Positions 1 to 64,000 of a DNA stretch of 64,000 nucleotides are shown here, piece after piece. The position numbers and the translations under genes are program-made. Positions within the stretch are counted from its first letter, which is position 1. The number at the start of each line of letters is the position of its first letter. The DNA comes from an uncultured Gemmatimonadaceae bacterium. Lineage in GTDB: Bacteria; Gemmatimonadota; Gemmatimonadetes; Gemmatimonadales; Gemmatimonadaceae. The stretch is from NCBI GenBank assembly GCA_963790305.1, contig CAWBOC010000005.1:576001-640000 (forward strand). Reading direction: 5' to 3'. Under the pieces are notes generated by a model. The model saw only the letters and a list, made by a program, of their open reading frames with translations, was not told where the DNA came from and did no database searches.

Positions 1-1
1 T

Positions 2-124
2 AAGGCGACGCTCTTCGACGTAGACGGCGAGGGTTTTGCGCCGCGCCGACTTGCGCTCGAGTCCGTGGAACGGCGCGCGGACGGCATGCTCTGGCTGCGC
101 TACAGGATCGAGCCGGGTCCGTAG
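2..124 (+). CDS. 3' end of a probable RibD C-terminal/DHFR-family reductase (partial, runs off window)
   Basis: Manual translation ...ATLFDVDGEGFAPRRLALESVERRADGMLWLRYRIEPGP*; the LWLRY ending is typical of RibD_C proteins. Confidence 0.5.
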   Translation, partial: KATLFDVDGEGFAPRRLALESVERRADGMLWLRYRIEPGP

Positions 125-165
125 TCGGTTGCCTACGGCGAACGCCACGCCGCTAGTTTGCCACG

Positions 166-2331
166 ATGCGAATCCAGTGGATCTACGTCCTTCTTCTCAC
201 CGGCCTTCAGCTCGTCTCGCCACTTCAGGCGCAGCAACGAAGGACTGGGGTAGTCCAGGTCACCATCGAGGAGGCGATGGGAATGGTGAGCGGCCTGCTG
301 GTCCGCTCAGGTACGGAAAGCACGCGCAGCGACGCGGAAGGAAAAGCACGCCTCGTCCTTCCGGCTGGTCGTCACATGCTCTCGGTCATGAGCATCGGCT
401 TCAAACCGGCCCAGGTCGCGGTCACGGTTATTGCCGATAGCGTCGTGACGGTGACCGTCAGGGTCGAGATGGCCGAGATGGCGATGGAGGAGGTGAGGAT
501 CAGCGCGACTCGAACGGGGCGGCTCGCCGGCGAGACGCCGGTCCGCGTCGAAGTCCTCGATGAGATGGAAGTGGACGAGAACACGTTGATGGCGCCGAGC
601 GGCATCACAATGCTCCTCAACGAGACCCCGGGCCTTCGCGTCCACGCGGCATCGCCTACGCTCGGCACGGGCAGCGTCCGGATTCTCGGACTGCCCGGCC
701 AATACACCGCGTTGTTGGCAGATGGCCTGCCGCTCTACGGTGGGGGCACCAGCGCGCTCGGACCGCTCGACATCTCGCCCGTCGATCTCCAGCGCGTGGA
801 GATCATCAAGGGCGCCGCGTCGTCGCTCTATGGTGGCCAGGCTCTCGGTGGCGTCATCAACTTCATTTCAAAGCAGCCGTCGGGGAGGAGCGAAGTGCTG
901 CTCAACCGCCGCACGATGGGCGTGACGGACGCCGCCGCGTGGCTGAGTCATCGCAGGGAATCCGGAACCGGCGTCTCACTCCTGACGTCCGGCACCGAGC
1001 AGAGCGCGTATGACGTTGATAGCGACGGCTGGGCAGATCAGCCGCGAGCGCAGCGATTCGGAGTACGTCCCCGACTGAACGCGTTCGACACACGGGGCCG
1101 TTCGCTATTCGTGACGGCAGGCTATGGATACGACAGCCGAAAAGGCGGCACACTCGGCGACGCGCTCACGCCCGCGGGGACGGCATTTCGAGAAGCCCTA
1201 ACGAGCCGGCGGGCCGACCTGGGCGCAACAGCCAACGTTCCGCTCCGCGATTCCGGAAGCGTGGCCGTCCGCTTCGCGGTCTCCACCTCATCGCGACGAC
1301 GTGAGTTTGGCATTGGACCACTCGAGGAAGAGCATACCGCAACTGGCTTCCTGGAGCTCACGCGATTGATCACGACGTCGCGAGGCACCACCGTCATTGG
1401 ATCGGCGGTGCAGCTCGATGATTTCGAGAACTCGCTGAACGAGGCATACGATCATCGCTGGGTTACGCCAAGTCTCTTCGCGACGACCCAGCGCAACGTC
1501 GGACCATTGACGCTCTCGGCTAGCGTGCGCGGCGACGTCCATCCCGAAGCGGGCTTTCAGGTGACCGAGCGCCTCGCTGCGCTGGCGAAACCAGTCGAAG
1601 GATGGTCTGTGCGACTGAGCGCCGGGACCGGGTTCGCGGCACCGGCCGCCACAATCGAAGAGACCGAAGCGATCGGGCTGCGTGCCGTTCGCCCCGGCGC
1701 TCAGCTGAAGCGCGAGCGAAGTCTCGGTACGATGCTCGACGTCAATGGCGAGGTTGCCGGCGCGGAGCTCCTGGTCACTGCCTACGGATCATACATCCGG
1801 GACGCCATACAGCTCGCGGATGGGATGGATGGCACCGGTGAAGGAATCCTGAAGAACGCGAGCGAGCATGTGCGCATCGCCGGCGTCGAAGGCGCGGCGA
1901 TCTGGCGATTCGAGGGTGGCAAGTTCCTCGCAACCTATGGCTACACGCACGGCACTCGTCCCGATGCCATGACCGGCGTGCGCGAGCCAATTCCCCTGCT
2001 CCCGCGTCATCGCGTCGGCGGCGATCTCATGTTCGAGAAGGAGAAGGACTATCGGGTCGGTATAGAAGGAATTTTCTACGGGGTACAATCCCTCGATGAC
2101 AACCCCTTCCGGAGCGAGTCGAAACCGTACGTCTATGTAATGGCCATTGCGATGAAGCAGTTCGGGGGACTCGAGGTGGTCGCGAACTTCGAGAATCTCC
2201 TGAACGTGCGGCAGACCGACACGGATCCGCTCGTTCGCCCGACGCCCCACACTGGGGGGCGGTGGACGACCGACGTTTGGGCGCCGTTGGAAGGCTTCAT
2301 GGCAAACGTCGCGGTTCGGTATCGCTGGTAA
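166..2331 (+). CDS. TonB-dependent outer membrane receptor
   Basis: Signal peptide, N-terminal carboxypeptidase-regulatory-like domain, plug motif RVEIIKGAASSLYGGQALGGVIN, C-terminal aromatic residue. Confidence 0.9.
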   Translation: MRIQWIYVLLLTGLQLVSPLQAQQRRTGVVQVTIEEAMGMVSGLLVRSGTESTRSDAEGKARLVLPAGRHMLSVMSIGFKPAQVAVTVIADSVVTVTVRVEMAEMAMEEVRISATRTGRLAGETPVRVEVLDEMEVDENTLMAPSGITMLLNETPGLRVHAASPTLGTGSVRILGLPGQYTALLADGLPLYGGGTSALGPLDISPVDLQRVEIIKGAASSLYGGQALGGVINFISKQPSGRSEVLLNRRTMGVTDAAAWLSHRRESGTGVSLLTSGTEQSAYDVDSDGWADQPRAQRFGVRPRLNAFDTRGRSLFVTAGYGYDSRKGGTLGDALTPAGTAFREALTSRRADLGATANVPLRDSGSVAVRFAVSTSSRRREFGIGPLEEEHTATGFLELTRLITTSRGTTVIGSAVQLDDFENSLNEAYDHRWVTPSLFATTQRNVGPLTLSASVRGDVHPEAGFQVTERLAALAKPVEGWSVRLSAGTGFAAPAATIEETEAIGLRAVRPGAQLKRERSLGTMLDVNGEVAGAELLVTAYGSYIRDAIQLADGMDGTGEGILKNASEHVRIAGVEGAAIWRFEGGKFLATYGYTHGTRPDAMTGVREPIPLLPRHRVGGDLMFEKEKDYRVGIEGIFYGVQSLDDNPFRSESKPYVYVMAIAMKQFGGLEVVANFENLLNVRQTDTDPLVRPTPHTGGRWTTDVWAPLEGFMANVAVRYRW

Positions 2332-2344
2332 ACCACCGGGCCCC

Positions 2345-2433
2345 ATGAGGCGTCAGAGGAACGAGGCCGCGCAACGCCTGTTCGCTCGAGCGGGATTCCG
2401 AGCAACGGTGGTCGTGATGACACGCGAGTCAAG
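2345..2433 (+). pseudogene. possible GNAT acetyltransferase C-terminal remnant
   Basis: NEAAQRLFARAGFRATVVVMTRE resembles the GNAT C-terminal N-x2-A-x2-L(F/Y)-x3-GF motif; no N-terminal half. Confidence 0.35.
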
Positions 2434-2519
2434 GGAAGCGGGTCTTGACGTCGCGACCGTGTTAGGTAGTCGAGAAGAGCCTTCCCCAGGCGAACCCCCT
2501 GAGCATATTGTCTGGCGGG

Positions 2520-4151
2520 ATGCGCACAAGTGAGCCCTATGTTGGCGGGGCAGCCGAGCTGTTCGCCGGTCCAGGCGAGATGGCTGCCCGCTGCCGCGCG
2601 TTCGATTGGTCGTCGACGCCACTCGGTCCGGTCGAGCAGTGGCCGCAGAGCCTGCGTACCATGGCTGCCGCGGTGCTCGCGTCGAGAAACCCCATGCTGC
2701 TCTTCTGGGGACCCGAGCTGGTCCAGATCTATAACGACGCCTTTCGCCCCAGTCTGGGGAGATCTGACGGAGTAGCGGCCCGGCATCCGCGCGCTCTGGG
2801 CATGAGGGCGGCCGACTTCTGGAGTGACGTCTGGGCCGTTGTCGGACCGCAGATCGAGGGCGTCATGACGCGCGGCGAGGCGGTCTGGTTCGAGAACCTC
2901 CACCTCCCCATCGAGCGTGATGGCAAGCTCGACGACGCGTGGTGGACGTACAGCTATAGCCCTGTCCGGGATGATGATGGGCGCATCGGCGGCACGCTCG
3001 TCGTGTGTCTCGAGACCACCGCCGCGGTGCGCGCACATACGGAGCTCGAGGCCGAGCGCGCTCGATCGGCCGGCATCCTCGAGGCCATGGCGGACGCGCA
3101 TCTTGCACTGGACAGGGACTTCCGCATTGTCAGCGTCAACGAAACGATGGTGCGCAACGTCAACCTCCCGCGCGCGGCAATGCTCGGCCGCTCCGTCTGG
3201 GAGGTCTTCCCCGGGCTCCTCGGGTCGCCCTTTGAGCAGGCGTACCGGCGCGCCGCCACCGAGCGACAGGAATCGCACCTCACGCATCCCTACGGCGACC
3301 GACGTCTCGATCTGGTGGCCGAGGTGGACGCGTATCCGACACCCGAGGGAGGGGTCGCCATCTTCTGGCGCGACATCACGGAACGCCAGCGGGCCACCGC
3401 CGAGCGCGAGCGCGCTCGTGCGGAGGCGGAGGCTGCGCGCGCCGAGGCGGAAGCGGCGAACCGAGCGAAGGCCACCTTCCTGGCGATGATGAGTCACGAG
3501 CTGCGGACGCCACTCAACGCCATCGGCGGCTACGCGCAGCTCATGCTCGCCGGCATACCGATCCAGCTTACGGAGGGGCAGCAGAATTATCTCGAGCGCA
3601 TCGTGAAGAGTCAGCAGCACCTCCTCGGCCTCATCGATGCCGTGCTCACCCACGCCAAGCTGGAATCGGGGAAGGAGACCTACCGCCTCAGCGAGGTCAC
3701 TGCGCGTGAGGTGCTCGAGGTCGTCGATCCGCTCACGGCGCCGCAGCGCGCCGCGAAGCGCCTGCAGTACGACGCCAGCCAGTGCGACCTTACGCTCGTG
3801 TTTCATGCAGACAGAGAGAAGGTCGTGCAGATTCTTCTCAACGTGCTCTCGAATGCGGCGAAGTTCACCCCGGCTGGCGGCCAGATCATCGTCACCACCG
3901 ACGTCCCATCGCCCGGAGTTGGTGCCGTGGCCATCCGCGACACGGGCATCGGGATGACCGCTGCTCAGCTCGAGCGCGTTTTCGAGCCGTTCGTCCAGTT
4001 CGACAGCCCACTCGCGCGCGAGAACAAGGGAGTCGGGCTCGGGATGCCGATCAGTCGCGAGCTGGCGCGCGGGATGGGAGGCGATCTTCTCGTGGCAAGC
4101 GAGCCGGGCGCCGGGTCCACCTTCACGCTGCTGCTTCCGCTGCGCCGTTAG
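2520..4151 (+). CDS. PAS-domain sensor histidine kinase
   Basis: Two PAS regions, H-box FLAMMSHELRTPLN, N-box NAAKFT, G boxes DTGIG and GVGLG; ATG at 2520 preferred over TTG at 2508. Confidence 0.93.
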   Translation: MRTSEPYVGGAAELFAGPGEMAARCRAFDWSSTPLGPVEQWPQSLRTMAAAVLASRNPMLLFWGPELVQIYNDAFRPSLGRSDGVAARHPRALGMRAADFWSDVWAVVGPQIEGVMTRGEAVWFENLHLPIERDGKLDDAWWTYSYSPVRDDDGRIGGTLVVCLETTAAVRAHTELEAERARSAGILEAMADAHLALDRDFRIVSVNETMVRNVNLPRAAMLGRSVWEVFPGLLGSPFEQAYRRAATERQESHLTHPYGDRRLDLVAEVDAYPTPEGGVAIFWRDITERQRATAERERARAEAEAARAEAEAANRAKATFLAMMSHELRTPLNAIGGYAQLMLAGIPIQLTEGQQNYLERIVKSQQHLLGLIDAVLTHAKLESGKETYRLSEVTAREVLEVVDPLTAPQRAAKRLQYDASQCDLTLVFHADREKVVQILLNVLSNAAKFTPAGGQIIVTTDVPSPGVGAVAIRDTGIGMTAAQLERVFEPFVQFDSPLARENKGVGLGMPISRELARGMGGDLLVASEPGAGSTFTLLLPLRR

Positions 4152-4180
4152 GCATCGGCGACACCAACTCCTCGGACACC

Positions 4181-7100
4181 ATGGCCACCCCGACTCGGAT
4201 GCTCCGACCCCTCGCTCTCTCCCTGCTCCTTCTCACGGTGGCCGGCATCGGCGCGGCACAGCAACCGCAGCCCCGCGTCCTCGTCTTCTCCAGGACCACC
4301 GGCTTCCGACACAGCTCGATCGAGACCGGGATTGCCGCAGTGCAGAAGCTCGGGCGGGAGAATGGCTTCGCCGTCGAGGCGACCGAGGACGCGGCCGTAT
4401 TCTCCGAGCGCAGCCTGAGACGATTCCGTGCTGTCGTCTTTCTCAATACCACTGGCGACATCCTGAACGCGACACAGCAGGATGCGTTCGAGCGCTACAT
4501 CCAGGCGGGCGGTGGCTGGGTCGGCATCCATTCCGCGGCCGACACCGAGTACGAGTGGCCGTGGTACGGGCGACTTGCCGGCGCGTACTTCGAGAGCCAC
4601 CCCAACGATCCCAACGTCCGGAAAGGCACGTTCCGCGTGCTGGACAAAACCCATCCGTCGACCGAGGGGTTTCCGGACCGCTGGGAGCGCGAGGACGAGT
4701 TCTACAACTTCAAGTCCATCGACCGCGACATCCGGGTGCTCGTCGACATCGACGAGACGAGCTACGAAGGCGGCACCAACGGCTCCCGCCACCCGATGAG
4801 CTGGTATCACCCGTACGACGGTGGCCGCGCGTTCTACACGAACATGGGCCACACCGAGGCGACGTTCTCAGAGCCGCTGTTCCTCCGTCACCTCCTCGGC
4901 GGACTGCGCTACGCGATAGGAACGGATTCGTTGAACTACGGACGGGTGCGTCCGGAGGAGAATCGATTCACGAAGGTCGTGCTCGCCGACAAGCTGAACG
5001 AGCCGGTGGAGCTCGCGGTTCTGCCTGACGAGCGAGTGCTCTTCATCGAGCGCAGAGGTCCCGTCAACCTCTACCGCCCGGCGACGGGACAGTACACGAA
5101 GCTCGCGACGATTCCCGTCAGCAACAAATACACGAAGGGCCAGGACGGAGAGGACGGGCTGCTCGGGCTCGCCGCCGACCCGAACTTCGCCAGCAATGGC
5201 TGGATCTACCTCTACTACTCGCCTGTCGGGCCGGAGCCGAAGAACGTGCTCGCTCGCTACACGATGAAAGGCGATTCGCTCGATCTCGCTTCAGCCGTGA
5301 TCGTTCTGGAGGTCCCCGTTCAACGCGACGAGTGCTGCCACACGGGCGGCTCGATCGCGTTCGACCGCCAGGGCAACCTCTACCTCTCCACGGGCGACAA
5401 CACCAACCCGTTCGCGACCGGCTACGCCCCGATCGACGAGCGCCCCAACCGTTCGCCGTGGGACGCGCAGAAGTCGTCCGCGAACACGAACGACCTGCGG
5501 GGCAAGATCCTTCGCATTCATCCCGAGCCTAACGGGACGTACACGATCCCGGAGGGAAACCTCTTTCCGAGGGGGACGCCGCAGACCCGGCCGGAGATCT
5601 ACACCATGGGTCACCGAAACCCGTACCGCATCGCCGTCGACACGCGGACCGGGTTCGTCTACTGGGGCGACGTCGGTCCCGACGCGGGCGCGGATTCGGC
5701 GGGGCGTGGGCCGGCCGGTCACGACGAGATCGGGCAGGCGCGGCGCGCCGGGAACTTCGGGTGGCCGCATTTCGTGGCCGACAACAAGGCGTATTTCGAC
5801 GTGGACTTCGGCACGATGACGGCCGGTCCCAGGTTCGATCCCGCGCGCCCCATGAACACCTCGCCGAACAACACCGGCCGAACCGAGCTGCCCCCAGCGC
5901 AGAGAGCATTCATCTGGTACCCGTACGGCCCGTCGGCGGAATTTCCGCTCGTTGGCAACGGCGGTCGCACCGCCATGGCCGGTCCGGTCCTTCACCGCGC
6001 CGATTTCCCGAACGCGGAGCGACCCTTTCCTGCGTATTACGATGGCAAGCTCTTCATTTACGAGTGGATGCGTGGATGGGTCATCGCCGTCACCATGGAC
6101 GAGCAGGGGAATCTCGTCTCCATGGAGCGCTTCATGGCGAGCCACAAGTTCAGCAACCCGATGGACATGGAGTTCGGGCCCAACGGCGACCTGTACGTCC
6201 TCGAGTACGGCACCGCGTGGTTCCAGGGCAACGACGACGCCCGGCTCGTCCGCATCGAGTACAACGGCGGCAATCGCAAGCCGATCGTCGCGGTTGGCGT
6301 CGACAAGCCGGCTGGAGCGACACCCCTAACGGTCGCACTGTCGTCCGTCGGCACCACCGATCTCGACGACGACGAGCTCCGATACGAGTGGAAGATTTCG
6401 CGCGCCAACGGGACCGCCGTCCGGACGCTCACCAGTCCCAACCCGACGTTCACCTTCGCGACGCCGGGCGTGTACACCGCGTCGCTCGTCGTCACCGACG
6501 CGCAGGGGGCGCGCGATTCGGCAAAGACGCAGATCGCCGCCGGGAACGAGCCGCCGAGGGTGGACATCGATCTGCTCGGAAGCAACCGGACGTTCTTCTT
6601 CCCCCGTGTCCCTGTCCGCTACGCTGTGCGCGTAACCGACCGCGAGGATGGCTCGCTCCAAAACGCGCGGATTCCCGCGAGCCGCGTGGTCGTGACGGCG
6701 GCGTACCACACGCAGGGACTCGTGCAAAGCCAAGGCGGACAACAGGTGGCCGTCGTGCCAGCGTCGCACGAGGCGGGCAGGCGCCTGATCGAGGGCGGTA
6801 CCTGTCTCTCGTGCCACCAGGTGGCCAAGGCGTCGGTCGGCCCCTCGTACACCGCCGTGGCGCGCCGGTATCGCGGTGACACCAGCGCGAGGGCGCGGCT
6901 CGTCCGGAAGATCCGCGCTGGAGGGTCGGGCGTGTGGGGCCAGACGATGATGCCGGCACATCCGCAGCTCACCGAGGCGCAAGCCTCGGCGATGGTGGCG
7001 TACATCCTCAGCCTGGCCCAGCCCCGCCCGCCATCGCTTCCCGTGCGCGGTTCGTACGTGCCCGCCGCACGGACCGACACGTCGCCACAAGGCGTCGTCG

Positions 7101-7603
7101 TATTGCGAGCCGCATACAGCGATCGAGGTGCGAACGGCATTCGCAGCGCTTCGGCGGAGAACGCGGTTGTGCTCCGCTCGCCGGTGGTCGTCGTTGCCCG
7201 CGGCGAGGTAGCGGATGGCGTGCAGAAGTACGCAGGACCGGAGGTACCGGTCGAGGTGACGATTGGCGCCCGATCCGGCGCCTTCGTCGGGTTCAAGCAA
7301 CTCGATCTCACCGGGCTGTCGGCCATCGTCTTCTCGGCCTCGGCGCCCGTGCCTAACGTCAACAGCACGGGCGGCAGGGTCGAGGTTCGGCTGGACTCGG
7401 TGACGGGCGTTCTGGTGGGCCAGACCGAGCTCATCCAGCCGCAGCCCGCGATGGTGGCGCCTTTGGAATTGCGCGCAGCGCTCAGGCCCACGACGGGGCT
7501 GCACGATGTCTATTTCGTCTTTCGAAACGAGAGCGCCAAGGAAGGCCAGAACCTCTTCGTGCTGTTCACGGCTGCCTTCGTGAGAGGCACCGGCTCGCGC
7601 TAG
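4181..7603 (+). CDS. secreted ThuA + glucose/sorbosone dehydrogenase propeller + PKD + cytochrome c + CBM6 multidomain protein
   Basis: VLVFSRTTGFRHSSI (ThuA), GHRNPYR (GSDH), PKD segment, CLSCH heme motif, C-terminal GLHDVYFVF; ATG at 4181 followed by a signal peptide. Confidence 0.88.
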   Translation: MATPTRMLRPLALSLLLLTVAGIGAAQQPQPRVLVFSRTTGFRHSSIETGIAAVQKLGRENGFAVEATEDAAVFSERSLRRFRAVVFLNTTGDILNATQQDAFERYIQAGGGWVGIHSAADTEYEWPWYGRLAGAYFESHPNDPNVRKGTFRVLDKTHPSTEGFPDRWEREDEFYNFKSIDRDIRVLVDIDETSYEGGTNGSRHPMSWYHPYDGGRAFYTNMGHTEATFSEPLFLRHLLGGLRYAIGTDSLNYGRVRPEENRFTKVVLADKLNEPVELAVLPDERVLFIERRGPVNLYRPATGQYTKLATIPVSNKYTKGQDGEDGLLGLAADPNFASNGWIYLYYSPVGPEPKNVLARYTMKGDSLDLASAVIVLEVPVQRDECCHTGGSIAFDRQGNLYLSTGDNTNPFATGYAPIDERPNRSPWDAQKSSANTNDLRGKILRIHPEPNGTYTIPEGNLFPRGTPQTRPEIYTMGHRNPYRIAVDTRTGFVYWGDVGPDAGADSAGRGPAGHDEIGQARRAGNFGWPHFVADNKAYFDVDFGTMTAGPRFDPARPMNTSPNNTGRTELPPAQRAFIWYPYGPSAEFPLVGNGGRTAMAGPVLHRADFPNAERPFPAYYDGKLFIYEWMRGWVIAVTMDEQGNLVSMERFMASHKFSNPMDMEFGPNGDLYVLEYGTAWFQGNDDARLVRIEYNGGNRKPIVAVGVDKPAGATPLTVALSSVGTTDLDDDELRYEWKISRANGTAVRTLTSPNPTFTFATPGVYTASLVVTDAQGARDSAKTQIAAGNEPPRVDIDLLGSNRTFFFPRVPVRYAVRVTDREDGSLQNARIPASRVVVTAAYHTQGLVQSQGGQQVAVVPASHEAGRRLIEGGTCLSCHQVAKASVGPSYTAVARRYRGDTSARARLVRKIRAGGSGVWGQTMMPAHPQLTEAQASAMVAYILSLAQPRPPSLPVRGSYVPAARTDTSPQGVVVLRAAYSDRGANGIRSASAENAVVLRSPVVVVARGEVADGVQKYAGPEVPVEVTIGARSGAFVGFKQLDLTGLSAIVFSASAPVPNVNSTGGRVEVRLDSVTGVLVGQTELIQPQPAMVAPLELRAALRPTTGLHDVYFVFRNESAKEGQNLFVLFTAAFVRGTGSR

Positions 7604-8257
7604 TTCGTCGCGCGATCCGCGCGAGCGGGTGCGGGGCTTGACGAGGATTCCCGTCCGGAGCCGCTCGAACGAATAGCGCATCAGCTCACTGACGGCAGCC
7701 GGTTCCGGCAGCTGGCCATCGATGGCGAGCATGGCAATGCCGTGCACGAGCGCCCAGTTGTATGTGGCCATCAGCAGGGCGTCATCCCCAAAGAGCACCC
7801 TGTCGTGCTGCAACGAGGCGACGGCGTCCACGAGCGCCTGGAAGGCGCCTCGCGCTTCGACGGCGAGCTCGGGCTCCTTTGCTTGCGGGTCGACGAACCC
7901 GCCGAACATCACGCGATAGTGCGACGGATTGTCGACGGCGAACCGAACGTAGGCAACGCCCATGGCATGGAACGCCCCGTCGTTCCGCCCGCCTTCCTCC
8001 CACGCGGCAACAAGCTGCCGTCGTAATGTGCTGAAGCCTTCGGTGGCGACGGCCGCCAGCAACGCGCGCTTGTCGGTGAAGTGTCGATAGAGCGCTGTAC
8101 GCGACACCCCCAACCGAGCGCCAATGTCGCGTAGCGTGACGCCATCGACGCCCTCGGCGCGGATGGTGGCGAGCGCCTCATCGAGGAGCGCCCGGCGCAG
8201 GTTGCCATGATGGTAGGAGCGGCGCGGCTTGCCCACCGGGCGCGTCGGTCGAGGCAT
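7600..8257 (-). CDS. TetR/AcrR family regulator (WHG-type C-terminus); 3' end uncertain
   Basis: YHHGNLRRALL...LGVSRTALYRHF helix-turn-helix, WALVHG; the ORF has no nearby in-frame stop and runs on to 6326. Confidence 0.85.
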
Positions 8258-8281
8258 GTGACCTCTATCTTACATGCAGGG

Positions 8282-8330
8282 TGTTGACATTGTCAACATG
8301 GCATCCTAGTCTATGTTGACATTGGCAACA
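8282..8330. promoter_or_regulatory. two palindromic TetR-type operators overlapping TTGACA -35 boxes
   Basis: TGTTGACATTGTCAACA (8282-8298, perfect) and TGTTGACATTGGCAACA (8314-8330) between divergent genes. Confidence 0.75.
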
Positions 8331-8344
8331 TAGAGAGGACGGCC

Positions 8345-9343
8345 ATGGATTCCACACAACACCACGCTACTCGTCCAGCTCGGGTCCGAGCCGCTGCACT
8401 GCGTGATACACTCTGGCGCGGGAGCCCGCCGCTCACGGCGGTCGGGCTGCTCATGCTCGTCGTCGCCGTCGCTTCGCTGGTCGGCGTGTTCGCGGATCCG
8501 CGCATCATTACCGGCGCACCCGCCTGGCTCAAGCCCTTCAAGTTCGCGATCTCGACCGCCGTCTATAGCCTCACGCTCGCGTGGATCTTCCAATGGCTCA
8601 CGGACTGGCCGCGGGTCCGCCGGATCGTTGGCTGGACGACCGCGATCGTGTTCGTGCTCGAGGTGGCGATCATCGACGCGCAGGCGTGGCGCGGAACGAC
8701 CAGCCACTTCAACGCGGCGACCCCGCTCGATCGCGTACTGTTCGGCGTGATGGGTGCCGCGATTGTGCTGCAGACCCTCGTGAGCATGTCGGTCGCGGTC
8801 GCGTTGTGGCGGCACCGCTTCGCCGATCGCTCACTCGCATGGGCCCTGCGACTCGGCATGACGCTGACCATCGCTGGCGCGATGACTGGCCCCCTCATGA
8901 CTCGCCCCACGGCAGCGCAACTTGCGGATGCGCGCGCCGGTCGCGGCATACCGATCGTAGGCGCGCATTCAGTCGGCGGGGTGGACGGCGGTCCCGGCGT
9001 GCCGGTCACGGGGTGGAGTCGAGAGCACGGCGATGTGCGCGTTCCGCACTTCATCGGACTGCACGCGATCCAGGTGCTGGCGCTCATCGCGGTCGGGCTG
9101 CGGCGGTGGCGCCGTTCAGAAAACGTTCGCGTCAGGGTCGTGCTTGTTGCCGCGGCGAGCTACGGGTCGCTGTTTCTGTTGCTGCTCTGGGAAGCGCTGC
9201 GCGGAAAGAGCATCGTGGCCCCCGATGCGCTGGCACTCACGTCGATCGCGGTCTGGGCAACCATCACGGTACTCCTCATCGGCTGGATCGGCATCGGCTC
9301 CCGCGGCGCCTCGCGCGACCGCCTCGACCGGGCGGCGGTATGA
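8345..9343 (+). CDS. multi-pass membrane protein, unknown function
   Basis: About 7-8 hydrophobic segments; motifs WLKPFKF, SHFN, GDVRVPHFIGLH. Confidence 0.8.
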   Translation: MDSTQHHATRPARVRAAALRDTLWRGSPPLTAVGLLMLVVAVASLVGVFADPRIITGAPAWLKPFKFAISTAVYSLTLAWIFQWLTDWPRVRRIVGWTTAIVFVLEVAIIDAQAWRGTTSHFNAATPLDRVLFGVMGAAIVLQTLVSMSVAVALWRHRFADRSLAWALRLGMTLTIAGAMTGPLMTRPTAAQLADARAGRGIPIVGAHSVGGVDGGPGVPVTGWSREHGDVRVPHFIGLHAIQVLALIAVGLRRWRRSENVRVRVVLVAAASYGSLFLLLLWEALRGKSIVAPDALALTSIAVWATITVLLIGWIGIGSRGASRDRLDRAAV

Positions 9344-9777
9344 TCGGCGAACAGCTTTTCTCGCTTCTGAACCTCGTGGCCATCGTAGCGTGGCTGCCCT
9401 TGGTGTTTCTGCCGCGAGCGCGCTGGGCGTCGACCCTCGTACCGGTAGTGATTCCGTCCGTGCTCGCGGCGGTCTACGTCGTGCTCGCGGCTGTGGGCGT
9501 GACGCAGAGCGAGGGTGGTTTTTCGTCCATGGCAGGCGTCCGCACGCTGTTCGACAACGATTGGGCGCTGCTTGCGGGATGGACGCACTATCTGGCATTC
9601 GACCTGTTCGTAGGTGGCTGGGAAGTACGCGATTCACAGCGGCGAGGCATTCCACATCTACTCGTTGTGCCGGCGCTGGTCCTGACGTTCCTCTTCGGGC
9701 CCGGAGGCTTCCTGCTCTATCTGGCGCTCCGCCGATTCGCGCCGAACAGGGTCGCGGCGAGCTCGTCCGTCGAGTAG
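9340..9777 (+). CDS. ABA4-like (DUF4281) membrane protein
   Basis: AGWTHYLAFDLFVG and LTFLFGPGG motifs; ATGA overlap with upstream gene. Confidence 0.85.
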   Translation: MIGEQLFSLLNLVAIVAWLPLVFLPRARWASTLVPVVIPSVLAAVYVVLAAVGVTQSEGGFSSMAGVRTLFDNDWALLAGWTHYLAFDLFVGGWEVRDSQRRGIPHLLVVPALVLTFLFGPGGFLLYLALRRFAPNRVAASSSVE

Positions 9778-9932
9778 CGGCGACGCACCGCTCGAACGCA
9801 CCCCTGGACGGGCGTAACGCACGAAGCCTGCGCGGTTTAGCGCCGATGTCGAATTTGCGGGGGCTCGTTCGACGTCTGGGTAGAGGCAACGAATCAGGCA
9901 GTGTCACGACGCAAACCACCAGGAGATCGCAC

Positions 9933-10394
9933 ATGAGCACGACCGAAACCGCCGCCCCCACGATCCAAAACGCCGGCACGAAGCCGACGACGCCCCGCAA
10001 GCTGTTCGTCAACATTCCCGTCCGCGACCTTCAGCGGTCGATCGATTTCTTCGAGACGCTCGGATTCGCCTTCAACACGCAGTTCACCGACGCAACGGCC
10101 ACGTGCATGCTTGTCGGCGAGGATGCGTACTTCATGCTCATCTCCACGGAGCGATTCAAGGAGTTCAGCAAGCGACCCGTGGGTGACTCGCAGAAGGAGA
10201 CGAACGCGCTCTTCGCGATCAGCGTGGACAACCGCGACGAAGTCGACACGTTCGTGAACAAGGCGCTAACGGCCGGTGGCTCACGTGCCGCCGATCCGCA
10301 GGATCATGGATTCATGTATGCGTGGAGCTTCTACGACATCGATGGGCACCACTGGGAAGTGTTCTGGATGGATCCCAGCGCGGTCCAAGGCTGA
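9933..10394 (+). CDS. VOC/glyoxalase-bleomycin resistance family protein
   Basis: FVNIPVRDLQRSIDFF...FYDIDGHHWEV; AGGAG RBS. Confidence 0.88.
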   Translation: MSTTETAAPTIQNAGTKPTTPRKLFVNIPVRDLQRSIDFFETLGFAFNTQFTDATATCMLVGEDAYFMLISTERFKEFSKRPVGDSQKETNALFAISVDNRDEVDTFVNKALTAGGSRAADPQDHGFMYAWSFYDIDGHHWEVFWMDPSAVQG

Positions 10395-10416
10395 GCAAAA
10401 ACAGGGAGAGACGACA

Positions 10417-11370
10417 ATGTCCCACACTCAAGTTGCGGCACTTGCCCTCATCCTCGCGAGCACGGCCATGGTCGCCGCGCCGTCGAGCGGCAGTGCACAG
10501 GGCGCAAAAGCCAACGACCGCCCCGCCGCCACAGCGAAGCCTACGCCCTCGAAGAAGGGCTACGTCCTCGCCAACGGCGTGAACTACTACTACGAAATCC
10601 ACGGCCGCGGCGAGCCGCTGCTGCTCCTGCATGGTGGACTCGGGTCAATCGACATGTTCGGGCCCGTTCTCCCAGCGTTCGCCAAGGAGAGGCAGGTTAT
10701 CGCTGTCGACCTCCACGGACATGGCCGCACCGCGCTCGGCGATCGCCCGATCAGCCTGATCGACATTGGCGACGACCTCGCCGTCGTACTGAAGCAGCTG
10801 GGATATGAGAAGGTCGACGTTCTTGGCTACTCGTTTGGCGCTGGCGCGGGGTTCCGGCTGGCGGTCCAGCACCCCTCGCTAGTGCGTCGCCTGGGGGTCG
10901 CGTCGGCGCCGTACGCGCAGGACGGCTTCCATCCCGAGATGCTTCCGCAGCAAGCGCAGGTAGGCGCGGCGATGGCGGACGCGATGAAGGAGACGCCAAT
11001 GTACATCTCGTACGCGGCGGTCGCGCCGAAGCCGCAGGATTTTCCCAGGCTGCTGGATCGCATGGGTGAGCTCATGCGTAAGCCGTATGACTGGTCCGAC
11101 GATGTGAAGAAGCTCCAGATGCCGGTAATGCTCATCTACGGCGATAGCGACATGATCCGTCCCGATCACATCGTGCGCTTCTATCAGCTTCTGGGCGGCG
11201 GGCTCCGCGATGCGGGGTGGATGCGCGAGCACATGTCGAAGAACCGTCTTGCGATCCTTCCCAACCTGACGCACTACGAGGTGTTCATGTCGCCCATGCT
11301 GGCGCCCACCGTTTTGCCATTTCTCAATGGGCAGAGCACTGGTCCGTCGTGGGCTGGGCAGGTGAAGTAG
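10417..11370 (+). CDS. secreted alpha/beta hydrolase
   Basis: LLLLHGG, GYSFG nucleophile elbow, signal peptide. Confidence 0.88.
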   Translation: MSHTQVAALALILASTAMVAAPSSGSAQGAKANDRPAATAKPTPSKKGYVLANGVNYYYEIHGRGEPLLLLHGGLGSIDMFGPVLPAFAKERQVIAVDLHGHGRTALGDRPISLIDIGDDLAVVLKQLGYEKVDVLGYSFGAGAGFRLAVQHPSLVRRLGVASAPYAQDGFHPEMLPQQAQVGAAMADAMKETPMYISYAAVAPKPQDFPRLLDRMGELMRKPYDWSDDVKKLQMPVMLIYGDSDMIRPDHIVRFYQLLGGGLRDAGWMREHMSKNRLAILPNLTHYEVFMSPMLAPTVLPFLNGQSTGPSWAGQVK

Positions 11371-11405
11371 AAGGTGTCGAGGTCTGGACACCCTCGACGA
11401 CCTAG

Positions 11406-11434
11406 TTGACGATGGCAGTCGCCTCCCATACCTT
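11406..11434 (+). promoter_or_regulatory. sigma70-type promoter of his leader
   Basis: TTGACG-17 nt-TACCTT, ending 6 nt before the leader ATG. Confidence 0.6.
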
Positions 11435-11440
11435 GGGAAC

Positions 11441-11521
11441 ATGACCACGACCATTCGCCATCATCGCGCGCACCACCTCCACGGCCCGACGGGTCGGGGC
11501 GACGCGCGCGCATGCGGATGA
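11441..11521 (+). CDS. hisL: his operon leader peptide MTTTIRHHRAHHLHGPTGRGDARACG
   Basis: 5 His codons within 8 codons, directly upstream of a terminator and hisG. Confidence 0.85.
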   Translation: MTTTIRHHRAHHLHGPTGRGDARACG

Positions 11522-11553
11522 CCGTGTAACGGCACCTGAGCGCACGTACGCTG

Positions 11554-11589
11554 CGGCCCGTCCCTCCTGGACGGGCCGTTTTTCTTTTT
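11554..11589 (+). terminator. his attenuator terminator
   Basis: CGGCCCGTCC-CTCCT-GGACGGGCCG followed by TTTTTCTTTTT. Confidence 0.88.
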
Positions 11590-11601
11590 CGGTCAACTCC
11601 C

Positions 11602-12498
11602 ATGCTCGAACGACGAACGACTTCGCGACTGCGCATCGCGCTCCCCAACAAGGGGCGTCTCACCGACGACGTGCGCACGCTCTTCTCTGACGCCGGCCTC
11701 GAGCTGCGCGCAGCCGGCGAGCGCGCGCTCGTCGCGTCGCTCGGCGGCGATTTCGAGGCGATCTTCGTTCGCGCGCAGGACATTCCGGAGTTCGTCGCCG
11801 ACGGGGCCGCGGACGTCGGCGTGACCGGGTGGGATCTCGTGCGCGAGTCGGAGCGCGACCTCGAGTCGGTGCTCGATCTCGAATGCGGTCGGTGCCGTCT
11901 CGTCGTCGCCGCGCGTGAGGAGAGCGGCATTACCTCACTCCAGGACATAGTCAGCGACGGAAACGGCGGGCCACGCGTCGCAACCGCGTTCCCGCGGATC
12001 ACCGAGCGCTACTTCGCCGACGCACGCCTGCCGATCACGATCGTGCCGGTGAGCGGGGCCGCCGAAATCGCCCCGCATCTGGGCATCGCCGACATCGTCA
12101 CCGATCTCGTCTCCACGGGCTCGACGCTTCGTGTCAATCAGCTCCGTGAGATCGCGACGATCCTCGAGTCCACCGCTCGCCTGATCACGGCACCTAACGG
12201 GCTGGAATCGCCACGTCGACGCTCGATCGAGGAGCTGGTGACCGCACTGGAATCGGTGCTGCGAGCGCGGGGCAAGCGGTACGTGATGGCGAACATGCCG
12301 CGGGCAGCACTCGATCAGGTACGGCGTGTCCTTCCGGGCCTCAACGGTCCAACGGTGATCGACATCCTGAATGGGGGCGATCTGGTCGCGGTCCACGCCG
12401 TCGTCGCCCAGGACGCGATCTACCGCACCATTGCCGACCTCAAGGCACTGGGCGGTGAAGGCATCCTGGTCACGCGCATCGAGCGGGTGATGCCGTGA
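11602..12498 (+). CDS. hisG: ATP phosphoribosyltransferase (long form)
   Basis: LRIALPNKGRL, VRAQDIPEFV, DLVSTGSTL, C-terminal regulatory domain. Confidence 0.96.
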   Translation: MLERRTTSRLRIALPNKGRLTDDVRTLFSDAGLELRAAGERALVASLGGDFEAIFVRAQDIPEFVADGAADVGVTGWDLVRESERDLESVLDLECGRCRLVVAAREESGITSLQDIVSDGNGGPRVATAFPRITERYFADARLPITIVPVSGAAEIAPHLGIADIVTDLVSTGSTLRVNQLREIATILESTARLITAPNGLESPRRRSIEELVTALESVLRARGKRYVMANMPRAALDQVRRVLPGLNGPTVIDILNGGDLVAVHAVVAQDAIYRTIADLKALGGEGILVTRIERVMP

Positions 12499-13832
12499 AG
12501 ACGCCGACCCGCAAACCGCTTTTCGCGTTGCGCGGCGCGATCGCGGATCTCGACGCCCGCGACGCCAGGGTTCTGCTCGACCGTGGATTCACCACTGACC
12601 CTCTGCTCCGTGACCGCGTCTCGGCGATCATCGCGCGCGTCTGGGAGGAGCGAGACGCCGCCCTGCGAGACCTGGCTCGCGAGCTCGACGGAGTGGACCT
12701 CGATGAGCTCGAGGTGCCGCGGGAGCGATGCACGCGCGCACTCACCACGCTCGATCCCGCGCTTCGCCGGGTGCTCCAGCGGGCGGCGGACAACATTACC
12801 CGGGTTCACCGTGCGATACCGGTCTCGCCGATGGAAGTAGAGCCGGAACCCGGCATCGTGATCGGCCGTCGTCCCGATCCGCTCGAGCGCATTGGCGTTT
12901 ATGCGCCGGGTGGCCGCGCGGCGTATCCAAGCTCGGTGCTCATGGGCGCGATTCCCGCCCGCGTCGCGGGCGTGCGCGAGATAACACTGTGCTCGCCGCC
13001 TCAGCGGAAAACCGGTCTTCCATCCGAGATCGTGCTCGCTGCTGCCGCGCTCGGGGGCGTGGACCGAGTGTTCGCCATCGGTGGAGCGGGCGCGATCGCC
13101 GCCATGGCCTACGGAACGGAAAGCGTCGCTCGCGTCGACCGCATTGTCGGCCCGGGCAATGCGTACGTCGCGGAGGCAAAGCTCCAGGTGAGAAACACCG
13201 TCGCCACCGACTCTCCCGCCGGACCGAGCGAGCTGCTGATCATCGCGGACGCCAGCGCGGAGCCGGAGCTGGTGGCGCGAGAGATGCTCGCGCAAGCGGA
13301 GCACGACACGGACGCGTGCGTCGTTTGCGTCATGGTCGGCGGTACCTCCCCCGACGTCATTGAGAGCATCGTCCGCATGCGGCTTGTCGATCAGCCGCGC
13401 GCAATGATCATCGCGTCGGCACTCGCCACTCGTGGCGCGCTTCTCACCGCCACGTCGGTGGACGAAGCGTTGGCCTTCGCCGAGCGGTATGCGCCGGAGC
13501 ATCTCCTTCTCGCTGTCCGTGATCCGCAGGCGCTCGTCCCACGCGTCCGCAATGCGGGCACCATTTTCGTCGGTACATCGTCGTCGGTGACGTTCGGCGA
13601 CTATATGACTGGCGCAAACCATGTGCTCCCCACGGGCGGCCTCGCCCGCTGCTATTCCGGACTTTCGACGCTCGACTTCGTGCGCTGGACGACCTATCAG
13701 CGCGTCACACCAGCGGCCGCGGCGCGACTCGCCGACGATGTGGCAAGCTTCGCGGAATCGGAGGGTCTGGCGGCGCATGCGGATGCTGCGCGCTCATGGT
13801 CTGCGCCGACGAGCGCCGAGGCGCTGCGATGA
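12495..13832 (+). CDS. hisD: histidinol dehydrogenase
   Basis: PGGRAAYPSS, GPGNAYV, AGPSE, AQAEH, GANHVLPT. Confidence 0.97.
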   Translation: MKTPTRKPLFALRGAIADLDARDARVLLDRGFTTDPLLRDRVSAIIARVWEERDAALRDLARELDGVDLDELEVPRERCTRALTTLDPALRRVLQRAADNITRVHRAIPVSPMEVEPEPGIVIGRRPDPLERIGVYAPGGRAAYPSSVLMGAIPARVAGVREITLCSPPQRKTGLPSEIVLAAAALGGVDRVFAIGGAGAIAAMAYGTESVARVDRIVGPGNAYVAEAKLQVRNTVATDSPAGPSELLIIADASAEPELVAREMLAQAEHDTDACVVCVMVGGTSPDVIESIVRMRLVDQPRAMIIASALATRGALLTATSVDEALAFAERYAPEHLLLAVRDPQALVPRVRNAGTIFVGTSSSVTFGDYMTGANHVLPTGGLARCYSGLSTLDFVRWTTYQRVTPAAAARLADDVASFAESEGLAAHADAARSWSAPTSAEALR

Positions 13833-14884
13833 CGACCTCGCTCGAGCTCGCGCGTGCAGCATATCGCGAGGTTTCCCTCTACACGGTCGATTCCACGCCG
13901 TGTGCGGTGGATCTGAGCGACAACACCAACCTGTGGGGCGCGCCCCCCGCGGCGCGGAGGGCACTGAGCGAGCTCGCTGACGGAGGCTTCACGCGCTATC
14001 CCTCGGCGTATGCGTCGGAGCTGAAAGATGCGCTTGCCGCATACGTCGGCGTGGATGCGTCTCGCATCGCCACCGGGTGCGGCTCCGACGACATCCTCGA
14101 TTCGGCAATTCGGGCATTCGCCGAGCCGGGCGCCCGAATCGCCTTTTGCGCGCCGACGTTCGCGATGATCCCGATCTTCGCGCGCCTGAATGGAGTGGAG
14201 CCGGTCGCCGTGCCGATGACGCCAGCCTGGGATATCGATCCCGATGGCTTGCTGAACAGCGACGCGCGTGTCGTCTACATCTGCTCGCCGAACAACCCGA
14301 CCGGAACGACCGCCTCACGAAACGCGATCGAACAGATCATCGCCGCCGCTCCGGGCTTCGTGATACTCGACGAGGCCTATGCTGAGTTTGCTGGCAGCAG
14401 TTGTGTCGATCTCGCGACGAAGTACGATCGCGTCCTCATCGTCCGCACGATGTCCAAGGCCTTCGGCCTCGCGGGGCTGCGCGTGGGATATGCCGTCGGC
14501 GCCCCAGCGCTGGTCGCCGAGGTCGAGAAGTCGCGCGGGCCGTACAAGGTGAGCACGGTGGCCGAGCGCGCGGCGGTCGCGTCACTCACGCACGATCGGG
14601 GATGGGTCGCCGAACGCGTCGAAGACGCGCACAGGAGCCGGAATCGGCTGACGGAGTCGCTGCGTGCGCTCGGTCTCGCGCCGCTGCCGTCGGAGGCGAA
14701 CTTCGTGCTGGCTCCCGTCGCGGGAGCGTTGGGCGTCGCACAGCGAATGCGCGAGCGCGGCGTCGCCGTCAGAGCCTTCGAGAGGCTGCCGCTGGTGGGC
14801 GATGCCCTGCGGATCACCGCCGGTCCGGCGCCGATGATGGACGAGGCGCTCGCGGTGCTCGAGGAGGCGCTCCGATGCGGGTGA
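13829..14884 (+). CDS. hisC: histidinol-phosphate aminotransferase
   Basis: CSPNNPTG, DEAYAEF, RTMSKAFGLAGLRVGY. Confidence 0.96.
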   Translation: MTTSLELARAAYREVSLYTVDSTPCAVDLSDNTNLWGAPPAARRALSELADGGFTRYPSAYASELKDALAAYVGVDASRIATGCGSDDILDSAIRAFAEPGARIAFCAPTFAMIPIFARLNGVEPVAVPMTPAWDIDPDGLLNSDARVVYICSPNNPTGTTASRNAIEQIIAAAPGFVILDEAYAEFAGSSCVDLATKYDRVLIVRTMSKAFGLAGLRVGYAVGAPALVAEVEKSRGPYKVSTVAERAAVASLTHDRGWVAERVEDAHRSRNRLTESLRALGLAPLPSEANFVLAPVAGALGVAQRMRERGVAVRAFERLPLVGDALRITAGPAPMMDEALAVLEEALRCG

Positions 14885-15471
14885 CCATTCTGGACTATGG
14901 GGCCGGGAACCTGCACTCTCTCGCGAAGGCACTCGACGATGGCGCGTGGACGGTACGAGTCGACGCTGATCCGATCGCGGCGCTGGACACGGATGTCCTG
15001 GTTCTTCCGGGCGTCGGCGCCTTTGGACACGCCGCCTCACGATTGGCGCCGGCGCGTGCGGCGATTCGCGATGCGATTCACGGAGGGCTTCCTTGCGTGG
15101 GAATCTGTCTCGGCATGCAGCTGCTGTTCACTGAAAGCGACGAGGGCGACGGCGCCGGTCTCGACGTGATCGGCGGGCGCGTCACGCGTGTCCGCGCACG
15201 CCGTGTCCCCCATATCGGCTGGACCACGATCGCGGAGACGAACGACTGGGCGTTCGAGCGTGCCCCGCTCGACGTCGCCTACTACGCGAACGGATTCGCA
15301 TGCAGGCCGACGCGTCCTGATGTCATCCGCGCGTGGAGTGTGCACGAGCGTGACCGATTCCCAGCGATGGTTCGTAACGGGAGCGCCGTGGGGGTGCAGT
15401 TTCATCCAGAAAAGAGCTCGCGCGCCGGCGTGGCGTTTCTCCGAGCCCTGGTTCGGGAGGCCGAAAGTTGA
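14875..15471 (+). CDS. hisH: imidazole glycerol phosphate synthase glutaminase subunit
   Basis: DYGAGNL, LPGVGAF, GICLGMQ, QFHPEKS. Confidence 0.96.
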   Translation: MRVTILDYGAGNLHSLAKALDDGAWTVRVDADPIAALDTDVLVLPGVGAFGHAASRLAPARAAIRDAIHGGLPCVGICLGMQLLFTESDEGDGAGLDVIGGRVTRVRARRVPHIGWTTIAETNDWAFERAPLDVAYYANGFACRPTRPDVIRAWSVHERDRFPAMVRNGSAVGVQFHPEKSSRAGVAFLRALVREAES

Positions 15472-16193
15472 TCGCCATTCCCGCGGTGGATCTGCGTGGC
15501 GGCGCCTGCGTCCAGCTCGTCGGCGGCTCATACGACCACGAGCGGCTGCGCTTCGATGATCCGCTCGGTGTCGCGCGCGGCTGGGCGCGAATCGGATTCA
15601 CTCGCCTCCACCTCGTCGATCTCGACGCGGCCACCGGGCGAGGATCGAACGAGGATCTGGTCGCCGAGCTGCTGCGCGATCGTGAGGCGAGTGTTCAGGT
15701 TGGCGGCGGGGTCCGGAGTGGCGATGACATCGAGCGCCTGCTGACGCAGGGTGCGGATCGCGTCGTCGTTGGGACGCGCGCGATCGAGGAGCCCGGCTGG
15801 ATCGATGCAATGTCGTCGCTGTTCCCGGGCGAGCTCGTCGTCGCCGCCGATGTTCGCGATCGCCGTGTCGTGACGCGCGGCTGGGAGAAGACGCTCGCCC
15901 GCAACGTGATCGACGTCGTCGAAGAGTTGAACGCGCTCCCGCTCGCCGCCATCATGGTGACGGCCGTGCATCGCGAGGGACAGCTCGCGGGAACCGACCT
16001 GTTCCTCATGGAAGATGTGGCGGAGGCGAGCGACCATCCCGTATACGCGTCTGGCGGCATCACGACCTACGCAGACCTGCGCGCGCTGGAGGATCGCGGG
16101 CTCGCCGGCGCCATCGTCGGCATGGCGCTCTACACCGGCGTGCTCGACGCGCGGCTCATCGCCGAGGAATTCGCGGAGGAGTTCGTGGAATGA
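15468..16193 (+). CDS. hisA: ProFAR isomerase
   Basis: IPAVDLRGGACVQL, HLVDLDAA, QVGGGVRS. Confidence 0.95.
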   Translation: MIAIPAVDLRGGACVQLVGGSYDHERLRFDDPLGVARGWARIGFTRLHLVDLDAATGRGSNEDLVAELLRDREASVQVGGGVRSGDDIERLLTQGADRVVVGTRAIEEPGWIDAMSSLFPGELVVAADVRDRRVVTRGWEKTLARNVIDVVEELNALPLAAIMVTAVHREGQLAGTDLFLMEDVAEASDHPVYASGGITTYADLRALEDRGLAGAIVGMALYTGVLDARLIAEEFAEEFVE

Positions 16194-16744
16194 CTGTGAT
16201 CACGAGAGAGACGCGTGAGACCCGTGTGCGCGTCGAGATCAAGCCGGGGCCGGGTGAGGGGACGATCGACACGGGCGTCCGCTTTCTCGATCACATGCTC
16301 GCGACGCTCGCGCGCTACGGCGGGCTGGAGCTGTCGGTCAGCGCGCGGGGCGATCTTCCCCATCATGTCATCGAGGACACCGCCATCGCCTTCGGTGCGG
16401 CGCTGGCGCAGTTCCACCCTCAGCGCATCGCGCGGTACGGTGACCGAACGATTCCCATGGACGACGCGCTCGTGCACGCATGTATCGACATCGGTGGCCG
16501 GCCGTTCTATCGCGGCCCGCTGCCGAGCACGCTCTACGATCACTGGATGCGTTCCTTCGCCGATCACGCGCGCGCGACGGTGCATGTGCGCGTATTGCGC
16601 GGACGCGACCGCCACCACGTGATCGAGGCCGCGTTCAAGGCGCTCGGCCTCGCGTTGCGCGATGCGCTGGTAGTGACGGAGGCTGGCATGAGCACAAAGG
16701 GGGATGTCTCATGGGGAGACCTCGCGCGGACCCGGGAGGCGTAA
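16190..16744 (+). CDS. hisB: imidazoleglycerol-phosphate dehydratase (monofunctional)
   Basis: RETRET, FLDHML, HHVIED, PMDDAL, HHVIEAAFKA. Confidence 0.95.
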   Translation: MTVITRETRETRVRVEIKPGPGEGTIDTGVRFLDHMLATLARYGGLELSVSARGDLPHHVIEDTAIAFGAALAQFHPQRIARYGDRTIPMDDALVHACIDIGGRPFYRGPLPSTLYDHWMRSFADHARATVHVRVLRGRDRHHVIEAAFKALGLALRDALVVTEAGMSTKGDVSWGDLARTREA

Positions 16745-17505
16745 TGCTCACCCGACTCGTTGTCTGCCTCGACATGCGCGATGGACGCGTCGTGAAGGGC
16801 GTTCGGTTCGAAGGATTGCGCGACGTTGGCGACCCGGTGGAATTGGCCGCGCGGTACGAGACCGAGGGGGCGGACGAAGTCGTCTTTCTCGACATCTCGG
16901 CCAGCGTCGAGGGCCGAGCGACGCTGCTCGCAACCGTGCGCCGCGCTGCCGATGTGCTCTTCGTACCGCTGACGGTGGGTGGAGGCGTGCGTAGCGTCGA
17001 GGATGTCGCGAACGCGCTTCGCGCCGGCGCGGACAAGGTGAGCATCAATACCGCGGCGATCGCGCGCCCCGCCGTGATGACGGAGTGTGCGGAACGCTTC
17101 GGCTCCCAGTGCGTCGTCGCGAGCATCGATGCGCGACGCGACGGCGACGACCGATGGCTCGTGTGGACCCATGGTGGCAGCAGACGCACTGAGATCGACG
17201 CCGTTGCGTGGGCGCGCGAATGCGTTGCTCGCGGGGCGGGGGAGATCCTTCTCACGAGCATCGATCGAGACGGCGCGCGACAGGGGTACGATCTCGAGCT
17301 GACGCGCGCCGTGTCTGACGCCGTGTCCGTGCCGGTCATCGCGTCGGGTGGCGCGGGGTGCGCGGCCCACGTGCGTGACGCGATCGTCGAAGGCGGTGCC
17401 GACGCCGTGCTGGTCGCGGGGATTCTCCACGACGGTCTCACGACCGTGCGCGAGCTCAAGGACGTGCTTGCACGGGCCAACATTCCCGTTCGGGCGGTCG
17501 CGTGA
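16744..17505 (+). CDS. hisF: imidazole glycerol phosphate synthase cyclase subunit
   Basis: CLDMRDGRVVKG, GADEVVFLDISAS, LTSIDRDG, ASGGAG. Confidence 0.97.
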   Translation: MLTRLVVCLDMRDGRVVKGVRFEGLRDVGDPVELAARYETEGADEVVFLDISASVEGRATLLATVRRAADVLFVPLTVGGGVRSVEDVANALRAGADKVSINTAAIARPAVMTECAERFGSQCVVASIDARRDGDDRWLVWTHGGSRRTEIDAVAWARECVARGAGEILLTSIDRDGARQGYDLELTRAVSDAVSVPVIASGGAGCAAHVRDAIVEGGADAVLVAGILHDGLTTVRELKDVLARANIPVRAVA

Positions 17506-18281
17506 CGGCCGCGACGACACAGCGCGCACTGCTCGACGCGGTGCATGAGGCGGCGCGAGTGGCCGGGGACGTGGCGATGCGTCACTACCAGACATCGCTC
17601 GCGGTCGAGTCGAAATCTGACGGCTCGCCGGTCACGATCGCCGATCGCGAGGCGGAGTCCGCGGTGCGCGAGTGGATCACGCGGCGATTCCCGGATGACG
17701 GCATCGAAGGCGAAGAGCTCGGCGTCTTGCGTCCCGACGCGCGGCGTCGCTGGCTCGTCGATCCCATCGACGGCACGAAGACGTTCGTGCGCGGTGTACC
17801 GCTCTGGGGAACGCTGGTCGCGATCGTCGAAGGCACCGACGTGCTCGCCGGCGCGGCGTTCTTCCCCGCGGTCGATGAGATGGTCGTCGCCGCGCGCGGG
17901 GAAGGCATGTGGTGGAACGATGTGCGCTGTTGCGTATCGCGCGTCGATCGCCTCGATCGTGCCACGGTGCTCACCACCGATGAGCGGTTCCCGCACAGTG
18001 CCGACAAGCGCGCCGCGTGGTGGCGCCTGAGCGAGCGCGCGATGGTGAGCCGGTCGTGGGGCGACTGCTACGGCTATCTCCTGGTCGCGACCGGACGCGC
18101 CGAGGTGATGGTCGACGGCGCGATGTCGGCGTGGGATGCGGCCGCGCTGGAGCCGATCATCGAGGAAGCAGGCGGCGTCTTCACCGATTGGACGGGCGCA
18201 CGTACGGCGTTCGGCGGTAACGCGATCGCCACCAACGGGGCGCTCGCGGTCGAGACGCGATCGCTCCTGCTCCGTTCATGA
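17502..18281 (+). CDS. hisN: histidinol-phosphate phosphatase, inositol monophosphatase family
   Basis: [25 protein letters not shown]; inside the his operon. Confidence 0.88.
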
Positions 18282-18898
18282 TGCTGACGCTTCCCACGCT
18301 CGACTTCTCCAGGAGCGACGGCGTCGTCACGGTCGTGACGCAGGACGCGCGCACCGGTGCGGTGCTGATGGTGGCCCAGGCCGACCGCGAGGCGCTCGAA
18401 CGCACGGTCGCAACCGGTGAAATGCACTATCGCTCGCGCACGCGCGGGCTGTGGCACAAGGGAGCGACGAGCGGGAATGTCCAGCGCGTCGTCTCGCTCA
18501 CGGCCGACTGCGACGGTGACGCACTGCTCGCGCGCGTGATTCCGGCTGGGCCCGCGTGTCACACCGGCGCGGGGACGTGCTTCGGTGTCGACGATGCCCG
18601 GCCCACATCCAGCATTGTGGTGCTCGAGCGTCTCGACCGCACGATCGCATCTCGAGCGGACACGACGGGCACCGACGGAGAGAGCTACACGCGACGGCTC
18701 CTTGCCGACCGCAACCTGCGGCTCAAGAAGCTCGGGGAAGAGTGCGCGGAGCTCCTGACGGCGTGCGCCGACGGGAACCGCGAGCGCGCCGTCGAAGAGG
18801 GGGCCGATCTCGTGTACCACGCGCTCGTCGCGCTGCGCGCCGTGAACGCCTCGCTCGAGGACGTGTGTACCGAGTTGGCGCGCCGAGAAATGGCGTAG
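18278..18898 (+). CDS. hisIE: bifunctional PR-AMP cyclohydrolase / PR-ATP pyrophosphatase
   Basis: [32 protein letters not shown]. Confidence 0.95.
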
Positions 18899-18954
18899 AG
18901 GCCATCGGCGAGCAGGCTCGGAACTCTTCCACACTGCTCAGCGTACGCCATCAC

Positions 18955-20190
18955 ATGCAGTCCACTCGCAAGCCTGGAGCGCGCATTCGTGCGCCCGGCA
19001 GCCCGCCCAAGCCACGGCGTCCGCTGTCGCGCGGGGGCTCTTTTTTCGGCCGCCTCCTCGCCATCCTGGTTACCTGCTGGTTGGTGGTCGGCGCCATGGT
19101 CGCTCCCGTGATTCCGGGAGGATGGCCTGCCATGGGCGTGGCGATGCTCGTGCTCACCGGGTTGCCGCTCGCGGCATTCATCGGGCGCCAGCGGCGACGA
19201 GAGACGCCGGGGGCGTTCGTCAGACTCTTCGTCTACCGGCCCTTCTGGTACGCACAGCTCCTGGTGCTGTTCGCGGGAGCCGCCGGCATCGCGGGGCTTC
19301 TGCTCGGTGCGCCGTTCGGCGCCGCGCTGACCCTCGGGCGGTGGATGATCGCCGCGGCATCCGCCCTCTTCGCGTTAGGCGCGATCGCGGGATGGGTCGG
19401 CTCGCGGTGGCTGCACCTCCGCCAGCTCACCGCCACCTTCCCCGACCTGCCGCCCTCGCTCGAAGGGCTGCGCATCGTCCAGCTGTCCGACCTCCACATC
19501 GGCCCGCAGACGTCGCGCCGCTTCCTCCACCGGGTGCGCTCAATGGTGGCGGCCGCGGGCGGAGACCTCATCGCGGTGACCGGCGACCTCGTCGACGACC
19601 ACGCGCCCGACAGCGCCCACTACGCCGCGGCGTTAGGCGAGCTCACCGCCCCGCTCGGCGTCTACGTCGTTCCCGGCAATCACGACGTCTACGCCAACTG
19701 GCCGGCCGTACGCGCTGAGCTGGAGCGGTTGCCGGTGACGATCCTGGTCAACGAGTCACGGGTGGTTGCGCGCGGCGAGGGACGGTTCGCCATTGCCGGA
19801 ACGGGAGATCCGGCCGGTCGCTGGGTGGCGACGTCGCATGCGGCACCCGACATCGACGCCGCGCTTGGCGACGTTCCGCCGGGCACCTTCACCATCGCGC
19901 TGGCCCATAACCCGTCGCTCTGGTCTGCGCTCGCCGACCGCGGCGTCGATCTCACCCTGAGCGGCCACACCCATTGGGGTCAGCTCGCGTTCCCGAAGTT
20001 CAAGTGGAGCCTGGCCGGACTCTTCCTCGATCACGCCATGGGGGTGGTTACGCGCGACGCTTCGCTGTTGTACATCCACCCGGGCACGGGGTTCTGGGGA
20101 ATTCCGTTCCGGATTGGCGCGCGTCCCGAAGTCACCATCATCGAGCTGAGACGCGGCGCTCGCGTGGGACTTGGATCCGTCACTGGATGA
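18955..20190 (+). CDS. membrane-anchored metallophosphoesterase
   Basis: N-terminal TM helices; SDLH, TGDLVD, GNHD, SGHTHWG. Confidence 0.9.
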   Translation: MQSTRKPGARIRAPGSPPKPRRPLSRGGSFFGRLLAILVTCWLVVGAMVAPVIPGGWPAMGVAMLVLTGLPLAAFIGRQRRRETPGAFVRLFVYRPFWYAQLLVLFAGAAGIAGLLLGAPFGAALTLGRWMIAAASALFALGAIAGWVGSRWLHLRQLTATFPDLPPSLEGLRIVQLSDLHIGPQTSRRFLHRVRSMVAAAGGDLIAVTGDLVDDHAPDSAHYAAALGELTAPLGVYVVPGNHDVYANWPAVRAELERLPVTILVNESRVVARGEGRFAIAGTGDPAGRWVATSHAAPDIDAALGDVPPGTFTIALAHNPSLWSALADRGVDLTLSGHTHWGQLAFPKFKWSLAGLFLDHAMGVVTRDASLLYIHPGTGFWGIPFRIGARPEVTIIELRRGARVGLGSVTG

Positions 20191-21218
20191 CGACAGCCGG
20201 CACCACTCGCTACGATCGAATGACGTACCGCCGGTGCGGCCGCAGCGGGCTCAAGCTCCCCGCGGTCTCGCTCGGGCTGTGGCATAACTTCGGAAGCGTC
20301 GACCCGCCAGACGAGGCGCGCGCCATGGTGCGGCGAGCCTTCGACCTCGGCATCACGCACTTCGATCTCGCGAACAACTACGGCCCGGAGCCGGGCACGG
20401 CCGAGGAGACGTTCGGGCGGATCCTGCGGCGTGACCTCGCGAGTCATCGCGACGAGATGATCATCTCGACCAAAGCCGGATGGCGAATGTGGCCGGGCCC
20501 CTATGGGGATCACGGCTCGCGAAAGTATCTCCTCGCCAGCCTCGATCAGAGTCTCGAGCGGATGCAGCTCGAGTACGTCGATATCTTCTACCATCACCGG
20601 CCGGATCCGGAAACGCCGGTGGAGGAGAGCATGCTCGCGCTCGACCAGGCGGTGCGCCTGGGCAAGGCGATCTACGCTGGAATCTCGGCGTACGATCCGG
20701 AGCAGACTCGCGAGGCGCTCAAGATTCTGCGCGAGCTCCGCACACCGTGCATCATCCACCAGCCGCGGTACAGCATGCTCGACCGCCGCATCGAGGATGG
20801 GCTGCTCGACGTGCTCGCCGAGGAGGGACTCGGCTGCATCGTCTTCTCGCCGCTGGCGCAGGGGCTGCTGACGAACCGGTATCTGCGCGACATTCCCGCC
20901 GGCTCGCGCGCGAGCAAGGAGCACGGCGCATTGCGGCCCGATGAGATCACGGAGGAACGTCGAGCGCAGCTCGTCCGCCTGAACCAGATTGCGGCCCGCC
21001 GCGGCCAGAGCCTTGCTCAGCTCGCGATCGCGTGGGTTCTCCGGCATGACACGGTGACATCGGCGCTCATCGGCGCGAGCCGCGTGGCGCAGATCGATGA
21101 TGGAGTCGCCGCCCTCGACAATCTCGATCTGTCGAAAGCGGAGTTGCGCGAGATCGAGGACGCGCTCGCTCCAGCGCAGCAGTCGCGAGCGAGCCAGAAA
21201 ACGAGCACACGGGTCTGA
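20187..21218 (+). CDS. aldo/keto reductase (YghZ/MgrA-like)
   Basis: SLGLWHNFG, HFDLANNYGP, ISTKAG, FSPLAQGLLT. Confidence 0.92.
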   Translation: MTTAGTTRYDRMTYRRCGRSGLKLPAVSLGLWHNFGSVDPPDEARAMVRRAFDLGITHFDLANNYGPEPGTAEETFGRILRRDLASHRDEMIISTKAGWRMWPGPYGDHGSRKYLLASLDQSLERMQLEYVDIFYHHRPDPETPVEESMLALDQAVRLGKAIYAGISAYDPEQTREALKILRELRTPCIIHQPRYSMLDRRIEDGLLDVLAEEGLGCIVFSPLAQGLLTNRYLRDIPAGSRASKEHGALRPDEITEERRAQLVRLNQIAARRGQSLAQLAIAWVLRHDTVTSALIGASRVAQIDDGVAALDNLDLSKAELREIEDALAPAQQSRASQKTSTRV

Positions 21219-21230
21219 TCGGGGAACGTC

Positions 21231-23063
21231 ATGCGCAAGAGCATAGCGGCAGGGCTCATTCTTGGCGTTACGGCGCTCGCGTGCCGTGGCGAAGCTGATC
21301 GGCAGGCACGCAGCGACAGCGCGCGAGCGCGGACCGCAACGGTAGCTGGCGGGCGAATCGCGGCCGCGCGTACGGGACCAGCGGGCGAGTGGGGCATGCC
21401 GGCCGGGGACTACGCGAACTCCCGCTACAGCGAGCTATCGCAGATCACTGTCGCGAACGCGAAAGACCTGCGCGTGGCGTGGGCCTTCTCGACTGGAACG
21501 CTGCGCGGCCACGAAGGGCAACCACTCGTCATCGACAACACGATGTACGTGGTCACTCCCTTCCCGAACGTCGCGTACGCATTCGATCTCACGCAGGCGG
21601 GACAGCCGCTCAAATGGAAGTTCCGGCCGCGCAACTCACAGGCGGCCATCGGCCAGGCGTGCTGCAATGTCGTGAACCGCGGAGCAGCGTACGCCGACGG
21701 CAGGCTCTTCTACAATCTCCTCGAAGGCACCACCGTCGCCGTAAACGTTCGAGACGGCACACAAGCGTGGCGCACTCGCGTCGCGAACCTGGAGCGCGGC
21801 GAGACGATCACGATGGCACCCATCGTGGTGAAGAATCACGTGCTCGTCGGCAACAGCGGCGGGGAGCTCGGCGTGCGCGGATGGATCGCGGCGCTCGACA
21901 CGCGGACGGGAAAGGAAGTCTGGCGCGCGTACAGCGCGGGGCCCGATCGCGACGTGAAGATCGGACCCCGCTTCAAGCCATTCTACGCCCACGACCGAGG
22001 CACGAACCTCGGCGTCTCCACCTGGCCGGCGGACGCATGGAAAACCGGCGCCGGTGCCGTGTGGGGATGGCTGTCGTACGACCCGGAGCTCAATCTCGTG
22101 TACCACGGCACCAGTAACCCGGGACCGTGGAACGCCGAACAGCGTCCGGGCGACAACAAGTGGACGTGCGCGATCCTCGCGCGCGATGCCGATACGGGCG
22201 AGCTCGTGTGGGCGTTCCAGGTGACGCCGCACGACATGTGGGACTACGACGCGGTCAACGAGAACATCCTCGTCGACCTTCCCATCGAGGGCACGCTGCG
22301 AAAGGTGCTCGTCCACTTCGATCGGAACGGCTTCGCGTACGTCCTCGACCGGGCGACCGGCGAAGCGCTCATGGCCCACCCCTTCGTGCCAATGAACTGG
22401 TCGACGGGAGTAGACCTAACGACTGGCCGCCCGACGGTGGTCCCGGCAAAGGCCACCGCGCAGGGGAAGAAGGTGACGAACATCTGTCCGAGCCTCGAGG
22501 GCGGGAAGAACCAGCAGCCCGCGGCGTTTTCCCCCAAGACCGGCCTGTTCTACGTCCCAACGATCAATCTGTGCATGGACTTCGAGGCCCGCCCGGCCAC
22601 CTACATTCCCGGGACACCGTACATCGGCGCGAGCGCGCCGGAATACGCTGGACCGGACGGCTACCGTGGCGAGTTCATGGCATTCGACGTCACCACCGGT
22701 CGCAAGGCGTGGGGGATCCGTGAGCCATACCCGGTGTGGGGCGGTGCGCTCGCGACGGCGGGCGACGTCGTGTTCTACGGCACCCTCGACGGGTGGTTCA
22801 AGGCCGTCGATGCGCACACCGGTGACGTTCTGTGGCGGTTCAAGCTGGGCTCTGGTGTCGTCGGGAATCCCGTGACGTATCTGGGTCCGGACGGCAAGCA
22901 GTACGTCGCCATCTACTCCGGGCTCGGTGGCGACATGGGCGTGCTCATCGCCGGGGATGTTTCCGCGAACCTCCCCCACGATGTGCGCGTGCGCGGCACG
23001 ACCCTTCCCGACATTGGGCGGTGGACGAGCTGGGGCGGGGTGCTGTTCGTATTCTCGTTGTAG
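21231..23063 (+). CDS. PQQ-dependent methanol/ethanol-family dehydrogenase, XoxF-like
   Basis: FSTGTLRGHEG, CC-x-VVNRG, SGGELGVRG, NPGPWN, WDYDAVNE. Confidence 0.9.
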   Translation: MRKSIAAGLILGVTALACRGEADRQARSDSARARTATVAGGRIAAARTGPAGEWGMPAGDYANSRYSELSQITVANAKDLRVAWAFSTGTLRGHEGQPLVIDNTMYVVTPFPNVAYAFDLTQAGQPLKWKFRPRNSQAAIGQACCNVVNRGAAYADGRLFYNLLEGTTVAVNVRDGTQAWRTRVANLERGETITMAPIVVKNHVLVGNSGGELGVRGWIAALDTRTGKEVWRAYSAGPDRDVKIGPRFKPFYAHDRGTNLGVSTWPADAWKTGAGAVWGWLSYDPELNLVYHGTSNPGPWNAEQRPGDNKWTCAILARDADTGELVWAFQVTPHDMWDYDAVNENILVDLPIEGTLRKVLVHFDRNGFAYVLDRATGEALMAHPFVPMNWSTGVDLTTGRPTVVPAKATAQGKKVTNICPSLEGGKNQQPAAFSPKTGLFYVPTINLCMDFEARPATYIPGTPYIGASAPEYAGPDGYRGEFMAFDVTTGRKAWGIREPYPVWGGALATAGDVVFYGTLDGWFKAVDAHTGDVLWRFKLGSGVVGNPVTYLGPDGKQYVAIYSGLGGDMGVLIAGDVSANLPHDVRVRGTTLPDIGRWTSWGGVLFVFSL

Positions 23064-23072
23064 GAGGGGAGC

Positions 23073-23567
23073 ATGTCGAGACTCTGGTATTTGTTGCCGT
23101 GCCTAACGGTCGTTGGAGCGGCGGTGGCGGCGACGAATGGCGTCCAGGCGAATGCGCAGGTGGTTGCCGACACGCTACGTTTCGTCGCTCACGAGGAGTA
23201 TATCCCGGTGGGGTTGCCGTCCCGGGCCAGGCCATTGGCGCTGACAAATCCGTTCGACGGGAACCGCGAGGCGATCGCGACCGGAGCGCGCATCTTCGTC
23301 GCGTACAATTGCGTGGACTGTCACGGCGCCGACGGCTCCGGCGCAATGGGGCCGAGCTTCCAGGACGGCCGTTGGCGCTTCGGCGGTTCGGCGGGAGAGG
23401 TCTTCGAGTCGATCTACCAGGGCCGGCCCGAAGGCATGCCCGCCTGGGGCGGGCGAATATCGGAAGAGCAGATCTGGATGCTTGTCGCCTATATTCGCAC
23501 CCTCACGGCGGGTGACCTGACGACGGAGAACTTCAGCGGGGCCGCGCAGGAGCGAATGGGACACTGA
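23073..23567 (+). CDS. cytochrome c, probable partner of the PQQ dehydrogenase
   Basis: CVDCH heme motif, GMPAWG, signal peptide. Confidence 0.88.
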   Translation: MSRLWYLLPCLTVVGAAVAATNGVQANAQVVADTLRFVAHEEYIPVGLPSRARPLALTNPFDGNREAIATGARIFVAYNCVDCHGADGSGAMGPSFQDGRWRFGGSAGEVFESIYQGRPEGMPAWGGRISEEQIWMLVAYIRTLTAGDLTTENFSGAAQERMGH

Positions 23568-23609
23568 GGGTGATTCGCCAGTCGCCTTACATCAATCAAC
23601 AACGACCTC

Positions 23610-24077
23610 GTGACTGATCCTACCGATCCCGCGTCGCGGCCCTGGTCCGCGGCGCCGAGCGCCAAAGCACGGAACGCGGTTCAGCGCTCCGTGACGGCGC
23701 TGCTGGATGAGCTGGCGCCGGAACGCGTTCTCACGCGTGGCGAGCGGATCCGCCTGCCCGTCGAGCAGCACCGGACGCCTTCGGGCTGCGTGCTACAGGC
23801 GGCGACGGCCGCGGTGAGCGTCTCCTGGTTTCCGGAGGCGTCCCCGGATGCCACGCTCGGTGAGCTGCGGGTCATCGTCTGGCGCGGCACCGTCTCTCGC
23901 CGCGGCTCAAAGCGAGAGAGCGCGACGATGGTGCGAGAGATCGTACTGCACCCCATCGAGCGGCCATTGGAAGACTGCCTGTGGCGCGCGACGGATGGCG
24001 CCGAATACGATACGGCGGCCCTCGCCGCCTACTGCATTGCCTTGCTGGAGGACCAGGTGCGCGCCGACAATGGCTGA
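23610..24077 (+). CDS. hypothetical protein
   Basis: Fills the gap, protein-like composition. Confidence 0.65.
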   Translation: MTDPTDPASRPWSAAPSAKARNAVQRSVTALLDELAPERVLTRGERIRLPVEQHRTPSGCVLQAATAAVSVSWFPEASPDATLGELRVIVWRGTVSRRGSKRESATMVREIVLHPIERPLEDCLWRATDGAEYDTAALAAYCIALLEDQVRADNG

Positions 24078-24297
24078 GTTCACCCCTCGAGATCGCGCGG
24101 TCGGCCAGTGGGTGCTGGCGGTGATGTTCACCATCGCCGCCGTCGCCGCGGCCCTCTGGAGCTGGCGGCTGATTCGCGCCGAGGGACTGACCGTGCGGTC
24201 GGCGATCTGGGTGCTCGCGCTGCTCGGTTTCATCTCACTCGCCTGGCGAAGCGCACGCGCTGCCAGCCTCGCTGGTCGAGGAGCACCGCCGCCCTAA
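24070..24297 (+). CDS. small 2-TM membrane protein
   Basis: MAEFTPRD... with two hydrophobic helices; overlaps the upstream stop. Confidence 0.6.
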   Translation: MAEFTPRDRAVGQWVLAVMFTIAAVAAALWSWRLIRAEGLTVRSAIWVLALLGFISLAWRSARAASLAGRGAPPP

Positions 24298-24309
24298 CGA
24301 GGGAACGGG

Positions 24310-25644
24310 TCAGGGCTCGGCCGACGCCGCGATCCTGCGAACGAGCTCGCTGGCGGGGTCGGCGCCGCGGCGGATGTCGATTGCCGCCGGAGCGCCAATG
24401 CGCAGCCACACGCCACCGTTTCCGGCGGTGAGGGCCGCCGGTTGGGGATGCAGAAAGAGCCCCGACACGTCGATCGTGTCGATGGCCACCACCTCACGCA
24501 GATCTCCGACATCGCGCACCCGCGGGCCTGCGCGAGCCAGCGCATCGTCATAGGTGAGAGCGACGTCGGCCCGTAGCGGCGACATCCGTGGGAGCACCAG
24601 CTGTCCGCCTCGAAGGAGCACGTCACTCGCCCCGCCGCGGTTGCCAGGGAGTGATTCGTATGCGTCCGGGTCAGCGTTCGCGTAGCTCCCGGTCGCGATC
24701 GCATCGAGAGCCGCGAGCAACCCGGCGACGTTCAGGCTCCGCAGCCGCTGCTTCTCGGGATCGTCAGGCAGCGCCCCGCTCTCGATGAGCACCGTGCTCG
24801 TTCCCCACTGCTGCATGAGGTCGCCGAACGCGCGCGGGTTGAAGGTGTCGTCGTATCGCGCGATGCGCCCGGGAATCTCTGCGCCGAGCGTTCGCGCGAT
24901 CACCGCGGCCACGAGCCGGGCGCGCGAGCGTACCTCGTTGTAGCTCCGATCATCGGAAAATGGCGGAGCGAGCAGCGCGATCCCGACCTGCCGGCCCCGC
25001 GGTCCCGCCAGCACCCGCGCTCCCTGATCGTGCAGGTTGAATCCAAAGTCCGGTCGAATGCGATCACGCAGGCTCTTGAGCGTTCTGGCCTCTGGCGTTG
25101 CCAGCTGTCGCGCATCGCGGTTGATGTCGATGCCAGCGGCGTTCTCGCGCTCAAAGACCTCGGCCCCATCGGGATTGAGCATCGGGACGAAGATGATCGT
25201 CACGCGCTCCCGCAGTCGCTCGCGGAGAGGGTCGTTCGTCGCCTCGGCGAGGAATCGAAAGATGTCGGCAAGCGCCATCGTCGCGGTGGCCTCGTCGCCG
25301 TGCATCTGCGACCAGAGGAGCACGGTGACCGGGCCTGCGCCGAAGGTGACCGACCGGATTGGACGTCCCTGAAGCGACCGCCCAATCTCGTCGATGCGGA
25401 GTGAGCCCGAGGAGATGGAGGGTTGGATGGCCTGCCAATACGTCTCGTGAGTGAAGCGCCGACTGGTGATCGCGGCGACGCGAAACTGCTCGGCAATGCG
25501 TAGTCCGTGGGCGACCGGGAGGGAAACGGTCGCGGATGGCGCGCTACCGTTGGTGCCCGGTGCGGCGCTGGTCGCGCAAGCGGCGAGCAAGGCGGCGGCG
25601 AGCGCGGTCTGGGCTCGGGCTCGGAGAGATTGAATTCTTTTCAC
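24310..25644 (-). CDS. M14 family zinc carboxypeptidase (lipoprotein)
   Basis: SQMHGDE, PMLNPDG, DINRD, FNLHDQ; LLAAC lipobox. Confidence 0.9.
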   Translation of the reverse strand: MKRIQSLRARAQTALAAALLAACATSAAPGTNGSAPSATVSLPVAHGLRIAEQFRVAAITSRRFTHETYWQAIQPSISSGSLRIDEIGRSLQGRPIRSVTFGAGPVTVLLWSQMHGDEATATMALADIFRFLAEATNDPLRERLRERVTIIFVPMLNPDGAEVFERENAAGIDINRDARQLATPEARTLKSLRDRIRPDFGFNLHDQGARVLAGPRGRQVGIALLAPPFSDDRSYNEVRSRARLVAAVIARTLGAEIPGRIARYDDTFNPRAFGDLMQQWGTSTVLIESGALPDDPEKQRLRSLNVAGLLAALDAIATGSYANADPDAYESLPGNRGGASDVLLRGGQLVLPRMSPLRADVALTYDDALARAGPRVRDVGDLREVVAIDTIDVSGLFLHPQPAALTAGNGGVWLRIGAPAAIDIRRGADPASELVRRIAASAEP

Positions 25645-25782
25645 GGAGGAGAGGTGACGACCTCATAAGAGTGCGCCCCGCCAAGCGGTTACACCAGAAG
25701 CGGCGACCGTATCCCCGCCGTGGGCTCACGCGTCTTCTTCCGAGGCGGATTCGCCACCTCCTCGCCACCCATTCGCTCGTAA

Positions 25783-27219
25783 ATGTCAGTCTGCGATCAC
25801 TGCGCAACCGAGCTTCCGGACGCCGCACGCTTCTGCTTCGTCTGCGGGCAGGACGTCGTTCCGACGGCCGCGGCGGCGACGAAGCCGCACCTCGAAGCCG
25901 ATGCGATCGGCAAGCTCAAGGCGCGCTTGGCGAAAAGCCTGGACGGTCGATACCAGCTGCGTGAGCTCCTTGGCGCCGGTGGCATGGGGGTCGTGTTCCT
26001 CGCCGAGGACCTCAGCCTCGGCAGGTCCGTAGCGATCAAGGTGCTCCCGACGGAGCTCTCGAGCGACAGGAACATTGTGGCGCGCTTCCGGCGGGAGGCG
26101 AAGACCGCCGCCAGCCTCGACCATCCCGGGATCATCCCCGTGCTGTCGGTCGAGAGCGACCAGGAGTTGCACTACTTCGTCATGAAGTACGTTGCCGGGC
26201 AAACGCTCGAAGCGACGCTGCGTGACGGGCCGCTTCCCATCCCGCTGGCGGTTCAGGTGCTGCGCGAAGCCGCGGCTGCACTCGGCTACGCCCACCGGCG
26301 TGGAGTCGTCCATCGCAATGTGAAGCCGGCGAACATCATGCTCGAGGACGACCGCGTCATCGTCACCGACTTCGGCATCTCGAAGGTCGAGGCGACCTCG
26401 TCGAGCAGTGCGACGACCGCCGCGCGATTGACCGACCTCGGTACGGTCGTCGGCACCCCCGCATACATGGCACCCGAGCAGGCGATCGGTCAGCCCGTCG
26501 ATGGCCGCACCGACCAATACGCGCTGGGCGTCGTCGGCTTCGAGATGCTGGCCGGGAAGGTTCCGTTCGATGACCTGACGCCGCACGCGATCATTCAGCG
26601 TCACATCAACAATCTGCCCCCCGATCTGGGGACGCTGCGGCCCGATGCACCGCGACATGTCCTGGGGGCGATCTCGCGCGCTCTGTCGAAGGCGCCGTCC
26701 AATCGATTCCCGACAATGGAGGAGCTCGCGGCGGCGCTCGCCGGCGCCGGATCTCGCGGGACGGCGAACCTCGAGTTCTCGGTGCCGGTCGCGAACATGA
26801 CAGAGACGACGCCGCGAGTCGTGACCGCGTCGAAAGGCAGCCGGCTCGGGCGCTGGGCGGCAGTCGTCGTGTTGTTGCTCGCTGGTATCGGCGGTGCCGC
26901 GGCGTGGGCCCGCGGTGCGCGCGATACGCCAGCGCGGGCGGCGGAGGTCAGCGCGCCCGCGCGCCCGAGCACGACGGAGCGGTCGGCCCGTCGCCGCTCA
27001 GTCTCGTTCACCGTCGACGCGAAGCCGCGCGCCACGATCTACATCAACGACGTGCGCGTCGGGGAAACGCCGCTGTCCGGGCACAGGCTGCTCGTCGGCC
27101 GCGAGTATCACATTCGCGCCGTACGCGACGGCTACCGCACGAAGCGCGAGACGATCACGACCACGGGAACGGCGCCCGTCCGGCGCAGCTACGTACTGGA
27201 GCGCGCGAGGCGCCGTTAG
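25783..27219 (+). CDS. Ser/Thr protein kinase with zinc ribbon, TM helix and PEGA-like domain
   Basis: CxxC..CxxC, GAGGMGVV, VAIK, HRNVKPAN (HRD expected), DFG, GTPAYMAPEQ. Confidence 0.9.
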   Translation: MSVCDHCATELPDAARFCFVCGQDVVPTAAAATKPHLEADAIGKLKARLAKSLDGRYQLRELLGAGGMGVVFLAEDLSLGRSVAIKVLPTELSSDRNIVARFRREAKTAASLDHPGIIPVLSVESDQELHYFVMKYVAGQTLEATLRDGPLPIPLAVQVLREAAAALGYAHRRGVVHRNVKPANIMLEDDRVIVTDFGISKVEATSSSSATTAARLTDLGTVVGTPAYMAPEQAIGQPVDGRTDQYALGVVGFEMLAGKVPFDDLTPHAIIQRHINNLPPDLGTLRPDAPRHVLGAISRALSKAPSNRFPTMEELAAALAGAGSRGTANLEFSVPVANMTETTPRVVTASKGSRLGRWAAVVVLLLAGIGGAAAWARGARDTPARAAEVSAPARPSTTERSARRRSVSFTVDAKPRATIYINDVRVGETPLSGHRLLVGREYHIRAVRDGYRTKRETITTTGTAPVRRSYVLERARRR

Positions 27220-27965
27220 GCGATCTGCAGGCCAAGGTGGAACGTCCCCGCGTAGCCCTGGCCAGCTTCCGCGACGCTCAGCATCAACTGGTCGCCATTG
27301 CGCCGGAAGATACCGTCGCCCTCGTTGCGTACGGTCCGCTGCCCCTTACTCACGTACGGCTCCCGCGCGTGCACGCGGTCGGTGAGCGCATCATCGAAGT
27401 AGAGCTGTGACGTGAACTCGTGGCCCCGCGCCGCGGCGGGCTCTGTCCGCACCTTGAAGTGCGTGTGGACGGTTCTCCCGCGGTACCATCCTGGATAGAT
27501 CGTGGTGAACCGCGCCGTTCCGGTGGCGTCGGTCAGCTGATAGCCGCGGAGAAAGAGCTGACCCATCGTGTCGAAGGATGGATCACGTACGCCGGAGTAC
27601 ACGCCGTCGGCGTCGCATTGCCAGAGATCGACGCGGGCGCCCGAGAGCGGCGTGCACGCGCCGCCGTTCCCAATGCGGGACACAACGATCGCGATCTCGA
27701 GTGGAGCGCCCGCCTTGGTCGCGCCGCTCTGGGGATCGGATCGAATGTCGGAGCGATCGAGGCGGCCATCCACGAAGTACGGGCCCTCGGTCTGCTCAGG
27801 GCGAACGACGCATGACGGCAGCGCGCCGGCTGACGCCATGCCTCCTTCGGCCACCTCGCGAGATGGCCTGCATCCGGCGAGTGCCGCGAGACCGGAGGCA
27901 CCGAGCAGCGCGAGAATCTCGCGGCGCGAGAGCAGCCTGCCGACCTGGACGTCGTCGCGATCCAT
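27216..27965 (-). CDS. Tat-exported intradiol ring-cleavage dioxygenase-like protein
   Basis: SRREIL Tat motif, TEGPYF, WQCDADGVYS, PGWYRGRTVH. Confidence 0.88.
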   Translation of the reverse strand: MDRDDVQVGRLLSRREILALLGASGLAALAGCRPSREVAEGGMASAGALPSCVVRPEQTEGPYFVDGRLDRSDIRSDPQSGATKAGAPLEIAIVVSRIGNGGACTPLSGARVDLWQCDADGVYSGVRDPSFDTMGQLFLRGYQLTDATGTARFTTIYPGWYRGRTVHTHFKVRTEPAAARGHEFTSQLYFDDALTDRVHAREPYVSKGQRTVRNEGDGIFRRNGDQLMLSVAEAGQGYAGTFHLGLQIA

Positions 27966-28025
27966 ATTCCTCCTGGCAAAGGCAACCGTTCGTGCTCAAA
28001 CTGTGGGCCTCGCCCCGAATACGCC

Positions 28026-29369
28026 ATGCCAGCCCTGCGCCGCCCGCCCGGCCCCAAAGGCCACTTCCTCCTCGGCAACCTTCCGGAGCTGGGGACCGAC
28101 ATCCTCGGACTCTTCGCATCCTGCGCGCGTGATCATGGGGAGGTCGCCTTCCTGAGCCTCGCAGGATGGCCGGCGTTCGTGCTCAGCAATCCGGAGCACA
28201 TTGAGCAGGTGCTGGTGACTGATCACAAGAACTTCATCAAGCACACGTTCTTTTGGCGTCACGTCCGGGGCATTTTCGGCAACGGGCTGCTCACCAGCGA
28301 GGGCGACTTCTGGCTTCGTCAACGGCGTCTCGCACAGCCGTCGTTCCACCGGGACCGCATCGCGGCCTATGGCGACGTGATGGTGAGCTACACCGAGCAC
28401 GCGCTTGACCAATGGCGCGACGGCGACACGCTCGACGTGCATCACGAGCTCATGCGTCTCACGCTGTTGATCGTCGCGAAAGTGCTGTTCGATGCCGACG
28501 TGGCGCATGAGGTGGAAACCATTGGCGGCGCGCTCGACGATGCGACGAAGGAGATCGCCTCTCGATTTCGCCGGCCCTTCCGAATTCCCGACGCGATCCC
28601 GATTCCCGGGAATCTCCGGTACAAGCGCGCCGTTCGTCGGCTCGACGGCGTCGTCCATCGCATCATCGACGAGCATCGGGATCACGATGGGCGGGGCGAC
28701 CTGCTCGGCATGCTCATGCAGGCGCGGGATGAAGACGGCCGGGCAATGACCACCGAGCAGCTACGCGACGAGGCGATCACCATCCTTCTCGCGGGGCACG
28801 AGACCACGGCGATCGCGCTGTCGTGGGCGTGCTACCTTCTGTCGAAGCACCCGGCGGTCGCCGAGAACATCCGGACGGAGCTCACCGACGTTCTCGGCAG
28901 CAAGCGAGCGCCGACGGTCGCGGACCTGCCACGGCTGCGATTCACCGAAATGGTGGTCATGGAGGCGATGCGGCTCTATCCTCCCGCGTACGCGTTAGGC
29001 CGCGAGGCGGTCGAGGACTGTACGATCGCCGGCTATCAGGTCCCCGCCGGGACCTCGATCTTCATCAGTCCCTGGGTCGTGCATCGCGACGCGCGGTGGT
29101 TCGACCGCCCGGAGGAATTCCTCCCGGAGCGGTGGGCGGGAAATGCCGCGCAGCGGTTGCCGAGGTTTGCGTACTTCCCCTTTGGAGGGGGGCCGCGCAT
29201 CTGCATTGGGAATCGATTCGCGATGATGGAAGCGGTGCTGCTGCTCGCCTGCATCGTGCGGCGATTTCGGTTGGTGCTGGATGACGAAAAGGGCGTAGCG
29301 CTCTTTCCAACGATCACGCTACGCCCCGCTAACGGCATCAGGATGACGGTCCGCAGACGTTCAGTCTGA
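28026..29369 (+). CDS. cytochrome P450
   Basis: AGHETT, EAMRLYPP, PFGGGPRICIG. Confidence 0.96.
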   Translation: MPALRRPPGPKGHFLLGNLPELGTDILGLFASCARDHGEVAFLSLAGWPAFVLSNPEHIEQVLVTDHKNFIKHTFFWRHVRGIFGNGLLTSEGDFWLRQRRLAQPSFHRDRIAAYGDVMVSYTEHALDQWRDGDTLDVHHELMRLTLLIVAKVLFDADVAHEVETIGGALDDATKEIASRFRRPFRIPDAIPIPGNLRYKRAVRRLDGVVHRIIDEHRDHDGRGDLLGMLMQARDEDGRAMTTEQLRDEAITILLAGHETTAIALSWACYLLSKHPAVAENIRTELTDVLGSKRAPTVADLPRLRFTEMVVMEAMRLYPPAYALGREAVEDCTIAGYQVPAGTSIFISPWVVHRDARWFDRPEEFLPERWAGNAAQRLPRFAYFPFGGGPRICIGNRFAMMEAVLLLACIVRRFRLVLDDEKGVALFPTITLRPANGIRMTVRRRSV

Positions 29370-29732
29370 GCGCTTCTTCCGCGGCAAGCCGCCCCGTCCC
29401 CTGGTCGTGTTGTCCGCGCGGTGCGAGCGGCTTCCCGTGACACCGTGAAGGTTGCCGGTGTTGTCGCTCGGCCCATCCCCGGTCTTCCCGTGCTGATGAT
29501 CCTTCGCGAACCGCGTCCGCTCGCTGTTCTTTTCTCCCTCGTCGTGCTGCTGTCGGTCCTCGACGAGGCGGCGCTTGCCCTCGCGCGCCGCTCGAATCCG
29601 TTTGCGCTCGGCGACTTCTTCGACCGGCTCCGCCGGTGGGGCCTCGTGGAGCTGCTCGACGAATCGCGCGTGCGTGCGCGGCCCGTGTTGTCCCTCGGCG
29701 TGCATTGATCGCGGATCTCTACGCTTGCCCAT
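29361..29732 (-). CDS. hydrophilic hypothetical protein
   Basis: ORF with GGAGG RBS; no recognised motif. Confidence 0.5.
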   Translation of the reverse strand: MGKRRDPRSMHAEGQHGPRTHARFVEQLHEAPPAEPVEEVAERKRIRAAREGKRRLVEDRQQHDEGEKNSERTRFAKDHQHGKTGDGPSDNTGNLHGVTGSRSHRADNTTRGRGGLPRKKRSD

Positions 29733-29817
29733 GTCCACATGTCCTCCCGATTGTGCGTCAAATGTGGACGATAGCTTCAACATTGGGGCCACCGACCGCT
29801 CGAACTGGCGAATGAAG

Positions 29818-29854
29818 AAAAAGGGGCGCCGGAGAAGCGCTTGTACAGCGCCCC
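29818..29854 (-). terminator. intrinsic terminator after pfkA
   Basis: Minus strand GGGGCGCTG...CGGCGCCCC followed by TTTTT. Confidence 0.55.
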
Positions 29855-29856
29855 CG

Positions 29857-31047
29857 CTAGTCGCTCGTCATAATGAACAGCGGCGCCCCGTCGAACTCGT
29901 AGATCGGCCGCAATCGCTCGGTGTTGTAGTACTTCCTGACGTCTACCACTTTCTTCTCCGACGTTACGCTCGTGATCGGCACGCTGTCGTAGACGCCGCG
30001 GTGGATGCTGACGAGACGACCGTATTGCTTCTTCAGCACCAGCTGCAGGGCGAGATTGCCGAAGGCCATTGGCACGATCGAGTCGAGCGCGTCGGGATCG
30101 CCGGAGCGAACGAGGTAGCCGAGTCGCTGATTGACGACGTCAATGCGGCGGCCGTTGTTGTATTTCGGCGAGTACTCCTTGAGCGCCGCGGCGATCTTGT
30201 CGCCCACGCCACCGAGCTTCTTGTGACCGAACATGTCGGTCTCTTCGCTCTCGAAGCTCATCCCCTGGTGCGCGCTGAGACTCGCGCCCTCGGACACCAG
30301 CGCCACCGAATACTTGCTCGTGTGCCGGTTGTGGTCGTAGACCATGAGCTCGGTGAGCTGCTCGACGTCGGCCGCGTACTCGGGAATCAGACAGCGATCG
30401 GCCGCGCCGGCCATCGTCGGAAGGAGCGCGGTGAACCCGGCATATCGGCCAAAGACTTCGATCACCAGAAAGCGCTCATGCGATCCCGCCGACGTCCGCA
30501 GCCGGTGCGTGAGCTCGATCGTCCGGGTGACGCAGGTACTGAACCCGATGCAGTAGTCGGTACCGTAGACGTCGTTGTCCATCGTCTTCGGAATCGCGAC
30601 GACGTGTATCCCTTCGTCGTGCAGACGCTTTCCATAGCTCAGGGTGTCGTCGCCGCCGATGGGGATGAGCGCGTCCACGCCGATGTGCTCGAGGTTCTTG
30701 AGCACGTCGGGGGTGACGTCGTTGATGTCGGCGTCGTATCCGCTCATGTGCGTGGGCACTCGCTGGCGGGGCAGATGGCTGGGGCGCGTGCGCGAGGTGT
30801 GGAGGAACGTGCCGCCAGTGCGGCCAGCGCGATTCACGATCGCCTCGGAGAGCTCCTGCACGCTCTCGCTGTTGTCCACGCCTTTCTCGCGATTGTAATC
30901 GACAAGGCCCGCCCAACCGCGGCGAATGCCGACGACGCGGTATCCTTCGCGGAGCGCGCGGATGGTGATCGCCCGAATCGCGGGGTTCAGACCGGGGACG
31001 TCACCGCCGCCGGTCAGGATGGCGATAGTGCCTTTGGCGGGAGGCAT
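29857..31047 (-). CDS. pfkA: 6-phosphofructokinase
   Basis: LTGGGDVPGLN, GGTFLHTSR, IGGDDTL, PKTMDND; GGDD may indicate a PPi/ATP mixed clade. Confidence 0.94.
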   Translation of the reverse strand: MPPAKGTIAILTGGGDVPGLNPAIRAITIRALREGYRVVGIRRGWAGLVDYNREKGVDNSESVQELSEAIVNRAGRTGGTFLHTSRTRPSHLPRQRVPTHMSGYDADINDVTPDVLKNLEHIGVDALIPIGGDDTLSYGKRLHDEGIHVVAIPKTMDNDVYGTDYCIGFSTCVTRTIELTHRLRTSAGSHERFLVIEVFGRYAGFTALLPTMAGAADRCLIPEYAADVEQLTELMVYDHNRHTSKYSVALVSEGASLSAHQGMSFESEETDMFGHKKLGGVGDKIAAALKEYSPKYNNGRRIDVVNQRLGYLVRSGDPDALDSIVPMAFGNLALQLVLKKQYGRLVSIHRGVYDSVPITSVTSEKKVVDVRKYYNTERLRPIYEFDGAPLFIMTSD

Positions 31048-31060
31048 GGGAGCTAAAAAA

Positions 31061-31240
31061 GGCGCTAAGGGCGCTGGGGGCGCTAGGGGCGCTGAAGGAG
31101 GGATCAGGAGTCAGGAGTCAGGGATCAGGGGTGGAAAGGGGCCGCCGCGCTTCGCGCGGGCGGCCCTCATCAGATGAGCGCGGCAGCTGGGCTGCCGCGC
31201 CTTTCCATCCCTGACTCCTGATCCCTGACTCCTGACCCCT
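31061..31240. repeat. 9-mer tandem (GGCGCTRRR x4) plus a palindromic element built from TCAGGAG/CTCCTGA heptamers
   Basis: GGATCAGGAGTCAGGAGTCAGGGATCAGG ... CCCTGACTCCTGATCCCTGACTCCTGACCC with internal GC hairpins. Confidence 0.85.
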
Positions 31241-31241
31241 A

Positions 31242-32990
31242 CTAGTCTGCCAGCTTCCGTAGCTCCGCCAGCAGCGCCACCTCCTGCGGCGACGGTATCG
31301 CGGAGCGCGCCACCAGCTTCACCAGCTCACTGTCGCGCTCGTACAGATCGTTCGCGAACCACAGGTTGCCGTCGCGCACGTACGCCGTGAAATACACGAT
31401 GTAGACGGGGATTTTCTTCTTGAGCACGACCTGACGATTCGTTCCCTCCGTCGCGCGCTCGATCCGGTCCTCCGTCCATCCAGGCATTCCCGCGAGCGCG
31501 TACTTCGCCAGCTCCAGCGGCTTCTCGACACGGATGCATCCGTGGCTGAACGCGCGCACGTCGCGATCGAACAGCGAATGATCGGGCGTGTCGTGCAAAT
31601 AAATGTTCAGATCGTTGGGGAAGATGAACTTCACCGTTCCAAGCGCGTTCTTCTTGCCCGGGCGCTGGCGAATGCGCGGACCGCCCCGATCTTCCACGAT
31701 CTCGTATTCGTTGCGCTCCAGATAGCTGGGATCGGCGTTGATCTTCGGCCACAGCTCCTCCTCAGCGATCTTCTCTGGAACGTTCCAGTACGGCGCGAAC
31801 TCCAGGTAGGTCATCGAGTCGGCGAACGCCGGCGTTGCCTGGTCGGCGTAGTCCTGGCCGACGATCACCTTCATCGAGAGGACGGGCCGTCCGTTGTCGT
31901 AGGCGTCGAGGTGGAACGCCGGCACGTTGACGTAGATGTACCGGTCGCCTAACGAACGCGGCATCCAGCGATACCGCTCGAGATTGGCCATGATCTGTCC
32001 GGCGCGGTACTGCGCGGTCTGATTGAGCGACGCGAGCGTCCCCGTACCGAGGATGCTGTCGACGACAATGCCGTGCCGTCGCTGGAATGACGCGACCGCG
32101 CCTGCGAGCTCGCCTTCATAGATGGCCCGCCCGGTGGAATCGGCGGTGATGTCTCCGCGGTCGATGAAATCCTCGACGGCGAGGCGCTCGCGCAGCGCTC
32201 TCAGTCGCTCGACCTGTGCGGTATCACCTGGACGAAGTGACGGGCCCGCGGGAACCTTCGTCCACCCGCCTGCGGCAGCAATCCCGCGATACCGCTTGAG
32301 CTGCTCGCGCAGCGAGGTATACTGCTCGTCCTGCGGACGCATCAGGGCGATGGCGCGATCGAGTGGGTTCCCGCGCAGCGTTCGCGCGAGGAGGCTGTCG
32401 ACGTCGGCCGTCGACTGCCGAATGCGCCAGTCGGGCGAGACCTTTCCCGGGTCGATCTGCCCCGTGAGCAGGTCTTCGCCGAGCGCCACGTAGATCGAGG
32501 TCAGCATGACGTCCGCCTCGGCGAGGTGCTCCACGCGAGGACGACGGTTCTTGTCGATCGGCGCGAGGGCCGCTCGTAGCTCCTCCAAGGGGTACGCGTT
32601 GCCGACCAGGCCATGCTCGTGCACGGTCGCCAGCGCGTCCACCAGCTGATCGGCGCGCTCGCTGTCGGCGTCCTCCTCCAACCAGAGCGGGACGTGCTGG
32701 TAGTGCTCGTACAGCTTGACGACGCGCGCCCAGTCTCCCTCGTCGAGCCCCTTCGGCCGCTTTCCGGTGGCGACCCGGGCCTCAATCGCCTGTTGGAGCG
32801 CGGCGACCGGGATGTTCCGGACCTTGGTCAGCCCACCGGGGCTCCACGTGTCCGCAACCTCGCCCAGGTGGCTCTCGGGGGTCGCGGCGTCGTTGTTCCG
32901 GCACCCCGCGCCCAGCGTGACCGTCAGTATGACTATGCCGAGAAGCCCCGCGCGAGGACGCGCCAGGGGCCCGTGCAGCGTATCTTGCAT
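31242..32990 (-). CDS. L,D-transpeptidase (YcbB/LdtD-like) with peptidoglycan-binding domain
   Basis: FQRRHG PG-binding motif, VNVPAF, IYLHDTP, FSHGCIRV. Confidence 0.92.
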   Translation of the reverse strand: MQDTLHGPLARPRAGLLGIVILTVTLGAGCRNNDAATPESHLGEVADTWSPGGLTKVRNIPVAALQQAIEARVATGKRPKGLDEGDWARVVKLYEHYQHVPLWLEEDADSERADQLVDALATVHEHGLVGNAYPLEELRAALAPIDKNRRPRVEHLAEADVMLTSIYVALGEDLLTGQIDPGKVSPDWRIRQSTADVDSLLARTLRGNPLDRAIALMRPQDEQYTSLREQLKRYRGIAAAGGWTKVPAGPSLRPGDTAQVERLRALRERLAVEDFIDRGDITADSTGRAIYEGELAGAVASFQRRHGIVVDSILGTGTLASLNQTAQYRAGQIMANLERYRWMPRSLGDRYIYVNVPAFHLDAYDNGRPVLSMKVIVGQDYADQATPAFADSMTYLEFAPYWNVPEKIAEEELWPKINADPSYLERNEYEIVEDRGGPRIRQRPGKKNALGTVKFIFPNDLNIYLHDTPDHSLFDRDVRAFSHGCIRVEKPLELAKYALAGMPGWTEDRIERATEGTNRQVVLKKKIPVYIVYFTAYVRDGNLWFANDLYERDSELVKLVARSAIPSPQEVALLAELRKLAD

Positions 32991-33116
32991 GTGGAATAAG
33001 TCTCCGTTCGAGTAGCCCTCGGCCCTGACAATGGCAGAAGCAGTGCCACCGCAGAAGACGCCGATTTGCGCCGTGCGGAGCATGTCCAGCCGCCACCACT
33101 AACCGTAGGAGATCCA

Positions 33117-33650
33117 ATGATACGCGTGCGCGCTTCGCTCGTTCCATTCGTCCTCGCCCTGACCGTGTTCACCGTCGCATGCAATGCATCGCGCGACGGC
33201 GATCAGGCGGTGGACACGACCGCCGCCGGGGCGGCCGAGACCACCGCCTCGGCGGGGTCGACCGAGACATCCTCGTCCAGCACGTTTCTCGATCCTAACG
33301 CCGCGACCCGCGAACAGCTTCTTGCACTGCCGGGCATAGATTCCGCGGCCGCCAACGCGTTGGTGCAGGGTCGCCAGTACGACAACATGGTCGCAGTCGA
33401 TCGTGCGCTCGCCAGCCACCTCACCGAGGCGGAACGCGACAGTGTGTACACGAGGCTGTGGAGGCCGATCGATCTCAACACCGCGACCAAGGAGGAGATC
33501 CTCCTGATCCCCGGCGTCGGTGCCCGCATGCAGCACGAGTTCGAGGAATACCGTCCATATAACTCGATCGAGCGGTTCCGTCGCGAGATCGGCAAGTACG
33601 TGGACAGCGCCGAGGTGGCGAGGCTGGAGAGGTACGTCACGATACGGTGA
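33117..33650 (+). CDS. helix-hairpin-helix (ComEA-like) lipoprotein
   Basis: Lipobox, DPNAATREQLLALPGI and IDLNTATKEEILLIPGVG. Confidence 0.8.
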   Translation: MIRVRASLVPFVLALTVFTVACNASRDGDQAVDTTAAGAAETTASAGSTETSSSSTFLDPNAATREQLLALPGIDSAAANALVQGRQYDNMVAVDRALASHLTEAERDSVYTRLWRPIDLNTATKEEILLIPGVGARMQHEFEEYRPYNSIERFRREIGKYVDSAEVARLERYVTIR

Positions 33651-33654
33651 GTGA

Positions 33655-33746
33655 CAGAAATGCGGAATGCGGAATGCGGAGTGCAGGTTGCCGCCGAGTC
33701 GGTTCGCGTTCAATGACCAATTCGCACTCCGCATTCCGCATTCTGT
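33655..33746. repeat. GAATGCG-heptamer palindromic element
   Basis: CAGAAATGCGGAATGCGGAATGCGGAGTGC ... GCACTCCGCATTCCGCATTCTG. Confidence 0.88.
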
Positions 33747-33749
33747 AGC

Positions 33750-34364
33750 ATGAACCCCCGCATCCGTCCCTGGCTGCTTCCGGTCGCGGCCACCGCGCTC
33801 GTCCTCGGGATCGGGCTTCAGCAGTGCTCGACGATCGGGGGATTTCTCACCGGTCGGAAGAACACGACGACCGTCACGCACGAGCTCGTCGTCGACCGCG
33901 TGCAGAACGTGGCGAAGCTCGTGTCCGTCGAGGCGACGGTGCGGGACGTCCTCGTGTACCGCAACACATGGTACGGCTCGACCAAGCAGTCGCTGGTGGT
34001 CGTGACGGCGCGGCTGCTGGCCGGGGTCGATCTCAAGTCCGGCGCCGACGTGAAGATCGATGAGGAGGCACGCCGCATCGACATCGCGCTCCCTCACGCG
34101 ACGTTGCTCGCCACCGAGGTGACGGACATCAACACGTACGACGAGCAGCGCGGCTTGTGGAACCCGTTCCGGTCGGAAGATCGCGACCGGATATTCCAGC
34201 TCGCCCGTCAGCAGCTCACTCGCTCGGCCGAGCAGATGCGGTTGACTGCGCGTGCCGAGGCGAGCGCGAAGGAGATGCTGGAGACGATGTTCGGGGTGGA
34301 CGGGTGGGTCGCGGAGGTCACCTTCCGGGATGTGCCAACCGTTAGAACAAGGGACGAGGAATGA
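33750..34364 (+). CDS. DUF4230 family protein
   Basis: N-terminal TM helix, AKLVSVE, AGVDL, IALPHA. Confidence 0.75.
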   Translation: MNPRIRPWLLPVAATALVLGIGLQQCSTIGGFLTGRKNTTTVTHELVVDRVQNVAKLVSVEATVRDVLVYRNTWYGSTKQSLVVVTARLLAGVDLKSGADVKIDEEARRIDIALPHATLLATEVTDINTYDEQRGLWNPFRSEDRDRIFQLARQQLTRSAEQMRLTARAEASAKEMLETMFGVDGWVAEVTFRDVPTVRTRDEE

Positions 34365-34376
34365 GGAGGAGCGAAA

Positions 34377-34832
34377 ATGAAACCGACAACGCTGTGGCTC
34401 ATGGTCGCACTGGCAGTCGGGTGCGCGAAGTCATCGCCACCAGGCAATGAAACCGCAGCAGCGACGGGCTCCGTGAGCGCAGGCAGCGCCCTCGTTGGAG
34501 CGCGCTGGCGGCTGGTCGAGCTCGAAGGTCAACCGTCGCTCGCGGGCGGAGGTGCTCGCGAGCCGCACCTGATTTTCTCTCGCGACAGCGTCGATCGCGT
34601 CGGCGGCGCGACCGGCTGCAATTCGATGGGAGGCCGCTACGAGGCTGACGGCGAGCGCATCCGTTTCTCCGGTCTCTTCAGCACGAAGATGGCGTGCGTG
34701 GAAGAGGCACGAATGCGCCAGGAGACTCGCTTCGTGGGCGTGCTCGAGCGAGCGGATCGGTACTCGATCAGCGGTGATACGCTGACCCTCAGCGAGGGTG
34801 GGACGGCGGTGGCGAAGTTCGTTAAGACCTGA
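34377..34832 (+). CDS. META/HslJ domain lipoprotein
   Basis: WRLVEL, GATGCN, STKMAC. Confidence 0.88.
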   Translation: MKPTTLWLMVALAVGCAKSSPPGNETAAATGSVSAGSALVGARWRLVELEGQPSLAGGGAREPHLIFSRDSVDRVGGATGCNSMGGRYEADGERIRFSGLFSTKMACVEEARMRQETRFVGVLERADRYSISGDTLTLSEGGTAVAKFVKT

Positions 34833-34837
34833 AGGGC

Positions 34838-34895
34838 GAATCGGAATGCGAATGGGATCGGCGTTTCTCCCATTCCGCATTCCGTATTCCGCATT
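34838..34895. repeat. GAATGCG-heptamer palindromic element between convergent genes
   Basis: GAATCGGAATGCGAATGGGA ... TCCCATTCCGCATTCCGTATTCCGCATT. Confidence 0.8.
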
Positions 34896-34896
34896 G

Positions 34897-35343
34897 CTAG
34901 ACGAGCCCGTCCATCGCGTCGAAGATCGCAATCCACCCTTCGTTTGTCTCCCTCACCTTCGCTTCCGAGAGCTGCGTGTGCGTGAGCGCGACGTCGGTGC
35001 TGCCGCCGCGCTCGGTGAACTCGATCGTCACGAGTGACGGTGGCTCGTCGTAGCCGCGATCGTTCGTGAAGTGGAAGGTGTGCACGAGCTTTCTGTTCGG
35101 CACGACCTCCTGAAACACGCCATCGAAGTACCAGTTGACGCCGGTCGTGCGATCGTGAATGTGCTGGCGCCACACACCGCCCGTCTGACAGGACAAGTCA
35201 ATGGCGACCGTGTCGAATTCCGGTCCCCAGCTCCACCGTGTCGCCATCGATGGATCGCTCCATGCGCGAAACACCTTGGCGACGGGAGCCTTGAACGTGC
35301 GGCGCACGACGACGGTTGCGCCCGGAGCGGCGGTGGCAGCCAT
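34897..35343 (-). CDS. SRPBCC/AHSA1-like domain protein
   Basis: RTFKAPVAKVFRAWSDP, EVVPNRKLV, EGW. Confidence 0.87.
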   Translation of the reverse strand: MAATAAPGATVVVRRTFKAPVAKVFRAWSDPSMATRWSWGPEFDTVAIDLSCQTGGVWRQHIHDRTTGVNWYFDGVFQEVVPNRKLVHTFHFTNDRGYDEPPSLVTIEFTERGGSTDVALTHTQLSEAKVRETNEGWIAIFDAMDGLV

Positions 35344-35346
35344 GAG

Positions 35347-35682
35347 TCAAACCTCCTCTGAAGTGTCCTCGGCGAGCAGCGTGTCGAGCGCGTCGAAACG
35401 CTGATTCCAGAAGTGCCGGCAGCGTGCGATCCATTCGACGGAGCTCTCCAGCGCCTTGGGGCGCAGATAGCAAATGCGTTGGCGCCCCGCGCGGCGGCGG
35501 CCAATGATTCCCGCGCCTTCGAGGGCGTCGAGATGCTTCGTAACCGCGGGCTGCGAGATCGCGAACTCGCGCGCGAGCTCCATCACCGGATGGTCGCCAC
35601 GTGCGAGTCGCTCGACGATGCGTCGGCGCGTGGGATCGGCGAGGGCGTGAAAGGCGAGGTCGAGCCGGGCCGCTTGATTCAT
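35347..35682 (-). CDS. ArsR/SmtB family regulator
   Basis: FHALADPTRRRI, ISQPAVTKHL. Confidence 0.92.
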   Translation of the reverse strand: MNQAARLDLAFHALADPTRRRIVERLARGDHPVMELAREFAISQPAVTKHLDALEGAGIIGRRRAGRQRICYLRPKALESSVEWIARCRHFWNQRFDALDTLLAEDTSEEV

Positions 35683-35772
35683 AACCGATTAGTTATATAA
35701 AGCCGCGGCGCCCGCCCGTCAAGGCGGAAGACTGTCCGGCCTTCTGCGCCCTCGGTCTCCGGTGCATCATCC

Positions 35773-36745
35773 GATGACGATGCGACGACTTCTCGGTGTG
35801 ATGCTGATCGCGCTCGGCTGCGCCCGCGGCGACGACAGCGGCTCCGCTACGAATGCTCGCGACGAAGGACCGCTCGTCGTTTTCAACGCCGGTAGCCTGG
35901 CGCGGCCGATCCGCGCTGCGCTCGATACTTTCGCCGTGCGCGAGGGCGTGCCGTTCGAGCAGGAGCAGGCGGGAAGTCTCGAGACGGCGCGGAAGGTCAC
36001 GGAGCTTGGACGTGTCCCGGACGTCATCGCCCTCGCCGATTACCAGATCTTTCCCCAGCTGCTGGTCCCGGAGCACACCTCCTGGTATGCGCGGTTTGCG
36101 CGCAACCGGATGGTGCTTGCGCACACCGATCGCTCGCGCCACGCCAATGTCATCACTCCGGCGAACTGGTGGCAGATCGTTCTGCGTCCCGGTGTAGAGA
36201 CGGGACACAGCGACCCCAATCTCGACCCCGCGGGATACCGCTCACTCCTCGTTATGCAGCTGGCCGAGCGATACTATCGCCAGCCGGGGCTCGCCGCTCG
36301 CCTCCGAGGGGCGATTCCGCCGCGCAACGTCCGTCCGAAGGAAATCGATCTCGTGGCGCTGCTCGAGACGGCTGAGCTCGACTATGCGTTCGAGTACGAG
36401 TCGGTTGCGCGTGGCGCGTCACTGGAGTTCGTCCCATTCCCGGACTCCGTCTCGCTCGGCAACATGAGCGACTCCGCTTTCTACGAGACGGCGATGGTGC
36501 GCACCGTAGGGCGCCGGCCGGGCGACAGCCTCACCATGCGCGGGGAGCCAATCGTCTATGCGCTATCGATTCCCCGCGGGGCGCCTCATCCGCGGCTGGC
36601 CGAGCGGTTTGTGATGTTCCTGATGTCCGAAGACGGACGGCGAGTCCTGCGCGCGAACCATCTCGACGCGCTGGACTCCGCCGTAGTCTCGGGCGACAGT
36701 GCCCCGGCCGGGCTCAGCGCGCGGCGAGCTCCGGCCGTCCCGTGA
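35773..36745 (+). CDS. tungstate/molybdate ABC substrate-binding protein (WtpA-like)
   Basis: VFNAGSL, GSLETARK, SDPNLDPAGYRS, DYAFEYES; start uncertain. Confidence 0.82.
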
Positions 36746-37595
36746 GCTGTGCGACGAGGTGACGGATCGCGACCTGCCACACGAGCGGCTGACCGGGCAG
36801 GTCCTCGCGTCGCGCGGTGCGCAGACGCTGCACGTCCTCATCGCTGATCAGCTCCTGCCCGCCGATGCTGCTGACGAGCAGCCGCGTGCGCCGTGCCAGA
36901 AGCCCTTCGGCACCGATGCGCACGGCCTTGCCGTCAGGATCGATGAGTGCGCCGGTGAGCTGCAGAACGTTCACTGGCGTCTCGAGCGACGTCAGCCAGG
37001 GGACGTTGACCGAGTAATTGGTACCGAGTAGCACCGCCTTGTCTCCGCGCCAGGATTTCTGCGTCATGCGGTAGTCGCCGATCTCGAGCGTAATAAGAAG
37101 TGCTCGCGACGCACCCGCTGCATTCAGCGCGGACCCCAGCCAGGCGGTCCATTCCCCGGAGGGACGGGCCACAGCCAAACGCATCTTCTTCTCACGATCC
37201 CCGAGCACGCCTTCCTCGGCGGTGGCGCAGTCGGCATCCGGGGCGGTCTCGCAGCTGAACATGACGTCAGGCGACCGGCCTGGTGCGGCGGATGGAGGGG
37301 CCACGCGCACACTGGCGCCTAACGAATCGAGGTAGGTGTTCATCTCGCGCAGGAGGGCGGCGATGGGGCTTCCGCTCTCGTTCGCGGGCTCGAAGATCGG
37401 CTCCTGGGTGGCGCCACGCTGGTAGGCGATGCCCAGGTGGGCGATGCGGCCGGCGGCGGTGACGGGACCGCCGGCGTAGAAGGGAGGATTCTCGAGAAAC
37501 GCGTCGCCGACACCACTGCCTATCGTGGAGCCGGCGCACGCAATGCCGGTCAAGGCGAGCGCCGCTACGGCGCCCGCACGAATCGAGGTAAGCAT
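36714..37595 (-). CDS. hypothetical lipoprotein
   Basis: Signal peptide ending IAC; protein-like composition. Confidence 0.7.
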   Translation of the reverse strand: MLTSIRAGAVAALALTGIACAGSTIGSGVGDAFLENPPFYAGGPVTAAGRIAHLGIAYQRGATQEPIFEPANESGSPIAALLREMNTYLDSLGASVRVAPPSAAPGRSPDVMFSCETAPDADCATAEEGVLGDREKKMRLAVARPSGEWTAWLGSALNAAGASRALLITLEIGDYRMTQKSWRGDKAVLLGTNYSVNVPWLTSLETPVNVLQLTGALIDPDGKAVRIGAEGLLARRTRLLVSSIGGQELISDEDVQRLRTARREDLPGQPLVWQVAIRHLVAQLTGRPELAAR

Positions 37596-37677
37596 AGGAC
37601 AGAGAAAGGATTGAGGCGGAAAGGAAGGGTACGCCCACAAAAAATAGTCAAACGATTCTTCGGCGCGCCAGCGGGCC

Positions 37678-38736
37678 GTGACGCGGCGGCGTCTGAATCG
37701 TGGACAGCGCGTCAGGATCGACGCACCCTCCCCCCGATTCCTGCTCGTGGACATCGGCTTCGAGCTCACCAATCTCTGCAACCTGCACTGCACCCACTGC
37801 ATCCGTGGGTCGCATCAGGCGACCATCGAACGGCTCGATCTGGAGCTGATCCGCCGAGTGCTCGATGAAGCCACGGCGCTCTTCGGGTCGGTCGAGGTCG
37901 TATTCACCGGTGGGGAGCCACTGGCTTCGGAGCTCTTTCCCGCTGTGGTTCGGGAGCTGGCTCAGCGAGGTGTGTCGTACCGGTTCGTCACGAATGGATG
38001 GTTGGTGCCCCGTCATCTGCCGCTGCTTCAGTCGCACAGACCTCGCTTCGTGCGCGTAAGTCTGAGCGGGGGTACCGAGGCCACGCACGACGAGCAGCGC
38101 GGGAAGGGAAGCTTCCGGCGCGCGCTCCTGGGCGCGGCGTCCGTGCTCAGCCGGGGCATGATGGCCGAGCTGTCGCTGCTCCTCACGCGGCGAAGCCGAT
38201 CCGAGATCGGCGAGGCGATCGCCGTCGCCGCTGATCTCCGCGTTCGCGCACTGCACCTCACTCTCATGCAGCCAACGCCGGAGACCGCGGCCGCCGGGCT
38301 GGACCTTTCGCCGGAGGAGTGGCGCGAAATCGCCCGGGAAGTGAACGCGATAGCACCGCACGCGATCGTTCCGGTCGTTCTCGACTACGGCGGTCCGATG
38401 CCGGTGCCGCGCGAGCGTTGCAACACGCTCGCGTCGCGTCAGCTCTACATCGACGCGCGAGGACGGGTGCCTTTCTGCTGTCAGCTGTCCCGTTATGGCA
38501 ACGGCGGGGAGCAGATCGTCGGTGATCTCAGGACGGAGTCACTGGCCGCGATCGCTGCCCGGGCTGCGAGCGCGTACGACGCGTTTCACGGCGAAACCAC
38601 CCGTCTGCACCAGATAGGGAAGCTCGATGCGCTCGATGATTTCCCCTGCATGAGCTGCGCGCGTCGGCATGGACAGACGCGCTTCCTCACCGCGTTCCCG
38701 GGCCACTCCTGGACGCAGATCGCGCACGCGTCATGA
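37678..38736 (+). CDS. radical SAM protein with SPASM/twitch-like C-terminus
   Basis: CNLHCTHC, FTGGEPL, TNG, HD-x2-RGKGSF; C-terminal C-x12-G-x-V-x2-CC and CMSC. Confidence 0.92.
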   Translation: MTRRRLNRGQRVRIDAPSPRFLLVDIGFELTNLCNLHCTHCIRGSHQATIERLDLELIRRVLDEATALFGSVEVVFTGGEPLASELFPAVVRELAQRGVSYRFVTNGWLVPRHLPLLQSHRPRFVRVSLSGGTEATHDEQRGKGSFRRALLGAASVLSRGMMAELSLLLTRRSRSEIGEAIAVAADLRVRALHLTLMQPTPETAAAGLDLSPEEWREIAREVNAIAPHAIVPVVLDYGGPMPVPRERCNTLASRQLYIDARGRVPFCCQLSRYGNGGEQIVGDLRTESLAAIAARAASAYDAFHGETTRLHQIGKLDALDDFPCMSCARRHGQTRFLTAFPGHSWTQIAHAS

Positions 38737-39495
38737 GCGTCGCGACCCGGCCCTGGGAGTGGGAGGACGTCCGAGCAACCACCGACGAAAACGGCGTGCA
38801 TCTCGCGCACGTCGCGGAGCCGGCGGAGCTCCTGCTGCGCAAAGGGCGCCTGGTGCGAGGAGCGGGGTACGATACGGCTTCGCCAACGGCACGGCGGTCA
38901 CTTGCGCGAGTCGGGGCGATTCTTCGTCTACGCGCGCGGGGCCGCTACCTGGTGCACGCCTCGGCCGTCGTCGATCCGGCCGGGGGCGCGTGGCTCCTCG
39001 CCGGCGACAGCGGCAGCGGCAAGTCCACGCTGGCCTGGGTCCTCGTCAGGCAGGGGTGGTCATTGCTCGGCGACGATGGCGTGCTCATCGAGGATGCCGA
39101 GGGGGGTCTCGTGGCCCGCGCCTGGCGCGATCCTCTGCGTGTGAGCCTCGGCCTCGCCAAGCAGTTTCCTGAGTTGCAGGCGTTGGCGCCGCGCGTCGCC
39201 GCGCGCGATCCGCGCGCTCGCGTACCGGTGGAGCGGGAGGTCGTCCGTCAGGCACCGGTGCGGAGGATTCTCCTTCTCGAGCGTTCGCAGCGCGACCGCG
39301 TGCTTCGAGTGGGCCCCGCCGTCACGCTCGCCTCGCTCGTGCGCCAGTCTCCGTGGGTGCCTCATCGACAATGAGGATGCGCCGCGTCACCTTACCGTGC
39401 TCGCGGCCACCGCGGACTCGGTGCCGGCGTTCCACCTCGCGCACACGGAGTCGCAGCTGGAGCAGTTGCCGCTCACCCTCGCCAGGCTCGCGTAG
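38733..39495 (+). CDS. HprK-related P-loop kinase; apparent +1 frameshift near 39360
   Basis: LVHASAV, GDSGSGKST, LLGDD; removing one C after SPWV continues LIDNEDAPRHL...LARLA to TAG at 39493-39495. Confidence 0.82.
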
Positions 39496-39571
39496 GCCAG
39501 CCCGTAGTGACCCCGAAGGGTATCGATTCGTCTAACCCGGATACCGGGCGACGACGCCCGCGAGGGGCACG

Positions 39572-39817
39572 ATGGGAGACATCGAGGACCTACAATCGCA
39601 CGTTAGCGGGTCGAGCGACGTGGGCGCGACACCGCGCTCGCGGCGCCCCTGGGTCGCGCCGACGCTGATGCGCCACGCCTCGCTCACGGCGCTGACGCTT
39701 CAGTATCCGGCGGGCCTCGTCGTGGATCCGAGTACCGGCGAGCTGCTCGATCCCAACAACCCCGCCGATCGCGTCAGGCTGGCCGACATCCCGGGAAGCA
39801 CGGGCTTCTTCCCGTGA
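39572..39817 (+). CDS. putative RiPP precursor peptide (81 aa) with lasso-type leader
   Basis: RRPWVAPTLMRHASLTALT fits (Y/W)xxPxL-x3-(G/A)-x5-T; GAGGGG RBS; GTGA overlap with the next gene. Confidence 0.7.
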   Translation: MGDIEDLQSHVSGSSDVGATPRSRRPWVAPTLMRHASLTALTLQYPAGLVVDPSTGELLDPNNPADRVRLADIPGSTGFFP

Positions 39818-40734
39818 CCTGGCGCGCCGGGCTCGCGCTCGCTGCCGTCCTCATCGCGAGTGGATGCGACGAGACCGGCCCGCTGGACGTCACACTCCCA
39901 GCCGTCGTATTCGTGTCAGGCACGGATCAGGATGCCGAGCTGTTTCTGTGGAGCGCGGACACGGTGACGCGCCTGACGAGCAATGCGTTCGGGGATGAGG
40001 AGCCGCACGTTGCCGCCGGCCGTCTCGTCTTCACGTCGGATCGCGACGGGAATCCCGAGGTGTACTTCTCGGATATGCGCGCCACCGCGCCGCGCCGTCT
40101 GACGACGCACACTGCGACCGATGGTGAGCCCGCACTGCATCCGGCGGGCGACCGCATCGTCTTCATCAGCATGCGCAGCGGTACGCCGCGTCTCTGGACC
40201 ATGGATACCCTCGGCGGATCGCTGGCGCCGCTCGCGACGGGCTCCGCGACTTTCTCTCCGGAGCGCGCACCGGCGTGGAGCCCGCAGGGCGATCGCATCG
40301 CCTTCACCTCGGCGCGAACGGGCACGTCGCAGGTGTTCGTCGTCGACGCGTCGGGAGGCGCTGCGGTGCAGCTGACGAGCGAGGCCGGCGGTGCGTTCGA
40401 TCCCTCCTGGAGTGCGTCAGGGACACAGATCGTCTATGCGACCAGCGCCGGCACGCCGCGCTTGCGGAGCATTCCAGCGACCGGGGGCGCGGCCGCGGAC
40501 TATGCCGTGCTTCCCGACACGGCGTTAGGCGAGCCGTCGTGCGGAGCGCATTACTGCGTCGCCGTGCGCGGTGCCTACGGAGAGGATGGCGACCTCGTCG
40601 CGTACGGGGCGCCGCGGGCAACCGGCGATGGCGTTGGGGTACCACCGATTCCACCTCCGCCGCAAACGACTGGGGTGAGAGTGCTGGTCGAGGGGGCGGG
40701 GAATGCTCGACAGCCGGCCATTGTGCCCGAGTAG
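39814..40734 (+). CDS. TolB-like PD40-repeat lipoprotein
   Basis: IASGC lipobox; FTSDRDGNPEVY, PAWSPQGDRIAF, PSWS repeats. Confidence 0.87.
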   Translation: MTWRAGLALAAVLIASGCDETGPLDVTLPAVVFVSGTDQDAELFLWSADTVTRLTSNAFGDEEPHVAAGRLVFTSDRDGNPEVYFSDMRATAPRRLTTHTATDGEPALHPAGDRIVFISMRSGTPRLWTMDTLGGSLAPLATGSATFSPERAPAWSPQGDRIAFTSARTGTSQVFVVDASGGAAVQLTSEAGGAFDPSWSASGTQIVYATSAGTPRLRSIPATGGAAADYAVLPDTALGEPSCGAHYCVAVRGAYGEDGDLVAYGAPRATGDGVGVPPIPPPPQTTGVRVLVEGAGNARQPAIVPE

Positions 40735-40741
40735 GGATTAT

Positions 40742-40881
40742 TCGTCTGAACGGCAAAGACGTCAGATATCAGAATACAGAATTCAGAATTCAGAAACGAC
40801 TACGGGGAGCCAGACTGGCTCCCCGCAGGTTTTGTCTGACATTCTGAATTCTGTATTCTGACGTCTCTGCCGTTCAGACGA
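40742..40881. repeat. CAGAATT-heptamer palindromic element
   Basis: TCGTCTGAACGGCAAAGACGTCAG..CAGAATACAGAATTCAGAAT ... ATTCTGAATTCTGTATTCTGACGTCTCTGCCGTTCAGACGA. Confidence 0.9.
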
Positions 40882-40882
40882 C

Positions 40883-41776
40883 TCACTTCGCGACGAGAAT
40901 CAAAAAGCGGGACGTCCCCCAAAACCGCTCGGGATCCGGAATCCGCAGCAGTCCGCGGAACTCCTCTTCATCGCGCTCCATCACCTCGGCGTTGTCGAGG
41001 CTCTGACGGGACACCACGGCGTAGCGCTTGGTCGAGTCCGGCAGCGGAATCTCGCGGATGTCACGGCGGTCGATCGCGGTGAAGAGCTCCGGGTCGAGCG
41101 CGCGCGCGGGCTGGAGCGTGCGTCCAATGTGCGCGATCAGGAAATTCGCGCCGCCCTCGCGCTCGACGATGCCCTTCTCGACCAGCTCATCCTCGGTGCC
41201 AACCACGTAGTAGGCGCGGTAGTACCGCTCGCCCATCACCTTCGTCTCGGTGATCAGGCTGTCCACGCGCAGGTCGAGGGCGGCGATGGTCGCCGCCTGC
41301 TCCTGCACCTTGTTGCCCAGCTCGGCGATGATGCGCTGATCATCCTCGATGCGGAGCTGAAGGGTATCGTTTTTCCCGCGAAGCTCCTGCTCGCGCTTCC
41401 GACTGTCGGCCAGCTCGGCGGCCGTCACGCGGGCGCGCTGCACGAGCGCTTCCACGCGGTCGCTGAGCTCCTTGCGCCGCACGAGCTGCTCTTCGAGCGG
41501 GCTCTCATAGTTGCGCTTCACGCGCTTCTTGGCGGGAAGACCCTTCACCGTGCGGATCTGGCTGTCGATTTTCGTCAGCAGCGAGTCGCTCTCGAAGATC
41601 GCGCGCATCAGCGAATCCTTCTGCGACGATAATGAGGTCGTGAGCGCAAGCTGGCGGTCGGTGATCGCCTGGAGGCTGTCGGCACGGGCGCGCTCTTTCT
41701 TGGTCTCGCAGCCGGCGAGGAGCGCCATCATCACGAACGAGAGGCCGAGAAGGGCAGCGGGATGCGAAGTACGCAT
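40883..41776 (-). CDS. coiled-coil lipoprotein, unknown function
   Basis: LLAGC lipobox, long heptad region, YYVVGT-x2-EL C-terminal domain. Confidence 0.8.
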   Translation of the reverse strand: MRTSHPAALLGLSFVMMALLAGCETKKERARADSLQAITDRQLALTTSLSSQKDSLMRAIFESDSLLTKIDSQIRTVKGLPAKKRVKRNYESPLEEQLVRRKELSDRVEALVQRARVTAAELADSRKREQELRGKNDTLQLRIEDDQRIIAELGNKVQEQAATIAALDLRVDSLITETKVMGERYYRAYYVVGTEDELVEKGIVEREGGANFLIAHIGRTLQPARALDPELFTAIDRRDIREIPLPDSTKRYAVVSRQSLDNAEVMERDEEEFRGLLRIPDPERFWGTSRFLILVAK

Positions 41777-41953
41777 GACAGGCAGTCTCCGGAAAAGTGC
41801 AGAAGTGACGTGGATCACAGTGCGCGAACCGTAGCGCGCATGGCGACATCACATACGATGGAGGCCGCACGAGGGTCTCAGCGCCGATTCACGCCACGCC
41901 GGAGTCGTGACGCGGAGCACGTTTCGTCCGAGGTATCGACGTACCGGCCGAGC

Positions 41954-42586
41954 TCAGGGCGTGGAGACCTCGAAGCAGCAGCGCGGGTGCTCGCCTCGCT
42001 CACAGCATTCCTCGACCGGGGCTTCCGCGAGATGCGCGACGAGACTTCCCATGGCCCGACACACTTCAGGTCGCCCGTGTACGGCTTCGCCTAGCAAGCA
42101 CCCATAGCCCCGAAGGATGAAGCCCTCATCCCACGGCTCGACCTCGGTGAGCGCGCCGAGATCCTGGAGCAGGGCGGCGACCGCGTCGACGCGCTCGCGC
42201 AGATCGCCTTTGAAGCGCGGCCACTCCGCACCAAGTCGCTGCCCGACGGTGCGCATGAGCTCATCGAGCTCTTCCTTCGACATGCGCTCGCCGAGAACAC
42301 GGAGCAGCTGCGCGACGAATGGCACATACGCGTGCGACAGGGCGGCGTCGGCGCGAGGGACCAGCTCGTAGACCACCGCGGGCCGGGTTCCACTGCGGCG
42401 GAGGCCGCCTTCTCGGACGAGCCCATCGCGTTGCAGCGCCGTCAGATGACCGCGGACGGCGTTGTGGGTCATACCGCACTTCAGCGCGATTTCGTTTGCG
42501 GTCAACGGGGACCGGCGGAGCAGGTCGACGATGAGCCTCCGCGTTCCCTTCGGCGGACTCGGGAGCTCCGGGTGAGGCGCCATCAA
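41954..42586 (-). CDS. winged-HTH transcriptional regulator with Cys-rich C-terminus (SufR/ArsR-like)
   Basis: NAVRGHLTALQRDGLV, RPAVVYEL, C-terminal C..C..CC..CC. Confidence 0.85.
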   Translation of the reverse strand: MMAPHPELPSPPKGTRRLIVDLLRRSPLTANEIALKCGMTHNAVRGHLTALQRDGLVREGGLRRSGTRPAVVYELVPRADAALSHAYVPFVAQLLRVLGERMSKEELDELMRTVGQRLGAEWPRFKGDLRERVDAVAALLQDLGALTEVEPWDEGFILRGYGCLLGEAVHGRPEVCRAMGSLVAHLAEAPVEECCERGEHPRCCFEVSTP

Positions 42587-42638
42587 CCCTCCAACCTCGT
42601 GCTCTGACAGGTGGGAACGGACCGGGAATAGTGTTTGC

Positions 42639-42657
42639 AGATATTTAATAAATATCT
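42639..42657. promoter_or_regulatory. AT-rich palindromic operator
   Basis: AGATATTTA-A-TAAATATCT perfect inverted repeat in a divergent intergenic region. Confidence 0.65.
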
Positions 42658-42785
42658 TCCCAATCTCGGCGCTCTCTGCTTTCGGTTGTCGGCGCGGCGT
42701 CGTGCCTGGGTGAGCCTCATGGTCACTACCGCAATACGACTGCTTCCCGCTTTTCGCTAGGGATCAGGCGTCGGAGGATCCAATC

Positions 42786-44036
42786 ATGATGAGCCCGAAC
42801 AGCACGCGTCCGTCGTTGCAACCCTCTCACCCGCGCGGCAACCGGTGGTGGCCGCTCCCGCTGGCAGTGGGCGTGGCCGCCGCCGCTCTTCTGGTGTCGT
42901 CATGCGATGATGATGGGCCGACCGGTCCGGAGCCGCTCGACCCCGCCCTCGTTGCGCAGGGGAAGACCGTCTTTCGCTTCGACACGTTCGGCGATGAGAC
43001 GTTCTGGACCGATACGCTCCGAATGCATGAGGTGATCCGCACCGGCGTCAGTCCGGCCACGGCACTCTCAGTGGGCTTGAAGGTCGACGTCGACACTCTG
43101 CCGGCACAGGTCCGGGCGGCTCTGCTGGCGGGGGACATCGATCTCGATGACCCGGCGACGACCGTGGCGCTTCTCAAGCTGGGCGCGGTCGTTGGTGTAA
43201 TCGGTCAGGTCGATGCGAGCGACAACCTCACGCGTGTCGGCATCACGTGCGCGCTGTGCCACTCCACGGTGGACAACTCCTTCGCGCCGGGCATCGGGAG
43301 GCGGCTGGACGGGTGGCCCAACCGCGACCTCAACGTAGGTGCGATCGTGGCGCTCTCTCCTGCGCTCACGACGGGCCAGAAAGCGGTCTACAACTCCTGG
43401 GGACCCGGGATGTACGACCCTCGCTTCAACCGCGATGGCCTGAACATCCCGGTGGTATTGCCGCCGGCCTTCGGGCTGCGTGAAGTGCGAAGGGAGCTGT
43501 ACACCGGCGACGATACCGTCTCCTACTGGAACGCGTACGTGGCGATCACGCAAATGCATGGGCACGGCACGTTCAGCGATCCTCGTATCGGCGTCAACGT
43601 TCAGAATCCGCCGGACATGGTGTCGGCGAAGCTCGCCGCGCTTCGTGCGTATCAGTTCAGCCTCGACAAGCCTGCGCCGGTAGCTGCGGAGTTCGACGTG
43701 GCAGCGGCGGCGCGGGGACGAACCGTTTTCGAGGGTCCCGGGCAATGTTCGAGCTGTCACGCCGGAGCGACCTTCACGGACATTAATGACGGAGATCTGC
43801 ACACCGCGGCTGAGGTCGGCCAAGACCCGGCGTACGCCCTGCGCAGCGTGACCGAGAGGTACAGGACGACACCGCTGCGAGGACTCTGGAATCCTCCGCA
43901 ATTGCGGGGGCCATACTTCCACGACGGAAGCGCCGCGACACTGGAAGCGGTCGTGGAACACTACAACGCCCGGCGCAGTCTCGGTCTCACCGCGCAGCAG
44001 AAAACCGATCTCGTGCACTTCCTGAAGTCGATCTAG
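42786..44036 (+). CDS. di-heme c-type cytochrome lipoprotein (peroxidase/MauG-like C-terminus)
   Basis: CALCH and CSSCH, TTPLRG, PYFHDGSAATLEAVV. Confidence 0.82.
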   Translation: MMSPNSTRPSLQPSHPRGNRWWPLPLAVGVAAAALLVSSCDDDGPTGPEPLDPALVAQGKTVFRFDTFGDETFWTDTLRMHEVIRTGVSPATALSVGLKVDVDTLPAQVRAALLAGDIDLDDPATTVALLKLGAVVGVIGQVDASDNLTRVGITCALCHSTVDNSFAPGIGRRLDGWPNRDLNVGAIVALSPALTTGQKAVYNSWGPGMYDPRFNRDGLNIPVVLPPAFGLREVRRELYTGDDTVSYWNAYVAITQMHGHGTFSDPRIGVNVQNPPDMVSAKLAALRAYQFSLDKPAPVAAEFDVAAAARGRTVFEGPGQCSSCHAGATFTDINDGDLHTAAEVGQDPAYALRSVTERYRTTPLRGLWNPPQLRGPYFHDGSAATLEAVVEHYNARRSLGLTAQQKTDLVHFLKSI

Positions 44037-44181
44037 GAGGAGATCGAGACCGCGCAGCCCACGGACGACGTTCGCGGGAAATCTCCGAGCACTTGCCTGT
44101 CGACCGTCGAGTCTCGCCGCAATCTCATTGCGATCTGGATGCGCTGGTGTTGTACTCCAGGCGCTTCTTACTGGAGGTGTC

Positions 44182-45669
44182 ATGCATTATCGCATTCGCG
44201 CCGCGCTGACCGCGACGGCGCTCGTCGTCGTCGCGTGCGAGGAGACAAGCCAGCCTGCCGCAACGGCACCTGAGGTCGCACTGCACCGGCAGGGCAACTC
44301 GTCAGGCACGGAGACCGGCCCGAGCCGGGTCGGCGCACCCATCCCCGTGGCAGTAAAGCTCCTCGCCGAAGGGCTGGCGTCGCCGATCACGATTGTCTCC
44401 GCTGACGACCGCACGGGCCGGCTCTTCATTGTCGACCAGACCGGCACAATCCACATCCTCACTCGACGAGGCGTGCTCCTGCCCACGCCGTTCCTCGACG
44501 TTCGCACGCGAATGGTTCCGCTCATGCCAGGATTCGACGAGCGTGGACTCCTCGGTCTTGCCTTTCACCCTGACTATCGAAAGAACGGTCGCTTCTTCGT
44601 GTATTACAGCGCGCCGTTGCGCGCCGGGGCACCGGCCGGCTTCAACCACACCGCGCGCATCGCCGAGTATCGTGTCTCCGGCAATCCGAACGTGGCCGAT
44701 CCCGCGAGTGAGCGGGTGATCCTCGAGGTCGACAAGCCGCAATTCAACCACAATGGCGGCACGGTCGCGTTCGGAAAGGATGGGTTTCTCTACATCTCGA
44801 TCGGTGACGGCGGCGGCGCGAACAATGTCGGACTCGGCCACGTCGAGGACTGGTATGCCGACAATGGCGGCGGCAACGGCCAGGACACCGAGCAGAACCT
44901 GCTTGGCAACATCCTGCGCATCGACATCGACCGTGGCTCGCCGTACGGGATTCCGCGAAACAACCCGTTCGTCGGAAAGCGCGGGCTCGACGAGATCTAC
45001 GCGTACGGGCTGCGCAATCCGTATCGCATGTCATTCGACCTGAAGCACGGACACCGCCTCTTCGTCGGCGACGCCGGTCAGGGGCTGTGGGAGGAGGTCA
45101 GCATCATCGAGCGCGGTGGCAACTATGGATGGAACGTGCGCGAAGGCACCCACTGCTTCGACGCCGAGAACAACACGGCGTCGCCGCCCGACTGTCCGCG
45201 TGCGGAACAGGCGCCCAGCCCGCATGCCGGTACACCGTTGCGGAACCCGATCATCGAGTATGCCAATTCCGCCAACACCGCGGCGCCAGCCGAGACGCGG
45301 TTGGGCGTAACCGTCATTGGTGGTCACGTCTATCGCGGCCATCGCATCAAGAAGCTCGAAGGCCAGTACGTGTTCGGCGACTTCAGCCGCACGTTCGCCC
45401 CGCCTAACGGCTCACTGCTGAGCGCTTCGGACGAGCGGCACGGGCTGTGGACCATCCGCGAGCTCAGCATTGCCAACCGTCCGAACGGGCGGCTGGGTCA
45501 CTACGTCCTCGGCTTCGGGCAGGACGACCGCGGGGAGGTGTACGTCGGCGTGCGTGACGTGCTCGGGCCGGCTGGCACAACTGGGAAAGTGTACAAGCTG
45601 GTTCCGGTCGATGATGACGACAATGATGATGATGACGACAACTCCGGGCCGGGAGGCGGCGATAACTAG
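44182..45669 (+). CDS. PQQ-dependent sugar dehydrogenase (GSDH/HHIP-like)
   Basis: ERGLLGLAFHP, NHNGG, GDGG, YGLRNPYR. Confidence 0.9.
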   Translation: MHYRIRAALTATALVVVACEETSQPAATAPEVALHRQGNSSGTETGPSRVGAPIPVAVKLLAEGLASPITIVSADDRTGRLFIVDQTGTIHILTRRGVLLPTPFLDVRTRMVPLMPGFDERGLLGLAFHPDYRKNGRFFVYYSAPLRAGAPAGFNHTARIAEYRVSGNPNVADPASERVILEVDKPQFNHNGGTVAFGKDGFLYISIGDGGGANNVGLGHVEDWYADNGGGNGQDTEQNLLGNILRIDIDRGSPYGIPRNNPFVGKRGLDEIYAYGLRNPYRMSFDLKHGHRLFVGDAGQGLWEEVSIIERGGNYGWNVREGTHCFDAENNTASPPDCPRAEQAPSPHAGTPLRNPIIEYANSANTAAPAETRLGVTVIGGHVYRGHRIKKLEGQYVFGDFSRTFAPPNGSLLSASDERHGLWTIRELSIANRPNGRLGHYVLGFGQDDRGEVYVGVRDVLGPAGTTGKVYKLVPVDDDDNDDDDDNSGPGGGDN

Positions 45670-45688
45670 GTCCTGCGCGCGGGGGCTA

Positions 45689-45786
45689 AACGCATGACCA
45701 CAGAGGCACTGAGGCACAGAGGACGGCAATCACCAAGCCGGTGGTTGCCGTCCTCTGTGCCTCAGCGCCTCTGTGGTTATGCCGTT
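45689..45786. repeat. ACAGAGGC-family palindromic element
   Basis: GCATGACCACAGAGGCACTGAGGCACAGAGGACGGCAA ... TTGCCGTCCTCTGTGCCTCAGCGCCTCTGTGGTTATGC. Confidence 0.9.
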
Positions 45787-46532
45787 GCGGTCCGGCGCTG
45801 ACGTACTTCCTCAACCGCCTCGAAGAGCTGATCGAACGAATCGACGACGAACAACACGTTCTGCAGTCGGTCGATGTCGAACGATTGGCTCATCACCGCA
45901 TCGACGTCGAACGGTCGCCGATCGCAATTCGGACCGAGCGCGTTCGCCGCATCGGCGTGCGACGAGATGAGCCCGCTGCCATAGATCCGGGTGCGCCCAC
46001 GTTCGCGAATGAGGCCGAACTCCACGGTGAACCAGAACAGCCGCGCCATGGCCACCGTCTGCTCCTCGGTCTCCGCGTGTGCCGCCAGCGCGCCGAACCT
46101 CTGGAGGAAATCGCCGAACACCGGGTCTGCGTGGAGCGGAACATGGCCGAAGACATTGTGGAAGATGTCCGGCTCCGGCAAGTAGTCGAGCTGCTCTCTC
46201 GGGCGGACCTTGAGCGTGGTCGGGAAGCGACGGCGCTCGAGGCATCGAAAGAACTGCGCTGCCGGGATGAAGCCGCTCACGCCCACGGCGGCCCATCCCG
46301 TACGCGCTGCCAGGCGCACGTTTACGTCCGCGAGATCAGGAACGCGATCCGACGAGAGCCCAATGCGCTCCATTCCGGATAGAAATGCCTCGCTCCCTGT
46401 GTCGACGAGCGTGGCCATCCTCCGCTCGTAGAGCAGTCGCCACACGGCGTGCGCCTCATCGTCGTACAGATCGTAGTCCTGGGCGGTGAATGGGGGCAGC
46501 TCCGCGGCGGGCGCGTCGGATGTGTCGAGCAT
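45777..46532 (-). CDS. phhA: phenylalanine 4-hydroxylase
   Basis: LDYLPEPDIFH-x-VFGHVP, ARLFWFTVEFGL, YGSGLISS; GAGGA RBS before the ATG at 46532. Confidence 0.93.
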   Translation of the reverse strand: MLDTSDAPAAELPPFTAQDYDLYDDEAHAVWRLLYERRMATLVDTGSEAFLSGMERIGLSSDRVPDLADVNVRLAARTGWAAVGVSGFIPAAQFFRCLERRRFPTTLKVRPREQLDYLPEPDIFHNVFGHVPLHADPVFGDFLQRFGALAAHAETEEQTVAMARLFWFTVEFGLIRERGRTRIYGSGLISSHADAANALGPNCDRRPFDVDAVMSQSFDIDRLQNVLFVVDSFDQLFEAVEEVRQRRTATA

Positions 46533-46551
46533 GAGTTCCTCGTACTCGGAG

Positions 46552-46588
46552 AAAACAAAAAGCGGCCCGTGGAATCTCCACGGGCCGC
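46552..46588 (-). terminator. attenuator terminator upstream of phhA
   Basis: Minus strand GCGGCCCGTGG-AGATT-CCACGGGCCGC followed by TTTTTGTTTT. Confidence 0.88.
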
Positions 46589-46614
46589 GGGCGAAACTGG
46601 CTGATCGCGAGCGC

Positions 46615-46701
46615 TTACACGCGCAAACGCCTGCCACCGCGTTCCGTGGGCCGGGACGCGTAGGGATAGTAGACAGCTGCGCGCAGGAAGGAGCTCACCA
46701 T
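46615..46701 (-). CDS. Tyr-rich leader peptide MVSSFLRAAVYYPYASRPTERGGRRLRV
   Basis: TAC TAT CCC TAC cluster; lies between a promoter and a terminator upstream of phhA. Confidence 0.78.
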   Translation of the reverse strand: MVSSFLRAAVYYPYASRPTERGGRRLRV

Positions 46702-46707
46702 GCCAAC

Positions 46708-46736
46708 AGGGTATACGCCGGCTGTCATGAGGTCAA
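46708..46736 (-). promoter_or_regulatory. sigma70-type promoter of phhA leader
   Basis: TTGACC-17 nt-TACCCT, ending 6 nt before the leader ATG. Confidence 0.6.
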
Positions 46737-46823
46737 GCGGAGCGGCCGCGCAGCGGTTGCGCTTGCCAGCAGGGCGAGCGCGCTCTATTGTCGCCGTCCC
46801 ATTGTCGAAGGCTGAGCCGATCC

Positions 46824-47628
<805 letters not shown>

Positions 47629-47630
<2 letters not shown>

Positions 47631-47712
47631 GTAGTCGAGGGTGTCGAGGTGATCGAGGAGGGCGACGACGTGCCCTGGATCACCTCGACGACCTCGATAC
47701 CCTCGACCTCCT
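47629..47712. repeat. GTCGAGG 9-mer palindromic element (related copies near 11372-11403 and 52538-52579)
   Basis: GGTAGTCGAGGGTGTCGAGGTGATCGAGG ... ATCACCTCGACGACCTCGATACCCTCGACC. Confidence 0.8.
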
Positions 47713-47763
47713 TGTGCTTCACCTGCGCGCGCACGAACATGAGGTATCCCGCTGCGAGGCATC

Positions 47764-49623
47764 ATGCAGCCAACGGACGTCGCGGATCCGCGGTACTACC
47801 ATAAGGTCGTAGACTGCCAATGGGGCTGTCCGGCACACACCAACGTGCCGGAATACATTCGCCTCATCGCGCAGGGCCGCTACACCGAGTCGTACCTGGT
47901 CAACCGGGCGTCCAACGTCTTCCCCGGTATCCTTGGCCGCACCTGTGACCGGCCCTGCGAGCCGGCGTGCCGCCGAACCCGCGTCGATGGAAAGCCGGTC
48001 GCGATTTGTCGCTTGAAGCGCGTCGCCGCTGATTTACGCGACGATGTCAGCGACTTCCTGCCGAAGATCCCCGAGCGCAAGAACGGCAAGCGTGTCGCGC
48101 TCGTTGGCTCCGGCCCGGCATCGCTCACCGTGGCGAACGACCTCATGCCCCAGGGCTATGAGTGCGTGATCTTCGAGAAGCTCGGCCGGCCTGGCGGGCT
48201 GATGCGGACGAACATTCCGGCGTTTCGTCTCCCCGCGAGCGTGCTGGATGAGGAAGTCGCGATGATCATCGACATGGGCGTCGATCTGCGACTGAGTACG
48301 CCGGTGGCGAGCATGGGCGGGCTGCTCGCCGAGGCGTACGACGCGGTTTTCGTCGGGAGCGGCGCGCCGAAGGGGAAGGAGCTGGACATTCCCGGCCGGT
48401 GGGACACGAACCGGATCCACATCGGCATCGAGTGGCTCGAGTCCGTCCACTTCGAGCATACCACATCGATCGGTGAGCGGGTGCTCATCATCGGCGTCGG
48501 CAACACCGCGATGGACTGTTGCCGCAGCTCGCGCCGGTTAGGCGGCAGTGACATCAAGGTGATGGCGCGCCGTTCGCGTAAATACTTCAAGGCATCCGCG
48601 TGGGAGCTCGACGACGCGATCGAGGAAGGCGTTGAGATCGTGGAGAACCACGCGCCGAAGCGATTCATCGTGGAGAATGGCCGCCTCGTCGGGATGGAGT
48701 TCGAGCGGCTGCGGTGGACCGACAAGGATGGAAAGCAGCGGAGCGAGGTGATCGACACGGTCACGATCCCGTGCGACGACGTCATCCTCGCCATCGGTCA
48801 GGAGAATGCTTTCCCGTGGATCGAGCGCGACATCGGCATCACGTTCGATGATGCCGGGATGCCGGTCGTCGATCGCATGACGATGCAGTGCAGCCGGCCG
48901 GGCGTGTTCTTTGGTGGCGATGCGGCATGGGGGCCGGAAAACATCATCTGGGCGGTGGAGCACGGACACCAGGCAGCCATCTCGATCCACAATTACTGTC
49001 AGGGACTGCCGATCACCGACCGACCCGCCTACGGGATGAACCTGGTGAGCGCCAAGGTGGGCATGCATGCCTGGCGCTACAGCAACGACTACAGTCCGGC
49101 GCCGCGCGCCGCGATGTCGCACGTCGAGCTGACGCAGCGCTTTCAGAAGCTCAATGTCGAGGTCGAGCTCGGATTCAGCGCCGAGCAGACGGCGCACGAG
49201 GTAGAGCGCTGCCTGAACTGCGATATCCAGACGCACTTCACCGCGCCGTTGTGCATCGAATGCGACGCCTGCATCGACGTGTGTCCGGTGAACTGCCTGA
49301 CGATCACCACCGACGGCCCCGAGGAAGATCTGCGCACCCGGCTGTCTGCCCCGGCGCTCAATCTCCAGCAGGAGATCTACGTGTCGGCCGCCCTGCCGCA
49401 GACGCAGCGCGTGATGGTGAAGGATGAGGACGTGTGCCTCCACTGCGGCTTGTGCGCCGAGCGCTGCCCGACGGCGGCGTGGGATATGCGCGAATTCGAG
49501 CTATTGATTCCGTACGCGGGGAGGATTGCGGAAAGCGGAATGCGGAAGAACGCCACGACCGGTGGCGGAAGCATCCCGGCATCACCCATTCCGCCTTCCG
49601 CATTCAGCGTTCGCTCTCCATGA
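47764..49623 (+). CDS. GltD-like FAD/NAD(P)H oxidoreductase with C-terminal 4Fe-4S ferredoxin domains
   Basis: CQWGCPAH, CDRPCEPAC, GSGPA, CIECDACIDVCP, CLHCGLCAERCP. Confidence 0.92.
   Translation: MQPTDVADPRYYHKVVDCQWGCPAHTNVPEYIRLIAQGRYTESYLVNRASNVFPGILGRTCDRPCEPACRRTRVDGKPVAICRLKRVAADLRDDVSDFLPKIPERKNGKRVALVGSGPASLTVANDLMPQGYECVIFEKLGRPGGLMRTNIPAFRLPASVLDEEVAMIIDMGVDLRLSTPVASMGGLLAEAYDAVFVGSGAPKGKELDIPGRWDTNRIHIGIEWLESVHFEHTTSIGERVLIIGVGNTAMDCCRSSRRLGGSDIKVMARRSRKYFKASAWELDDAIEEGVEIVENHAPKRFIVENGRLVGMEFERLRWTDKDGKQRSEVIDTVTIPCDDVILAIGQENAFPWIERDIGITFDDAGMPVVDRMTMQCSRPGVFFGGDAAWGPENIIWAVEHGHQAAISIHNYCQGLPITDRPAYGMNLVSAKVGMHAWRYSNDYSPAPRAAMSHVELTQRFQKLNVEVELGFSAEQTAHEVERCLNCDIQTHFTAPLCIECDACIDVCPVNCLTITTDGPEEDLRTRLSAPALNLQQEIYVSAALPQTQRVMVKDEDVCLHCGLCAERCPTAAWDMREFELLIPYAGRIAESGMRKNATTGGGSIPASPIPPSAFSVRSP
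49525..49612. repeat. degenerate GAATGCG palindromic element inside the gene 3' end
   Basis: TTGCGGAAAGCGGAATGCGGAA ... CATTCCGCCTTCCGCATTCAGCGTTC. Confidence 0.75.
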
Positions 49624-51485
49624 CAAACGATTTCGCCTTCAAGATCGGCACGGTCAACGGCACCGGGTCAGCGAGCGCGAACGGGCTGATCATGCAGGCG
49701 ATCTTCCGGATGGGGATTCCCGTCTCGGGGAAAAACGTCTTTCCGTCGAACATTCAGGGGCTGCCGACCTGGTACGAGATCCGGGTCAACCGCGAGGGCT
49801 ACACGGCTCGCGCCCCGCATTTCGATCTCGTCGTCGCACTCAACCCTTCGACGTACCAGCGAGACGTCGCGGAGGTTCGGCAGGGCGGCTTTCTCCTGTA
49901 TGACTCGTCGTGGCCACTCGACCCAACGCTGAGGCGCGAGGACCTGTCACTGTTAGGCATCCCCTTCGGGCGGATGTGCGGCGAGGCGTTCCAGGGTGAT
50001 CGCGAGCGGCAGCTGATGCGCAACATCGCCTACGCCGGGGCGCTGGTCGCGTTCCTCAACATCGACATGGGCGTCGTCGAGGGGATGATCCGCGAGCAGT
50101 TCGGCCGAAAGCCGGCGTTGCTCGAGTCCAACTTCAAGGCGCTGCGGCTCGGGTACGACTTCGCGAAGGCGAACTTTTCCTGTCCGCTGCCCTTCTACCT
50201 CGAGCGGATGGACGCGACCGCCGACTCCATCATCATCGACGGCAACACCGCGGCGGCGCTCGGCTGCCTTTATGCGGGCGCGACCGTCGGCGCATGGTAT
50301 CCGATTACGCCGGCCACATCGCTGATGGAGGCATTCAAGGGATTGTGCGAGCGCTACCGCGTCGACCGAGCCACTGGACGCAAGCGCTTCTGCATTCTGC
50401 AAGCCGAGGACGAGCTCGCCGCAGCCGGGATGGTCGTCGGAGCAGGGTGGGCCGGTGCGCGTGCGTTCACGCCCACCGCGGGGCCGGGAATTTCGCTGAT
50501 GCAGGAGTTCATCGGGCTGGCGTACTACACGGAAATCCCCGCGGTTTTCTTCGACGTCCAGCGCGTCGGTCCGTCAACGGGTATGCCGACCCGGACCCAG
50601 CAGGGAGATCTGCTCTCGCTCGCGTACGCGTCGCATGGGGATACCAAGCATATCGTGCTCTTCCCCGCGCATCCGGAGGAGTGCTTCACCTTCGCGGTCC
50701 AGGCCTTCGACCTCGCGGAACGCTTTCAGACGCCGGTCTTCGTCGCGTCGGATCTCGACATCGGGATGAACGACTGGATGTGTCGACGCCTGACGTGGGA
50801 CGATGGCTATCGCCCCGATCGCGGAAAGGTATTGGGCGCCGAGGAACTCGAGCGGATTGGGAAATTCTCGCGCTACCTGGGGCAGAACGGAGACGCGGTT
50901 GCCGCGCGCACGCTTCCCGGGGTCGACCCGCGTGGTGCGTACTTCACGCGGGGATCCGGGCACGACATCCATGCCGGCTACACCGAGGATGCGGCGGCGT
51001 ACTCCGAGGTCCTCGCGCGGCTCGCGCGCAAGCTCGAGCAGGCGGCCGACGCCGTGCCCGCGCCGGTGATCGACCGGCACAACGGCGCCGCGACCGTCGG
51101 GATCATTACGATCGGCAGTTGTGACGCCGCGGTGCGTGAGGCGGTGGACCGGCTGAGGTCGGACGGCATGGCGATCGACTACATGCGCATTCGCGGGTTC
51201 CCGTTCGGCGGCGACGTCGTGCGTTTTCTTGGGGAGCACGATCGCTTGTTCGTCGTCGAGCAGAATCGCGATGCGCAGCTGCGATCCCTACTCGCGATAG
51301 AGACGGGCAAGGCGCGCGATGAGATGACGCCGATTCTCGATTACGGTGGCGTTCCGCTGAGCGCAGAACCGATCGCGGAAAGAGTGAGAGTCGAATACGG
51401 AATGCGGAATGCGGATCGTGAACGGAAGGCTGCAGGTCTTCATTCGCATTCCGCATTCCGTATTCCGCATTCCAGTCTCCCATGA
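49620..51485 (+). CDS. korA: 2-oxoacid:acceptor oxidoreductase alpha subunit
   Basis: FPSNIQGLPTW, WYPITP, QAEDE, GPGISLM, GPSTGMPTR. Confidence 0.93.
   Translation: MTNDFAFKIGTVNGTGSASANGLIMQAIFRMGIPVSGKNVFPSNIQGLPTWYEIRVNREGYTARAPHFDLVVALNPSTYQRDVAEVRQGGFLLYDSSWPLDPTLRREDLSLLGIPFGRMCGEAFQGDRERQLMRNIAYAGALVAFLNIDMGVVEGMIREQFGRKPALLESNFKALRLGYDFAKANFSCPLPFYLERMDATADSIIIDGNTAAALGCLYAGATVGAWYPITPATSLMEAFKGLCERYRVDRATGRKRFCILQAEDELAAAGMVVGAGWAGARAFTPTAGPGISLMQEFIGLAYYTEIPAVFFDVQRVGPSTGMPTRTQQGDLLSLAYASHGDTKHIVLFPAHPEECFTFAVQAFDLAERFQTPVFVASDLDIGMNDWMCRRLTWDDGYRPDRGKVLGAEELERIGKFSRYLGQNGDAVAARTLPGVDPRGAYFTRGSGHDIHAGYTEDAAAYSEVLARLARKLEQAADAVPAPVIDRHNGAATVGIITIGSCDAAVREAVDRLRSDGMAIDYMRIRGFPFGGDVVRFLGEHDRLFVVEQNRDAQLRSLLAIETGKARDEMTPILDYGGVPLSAEPIAERVRVEYGMRNADRERKAAGLHSHSAFRIPHSSLP
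51393..51473. repeat. GAATGCG palindromic element inside the korA 3' end
   Basis: GAATACGGAATGCGGAATGCGGAT ... ATTCGCATTCCGCATTCCGTATTCCGCATTCC. Confidence 0.88.
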
Positions 51486-52537
51486 CCTCCATTCCCAAAC
51501 CCCCCGTCCGCCACCCCGGCCTCCCGCGCAACGCGCTGGGCCTCACGACTCGCGACTACGAGGGCGGGATGTCGACGCTGTGCGCGGGGTGCGGGCATGA
51601 CTCCATCACCTCGGCGATCATTCAGGCGGTGTGGGAGCTCGATCTGCCGCCGCACCGCGCCGCCAAGCTGAGCGGAATCGGCTGTTCGTCGAAGACCACC
51701 GCGTATTTCATGCGGCAGTCCCATGGGTTCAACGCGGTTCACGGCCGCATGCCCGCCGTCGCCAGCGGGGTTCAGGCGGCGAATCGCGAGCTGGTGTGCA
51801 TCGGCGTGTCCGGCAATGGGGACTCGCTTTCCATAGGACTGGGTCAGCTGTGTCACGCGATCCGGCGCAACATCAACCTGCTCTACGTGCTCGAGAACAA
51901 CGGCGTCTACGGCCTGACGAAGGGGCAGTTTTCGGCCTCGGCCAATGTCGGATCGAAGTCGAAGCGCGGGGAGCCGAACGTACAGCAGCCGATCGATCCG
52001 GTGCTGCTCGCCCTGACGCTGGGCGCGACCTTCGTGGCGCGTGGCTTTTCCGGCGACAAGGCGCAGCTCGTGCCGATCCTCAAGGCCGGGCTCGCCCACC
52101 GCGGCTTCGCGCTCATCAATGTCATCTCACCGTGCGTGACGTTCAACGACCATGAGGCTTCGACGAAGAGCTACCGCTTCACGCGTGGCCATCGGCACGA
52201 GGTCGCGCCGGTGGATTTCATCCCCATGACACGCGAGATCGCGGCGGTGGCCGCGCCGGGCGCGGCGATACGAGTGACAATGCACGATGGGAGCGTGGTT
52301 CGATTCCGCGCCGTGGACGAGAGTTACGATCCCACCAACCGCGACGCGGCCTACGCACACATCCGCCGACTCCAGAGCCAGGGCGAGGTGGTAACGGGGC
52401 TGCTGTACATCGATCAGAGCGCGCCCGACATGCACGCGGTGAGCGCGACGATCGACGAACCACTGACGCGTGTCCCCTACGAGCAGCTGTGTCCCGGGAG
52501 CGCGGCATTGGAGGCGTTGCAGGAAGAATACAGATAG
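51482..52537 (+). CDS. korB: 2-oxoacid:ferredoxin oxidoreductase beta subunit
   Basis: CAGCGH, SGIGCSS, HGR, SGNGD (GDGD expected), NNGVYGLTKGQ, SPCVTFN. Confidence 0.94.
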   Translation: MTSIPKPPVRHPGLPRNALGLTTRDYEGGMSTLCAGCGHDSITSAIIQAVWELDLPPHRAAKLSGIGCSSKTTAYFMRQSHGFNAVHGRMPAVASGVQAANRELVCIGVSGNGDSLSIGLGQLCHAIRRNINLLYVLENNGVYGLTKGQFSASANVGSKSKRGEPNVQQPIDPVLLALTLGATFVARGFSGDKAQLVPILKAGLAHRGFALINVISPCVTFNDHEASTKSYRFTRGHRHEVAPVDFIPMTREIAAVAAPGAAIRVTMHDGSVVRFRAVDESYDPTNRDAAYAHIRRLQSQGEVVTGLLYIDQSAPDMHAVSATIDEPLTRVPYEQLCPGSAALEALQEEYR

Positions 52538-52614
52538 AGGTGGTCGAGGTCGTCGACATCCTTGATGACCTCGACCACATTTCTCACCCATTCCACCGCA
52601 TCTGGAGTCCGTAC

Positions 52615-53796
52615 ATGGTTGCCGTTCGTCGTTTCCTAATGGGAGTCGCCGCGGTTTTTCCGTGCTCGCTCGCTGCCCAAAACACCCCGCCCACCGGCGC
52701 CTTCATCGTGAGGCTCGGCACCGACACCACCGCGGTGGAGCGGTTCACACGATCGGAGAATACCTACCAGATCGAGCAAGCACTGCGCAGCCCGCGGACG
52801 AGCTTCAGGCACACGCACCTCGAGCTCGCGCCGAGTGGGGAGATCGCGACCGTCCATTTGATGTTTCACTCGATCGACCAGCCGAGCGGACCGCTCCTCG
52901 GCAGTACGCAGCTCACGTACGGAAGTAGCGACAGCGCGACGGTCGAGCAGAAGCGCGGCGATTCAGCAAGCACTCGTCGCGTGCCCGCGCGCGGTGGTGC
53001 GATCCCGTCGCTGCCGCAGTCATTTCTTGCCTACGAGCTGGCGGCAATGCGAATGCGCGCGACGAAGGCCGATAGCATGGCGGTGACGCTGGTGAACCCG
53101 AGCGGCGACCCCACAGCGGTGGTCGTCACCCGTGTTGGCGCCGATTCGATGACGTTCCGGCTGCCGTTCCTGACGTATCGCGCACGCGTCAATGCCGCCG
53201 GCCGCATAACGCGCCTCTATCAGCCACGCGGCACGTCGGTGGAGCGTGTTCTCAATGTCGACGTCAACCAAGTCGCGAAGGGGTGGGCAGCGCTCGATGC
53301 GAGCGGCAAGCCCATGGGACCACTCTCGCCCAGAGATTCGGTCTCCGCTCGCGTGGGCGATGCGGCGGTGTCGATTCGCTACGCGCGCCCGAGCAAGCGT
53401 GGCCGAGTGGTATTTGGCGACATCGTTCCCTGGGACTCCGTATGGCGCACCGGCGCGAACGAAGCGACGGTGCTGACCACCGATCGAGATCTCGTCATTG
53501 GCGGCACGATGGTCCCCGCGGGGAGCTACACGCTGTTCACGATTCCATCGCGCAGCGGAACGAGGCTCATCATCAATCGTGAAACCCTGCGCGATGGTGA
53601 GCCGCTCGCCGGTACCGACTACGACGCGTCCAAGGACTTCGCTCGCATCGCGATGAGCACGAAGACGCTCGCGGCGCCCGTGCAGCAGTTCACGATCGCA
53701 ATCACGCCGCGCGGGGCGCGGGAAGGAGTACTCCGCCTGGCGTGGGACCGGCGCGAAATGACCGTGCCGATACAGGTCCGCCGCGTCGCGCCCTGA
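52615..53796 (+). CDS. DUF2911 domain secreted protein
   Basis: LSPRDS, YARPSKRGR, WRTGANEAT, GSYTLFTIP. Confidence 0.85.
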   Translation: MVAVRRFLMGVAAVFPCSLAAQNTPPTGAFIVRLGTDTTAVERFTRSENTYQIEQALRSPRTSFRHTHLELAPSGEIATVHLMFHSIDQPSGPLLGSTQLTYGSSDSATVEQKRGDSASTRRVPARGGAIPSLPQSFLAYELAAMRMRATKADSMAVTLVNPSGDPTAVVVTRVGADSMTFRLPFLTYRARVNAAGRITRLYQPRGTSVERVLNVDVNQVAKGWAALDASGKPMGPLSPRDSVSARVGDAAVSIRYARPSKRGRVVFGDIVPWDSVWRTGANEATVLTTDRDLVIGGTMVPAGSYTLFTIPSRSGTRLIINRETLRDGEPLAGTDYDASKDFARIAMSTKTLAAPVQQFTIAITPRGAREGVLRLAWDRREMTVPIQVRRVAP

Positions 53797-53814
53797 TCGC
53801 GGCCGGAGGCGTGC

Positions 53815-54817
53815 TCACGTATGGCACGCGCCGGCCGTCGGCGGCTTCTGCCGGGCGGTGGTGCTGCGCTCGAACGTATAGAGGAAGTTCGTGAAGCCGA
53901 CGTCGTAGTCCGAGAGGCCGTTCTGGCCCGTTAGGCGCATCCGCTCATCGTACAGCCGACGCATCACCTCCTCGACCTGACGACTGGCGGCGCTCTGCGC
54001 CGCACCACGCTGCAGGTCGAGAAATTGGGCGCGCAACTCTGGGCGGAGGGTCGAGTGCTCCACGCGGTCTCGAAACGCCAGGCGGTCCTCGCCGACCAGT
54101 GCTCGCCACGTACGGTGGAGCCGCTCGCAGAGCGCTGATTGCATCAGCACGGGGCGCTCCGAAGCCGTGAGCGAAAGATACGCCAACGCCTGCGCCTCCA
54201 GCTCCTTCCAATACCCCTTCCGGTGGCTGAACTCGTGGGCAATGACGTGGGGCTCGAAAACACCGACGTCGCGAAAAACAGTGACGTCCCCCGACACGAA
54301 GTCGCACGCGCCGAGCGCGAATGGGAAGAACAGGCCGACCAGCGAGAAATCGCGCACCTCCGCGCTCGTCTCGACGCGCTGTGCCGTAACCCCCGCGATG
54401 TAGTTCGTCAGAATGGCGGTCGACCTCGACGGCGAGCTCACGACGGGGCATCCGCTCCGCAGTGTATCCGTCGTTGAGGCGCTCGATCAGCAGGCCGACT
54501 TCCTGTTCACGCGTCTCACGCGGCACCGGCGTCAGGTGCCGCACGTCCGCGCCAAACTCCCGGAGGAAATCGATCTTCCGGACTCCGCGACGAGCGGCCC
54601 AATCCTGGAGCGCGCTCGCTGCGTACGCGCCGTACGCAACGGCCTGCACGACGCGCCCAACCGGTGTCGCGCCGAGCAGGAGCCGCGCCGCGAGTGGGAC
54701 AGCAAGCACGACATCGGTTGGCGCAACCGGCCAGTAGGTTGCCGCGTTCGCGATGCGGACTTCATCCGCACCGGTTCGTCCTCCCAGGCTCACGTCGTCG
54801 ACCGGCCGGTCGGGCAT
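53815..54817 (-). CDS. HExxH zincin-like protein (DUF3810-like); apparent frameshift near 54412
   Basis: The N-half (MPDRPV...AVEVDRH) joins the C-half (LTNYIAG...AHEFSHRKGY-x2-ELEA) on removing one base. Confidence 0.7.
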
Positions 54818-54819
54818 CG

Positions 54820-57117
54820 TTACGGCTTCGCTGGCTCTTCCTTTCCCTCCGCCAGCTTCTTCGCTTCCTCTTCCTTTTTTGCCTTCTCCGCCTCGTCCTC
54901 GAGCGTCTTGAGCACGTCGCGCCAGGCGAACTTCCGCCCACTTCCGCGGACGTAGTAATCCATCCACGCCATCTCAGCCGTCGATTTCACCAGCTGATTG
55001 CGCGGATCGGGGATACCGTGACTCTCACCGGGATACACATAGAGCTCGGTCGGCACGCCTAACCGCTTGAGCGCCATGTGGAGCTCCTCGGACTGCGGGC
55101 TCGGGACCCGAGGATCGCCCTTGACGACGTGGATCATCGTCGGCGTCTTCGCGTTCTTGATGTACCGAATGGGTGACTGCGCCCAGTACGCGTCAAAGTC
55201 TTCGTACGGCAGCTTGTCACCGAGGTAGAACTGCCGGTTCCGCTGGACATCGCTCTGTGCATACATCGAGATCCAGTTCGACGTGCCGGCGCCGGAGCTG
55301 ATCGCCTTGAAGCGATCGGTGTGGGTAAGAATCCAGTTCGCCCAGTGCCCGCCGGCGCTCCAGCCGAGCACGCCCATGCGCGTGGAGTCGACGATGCCCT
55401 GCGCGATGAGGTGATCCACGCCGGTCATGATGTCGTCGTAGCCGAGCGGGAAGTAGTTGCCGACGATGTCCGTCTTGTGCGCTTCACCGTAGTTGGTGGA
55501 GCCGCGATAGTTCGGACGCAGCACGGCGTACCCTTCCCCGGCGTAGACCTGCGCGCCATAGCCGCCATTGAAACCGAGGACGTCAGCTGAAGCAGGGCCG
55601 CCGTGGATGGCGACGATGAGCGGGTACCGCTGACCGGCGCGGAACCCGACCGGCTTCACCAGCACACCGGCGACCGTCTTGCCATCGGTCGACTTCCAGG
55701 TGATCTCTTCCTCCTCACCTAACGCGAACTCGCGAACCTGCGGGTTGGCGTCGGTGAGCTGCCGCCAGGAGGCACGCTTCCCGGCCTGCTCCGGCGCTGC
55801 GATCGTGAACAACGTTGCCGGCGTCTTCGGATCGGCATACGTGAGGATCAGGACGCCCGAGTCATCGTCGCGATCGACGAACAGCGATGCCCGCTCGCTG
55901 GTCACTGGACGCACCTGGTCGCGCGCAATGTCGAGCGCCAGGAGCTGGTTCGTCGCGCGAACGCCCTCGTTGAAGTAGATGGTCTTCCCATCGGCGGACC
56001 AGAAGCTCACACCGACATCGCCGTCGAAGGCGCTGCCCAGCTTGCGCCACTGACCGCCACGATCGCTCGTGCGACGAAGGTAGACGCGCTGATTCTTCAT
56101 GTTGTAGCGCGTGAGGTCGTCCGGCGCCGAGAAGGCAACCCATTGCCCATCGGGCGAGAAGCTCGGCAGACTCTCGCCGACCTCGGTGTTGTTCGTCAGG
56201 CGCTCGATCTGCCCCGTCGCGGCCTCGAGCAGGTACTGGTCAGCGTAGATGTTCTGCTCGGTGATGTTTCGCTTGTACCGGTCGCTGGCGGTGCCGCGGA
56301 ACGCGATCCATTTGCCGTCGTTGGAGAGCTCGAACTCGCTGACGGTCATCGTCGTGTCGCGCGTGAGACGCGTGGTCTTCTTCGGGTCGAGGTCCAGCGC
56401 CCAGAGGCTGGAGCGCGGCGTCTCCATGTTCCGAATGGAGACGTTGAATTTCTTCTCGATGCGCAGCTTCTCGTCGGGATCCGTCGTGTCAGCGGTGACG
56501 AAGTAAATGCGGCGGCTGTCCGGCGCCCACTGCCACAGGCCGACGCCGGTCGCCTGCTTCGTCAGCTGATCGGGCTTCGCGGTGTCGACCCCGGCGATCG
56601 GTAGCCGATAGAGCTGCTCCTCACCGGACTTTCCGCTCCGGTAGGCGAGCCACTTTCCGTCCTTGCTGAGCGCGAACGTCGAGACGCCTTCCTTGGCATC
56701 GGTGATCTTCCGTGCCTCGCCGCCATCGGGGCGCATGAGATAGAGCTGATTCTGCGTAGCGCTCGAGGATGGGGCGTCGCGATTGGACGCGAAGACGAAG
56801 AACGACCCATCGCGTGCCCAACGTGGCGACGTCTCGTTCTTATCCTTCGTGAATGTGAGCTGCCGGCTCGACGACGCTCCGCGCTCGAGCGAGACGACGT
56901 GAATGTCCGTCTGTCGCTTCGCCTCCTTCCAGTCCGGAGTCGACACGGTGTAGAGGAGCCACTTGCCGTCGGGACTCGGCGTGGGCGACCCCACCTGCCT
57001 CATGTGCTGCATGTCGAGGAAGGTCAGAGGGCGCTTGGCGGGCGCCGGGGCTTGGGCAGCTGCGGGGGGCGCGAGGAGCGCACCAAGGAGGAGAGCCTGA
57101 AGGGGGCGACAAGTCAT
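54820..57117 (-). CDS. S9 family peptidase (acylaminoacyl/dipeptidyl peptidase)
   Basis: Propeller repeats, IHGGP, NYRGS, GWSAGG, DPRVP, GESHG. Confidence 0.93.
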   Translation of the reverse strand: MTCRPLQALLLGALLAPPAAAQAPAPAKRPLTFLDMQHMRQVGSPTPSPDGKWLLYTVSTPDWKEAKRQTDIHVVSLERGASSSRQLTFTKDKNETSPRWARDGSFFVFASNRDAPSSSATQNQLYLMRPDGGEARKITDAKEGVSTFALSKDGKWLAYRSGKSGEEQLYRLPIAGVDTAKPDQLTKQATGVGLWQWAPDSRRIYFVTADTTDPDEKLRIEKKFNVSIRNMETPRSSLWALDLDPKKTTRLTRDTTMTVSEFELSNDGKWIAFRGTASDRYKRNITEQNIYADQYLLEAATGQIERLTNNTEVGESLPSFSPDGQWVAFSAPDDLTRYNMKNQRVYLRRTSDRGGQWRKLGSAFDGDVGVSFWSADGKTIYFNEGVRATNQLLALDIARDQVRPVTSERASLFVDRDDDSGVLILTYADPKTPATLFTIAAPEQAGKRASWRQLTDANPQVREFALGEEEEITWKSTDGKTVAGVLVKPVGFRAGQRYPLIVAIHGGPASADVLGFNGGYGAQVYAGEGYAVLRPNYRGSTNYGEAHKTDIVGNYFPLGYDDIMTGVDHLIAQGIVDSTRMGVLGWSAGGHWANWILTHTDRFKAISSGAGTSNWISMYAQSDVQRNRQFYLGDKLPYEDFDAYWAQSPIRYIKNAKTPTMIHVVKGDPRVPSPQSEELHMALKRLGVPTELYVYPGESHGIPDPRNQLVKSTAEMAWMDYYVRGSGRKFAWRDVLKTLEDEAEKAKKEEEAKKLAEGKEEPAKP

Positions 57118-57177
57118 GGAGGCAGCCTGTGCGGTGAGCCTCCAAAATGCGTCTTCGCGCTTCGTCCCGCGAGGGCC

Positions 57178-57282
57178 AACGGCATTAACCACAGAGGCAC
57201 AGAGGGCACGGAGGAACCCCGAACTGCAGGCCCTGCAGTTCGGGGTTCCTCCGTGCCCTCTGTGCCTCTGTGGTTATGCCGT
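57178..57282. repeat. ACAGAGGC-family palindromic element
   Basis: ACGGCATTAACCACAGAGGCACAGAGGGCACGGAGGAACCCCGAACTGCAGG-C-CCTGCAGTTCGGGGTTCCTCCGTGCCCTCTGTGCCTCTGTGGTTATGCCGT. Confidence 0.92.
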
Positions 57283-57304
57283 CAAGGCCCTTGCGCGAGG
57301 AAGC

Positions 57305-58657
57305 CTAACGGTCCTCCCCTCTGAACACCACCCTCCAAATCCTCCCCCCATCGTCGTCCGAGATGTACAACGACCCATCCGGCCCCTCGGCGAGCCCCAT
57401 CGGCCGATGCTCGGCGTCTGCGGGCGGGTTGGTCGAATTCCCAATGAATCCGTCCGCGAACACGTCCCATCCTCCGGCGGGTGCGTGACGTCCGAAGGGA
57501 ACGAACACGACGTTGAATCCCTCGTTGGGCAGCGGCGCGCGGTCGAAGCCGCCGTGGAACGCGACGAACGCCCCCCCTCTGAACCGCGATGGGAACTGCC
57601 TTCCGCCGTAGAAGAGCAGGTCGTTTGGTGCCCAGTGCCCGGGGAATGTCAACAGTGGGGTTTCCTTGTCCGCGCACCGCGGCCCGACGATGGTGCCGTT
57701 ACCGCCGTACTCGGGGGCCAGGAGCTTCAAGCGCTTCTTCCAGTCGTGGTAGCAGTACGGCCAGCCGTTGTCGTCACCGCGGTCGATGCGGATGAACTCC
57801 TCGGACGGCAGGTCGGCGCCATCCTGCGGTGTGTAGAACTGCGGCCAGTGGTCGTTGAGATGGTCGCGACCGTGCTGGACCCCGAACAGAGCCTCACGAC
57901 CCTCGTCCCACCGCAGCGCCTCCATGTTTCGGAGCCCTGTGGCGAAGTGAATCCCGTCGGCCTGTGTCTGTCCGGTGCGCGTCGCGCTGAACCGCCAGAC
58001 ACCGGCACGAATCGGCAGCTCGGGACATGGATCGACGCCGGGCGACTGCGCGACACGGTTCGCCACCTGACAGGAGTTCGACGCCGAGCCAATGTTCACG
58101 TACATGTTGCCGCGATCGTCGAGCTGCATGTTCTTGCGGAAGTGATCGCCGTCGGAGGGCAACCCGCCCACGACGATCTCGGGCGCTCCGCGGGGAAGCA
58201 GGTCGTTGGAATGGAGCCGCCATCTCACGATGCGATCGCGATAGCCGACGTACAGGAACTCCTGCGTGACCACGATGCCGTTCGCGTTCGGCTCGCCGAA
58301 GTATGCCCGCGTTTCAGCGCGTCCGTCTCCGTCGCGGTCGCGCAGCGCGAGCACGCCGCCCCCGTGGGTCGCATCTCCGATGGCGACGTACGCATCGCCC
58401 TTGCGCGTGATGCCGAGATGTCGCGCTCGCCCGACCTGATCGGCGACCACAACGGCGCAGAAGCCGGGCGGCAGCGTGATCCCGCCGTTGCCGGCGTCGC
58501 ACTCGACGCGGGCGTCCGAGTGCCTGAGGGCAACGTCGGTGCTACCGTCCAGCGCTTCTGGTCCCGTGACTCTGTCAGCGCAGGCGACGATCCCAATGCA
58601 CGTCGCGATCGTGGCGAGCGCACGTGTGTGTGAATACCAGCAAGACGTCGTTTGCAT
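57305..58657 (-). CDS. PQQ-dependent sorbosone/sugar dehydrogenase family protein
   Basis: TLPPGFCA, ATGLRN, GWPYCY, HWAP, AFHG, RPMGLAEGPDGSLYISDD. Confidence 0.9.
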   Translation of the reverse strand: MQTTSCWYSHTRALATIATCIGIVACADRVTGPEALDGSTDVALRHSDARVECDAGNGGITLPPGFCAVVVADQVGRARHLGITRKGDAYVAIGDATHGGGVLALRDRDGDGRAETRAYFGEPNANGIVVTQEFLYVGYRDRIVRWRLHSNDLLPRGAPEIVVGGLPSDGDHFRKNMQLDDRGNMYVNIGSASNSCQVANRVAQSPGVDPCPELPIRAGVWRFSATRTGQTQADGIHFATGLRNMEALRWDEGREALFGVQHGRDHLNDHWPQFYTPQDGADLPSEEFIRIDRGDDNGWPYCYHDWKKRLKLLAPEYGGNGTIVGPRCADKETPLLTFPGHWAPNDLLFYGGRQFPSRFRGGAFVAFHGGFDRAPLPNEGFNVVFVPFGRHAPAGGWDVFADGFIGNSTNPPADAEHRPMGLAEGPDGSLYISDDDGGRIWRVVFRGEDR

Positions 58658-58817
58658 GGATCTCCTCCCTGGTTGGAGCATTCGACGGGGGGAGCGCCTT
58701 CAAGTGCCGTACGATGTCGCATGAGCCGATGTCGGGTTTCGACGCATTCGCGCAGAAGGTGCTGAGACCGCGGCGAGTGGTCATCATCGCGCGGTGACGG
58801 CGAGTGATCCTTCTCAC

Positions 58818-58942
58818 AACGACAAAGAGGGCAGAATTCAGAGCGGCATTGAAGCATCCGCGTCCCCCTTTGAACCTGGATACTTCAATGCCGCTCTGCG
58901 TTCTGAATTTCTGGTATTCTGAATTCTGTCCTCTTTGCCGTT
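58818..58942. repeat. CAGAATT-heptamer palindromic element
   Basis: AACGACAAAGAGGGCAGAATTCAGA..GCGGCATTGAAG ... CTTCAATGCCGC..TCTGAATTCTGTCCTCTTTGCCGTT. Confidence 0.85.
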
Positions 58943-58956
58943 AGGGGGACATTGAC

Positions 58957-58973
58957 ATAGCCCCCGGGGGTAT
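58957..58973. promoter_or_regulatory. CsoR-type operator
   Basis: ATAGCCCCCGGGGGTAT C/G-tract pseudo-palindrome just after TTGACA, upstream of csoR. Confidence 0.75.
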
Positions 58974-58986
58974 ACGATTTTCAGGA

Positions 58987-59334
58987 ATGCCAACGACCAT
59001 ACGAGAGGAAATCGCCGAGTGCGGCTGCGCCACGCACACTCGGGGACGGAAGGCCGTCGCCGTGGATCCGGACATCAAGGACCGCACGACGAAGCGGCTA
59101 CGGCGTATCGAGGGACAGGTGCGGGGATTACAGAAGATGGTGGACGAGGAGCGCTACTGCGCCGACATCCTCACGCAGATCTCGTCCGTCCACGAAGCGC
59201 TCCGCGGCGTCGCCCGCGAGCTGTTGCGAAACCACTTGAAGCACTGCGCCGCGACCGCCATCCGCGCCGGTGACGCGCAGGCGGATGCGATGTATGACGA
59301 GCTCGTCGAGCTGGTGTATAGGCACGGGCGATAA
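58987..59334 (+). CDS. csoR: CsoR/RcnR metal-sensing repressor
   Basis: RLRRIEGQVRGL, YCADILTQ, HLKHC (Cys/His/Cys ligands). Confidence 0.9.
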   Translation: MPTTIREEIAECGCATHTRGRKAVAVDPDIKDRTTKRLRRIEGQVRGLQKMVDEERYCADILTQISSVHEALRGVARELLRNHLKHCAATAIRAGDAQADAMYDELVELVYRHGR

Positions 59335-59435
59335 GGCGAATGCGGAATGCGGAATGCGGATTGATGAATTGGGTTGGGCGCCCGGCTCCCAGGCGACCGT
59401 CATGCTCAATCCGTATTCCGCATTCCGCATTCGCC
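59335..59435. repeat. GAATGCG palindromic element between convergent genes
   Basis: GGCGAATGCGGAATGCGGAATGCGGATTGA ... TCAATCCGTATTCCGCATTCCGCATTCGCC. Confidence 0.9.
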
Positions 59436-59436
59436 T

Positions 59437-59982
59437 TTAGAACGCGTACCCGATCGACAGCCTCACCGTCGGGTAGCCATAGGTCTCATCTTCGTCGTCG
59501 TCCCCTCCGATGGGAAAGAGGCGCTTCGCCCCGACGCCCGTACCAATGAAGAACTGACGGGTGCGTCCCAGCAGCCAGCTATAACCGAGGTCGAGTCCCA
59601 CCGACAGCGCGTCGAACTCGCGCTCGACGAGCGTGCCGTCTCTCCGGTCATCTTCGGCCACGCGTGAATAGCCGAAGGAGATTCCCGCCGCGAACTTCGT
59701 TGGCGCCTCCGCGGAGGGGTAGTAGCGCAGCCTCACGTCAGCGCTGGTGTAGTCGATTTCTTCATCGTCATCGTCGTCCCCGATGCTGATGTTGCCGACC
59801 CCGACCGACCAGCTCGCGGTCGAGCTGAAGGCGCGCTCGTACTCAATGTTGTACCACTGGAACAGAAAGCCGAAGGGGTTGATCGAGAGCACATTGGCCT
59901 GCACGGGCAGGTCGATTGTCTGGGCGCGAGCCGTCGTTGCGGAGAGCGCTGCGGCGAGGAGCACGAACGAAAGGCGTTTCAT
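59437..59982 (-). CDS. small outer-membrane beta-barrel (DUF3575-like)
   Basis: Signal peptide, amphipathic strands, C-terminal IGYAF. Confidence 0.75.
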   Translation of the reverse strand: MKRLSFVLLAAALSATTARAQTIDLPVQANVLSINPFGFLFQWYNIEYERAFSSTASWSVGVGNISIGDDDDDEEIDYTSADVRLRYYPSAEAPTKFAAGISFGYSRVAEDDRRDGTLVEREFDALSVGLDLGYSWLLGRTRQFFIGTGVGAKRLFPIGGDDDEDETYGYPTVRLSIGYAF

Positions 59983-60272
59983 TGTGGCCTCAGGAAGGGA
60001 AGTGGCGTAGGTAAGGATAGCGCCCCGCCGAGCAAGATCATGGCCTGTCGCATCGCCGGGCGGGGGCGGACTCGGCCAAATGGGAAGCGTTGAGTTTCTT
60101 CAACTTGCGCCTCCAGGGCGGCGGCGCAACGAGCGTGGCTTCGCCGCCATGGCACACCGCGAGGACGTGCCGCTGTCCCGCGAGTTGCACAATCGGGCGA
60201 CCGTCAGCGATTGTAAGTCGAGGCGCGTATCCCATGCGCCTCCCCCAGACCCTTACATCAGACTCATCGACC

Positions 60273-62831
60273 ATGCGTCACCTTGTCGCCTTCGCATCGT
60301 TGGCCGTCGTCGTCGCGGCCGCCGGGTGTCGTCCGTCGCCGTCGCCCACTCCTGCCCGCCGCGCCCCCGAGGGCGGCGCCGAAGCTGGGGCGACACCGGC
60401 CGACAGCGCACAGCCGTCTGGGGGCGCCGCCCGCCCTCCCGTTAGGCCCCAGCCCTATGCGCGCGTCATTACGAGCGACTTTACCACGCGGGCCGGCCTG
60501 TTCAAGGCGCACCGCCGCGGCGACCGACTGCTCTACGAGATTCCACGCGCGGAGCTCGGACGCGACTTCCTGCTGGTCACCCAGATTGCCCGCACCACCC
60601 TCGGCGTTGGCTATGGCGGGCAGGCGGTGAGCAATCGGGTGGTTCGCTGGGAGCGTCGCGACAACAAGGTTCTTCTGCGTACGGCCTCGTTCGACATCAT
60701 GGCCGACACGTCGCTGCCGATCTACCAGGCGGTGCAAGCCGCCAACTACAACCCCATCGTCGCGAGCTTCGACGTGCTCACGTACGGGCCGGACAGTGCT
60801 GCCGTCGTGGACGTGTCGCGATTGTTCACGAACCCGCCGCCGGAGCTTGGACCGGGCCAGCGCTTGCGTGGAGCCGCCGACGCGCAGCGGAGCTTCATCG
60901 AGCGAGTCGCCGCCTTCCCCGAGAACGTCGAGGTCGAGGCGACGCTGACGTACGCAGTTCCCGCACAGCAGCCGGGCCAGGGCACGCCCACACCGACGCC
61001 TGGACCGTTCGGCCAGGGGGGCGCGCAGCCCGGTGCCGCGAGCGTGCTCATGCACTGGAGTATGGTCCGTTTGCCGACGGCCCCAATGAAGCCGCGGCTG
61101 CACGACGAGCGCGTGGGATATTTCAGTATTCGCCAGCAGGACTACGGACGCGCAGACCAGCGTGCCGCGATGCGCCGCTACATCACGCGGTGGCGTCTCG
61201 AGTGCAGCGAGCGTCGCGTCGACTCGCTCTGCTATCCGGTGAAGCCGATCGTTTACTACGTCGACCCGGCGACACCGAGGCAGTGGGTGCCGTATGTGAA
61301 GCGCGGTGTGGAGGACTGGCAGCGTGCATTCGAGGCAGCGGGCTTCAAGGAGGCGATCCTCGCGAAGGAGGCGCCCTCGCCGTCGGAGGACCCGGACTGG
61401 TCGGCGGAGGACGCGCGCTATTCGGTGATTCGCTGGCTGCCGTCGACGATCGAGAACGCGTCGGGCCCGCACATCCACGACCCGCGGACGGGGGAGATCA
61501 TCGAGTCGGACATCCAGTTCTACCACAATGTCCAGCAGCTGCTGACGACCTGGTACTGGGTGCAGGTGGGCCACCTCGACCCTCGCGCGGACCGGCTGCC
61601 GCTGCCCGACACGCTGATGGGACGCCTGCTGCAGTACGTCGTGGCCCACGAAGTCGGCCACACGTTAGGCTATCCGCACAACATGAAGGCGAGCTCGCTG
61701 TATCCCGCCGACAGCGTCCGAAGCCGCAGCTTCGTCGCGCGCTGGGGACACACGCCGACGCTGATGGATTACTCGCGCTTCAACTACGTCGCGCAGCCGG
61801 AGGATTCGATTCCCCTCGGGAATCTCATTCCCGACATCGGACCATACGACAAGTTCGTCACAATGTGGGGATACAAGCCAATCCCCGGCGCGAACACGCC
61901 CGACGACGAGCGCGAGACGCTCGATCGCTGGGCGCGCATGCAGGACACGGTGCCCTGGTTCCGCTTCTCGACGTCGAACTCGGTGGGATCCGACCCAGGG
62001 GAGAACACGGAAGCGGTGGGCGATGCCGACGCCGTACGGTCGACGACGCTCGGCCTGCGCAACATCAAGCGCCTCGTGCCGAAGCTGATCCCCGCCACGC
62101 AGCGCCCGCTGGAAGGATATGCCGATCTCCAGCTGCTCTACGATCGCCTGATCAACCAGTGGGTGCTGGAGCTGGGCCACGTCGCATCGGTCGTCGGCGG
62201 TGCCGATACGCGTGAGAAGACGACCAGCCAGGACGGCGTGCGCTTCACGCCGCTTCCACGAGCGCGACAGCAGGAGGCGGTGCGGTTTCTCAACGAGAAT
62301 GCCTTCCGCACGCCCGCGTACTTCCTCGACGAGCAAATTCTGCGGCGCATCGAGGTGGAAGGCGCGCTGGACCGAATCCGTACCGCGCAAACCCGCGTGC
62401 TCTCCCGTTTACTGGACGACTCACGGATGGACCGCATGATCGAGTTCGAGGCGCTGGCCGCGAACGGGCGGGATGTGTACCCTCTCGCCGACATGCTGGT
62501 GGATGTTCGCCGGGGAATCTGGTCCGAGGTCTCGTCAGGCGCCGAGATCGACGCGGTGCGGAGGAATCTGCAGCGCGCATACCTCGAGCTCTTCGATGCG
62601 AAGCTCAACCCGCCAGCGCCGAGGATCGCCCCCACTGGCCAGGGTGGTCCGGTGGTGATCCTGCCGGGCTCCCGGCAGTCGTCCGACGCGCGCGCTCTCT
62701 TGCGTGGGGAGCTCTCGGCTCTGGACACGCAGATTGCGGGAGTGCTGCCGCGGGTCCGGGATCGGGTGACGAGGTATCATCTCATGGATGTGAGGCATGA
62801 GATTCGGCGGATTCTCGATCCAGAGCGCTAA
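60273..62831 (+). CDS. zinc-dependent metalloprotease (DUF5117/DUF4953, EcxA-like)
   Basis: DERVGYF, DPRTGEII, AHEVGHTLGYPHN, LMDY. Confidence 0.92.
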   Translation: MRHLVAFASLAVVVAAAGCRPSPSPTPARRAPEGGAEAGATPADSAQPSGGAARPPVRPQPYARVITSDFTTRAGLFKAHRRGDRLLYEIPRAELGRDFLLVTQIARTTLGVGYGGQAVSNRVVRWERRDNKVLLRTASFDIMADTSLPIYQAVQAANYNPIVASFDVLTYGPDSAAVVDVSRLFTNPPPELGPGQRLRGAADAQRSFIERVAAFPENVEVEATLTYAVPAQQPGQGTPTPTPGPFGQGGAQPGAASVLMHWSMVRLPTAPMKPRLHDERVGYFSIRQQDYGRADQRAAMRRYITRWRLECSERRVDSLCYPVKPIVYYVDPATPRQWVPYVKRGVEDWQRAFEAAGFKEAILAKEAPSPSEDPDWSAEDARYSVIRWLPSTIENASGPHIHDPRTGEIIESDIQFYHNVQQLLTTWYWVQVGHLDPRADRLPLPDTLMGRLLQYVVAHEVGHTLGYPHNMKASSLYPADSVRSRSFVARWGHTPTLMDYSRFNYVAQPEDSIPLGNLIPDIGPYDKFVTMWGYKPIPGANTPDDERETLDRWARMQDTVPWFRFSTSNSVGSDPGENTEAVGDADAVRSTTLGLRNIKRLVPKLIPATQRPLEGYADLQLLYDRLINQWVLELGHVASVVGGADTREKTTSQDGVRFTPLPRARQQEAVRFLNENAFRTPAYFLDEQILRRIEVEGALDRIRTAQTRVLSRLLDDSRMDRMIEFEALAANGRDVYPLADMLVDVRRGIWSEVSSGAEIDAVRRNLQRAYLELFDAKLNPPAPRIAPTGQGGPVVILPGSRQSSDARALLRGELSALDTQIAGVLPRVRDRVTRYHLMDVRHEIRRILDPER

Positions 62832-62838
62832 GGGCCGA

Positions 62839-62942
62839 ACTGCATCACCACAGAGGCACAGAGGGCACAGAGAATGGCCAACTGCAAAGGCCTTTGCAGT
62901 TGGCCATTCTCTGTGCCCTCTGTGCCTCTGTGGTGATGCAGT
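62839..62942. repeat. perfect 104-bp palindrome, ACAGAGGC family
   Basis: The arm 62839-62890 is the exact reverse complement of 62891-62942, with no loop. Confidence 0.95.
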
Positions 62943-63397
62943 CATAGCACGACGCGCACAATGCCGTCCCGGAGCAGTTCAGTGTTGAAGTTCATGAGAA
63001 GACCGATCCGAAGTCGCGAGAGCTTGAGGTATGTAATGACCTGAGCTGTGTGAACTGGCGCTAGCCGCTCGATCGCCTTCAGCTCGACGAGAACGCGTTT
63101 CTCGACAACGAGATCAAGCCGATAGCCGGCGTCCACATGAACGCCCTTGTAAACAAGAGGAAGCGCTATCTCGCGCTCCATGCTCAGGCCCCGATGGTGA
63201 AGCTCCCAACACAAGCACTCCCGGTACGCCGACTCGAGCAGCCCTGGCCCGAGCTGCCGATGGACCTCTATCCCCGCGCCGATGATCTGGCCCGTGATGG
63301 AATCCCTCTGTGCGCTCTGTGCCTCTGTGGTTATGCTCTTGGCTCGTGCGTAGAGGACCCCAAGGGTGCTCGCTGGATATCGCGCCACCGTCATCAA
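62942..63397 (-). CDS. GxxExxY protein (PD-(D/E)XK nuclease-like); start uncertain
   Basis: LGPGLLESAY, YRLDLVVE, VELK, AQVITYLK, GLLMNF. Confidence 0.93.
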   Translation of the reverse strand: MMTVARYPASTLGVLYARAKSITTEAQSAQRDSITGQIIGAGIEVHRQLGPGLLESAYRECLCWELHHRGLSMEREIALPLVYKGVHVDAGYRLDLVVEKRVLVELKAIERLAPVHTAQVITYLKLSRLRIGLLMNFNTELLRDGIVRVVL

Positions 63398-63424
63398 TCC
63401 AACTCACGAGGAATCCACGAGCCT

Positions 63425-64000
63425 ATGAATCGAATCGCGTCGATCCTCATTCTCCTCGTCTCCCTCGCGACCCTCTCCCACGCCCAGGCCACCCGTGCCC
63501 GCGACCTTGGCCTCGACTCCCTCATCGGTGGCGTACCGGGGCCACTCGATGCCATCACTGACGTTGCCGGGGTCGAGGTCGGGCACACCACGCTCATCTC
63601 GGGGAATGGGAAGCTCGTCGTGGGTCGCGGACCGGTGCGCACGGGGGTCACGGTCGTGCATCCACGCGGGCGCGCGAGCAGTGATCCAGTGTTCGGCGCC
63701 TGGTTCACGCTCAACGGGAACGGCGAGATGACGGGCACCACCTGGCTCGAGGAGAGTGGGGTTCTCGAAGGACCCATCGCCATCACCAACACGCACAGCG
63801 TCGGCGTCGTGCGCGACGCGATTCTTCAGTGGCAGGTGAGCCGCCCGGGACTACAGCCTTGGGGCCTGCCGGTGGTGGCCGAGACCTACGATGGTGGGCT
63901 CAATGACATCAACGGGTTTCACGTGAAGCCGGAGCACGTTCTGAGCGCGCTCGACGGGGCGCGCGGTGGTGCGGTGACCGAGGGAAATGTCGGTGGCGGC
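63425..64000 (+). CDS. DmpA/P1 family (S58) aminopeptidase, partial
   Basis: Manual translation MNRIASIL...RARDLG...AITDVAGVEVGH..VRTGVT..NGNGEMTG..TNTHSVG..VAETYDG. Confidence 0.9.
   Translation, partial: MNRIASILILLVSLATLSHAQATRARDLGLDSLIGGVPGPLDAITDVAGVEVGHTTLISGNGKLVVGRGPVRTGVTVVHPRGRASSDPVFGAWFTLNGNGEMTGTTWLEESGVLEGPIAITNTHSVGVVRDAILQWQVSRPGLQPWGLPVVAETYDGGLNDINGFHVKPEHVLSALDGARGGAVTEGNVGGG

What the first reader, a model, noticed from the sequence alone, without database searches (positions are those of the whole stretch)
37678..40734. Candidate new RiPP system: rSAM/SPASM + HprK-like kinase + lasso-type-leader precursor + TolB-like lipoprotein
Seen: four co-oriented genes, with ATGA (38733) and GTGA (39814) overlaps. 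The 81-aa ORF has WVAPTL-MRH-A-SLTAL-T, the exact spacing of the lasso/RRE leader consensus YxxPxL-x3-G-x5-T. That predicts the core QYPAGLVVDPSTGELLDPNNPADRVRLADIPGSTGFFP, with Asp at position 9 and Ser/Thr near the C-terminus. Established: SPASM rSAMs modify peptides, and HprK-like kinases phosphorylate precursors in paeninodin-type lasso clusters. Unusual: no lasso cyclase, B2 protease, RRE/PqqD or exporter is in the window. Inference: either a new rSAM/kinase-modified peptide class, or a satellite of a cluster elsewhere in the genome. The propeller lipoprotein could bind the product.
Basis: partly seen in the sequence, partly recalled or inferred. Interest (0 to 1): 0.78.

Follow-up and report, generated by a model that had tools for sequence, protein, structure and literature searches.

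The report
Split peptide-modifying system tied to lipoproteins
This is a real, conserved four-gene cassette of Gemmatimonadota bacteria whose small peptide is likely modified by a radical-SAM enzyme and a kinase with helper genes 164 kb away, and in relatives the same kind of peptide gene lies beside, or is fused to, lipoprotein genes, which points to a likely undescribed family of modified peptides.

Summary
The four genes, both overlaps and the leader motif are real. The 81-aa ORF is a conserved gene (102 homologs). Two corrections: the radical SAM has a one-cluster Twitch-type tail with a spare cysteine, not a full SPASM domain, and the kinase carries one extra base at 39360, most likely an assembly error. 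The 'missing' RRE, B2 protease and a nucleotidyltransferase lie 164 kb away on the same contig, at the site where relatives keep the whole operon. It is not a lasso peptide: no cyclase was found in 83 related loci, and Asp/Glu at core positions 7-9 is not conserved. The family occurs in 26 of 401 Gemmatimonadota genomes, always with a precursor. Most likely it makes a linear, phosphorylated peptide with a radical-made change, best guess an epimerised Ile. Two surprises: core cysteines come only in pairs (32 of 218 cores, none single), and precursors sit beside lipoprotein genes or are fused in front of lipoprotein signal peptides (25 of the best 150 hits). No chemistry is shown. My paper searches found no description, and the scan's look-ups showed this family on no other DNA.

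The parts
37678..38736 (+). Radical SAM enzyme with a one-cluster Twitch-type C-terminal domain (C34/C38/C41; C248, C267, C268, C324, C327). The real start is probably GTG 37747.
   Evidence: Pfam Radical_SAM 8.8e-17, SPASM marginal. No NCBIfam family among the best 25 shown reaches its cut-off. Cys pattern in 217 of 219 family members. AF2 pLDDT 92.5, SPASM/Twitch-fold matches.
38733..39495 (+). HprK-like kinase (His75, Walker A at 91-98, GDD at 113). Split by one extra base at 39360 in this assembly; 253 aa in relatives.
   Evidence: (below family cut-offs). Four contigs bridging 39360 lack the base.
39572..39817 (+). Precursor peptide, 81 aa: variable N-terminus, RRE-type leader W27-x-x-P30-x-L32...T42-L43, predicted 38-residue core Q44-P81.
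   Evidence: 102 homologs; W27, P30, L32, T42, S76 invariant, I73 is Ile or Val. Silent changes exceed replacement changes.
39701..39814 (+). Predicted core peptide (38 aa, no Cys), ending in the family motif Ile-x-Gly ... Ser/Thr-x-Phe.
   Evidence: Cut site inferred from Thr at -2, in the same register as all family precursors.
39814..40734 (+). PD40/TolB-like beta-propeller lipoprotein (lipobox Cys18); its start overlaps the precursor's stop codon.
   Evidence: Pfam PD40 2.4e-24. A propeller is present in 25 of 32 family loci.
40803..40825 (+). Terminator-like hairpin after the cassette, also scored on the other strand.
   Evidence: Consensus scan only.

Best explanation
The cassette is one half of a split gene cluster, and it likely makes a linear, leader-cleaved peptide that is predicted to be phosphorylated by the kinase and altered by the radical SAM enzyme, most likely by inverting the conserved isoleucine, and that likely acts outside the cytoplasm with the cluster's lipoproteins. 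Shown by sequence: the four genes; the second half (lipoprotein, RRE, B2 protease, nucleotidyltransferase) 164 kb away, at the site where relatives keep the whole operon; no cyclase in related loci. Inferred steps, with my odds: (1) the trans RRE binds the WxxPxL leader, 0.85. (2) The Twitch radical SAM abstracts a hydrogen from the core; most likely C-alpha epimerisation at Ile73 of the Ile-x-Gly motif with C267 or C268 as H donor, 0.4. (3) The kinase puts one or more phosphates on Ser76 or Thr77, 0.7. (4) The nucleotidyltransferase decorates that phosphate, 0.4. (5) B2 cuts after Leu43, 0.8. (6) The product reaches an oxidising compartment and works with the lipoproteins, 0.55. The confidence given is for the pathway as a whole (a non-lasso, RRE-dependent peptide modified by these enzymes), not for step 2 alone.
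For: Trans half: PqqD, Transglut_core3 and NTP_transf_5 all above cut-off at L066:10740-12404. The genome has only two PqqD and two above-cut-off B2 matches; the other of each is in a separate lasso cluster. The trans genes are followed by an HD-domain gene and an ispG-like gene (name recalled from its sequence), the same neighbours as the one-piece cluster in L017. One-piece operons: L071, L072, L075, L076, L077. The trans RRE is 42-66% identical to RREs of one-piece operons, but 26% over 35 aa to the genome's lasso RRE. The trans nucleotidyltransferase is in 4 of 5 same-genus genomes that have the radical SAM, and its best match in G034 is the in-cassette gene. All 26 of 401 genomes with the radical SAM have a precursor match; 31 have one in all. 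Of 218 distinct cores, 215 have [IV]-x-[GC] and 213 have Ser/Thr in the last eight residues. The five-Cys tail is in 217 of 219 family enzymes; the CC pair is in 1 of 25 distant ones. EpeE, a Twitch enzyme, epimerises Ile/Val with a protein Cys as H donor (PMC13012085, passages). HprK with an RRE polyphosphorylates a Ser of a linear peptide (PMC13381572, section 7). Cys count per core: 0 in 186, 2 in 32, 1 in none, against 47.6 expected with one if independent. 12 of 13 isolated precursor copies lie next to a gene of one lipoprotein family.
Against: There are no biochemical or expression data. The fold search does not single out EpeE: SuiB Z 25.0 (rmsd 3.3, 294 aligned), anSME 23.0, SkfB 22.8, BlsE 22.3, TigE 19.2, EpeE 19.0 (rmsd 3.7, 273 aligned). 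The best single-sequence match among solved structures is BlsE, which acts on a nucleoside sugar. Gene content is patchy: among 79 loci, kinase 42, RRE 36, B2 25, nucleotidyltransferase 22; many loci are cut short, but some of 13 kb show only precursor and radical SAM. G002 (81% complete) has the cassette but no match to the trans gene. G007 (71%) has the trans genes but no radical SAM. G151 has a precursor but no radical SAM. G004's radical SAM has an in-frame TAG. Two loci hold precursor, kinase and propeller with no radical SAM found in the genome (L199, L201). No exporter is conserved: ABC ATPase hits in 5 of 83 loci. The window's own core has no Cys, so the disulfide argument rests on relatives, which are not independent. 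Deleting LppN changed nothing in the LPP study.
Confidence: 0.65

Rival explanations
1. Same pathway, but the radical SAM makes an oxidative cross-link or ring (-2 Da) that closes the C-terminal loop between the Ile-x-Gly motif and the Ser/Thr-x-Phe end, or builds a cyclopropane on Ile as TigE does (TigE chemistry recalled).
For: The top fold matches are peptide cross-linking or oxidising enzymes (SuiB, anSME, SkfB). In most two-Cys cores the pair brackets the segment between the Ile motif and the C-terminal end, so these ends probably lie close together.
Against: 186 of 218 cores have no Cys, 44 have no aromatic residue and 7 have YG, so a thioether, an aryl cross-link or splicing cannot be the family-wide reaction. 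An invariant fifth Cys is not needed for oxidative chemistry. An ether link from Ser/Thr is not excluded.
Confidence: 0.22
2. The radical SAM acts not on an amino acid but on the sugar or nucleotide that the kinase and nucleotidyltransferase attach to the serine, as sugar-modifying Twitch enzymes do.
For: BlsE is the best single-sequence and Foldseek match. NeoN and PolH also use a protein Cys as H donor (PMC5682303, passages).
Against: Precursor and radical SAM are the most constant pair (67 of 79 loci), while the nucleotidyltransferase is seen in 22 of 79. With the family profile, SkfB and PqqE rank above BlsE.
Confidence: 0.15
3. The peptide is not an end product but a modifiable N-terminal gate or chaperone for lipoprotein export. 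In fused forms the leader would hide the signal peptide until the enzymes and B2 have acted; stand-alone precursors would serve the neighbouring lipoprotein in trans.
For: 25 of the best 150 precursor hits are fused in front of a hydrophobic stretch and lipobox. In G325 all four precursor matches are such fusions, directly upstream of an intact enzyme set. 11 of 13 isolated copies lie directly upstream of the same lipoprotein family.
Against: Most precursors are stand-alone. Paired Cys suggest that stand-alone cores leave the cytoplasm themselves. In the 401 genomes fusions were seen only in two genomes of one genus, so they may be a lineage-specific read-through.
Confidence: 0.15
4. The precursor is a lasso peptide substrate, cyclised in trans through Asp9 by the genome's separate lasso cyclase.
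For: The genome has a lasso cluster with a cyclase at G000:C9. The leader has lasso spacing, and Asp is at position 9 in 89 of 102 close homologs.
Against: No cyclase match in 83 loci or 79 loci (the sets overlap). His or Asn at position 9 in 13 of 102; Asp/Glu at 7-9 in only 48 of 218 cores. The lasso precursors have YxxP leaders, this one WxxP, a difference that separates pathways in PMC13381572 (section 9). The cassette has its own RRE and B2.
Confidence: 0.04

Closest known systems
Linear polyphosphorylated peptides (LPP; lppA-K-B-S-D-N, Paenibacillus alginolyticus; PMC13381572)
   Same: Discrete RRE, [Y/W]xxP leader, HprK-like kinase, NTP transferase, no macrolactam cyclase, and coexistence with a lasso cluster in the same genome.
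   Different: Here the leader peptidase is of the lasso B2 type, not a signal peptidase I. There is a Twitch radical SAM (the paper's main text has no mention of radical SAM), no conserved ABC exporter, a WxxP leader, Ser/Thr near the C-terminus rather than at position 3, linked lipoproteins, and the phylum is Gemmatimonadota.
Paeninodin/pseudomycoidin-type phosphorylated lasso peptides (described in PMC13381572; details recalled)
   Same: WxxPxL...T(-2) leader, discrete RRE, B2 protease, HprK-like kinase and NTP_transf_5 nucleotidyltransferase.
   Different: No cyclase in related loci, no conserved Asp/Glu at 7-9, a C-terminal Ser in only 3 of 218 cores, and an added radical SAM.
Epipeptide epimerase EpeE/YydG (Bacillus subtilis; PMC13012085)
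   Same: One auxiliary cluster in a Twitch domain, a spare Cys proposed here as H donor, and a conserved Ile/Val in the substrate. EpeE's C-x15-CC...CxxC spacing is recalled; the two papers that give it were not held.
   Different: 13-14% identity and only mid-ranked by fold (Z 19.0 against 25.0 for SuiB). EpeE is reported as leader-independent (PMC8326336, passages), whereas this system has an RRE, B2 and a kinase.
Enterococcal sex pheromones cut from lipoprotein signal peptides (PMC4173765, passages)
   Same: A peptide encoded in front of a lipoprotein's lipobox that signal peptidase II and a membrane protease could release; this applies to the fused relatives.
   Different: No RRE-type leader, radical SAM or kinase is part of those pathways as I recall them. 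The window's own precursor is not fused; it overlaps the lipoprotein's start codon in another frame.
HprK-related kinase A/B and SynChlorMet cassettes (TIGR04352, TIGR04355, TIGR04249, TIGR04250/04251)
   Same: An HprK-like kinase and a PqqD-like protein with radical SAM neighbours.
   Different: All scores are far below cut-off, e.g. 38.9 against 200 bits for an intact kinase and 71.7 against 400 for ScmF.

Membership tests
Lasso peptides | [YW]xxPxL leader with Thr at -2 | tested here: met
   W27, P30, L32, T42 invariant in the homologs that cover them
Lasso peptides | RRE (B1) and B2 protease | tested here: met
   In trans at L066:10740-11389, both above Pfam cut-off
Lasso peptides | Asparagine-synthetase-like cyclase in the cluster | tested here: not met
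   No match to the genome's lasso cyclase at E 1e-3 in 83 loci or 79 loci; single-sequence query; many loci are truncated
Lasso peptides | Conserved Asp/Glu at core position 7-9 | tested here: not met
   Asp in 89 of 102 close homologs; 48 of 218 family cores
LPP (linear polyphosphorylated peptides) | Discrete RRE, HprK-like kinase and NTP transferase without a cyclase | tested here: met
   RRE and NTP transferase are in trans in this genome
LPP (linear polyphosphorylated peptides) | Signal peptidase I-type leader peptidase | tested here: inconclusive
   The conserved peptidase is B2-type and no other family recurs across genera in the clustering, but no S26 profile was run
LPP (linear polyphosphorylated peptides) | YxxPxVLxHQxIxFETxxS leader and MsbA-like exporter | tested here: not met
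   The leader is WxxPxL..HASLT.LT or ..LP.LT.LT; ABC ATPase hits in 5 of 83 loci, none in the five same-genus loci
LPP (linear polyphosphorylated peptides) | Polyphosphorylated serine | not testable with these tools
   Ser76 is invariant; needs mass spectrometry
Two-cluster SPASM radical SAM | Seven or eight C-terminal Cys for two auxiliary clusters (definition recalled; the review was not held) | tested here: not met
   Five conserved Cys
EpeE-type epimerases (epipeptides) | Twitch domain with one more conserved Cys than four ligands | tested here: met
   C-x17-19-CC-x48-60-CxxC in 217 of 219; which Cys is free was not determined
EpeE-type epimerases (epipeptides) | Closest structural kinship to EpeE | tested here: inconclusive
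   EpeE Z 19.0, rmsd 3.7, 273 aligned, rank 29; SuiB Z 25.0
EpeE-type epimerases (epipeptides) | D-Ile or D-Val in the product | not testable with these tools
   [IV]-x-[GC] in 215 of 218 cores; needs D2O labelling and chiral analysis
Sactipeptides / ranthipeptides | Cys donors in the core | tested here: not met
   None in the window's core; none in 186 of 218
Triceptides and other aryl cross-linked peptides | Conserved aromatic residue in the core | tested here: inconclusive
   Phe in 174 of 218, no aromatic residue at all in 44; the window's core has invariant Tyr45, Phe79 and Phe80
Spliceotides | Tyr-Gly motif in the core (recalled) | tested here: not met
   7 of 218 cores; absent in the window

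The most novel reading that the evidence does not exclude
A new class of ribosomal peptide coupled to lipoprotein export. An RRE-guided Twitch radical SAM, kinase and nucleotidyltransferase modify a short Gly-rich core that is either co-translated beside a lipoprotein or built into the front of its signal peptide. The modified peptide is then released by leader and signal peptidases, or it gates the export of the lipoprotein. This would join RiPP chemistry to the signal-peptide route known from enterococcal pheromones.
Probability: 0.3. Interest if true: 0.9.

Novelty: new variant of a known kind. Interest (0 to 1): 0.72.

Why it matters
It names a testable, phylum-wide peptide family in Gemmatimonadota: 26 of 401 genomes and 218 distinct cores. 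It extends the recently described cyclase-free phosphopeptide pathways with a radical SAM step. The cores mostly lack Cys and often lack aromatic residues, so the radical chemistry should differ from the common thioether and aryl cross-links. It is a clear natural case of a split cluster whose RRE and protease work in trans, which cluster-by-cluster mining would miss. The fusion of leader and core in front of lipoprotein signal peptides has no precedent in my searches and raises the question of how such peptides are exported without a transporter.

Tried and rejected
Second precursor copy in the genome: the weak tblastn hit at C9:209376-209194 is out of frame in an aldehyde dehydrogenase-like gene and was rejected; the family profile finds one copy in G000. 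First read-laying: no contig bridged 39360; the second did. No RNA holder listed. Fold of the conserved N-terminal domain of the partner lipoprotein: a confident beta-sandwich model (pLDDT 84.0), no Foldseek match at E 0.001 or better, best Z 7.7, rmsd 3.0, 115 aligned, within the tool's background range; no Pfam family in 9 such proteins. The protein atlas did not answer. In the RRE tree the genome's lasso RRE and its C13 RRE are long branches of unsure place, so I rely on pairwise identity. Promoter scan: no sigma-70-like site on the + strand. Paper searches with no hit. One search gave two versions of one study; its passages do not describe this system. One search gave two unrelated papers, one read in passages. 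Three papers were not held. Earlier-finding look-ups by sequence and words gave one unrelated locus or nothing.
Full report
Observation. The window is G000:C5:576001-640000. A close homolog of the small ORF is labelled Gemmatimonadaceae. The four ORFs and both four-base overlaps are as described. Pfam gives Radical_SAM with a marginal SPASM hit, a below-cut-off HPr kinase hit, nothing for the small ORF, and PD40 for the last gene. The small ORF is the only one of 32,398 small ORFs in the genome to fit the strict leader pattern; 79 fit a looser one. It has 102 homologs among 104 candidates, itself included. Their first 23 residues vary, while W27, P30, L32, T42 and most of the core are fixed. 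Against five relatives, silent codon changes (15-21) outnumber replacements (6-11) over the last 58 codons. It is a real gene under selection.

Corrections. The kinase ORF stops early. Its last 44 codons continue in another frame, and relatives encode 253-254 aa. The cause is one extra base at 39360; it was the only split gene among the 18 G008 genes of locus L012 that matched. Four contigs from three public runs bridge the site and all lack the base; three of them differ from the window at only 4-6 other letters in 200-250. An assembly error is therefore most likely, though a strain-specific lesion is not excluded. The radical SAM tail has five conserved cysteines, C248, C267, C268, C324 and C327. 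The pattern holds in 217 of 219 distinct family sequences of at least 290 residues, while the CC pair occurs in 1 of 25 distant radical SAMs. That is one auxiliary cluster plus a spare Cys, a Twitch rather than a SPASM layout (definition recalled).

The family. The radical SAM is found in 5 of 8 same-genus genomes, each with the same four genes in the same order, and in 26 of 401 genomes of the phylum. The 79 best loci from the genome collection are all titled as Gemmatimonadota taxa or as unassigned 'bacterium'. Beside the enzyme lies a small ORF with the same leader register. A profile of these precursors matches 31 of the same 401 genomes, including all 26. Of the five extra genomes, G144 has the radical SAM at a contig edge; G085, G254 and G151 gave no match; G392 was not retested. 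The neighbours are a lasso-type PqqD/RRE, a B2 protease above its cut-off, an HprK-like kinase, an NTP_transf_5 protein, the propeller and a second lipoprotein family. Counts in 32 loci: precursor 27, kinase 24, RRE 19, B2 14, nucleotidyltransferase 17, propeller 25, second lipoprotein 15. Counts in 79 loci: 67, 42, 36, 25, 22, 42, 45. These sets overlap, many loci are cut by contig ends, and the profiles were built partly from the first set. No locus matched the genome's lasso cyclase (0 of 83; 0 of 79).

The missing half. Profiles of the neighbours find, on the same contig, a lipoprotein, RRE, B2 and nucleotidyltransferase at C5:446390-449403, 164,275 bases before the cassette. They are followed by an HD-domain gene and an ispG-like gene, as is the one-piece cluster in L017. 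L076 shares the upstream genes. One-piece operons with radical SAMs 62-66% identical to the window's are L071, L072, L075, L076 and L077. The trans RRE is 42-66% identical to their RREs and 26% over 35 residues to the genome's lasso RRE. The trans nucleotidyltransferase is present in G003, G004, G005, G008 and G007, and was not found in G002 (81% complete, has the cassette), G001, G006 or G021. The five loci fetched all keep RRE and B2 in front of it. So in this genus the ancestral operon is split in two and both halves are mostly retained. The order of events was not tested on a tree.

What the cores say. I pooled 218 distinct cores of 8-60 residues from loci and protein hits; fusions and precursors missed by the pattern are left out, and so are the window's close homologs other than those in loci. 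215 have [IV]-x-[GC], 213 have Ser/Thr among the last eight residues, 202 end in Phe or Pro, 48 have Asp/Glu at 7-9, 44 have no aromatic residue, 7 have YG. In the window this corresponds to Ile73-Pro-Gly and Ser76-Thr-Gly-Phe; the window's subfamily has a long conserved N-terminal extension of the core. Cys occurs 0 times in 186 cores, twice in 32, and never once (47.6 expected with one under independence). Relatedness inflates this, but the pairs occur in several registers. This suggests disulfides and an oxidising compartment, not thioether donors.

The lipoprotein link. A search of 1.84 billion representatives gave 314 hits at E 0.001 or better. Of the best 150, 26 are longer than 100 aa, and 25 of these carry leader and core directly in front of a hydrophobic stretch and lipobox Cys, judged by eye; 17 are 780-840 aa long. 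G325 has four and G144 three such genes in tandem, both in one genus. In G325 they are the only precursor matches and lie directly upstream of radical SAM, propeller, RRE, B2, kinase and nucleotidyltransferase. Of 13 stand-alone copies away from a radical SAM, 12 adjoin a gene of the same lipoprotein family and 11 lie directly upstream of it (read by eye). The genome's only member of that family is in the trans locus. Its N-terminal domain models as a beta-sandwich with no clear structural match. In the window the precursor's stop overlaps the start of the propeller lipoprotein.

Mechanism. Best reading: the RRE binds the leader, the radical SAM alters the core, the kinase phosphorylates Ser76 or Thr77, the nucleotidyltransferase may decorate the phosphate, and B2 cuts after Leu43, leaving a linear peptide that acts outside the cytoplasm. 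All of these steps are inferred. For the radical step I favour epimerisation of Ile73 (about 0.4). The cores offer few other conserved targets, and EpeE, a one-cluster Twitch enzyme, inverts Ile and Val using a protein Cys (PMC13012085). Against this, the model (pLDDT 92.5) ranks SuiB, anSME, SkfB and BlsE above TigE and EpeE, and BlsE is the best single-sequence match. A cross-link or a sugar-directed reaction remains open. Also against a fixed pathway: patchy gene content, a stop codon in G004's radical SAM, and two loci without the radical SAM.

Comparison. It works most like the LPP pathway (PMC13381572) and the paeninodin-type tailoring set, but it fails membership of both: no cyclase or conserved ring residue for lassos, and a different leader, peptidase type and exporter for LPP. 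The genome's lasso precursors carry YxxP and this one WxxP, the contrast that insulates pathways in that paper.

Papers seen. PMC13381572: outline and abstract, results part 1 of 4, sections 7, 9 and 12, and a term search; supplements not read, and they may list further cluster types. PMC13012085, PMC8326336, PMC5682303, PMC4173765, PMC12452194 and PMC8692599: passages only. The EpeE structure paper, the 2017 YydG paper and the Twitch review were not held; what I say of EpeE's ligand spacing, TigE, pseudomycoidin and the Twitch definition is recalled. No description of this system came up. The library lacks most subscription journals, where much radical SAM peptide work appears, so absence from print is not established.

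Verdict. A real, conserved and apparently undescribed cyclase-free peptide system built from known parts, split over two loci here, with an unusual tie to lipoproteins. New variant of a known kind; interest 0.72.

Noticed in passing
L067:5076-12316 (G000:C9, between rpsG and fusA): A separate lasso cluster: RRE, B2, Asn-synthase-like cyclase, two YxxP precursors, HprK-like kinase, ABC transporter and nucleotidyltransferase.
   Followed up: partly
L068:6427-10214 (G000:C13): A third HprK-like/RRE-like/radical SAM locus inside a polysaccharide region, with many broken frames.
   Followed up: no
L066:17036-20000: About 5 kb past the trans genes: two small ORFs with double-glycine-type leaders, a CAAX-protease-like gene, an HlyD-like gene and the start of a peptidase-containing ABC transporter (labels recalled from sequence). 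Possibly a bacteriocin-like locus.
   Followed up: no
L199:3549-7728 and L201:2821-6430: Variants without the radical SAM: a precursor with a two-Cys core, kinase and propeller, plus a nucleotidyltransferase-like gene or an RRE. L201 lies at the same HD/ispG-like site.
   Followed up: partly
L017:2257-4224 and L076:7722-9593: The nucleotidyltransferase is fused to the PD40 propeller in one reading frame, although the propeller has a lipobox elsewhere.
   Followed up: no
L197:1-6389, L198:5442-10000, L061:2053-7041: Tandem arrays of precursor-lipoprotein fusions start right after rpoC in G144 and G325.
   Followed up: partly
L091 and L063: Precursor motif reading through without a nearby stop, in L091 into the radical SAM frame; probably assembly errors.
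   Followed up: no
window 36714-37595 (-): Divergent gene with a lipobox-like start, no Pfam hit, 87-91% identical in four relatives and absent from the locus in the fifth.
   Followed up: no
window 40883-41818 (-): Coiled-coil lipoprotein close to NF052320 (Cbp1 family adhesin; 78.4 bits against a cut-off of 90), converging on the cassette.
   Followed up: no
G000:C9:207777-209277: An aldehyde-dehydrogenase-like gene split over two frames, another likely assembly indel.
   Followed up: no
L013 (G004:C29:6448-7455): In-frame TAG in the radical SAM just after the CC pair, in an otherwise intact cassette.
   Followed up: no

Follow-up and report, generated by a model that had tools for sequence, protein, structure and literature searches.

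A predicted tyrosine-codon leader-peptide attenuator ahead of phhA in an uncultured Gemmatimonadaceae bacterium, and its histidine counterpart ahead of hisG

Organization of the locus

The window (the whole 64,000-nt stretch of DNA that was analysed) carries phhA on the minus strand behind a short leader, and a second leader built on the same scaffold lies on the plus strand ahead of hisG and the his operon. The features are given below in window positions. Proportions refer to 56 distinct Tyr leaders, which were chosen for having at least two Tyr codons and a hairpin.

46731..46736, minus strand: -35 box TTGACC; TTGAC occurs within 44 nt upstream in 42 of the 56 Tyr leaders vs 1.8% of all genome ATGs
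46708..46713, minus strand: -10 box TACCCT, with a 17-nt spacer to the -35 box; family consensus YANNNT
46615..46701, minus strand: leader uORF, 28 aa, probably leaderless; a Shine-Dalgarno-like motif precedes only 1 of the 56 uORFs
46660..46671, minus strand: control codons Tyr-Tyr-Pro-Tyr (YYPY), Tyr being uORF codons 11, 12, and 14
46652..46661, minus strand: segment 1, the 5' arm of the 1:2 protector hairpin; the helix can be extended upstream over the Tyr codons
46637..46649, minus strand: segment 2, the partner of segment 1 or 3, 10 nt past the last Tyr codon
46578..46590, minus strand: segment 3, the terminator 5' arm and antiterminator partner of segment 2
46562..46588, minus strand: 3:4 intrinsic terminator hairpin
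46552..46561, minus strand: U-tract
46537..46541, minus strand: phhA Shine-Dalgarno sequence GAGGA
45777..46532, minus strand: phhA, phenylalanine 4-monooxygenase, 251 aa, with its ATG at 46532
11406..11589, plus strand: His attenuator paralogue on the same scaffold, before hisG (11602) and the his operon; promoter 11406-11434, uORF 11441-11521, terminator 11553-11579, then a U-tract

An earlier sequence-only reading had placed a promoter (TTGACC-17-TACCCT), a 28-aa uORF with Tyr codons, an 11-bp GC hairpin with a U-tract, and the phhA ribosome-binding site (RBS) and ATG in this order on the minus strand, and all of these were found where it had put them (promoter at 46736-46708, uORF at 46701-46615). 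Because the uORF ATG at 46701 lies 6 nt past the -10 box with no Shine-Dalgarno sequence ahead of it, transcription probably starts at or adjoining this ATG, and the phhA leader transcript would be leaderless. The alternative upstream ATG returned by the ORF finder (46728) falls within the promoter spacer. The promoter of the window's phhA leader was absent from the list of a simple sigma-70 scan, and its support comes from conservation: a promoter pattern was found ahead of 45 of the 56 Tyr leaders vs 1.65% of all genome ATGs, with a gap of 5-7 nt from the -10 box to the ATG in 37 of these 45. Three Tyr within four codons occurred in 0.08% of simulated 27-codon ORFs at the Tyr frequency of the genome.

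The phhA terminator hairpin (-27 kcal/mol, z -5.6) can be drawn either with 11 bp around a 5-nt loop or with 12 bp around a 3-nt loop. An antiterminator had been proposed from the complementarity of CCACGG, just after the Tyr codons, to CCGTGG in the terminator 5' arm; the pairing held up, but its extent was not 6 bp, as it spans 13 positions with two mismatches (46649-46637 with 46590-46578; 2:3 fold -39.9 kcal/mol, z -2.8). Refolding also revealed a 1:2 protector hairpin missing from the sequence-only reading, in which 46661-46652 pairs with segment 2 and the helix continues for longer; taken alone in the window copy, the 1:2 fold was no better than shuffles (z -0.28). The 2:3 and 3:4 pairings are mutually exclusive.

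A divergent PPK2-family polyphosphate kinase gene lies at 46763-47630 (plus strand), and a promoter-like site there stands back to back with the attenuator promoter. Neighbour genes of phhA differ among relatives. A weak hairpin at 46525-46550 (minus strand) is able to cover the phhA start in the window copy.

The PhhA protein

The protein scored 296 bits on NF008877 (cut-off 247) and just below the cut-off on TIGR01267 (255/265). Its iron ligands H125, H130, and E171 align with those of solved phenylalanine hydroxylase structures. Residue 126, a conserved active-site position after the first iron-binding His, is Asn in the window PhhA; it is Asp in 138 of 141 homologues and Asn in one. The Asn126 codon (46157, minus strand) differs by a single base from that of genome G005. 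The best PDB match shares Asn126, the other structures having Asp, and this match is reportedly a form of the Chromobacterium enzyme engineered to lower activity. Since the assembly shows an apparent 1-nt frameshift near residue 228 of its own DAHP synthase gene (G000:C9:178678-179820, plus strand), itself possibly an assembly error, it is possible that Asn126 is a sequence error rather than a real variant.

Conservation of the leader among phhA loci

A PhhA homologue was encoded in 25 of 61 related genomes (own genome included), distributed over a close clade and a distant group. The Tyr element preceded 12 of the 14 close-clade phhA loci and none of the 14 distant-clade loci, one short fragment being excluded; in the distant clade, hppD lay directly downstream in 4/14. 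Close relatives identified by way of PhhA carry the Gemmatimonadota label. Sampling was extended to the best 80 phhA loci of GTDB, of which 59 were labelled Gemmatimonadota and 21 were other. Among the 59, the element was present at 42 (a count that includes two duplicates of earlier loci) and absent from 15, and two had less than 30 nt of upstream DNA. Nine of the 15 loci without it form one well-supported subclade, and phhA there closely follows another gene. The 21 other loci included two Acidobacteriota with the element (L089 and L108), and the Planctomycetota were without it; in 301 genomes sampled from L108's phylum, it was found at 2 of the top 30 phhA loci, one being L108 itself. An RNA model built from 55 Tyr leaders matched 34 of 151 Gemmatimonadota genomes under strict filters. 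One of the 55 aligned leaders (L005) comes from an unpublished genome, G015; it was included in the alignment, model, and tallies, and no conclusion hinges on it. The PhhA tree is a quick tree that omits six duplicate, broken, or short rows, and it was used solely to show that leaders cluster.

Several loci depart from the common plan. One subgroup (L044, L050, L051, L273, L298, L310, and L367) has no promoter match before the Tyr uORF, and in several of its members the uORF begins directly after an apparent tRNA 3' end, so that these uORFs may be transcribed from the tRNA promoter. At L066, phhA has upstream of it a terminator of the same family and a degenerate uORF; a promoter-like site lies between terminator and gene, and the element may be a bypassed relic. 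Three distant acidobacterial phhA loci (L353, L354, and L355) have short uORFs in which Tyr lies close to the stop codon; no terminator is present, and Tyr may be sensed there by another design. At L118 and L119, the same terminator core closes a non-coding stretch that is conserved and has no uORF with control codons, and a small RNA may be encoded there.

Codon usage, covariation, and folding

The uORF of the 56 Tyr leaders averages 27 codons and 3.4 Tyr, and its start and stop are conserved. Tyr codons numbered 192 in the uORF frame vs 2 and 18 in the other frames (TAC 101 and TAT 91 in usage), no Phe codon occurred in 43 of the 56, and the median distance from the last Tyr to segment 2 was 10 nt. 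Alignment of the regions upstream of related phhA genes, proposed as a check by the sequence-only reading, thus showed conserved Tyr codons, together with covariation in the terminator and 1:2 helices and weak covariation in 2:3. Across 55 aligned leaders, whose kinship can inflate counts of pairing and covariation, the terminator helix was 98.7% paired with two-sided change in 7/10 pairs, a strong covariation, and the 1:2 helix was 76% paired with two-sided change in 6/8 pairs, a moderate covariation. The 2:3 helix was 88% paired in the same alignment vs 25-45% when slid; its two-sided changes were matched by 27-39 of 500 shuffles, and one position was unpaired in 24/55. The conserved helices exclude the phhA RBS.

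Folding with the ribosome footprint masked was performed with an equilibrium model in which segment 4 is not yet made, a crude representation. The mean probability of the 2:3 helix over the 56 leaders was 0.84 for a ribosome stalled at the last Tyr codon and 0.36 for one at the stop, vs 0.31 when no ribosome was present; the values for the window copy were 0.75, 0.16, and 0.00, respectively, and with a longer mask this copy retained 0.43 at the stop. On average, a stall on the Tyr codons shifts the modelled fold to the antiterminator, and the outcome for the window copy depends on the mask. The model is not specific to Tyr, since a ribosome at codon 4 also favours 2:3 (0.73), and it misses the off state of the His leaders, which favour 2:3 even when unmasked (0.65).

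The same scaffold with other control codons

In a search of the window, a model made solely from Tyr leaders matched the His copy at an E value of 1e-9, and in the phylum sample a His copy of the scaffold preceded hisG at all 30 of the 30 best hisG loci. A pattern blind to gene and codon, consisting of segments 2, 3, and 4 only, was run over metagenomes and gave at least 120 loci. Among the matches listed, 31 had a U-tract, and all but one of the 31 stand before an amino-acid gene: 13 hisG, 8 DAHP synthase, 6 phhA, 2 pheA, and 1 aspartokinase. Control codons among the matches listed were His-rich before hisG; the DAHP synthase leaders had 25 Tyr and 20 Phe codons, the phhA leaders 17 Tyr and 0 Phe, the pheA leaders 9 Phe and 0 Tyr, and the aspartokinase leader 9 Thr. 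Two of the listed His copies look damaged, and two listed leaders are shifted in frame over segment 2. The RNA model also found Tyr-rich leaders before chorismate mutase-tyrA genes (L375 and L393) as well as, in one acidobacterial genome, a Cys leader ahead of PAPS reductase and an Asn leader ahead of asparagine synthase. In seven gene classes, the identity of the control codons follows what the downstream pathway makes, and this matching of codon to gene is the best evidence that the codons would act as the sensor.

The Cys case (L325; G237:C274, about 5706-5873, plus strand) is a Cys-rich leaderless uORF with a terminator before PAPS reductase. The Asn case (L326; G237:C107, about 26037-26192, minus strand) is an Asn-rich leaderless uORF with a terminator of the same kind before asparagine synthase B, and this one locus is a possible asparagine attenuator. 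A Thr leader before an aspartokinase and Phe leaders before prephenate dehydratase were noted among L203, L307, L318, and L399, the last judged by eye from its translation only. A scan of the window's own genome for more leader attenuators returned the Tyr and His copies only, its other matches being gene ends or IS borders, and no such leader was seen at its own DAHP synthase, tyrA, or pheA genes.

We lean, with modest confidence, towards a single portable leaderless attenuator module in which promoter-to-AUG geometry and the segment 2/3/4 core stay constant and a few exchanged codons set the specificity (Tyr, His, Phe, Phe/Tyr/Trp, Thr, Cys, Asn), occurring in Gemmatimonadota and some Acidobacteriota. 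It would constitute an undescribed family that runs control of amino-acid supply in the phylum, with the Tyr form marking phhA as the tyrosine-supplying enzyme and as the sole one where tyrA is lost.

Metabolic role of phhA

The sequence-only reading had suggested that this organism may make Tyr mainly from Phe. Its genome was searched for tyrA, a check that the same reading had put forward, and the result did not support the suggestion: a full-length TyrA with intact motifs is encoded in a tyrA-aroA cluster (E value of 1e-88 to a phylum profile that includes this TyrA). The genome also has aroC, aroH, pheA, and the pterin genes phhB and folE, and a single phhA. An AroQ-type chorismate mutase was not found in it; the AroH type was, and a broken de novo Tyr route, considered as a candidate, was dropped since AroH is present. 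Because tyrA, pheA, and aroH are all there, the view that Tyr comes mainly from Phe is unsupported for this organism. A homogentisate catabolic role is unlikely here because hppD and hmgA were not found in the genome, which is 94% complete. On gene content, the best reading of phhA in this genome is as a salvage or back-up gene for Tyr beside TyrA, not as the main route.

A phylum-specific profile found no full-length TyrA in 8 of 20 element-bearing Gemmatimonadota genomes; together with a second domain, the profile recovered divergent TyrA missed by one Pfam domain in G034, G212, G040, G024, G022, and G052. By a single Pfam model, which is possibly insensitive, pheA was found in four of these eight genomes (G005, G013, G130, and G228) and not in the other four (G011, G028, G047, and G048). 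In a set of 60 relatives taken without selection, no TyrA was found for 6 of the 11 genomes with the element vs 10 of the 49 without it, a tendency only, given that these are kin and drafts. A main route from Phe may hold for some relatives without TyrA, and phhA there is perhaps the only Tyr route. Two findings speak against a purely biosynthetic reading: of the 17 element-bearing genomes tested, 10 had hppD, and in G027 this gene comes immediately after the attenuated phhA, in the same orientation. Genome G011, by contrast, speaks for the biosynthetic reading: it has one stand-alone phhA with the attenuator and one phhA of the distant type, adjoining hppD, that lacks it.

Proposed mechanism and alternative explanations

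Judged from sequence and folding models, the phhA leader is very probably a classical four-segment ribosome-stalling transcription attenuator that senses charged tRNA-Tyr. RNA polymerase would start at or adjoining the uORF AUG, and the uORF would be translated as a leaderless message. With Tyr plentiful, the modelled ribosome passes the Tyr codons to the stop and segment 2 stays with segment 1; the 3:4 terminator would then form and transcription would end 20 nt before phhA. With Tyr-tRNA scarce, the modelled ribosome halts at the Tyr codons with segment 1 beneath it, and segment 2, lying 10 nt further on, would pair with the emerging segment 3, so that no terminator forms and phhA is transcribed. 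PhhA, by its family membership, would hydroxylate Phe to Tyr. A Tyr-sensing attenuator giving phhA biosynthetic control was the central claim of the sequence-only reading, and conservation, covariation, folding, and the codon-gene matching in paralogous copies now back it.

Four other explanations were weighed against this attenuator. The family could be functional while the window copy decays or drives a weak enzyme, TyrA supplying Tyr as phhA drifts; the Asn126 residue, the two mismatches of segment 2 to segment 3, and the presence of TyrA would all fit. However, G005 has the same segment-2 variant and a near-identical leader with a PhhA that is 81% identical and has Asp, the window phhA has an unbroken ORF whose product clears the family cut-off, the genome has phhB and folE, and Asn126 is a single-base change for which sequence error is possible given the DAHP synthase frameshift; we regard decay as improbable. 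A leader peptide that itself arrests the ribosome on a free amino acid in the exit tunnel, as TnaC does, could for example induce phhA for Phe catabolism, and phhA is indeed catabolic in Pseudomonas and Shewanella (PMC1173090, PMC3223726). The peptide also looks conserved past the Tyr run (A-T-x-x-T-G-R), yet it is the RNA that is conserved: ACG encodes the 'Thr' in 43 of 55 leaders, the remainder having mostly NCG at this codon, and the same nucleotides occur in the His, Phe, and Thr versions and in another reading frame in L277 and L321. On these nucleotide patterns the apparent peptide motif is an RNA constraint, and with the lack of Phe in 43 of 56 phhA leaders and the absence of the leader from the distant phhA clade, some of whose loci have hppD directly downstream, peptide arrest has a very low probability.

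Control could instead act on the initiation of phhA translation by occlusion of its RBS, as in the mycobacterial leaderless Cys uORFs (10.1101/834739), in which case the hairpin would be no working terminator. The phhA uORF is probably leaderless like those, and the weak hairpin over the phhA start in the window copy could serve this end; the conserved hairpin, however, is followed by a U-tract and sits upstream of the RBS rather than over it, and we give occlusion hardly any weight. Least credible of the four is a leader that mainly senses the modification state of the tRNA or the general speed of translation. TAT makes up 47% of the control codons vs 26% of Tyr codons in the long ORFs of the genome, which has one tRNA-Tyr(GTA), and any upstream stall favours 2:3 in the model. 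Only amino-acid sensing, however, explains why codon identity tracks the downstream product over seven gene classes, and modification effects would be secondary to the sensing of Tyr supply.

Comparison with known systems

The predicted phhA attenuator resembles E. coli pheL-pheA, and likewise trpL, hisL, and thrL, in its short uORF, run of product codons, 1:2, 2:3, and 3:4 helices, and U-tract (PMC3082878). It differs from the pheL class in that its control codons are Tyr and its target converts one amino acid into another, and its uORF appears leaderless whereas pheL has a Shine-Dalgarno sequence (PMC3082878). Unlike the classical attenuators, leaders of the phhA type reuse one scaffold across amino acids within the phylum. 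The Rfam amino-acid leader families (Trp, His, Thr, Leu, and Phe) gave no match at E of 10 or less for the Tyr and His copies or at E of 1 or less in 10 other loci, and all these Rfam searches returned sub-threshold, unrelated matches only. A T-box reading of the GGTGG stretch was rejected, there being no T-box match and the GGTGG of the window copy being unconserved in the alignment.

A T-box binds uncharged tRNA directly, and the specifier of the one ahead of phhA in the Bacillus cereus group is reportedly Tyr. The T-box upstream of phenylalanine-4-hydroxylase in that group places the same target gene under tRNA-charging control (PMC2494555), but the window leader has a predicted translated uORF and no T-box match. 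The mycobacterial polycysteine leaderless short ORFs (Ms5788A) combine a leaderless uORF, a run of control codons, and amino-acid sensing by ribosome stalling, a combination that the phhA leader probably shares; that type frees a sequestered RBS, while the phhA leader has an intrinsic terminator and an antiterminator instead (10.1101/834739). Predicted actinobacterial trp and leuS attenuators are similar in their GC-rich terminators and in conserved complementary triples common to antiterminator and terminator; for the operons of tyrosine, histidine, and phenylalanine, that survey found nothing conserved of this kind, and it describes tyrosine as T-box regulated elsewhere (PMC1262725). The phhAB genes of Pseudomonas and Shewanella belong to the same enzyme family, but are under PhhR/TyrR transcription-factor control within catabolism (PMC1173090, PMC3223726), the Shewanella type being catabolic TyrR control (PMC3223726). 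In contrast to them, the window phhA stands alone, and searches of its genome found neither hppD nor hmgA.

Putative attenuators upstream of tyrA operons have been tabulated in a paper whose main text does not mention leader peptides (PMC1173090). Neither a Tyr leader-peptide attenuator nor any attenuator of Gemmatimonadota was found in the literature covered, a scope that excluded subscription comparative-genomics surveys, curated regulon databases, and supplements. The sequence-only reading knew of no described Tyr attenuator on phhA; this stands as far as a published Tyr leader peptide is concerned, but not for the gene, which a T-box precedes in the B. cereus group. Control of phhA of a Tyr type has precedent there, and no leader-peptide form of it was found in these sources.

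Significance

The mechanism itself is a textbook one and the surprise is moderate; the contribution of this locus lies in the evidence for a single leaderless scaffold that can be reprogrammed across amino acids, and in having a His paralogue within the one window. If the attenuator is as proposed, the range of classical leader-peptide attenuation would widen to tyrosine and, on the strength of one locus, asparagine, and leaderless translation would be united with attenuation of the terminator type. The natural codon-swapped copies on one scaffold would offer a ready system for studying changes of attenuator specificity, and the leader a compact 150-nt part for amino-acid biosensors. For uncultured bacteria, the element would provide a sequence marker that splits supply-type from catabolic phhA, which bears on the prediction of Phe and Tyr auxotrophy in a common soil phylum.

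Follow-up and report, generated by a model that had tools for sequence, protein, structure and literature searches.

A hairpin repeat that occurs with and without a gene of the GxxExxY nuclease family, in an uncultured Gemmatimonadaceae bacterium as well as in microbes only remotely related to it, appears to be a selfish DNA element that is widespread and as yet undescribed. The stretch of DNA analysed in this study (hereafter the window; 64,000 nucleotides) contains three hairpins built from the same arms, and one of them lies beside the single nuclease gene. Gene and repeat are associated in other lineages as well, the unit that they form has a definable anatomy and a wide distribution, and a filled and an empty site were seen in Sphingomonas. 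We give roughly even chances to the reading that these observations reflect a widespread selfish unit, bounded by inverted repeats and similar to an rRNA intervening sequence, whose cargo is a minimal PD-(D/E)XK nuclease and which has many gene-free hairpin relatives. The window would then hold one gene-bearing and two gene-free copies of this element.

The nuclease gene is located on the minus strand. Its longest ORF (62942-63397; stop codon 62942-62944) encodes 151 aa from a TTG codon. The protein matched PF13366 (PDDEXK_3; E 4.4e-42, 143.6 bits, cut-off 22) and TIGR04256 (GxxExxY; E 6e-44, 149.1 bits, cut-off 35), in agreement with the original prediction of a GxxExxY nuclease at this position. 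The PF13366 domain covers residues 33-149 (about 62951-63301, minus strand), and the G-x-x-E-x-x-Y motif reads GLLESAY. E25, Y28, D65, E75, and K77 (numbering of the 121-aa core), which are invariant in an alignment of 60 sequences, are all found in the window's protein; its catalytic residues are intact. The AlphaFold2 model of the protein had a mean pLDDT of 94.6 and a pTM of 0.88. Cas4, lambda exonuclease, and the archaeal Holliday-junction resolvase Hjc were the best Foldseek matches in the PDB, all of them weak (E of at least 3e-3, TM of at most 0.52). These are generic PD-(D/E)XK matches only and therefore silent on the substrate of the nuclease. A sequence search of solved structures with the nuclease returned nothing at E up to 1. 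PADLOC, PHROGs, and a tblastn search of phage records gave no match to the nuclease; thus, these searches provided no tie to known defence systems or phages. GxxExxY/PDDEXK_3 is one of the larger protein families without a known function, with 35,510 clusters (50% identity) at E 1e-3 or better and 16,483 at E 1e-10 or better. Two domains in tandem were found in 28 of the best 150 family representatives.

Three codons upstream of the core, read from the sequence, are candidate starts of the ORF on the minus strand (TTG 63397, ATG 63394, and GTG 63388). Between these codons, or Ile22, and the conserved core, ATG, GTG, and TTG are all absent. Ile22 is encoded by ATA (63332-63334, minus strand) at the position where some relatives have their Met start, and the relative P0044 begins with MTTE. 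In the alignment, the left arm of a gene-free hairpin in the window (at 45692, see below) has ATG (GCATGACC) where the arm copy at the 5' end of the gene has ATA (GCATAACC). A promoter scan of 62700-63700 revealed no promoter-like site and no terminator-like site at the palindrome described below. The gene is antisense to both of its neighbours: a DUF4953 metalloprotease gene (60090-62831), which is convergent with it and whose stop lies 8 nt from the palindrome, and an S58 peptidase gene on the opposite strand, which starts approximately 30 nt from the top of the nuclease ORF. With no canonical start beside the core, no promoter-like site, and an antisense orientation, this copy of the nuclease may be silent, and that it is expressed at all is something we infer. 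The surroundings are those of an ordinary-looking chromosome (G+C 65.9%), with genes for histidine biosynthesis, peptidases, and oxidoreductases.

The last base of the nuclease stop codon is also part of a perfect palindrome of 104 bp (62839-62942). Its two arms (62839-62890 and 62891-62942) have 52 nt each, are 100% complementary, and are separated by 0 nt. From outside to inside, each arm consists of ACTGCATCA, three CACAGAGG-type octamers, and an inner part of 18 nt. The DNA fold of 62825-62960 was calculated at -73.9 kcal/mol. A further copy of the arm lies within the ORF at the 5' end of the gene (63305-63350, minus strand), with its octamers at 63330-63305 and its outer arm at 63350-63331; the arm string at 63331-63306 is read as TTEAQSAQR, residues 23-31 of the ORF. 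The palindrome after the stop and the arm copy at the 5' end had both been predicted, and all their coordinates hold.

Over 31 nt (score 25), the 5' copy is complementary to the palindrome's far arm, and by our own reading the complementarity goes on imperfectly into the outer flanks. The left arm continues outward as an imperfect stretch (62819-62838) that runs into the end of the metalloprotease gene and can pair in part with 63337-63350. Because the 5' copy and the far arm are complementary, they were taken as the terminal inverted-repeat pair of the unit. The original prediction had described the layout as direct repeat, nuclease, direct repeat, and inverted repeat. The copies are where it placed them, but the layout is better read as arm, gene, extra arm with centre, and inverted arm. 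The near arm and the centre are an extra inverted duplication, which makes the 3' end a perfect palindrome. Counted with the extra inner arm, the window's unit has 498 nt from GCAT to ATGC, and its outermost pair corresponds to the repeats that bracket GxxExxY genes elsewhere.

Two gene-free palindromes with the same arms and different centres, which had also been reported earlier, were recovered at 57186-57276 and 45692-45782. The former has 45-nt arms that are 100% complementary with 1 nt between them (-74.7 kcal/mol), an imperfect outer stem reaching out to about 57171-57296, and a position between two co-oriented minus-strand genes. The latter has 43-nt arms that are 93% complementary, a 5-nt loop, and a position between convergent genes. 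The centres of these gene-free hairpins have no clear homology to the nuclease gene or, largely, to each other. The shared arm extends approximately 20 nt farther outward than first noted, and in the alignment this outer part (consensus GCGCnnGGGCCnAACnGCATnACC) is common to all six hairpin arms and to the 5' copy of the gene. The window arms open with GCATnACC. The 15-mer CACAGAGGCACAGAG had nine matches in the window with at most two mismatches, compared with a mean of 0.20 in shuffled sequences, and 0 of 100 shuffles reached nine. The last 20 nt of the gene also resemble the outer-arm consensus; this resemblance was discarded as too weak for a GC-rich genome. Rfam detected no rRNA and no other family over the whole window, and the window's hairpin had no blastn match in the plasmid collection. 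Six further tandem-repeat hairpins with other units (GGAATGC, CAGAATW, and AGGAGTC) are present in the window. By our own reading, four of the window hairpins are located between convergent genes, three between co-oriented genes, and two between divergent genes.

The arms have left a trace in homologous proteins. In many of the closest homologues, with identities of about 65-87%, (LSQRA)KSITTEAQRAQR or a near variant stands directly ahead of the core; the two named homologues come from Gemmatimonadaceae. Upstream of this string, the called N-termini are unrelated and variable in length; hence, the conserved boundary is the repeat arm and not a start codon. More distant members start with MNHRDTEAQR, MTTETQK, or similar, and by our own back-translation from the protein sequences only, the octamer can encode leaders of these types. 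Leader peptides were then scored for 5-mers encodable by three C[AG]C[AG]GAGN units. Such 5-mers were present in 31 of the 113 close-homologue leaders and in 14 of the 130 from diverse representatives (antisense control, 1 and 2, respectively), and in 0 of 120 and 1 of 150 protein cores. In the C-terminal tails, antisense peptides were found in 6 of 75, compared with 2 for the sense control. If gene and repeat belong together, the odd N- and C-terminal extensions of GxxExxY proteins would be flagged in annotation as translated repeat arms.

The association of gene and repeat was assessed at ten gene-centred GxxExxY loci from Gemmatimonadota, Bacteroidota, Alphaproteobacteria, Planctomycetota, and one archaeon. 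An inverted repeat with a score of at least 13 brackets the gene at seven of these loci (L124, L013, the window, L126, L125, L073, and L127), compared with 4 of 400 control ORFs of 90-200 aa taken from the same loci. The co-location that the original prediction asked about is thus upheld, and a chance adjacency of gene and repeat is rejected by these control ORFs and by the shuffles (0/100). The bracketing repeats are approximately 25-31 bp long and built of C(A/G)C(A/G)GAGG-type octamers.

A tblastn search of plasmid records with the nuclease core yielded six records (L124-L129). In Sphingomonas parapaucimobilis (L127), the gene lies between fabD and fabG within 25-nt inverted repeats of CGCGAAGG-type units with the ends TTCAC...GTGAA. 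In Bacteroides finegoldii (L126), it lies between radA and the gene of an FAD-dependent protein, with inverted repeats at 1431-1460 and 1873-1902, the left arm beginning with TTCACCACAGAGG. In Bernardetia (L125), 28-nt inverted repeats of CACAGAG units were found between the adenine deaminase and guanylyltransferase genes. Complete CGCAGAGG hairpins flank the gene on both sides in Gemmatirosa kalamazoonensis (L124), whose record is unannotated. The genome scan added a Phycisphaerales locus with the gene exactly between inverted arms (L013), a Thermoplasmatales archaeon with a frameshifted gene between arms (L073), and a gene fragment next to an arm in Sorangium (L059). Octamer inverted repeats are missing at three of the ten loci: Treponema (L128) has an 11-bp inverted repeat only, Prevotella (L129) has direct repeats of an ACAAAT-type leader that is common with the next ORF, and the repeat of L007 is weak. 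From repeat to repeat, the unit measures 437 bp in L127, 451 bp in L125, 472 bp in L126, and approximately 478 bp in L013, and the arms of these four have 25-30 nt. The gene is on the same strand as both neighbours at all six judgeable loci (L125-L129 and L013); the window copy is the exception.

The 437-bp repeat-gene-repeat unit in the fabD|fabG spacer of S. parapaucimobilis allowed a comparison of spacers, with fabD, the unit, and fabG of this species as the query. Seven alphaproteobacterial records (H10-H17: S. paeninsulae, Methylobacterium, Rhizobium, Shinella, and four Sinorhizobium) align in two pieces, with a fabD-fabG span that is approximately 460 bp shorter. In S. paeninsulae (L130, the same record as H10), the sole spacer read, approximately 30 nt run straight into the fabG ribosome-binding region, and this spacer contains no hairpin. 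In these alignments, fabD|fabG is a filled versus an empty site at which the unit came in whole, one case in a genome other than that of the window. Filled and empty orthologous sites had been anticipated and were thus seen in a relative. Neither a target-site duplication nor a direct repeat is evident at the L127 junction, the empty comparator being only approximately 72% identical. Because the empty spacer is without a hairpin, insertion of a whole bounded unit is favoured over homing into an existing palindrome. An ortholog of the window's own locus was not found in the plasmid collection.

The arm is far more common than the gene. The 20-base arm pattern was scanned over one-genome-per-species contigs, and the exact motif was present in at least 124 stretches, whose hosts span many phyla and include archaea; by our own arithmetic, random sequence of the scanned size would yield about one match. 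Among the matches listed, the hosts belong to Planctomycetota, Myxococcota (complete Sorangium genomes), Chloroflexota, Acidobacteriota, Verrucomicrobiota, Proteobacteria, Cyanobacteria, Nitrospirota, and Gemmatimonadales, and to the archaeal Methanothrix and Thermoplasmatales. These listed matches comprise 136 distinct sites. An inverted partner is located within 300 nt at 78 sites and at 301-1500 nt at 5 sites; the other 53, including 4 with under 300 nt of searchable sequence, have none within 1500 nt. The base at position -1 of the motif is A in 121 of the 136 listed sites, and TTCA precedes the motif more often than any other 4-mer (45/136). GTAG is found ahead of the motif at 2 of the 136, both of them Acidobacteriota hairpins.

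A gene or gene remnant is present at the arm in 3 of 79 flanked motif loci among the matches listed. In Gemmatirosa, two plasmids of approximately 1 Mb each carry the CGCAGAGG hairpin at 39 or more places (at least 78 in total), versus two GxxExxY places. Gene-free hairpins with the same arms are thus 25-40 times commoner than gene-bearing copies, and the empty copies proposed at the outset do exist in abundance. The related proposal of an autonomous cassette with non-autonomous derivatives stands as regards this abundance; it does not as regards derivation, the hairpin centres not being visibly gene-derived. In seven Isosphaeraceae copies, the termini are invariant, while the interiors of approximately 130 nt differ and are unrelated to the gene. 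The element is retained at the same orthologous site in two genomes that are 78% identical over 5.2 kb (L035 and L069). Invariant arms and differing interiors point to long-term selection on the arms and not to recent copying. A Pfam scan covered the 61 of 141 motif-flanking ORFs that have up to about 350 aa. These 61 ORFs are assorted housekeeping genes, with no transposase and no recurring family. A comparison of 27 ORFs downstream of motif sites that lack a partner with 28 control ORFs revealed no recurrent gene, and the longer inter-arm intervals (L026 and L036, approximately 1.1 kb) contain no convincing cargo.

From these features, a canonical unit can be proposed. It would have a length of about 440-480 bp, three C(A/G)C(A/G)GAGG-type octamers as its terminal inverted repeat, usually with TTCA...TGAA ends, and a single small GxxExxY gene for a minimal PD-(D/E)XK nuclease as its cargo. 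The whole unit would insert into short intergenic spacers, usually co-oriented with the neighbours. Because it usually lies on the same strand as these, it is probably transcribed by read-through. Base pairing of its ends can give a long stem that leaves the ORF looped out. The 23S rRNA intervening sequences excised by RNase III have this arrangement, and by analogy the stem of the unit may be processed by RNase III too. The gene-free hairpins would be non-autonomous relatives that rely on the nuclease made elsewhere in the genome. The window copy departs from this pattern in three respects: the ORF reads in frame through its 5' arm and has ATA at the position of the Met start of some relatives; an inverted duplication of its 3' arm has produced the perfect palindrome; and it lies antisense to both neighbours. 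That the nuclease recognises the arms and starts the movement is a plausible step, which we propose tentatively and hold to be less than probable. The wider idea, that GxxExxY nucleases are the missing mobility enzyme of hairpin-bounded selfish cassettes across prokaryotes and act on the structure that their own repeats form, we consider unlikely. If true, it would explain why palindromes with tandem arms of 7-8 nt stand between genes in many phyla and why the GxxExxY family is patchily spread; it might also account for how ORF-bearing rRNA intervening sequences arose.

The main rival to the selfish unit is that the hairpins are host-selected elements, such as terminators, mRNA stabilisers, or sites for RNase III or protein binding, exploited by a GxxExxY gene that is a passenger. 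Such hairpins would spread by slippage, template switching at quasi-palindromes, and recombination; the gene would land in or beside them or borrow their RNA ends, and its nuclease activity would serve another purpose. We regard this as somewhat unlikely, although several observations agree with it. The Isosphaeraceae arms are invariant around variable interiors, the element of L035 and L069 has been retained at its orthologous site, the hairpins occur in every intergenic setting of the window, and most listed motif sites have no gene nearby. Inverted pairs of tandem heptamers have also been published from conserved intergenic sites, with no assigned enzyme in the excerpts of these reports (PMC4692102, PMC2670836). 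What host selection leaves unexplained is an exact 20-mer common to archaea and to phyla of very different base composition, and the recurrence of GxxExxY inside the arms while no family recurs in the 61 small flanking ORFs. In Sphingomonas, moreover, the repeats came with the gene, and the spacer is free of hairpins in the one relative read.

The Sphingomonas site also bears on the suggestion that the nuclease is a homing enzyme, which cuts gene-free hairpins or cruciforms so that arm-homology repair copies the gene in. Homing had been part of the original prediction, but the sole dated insertion, which is also the sole filled/empty comparison, hit a hairpin-free spacer. The arms would offer only about 25-50 bp of homology, and an empty and filled pair at one hairpin site was not found. 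We therefore consider homing quite improbable, even though the arms are common to gene-bearing and gene-free copies, the Gemmatirosa gene (L124) has a complete hairpin on either side, and a complete perfect palindrome adjoins the nuclease stop in the window. The tandem two-domain fusions in the family would likewise fit an enzyme that acts as a dimer on symmetric DNA. Homing apart, the hairpins could be REP doublets whose movement depends on a Y1 transposase from another place in the genome, with the nuclease gene as a mere neighbour (REP/RAYT, or REPIN). The usual head of REP elements is GTAG, and it is found directly ahead of the motif in the two Acidobacteriota hairpins; the hairpins are also numerous intergenic doublets of a short repeat. 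However, neither Y1_Tnp nor another transposase family was detected beside the hairpins, among 54 window ORFs and the 61 small flanking ORFs elsewhere, so the REPIN-like system first envisaged did not hold up. The window arms start with GCATnACC, not GTAG, and the arm is common to many phyla, whereas REPs are specific to a species. We consider a REP/RAYT origin highly improbable. An integron attC cassette was considered as well; no integrase family was present among the 54 window ORFs, and the arms presumably bear no resemblance to attC core sites.

The selfish unit bounded by inverted repeats would bring together two subjects. Intergenic palindromes with tandem arms of 7-8 nt have been reported for decades with neither an enzyme nor a mechanism. 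The function of the family PDDEXK_3/PF13366/TIGR04256 is given as 'Unknown' in an excerpt of PMC3424549, and GxxExxY appears merely as the label of a neighbouring gene in an excerpt of PMC8934634. Our literature search, which covered main texts, found no description of a GxxExxY-repeat pairing and no occurrence of the arm string. If the nuclease and the palindromes belong together, a single purified protein and a single hairpin substrate would suffice to test both. The unit, if true, would also suggest a specific way in which elements of the rRNA intervening-sequence type may move, and it would account for small 'extra' genes wedged in conserved operons such as fabD-fabG.

Among known systems, the closest architecture is that of the ORF-bearing 23S rRNA intervening sequence (IVS). 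The IVS of Coxiella burnetii has 428-444 nt, a terminal stem of 28 bp, an ORF in the loop, and excision by RNase III, and its origin is debated, according to an excerpt of PMC4990558. The IVSs of C. burnetii (S23p) and Leptospira share with the present unit a length of about 430-480 nt, terminal inverted repeats of approximately 25-31 bp, and one small ORF in the loop; they are likewise scattered over taxa and suspected to be selfish or mobile. In contrast, the present unit is located between protein genes and not in rRNA (in the window, between the metalloprotease and S58 peptidase genes), its ORF encodes a PD-(D/E)XK nuclease and not the four-helix-bundle protein S23p, its arms are tandem octamers, and gene-free copies are abundant. 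GxxExxY genes also occur in rRNA intervening sequences, according to a database comment.

The closest logic is that of REP/RAYT, in which a small Y1 (HUH) transposase gene is flanked by REP, and REP doublets form intergenic hairpins. In both cases, a single small enzyme gene is flanked by a short palindromic repeat that also fills intergenic regions as doublet hairpins, but the RAYT enzyme is an HUH/Y1 protein and the present one is a PD-(D/E)XK protein. Terminal inverted repeats, many short gene-free copies, and a filled versus an empty site in related genomes are shared with MITEs and their autonomous transposons. Unlike these, the present units have no known transposase, no target-site duplication was seen at L127 against a comparator of approximately 72% identity, and the short copies (three window hairpins and seven Isosphaeraceae copies) are not internal deletions of a gene-bearing copy. 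Free-standing homing endonuclease genes are small nuclease genes that occupy tight spacers between conserved genes with a patchy distribution, as does the present gene at fabD|fabG; the present cassette differs in that it brings its own inverted repeats and has no known cognate cleavage site. Finally, the cyanobacterial STRR hairpins (PMC2670836) and the GGGAATC inverted pairs of Xanthomonas, which are tandem heptamers at conserved sites (PMC4692102), resemble the present repeats as inverted pairs of 7-8-nt tandem units in intergenic DNA. The excerpts of these two sources assign no enzyme and link no gene to the heptamers, whereas the present octamer has a defined terminus and a recurrent cargo gene.

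In two of the three CACAGAGG hairpins of the window, the gene-free one at 57186-57276 and the 104-bp palindrome at 62839-62942 that abuts the stop codon of the GxxExxY nuclease gene, palindromy runs through the centre and leaves one and zero unpaired bases, respectively. Their centres also have AACTGCA in common. Selection for stem-loop structure alone would not require such centres. They point to a copying event at the DNA level, for instance by template switching or by fold-back synthesis.

Six further long intergenic hairpins, whose arms consist of tandem 7-nt units, are located in the window at 31084-31243, 33659-33743, 40742-40881, 51386-51479, 58818-58942, and 59333-59437. The arm units are AGGAGTC/AGGGATC, GGAATGC (three hairpins), and CAGAATW (two hairpins). 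Together with the three CACAGAGG hairpins, this amounts to nine hairpins in 33 kb of the window, distributed over convergent, co-oriented, and divergent spacers. None of the six is associated with a cargo gene within the window. Immediately ahead of the AGGAGTC hairpin, a GGGGCGCT-like octamer is repeated four times in tandem (31060-31095); thus, two repeat types are stacked at a single site. Elsewhere in the window (37678-39817), an HPr-kinase-C-like ORF and a small ORF come after a radical SAM gene, and this group could be a peptide-maturation cluster.

Two GxxExxY domains per chain were found in 28 of the 150 best representatives of the GxxExxY/PDDEXK_3 nuclease family (P0121-P0135 and 13 others among P0121-P0270). 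These chains are approximately 260-295 aa long, and their domains are joined by unrelated linkers of 16-40 residues. In a Prevotella nigrescens plasmid record (L129, 1330-1960), a leader of approximately 70 nt, which terminates in ACAAAT-type tandem units, precedes the GxxExxY gene, and the same leader recurs ahead of the small ORF that comes next. Since these repeats are direct rather than inverted, the arrangement is cassette-like.

The 20-base arm motif of the CACAGAGG-type hairpins was also located in other hosts. In one Syntrophobacterales MAG (L020 and L055) and in Methanothrix (L052, L063, and L104), it lies within longer repeated elements of 200-300 nt, with 75-81% identity between copies. 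A single site (L070) was found on a contig from a MAG labelled Klebsiella pneumoniae, a host unlike the others, and this contig may be mis-binned. The hairpins of two Acidobacteriota MAG sites (L005 and L018) have an additional, lineage-specific outer stem, CACGTACGTAG...CTTCGTACGTGA, and GTAG, the tetranucleotide that heads REP sequences, stands immediately 5' of the motif.
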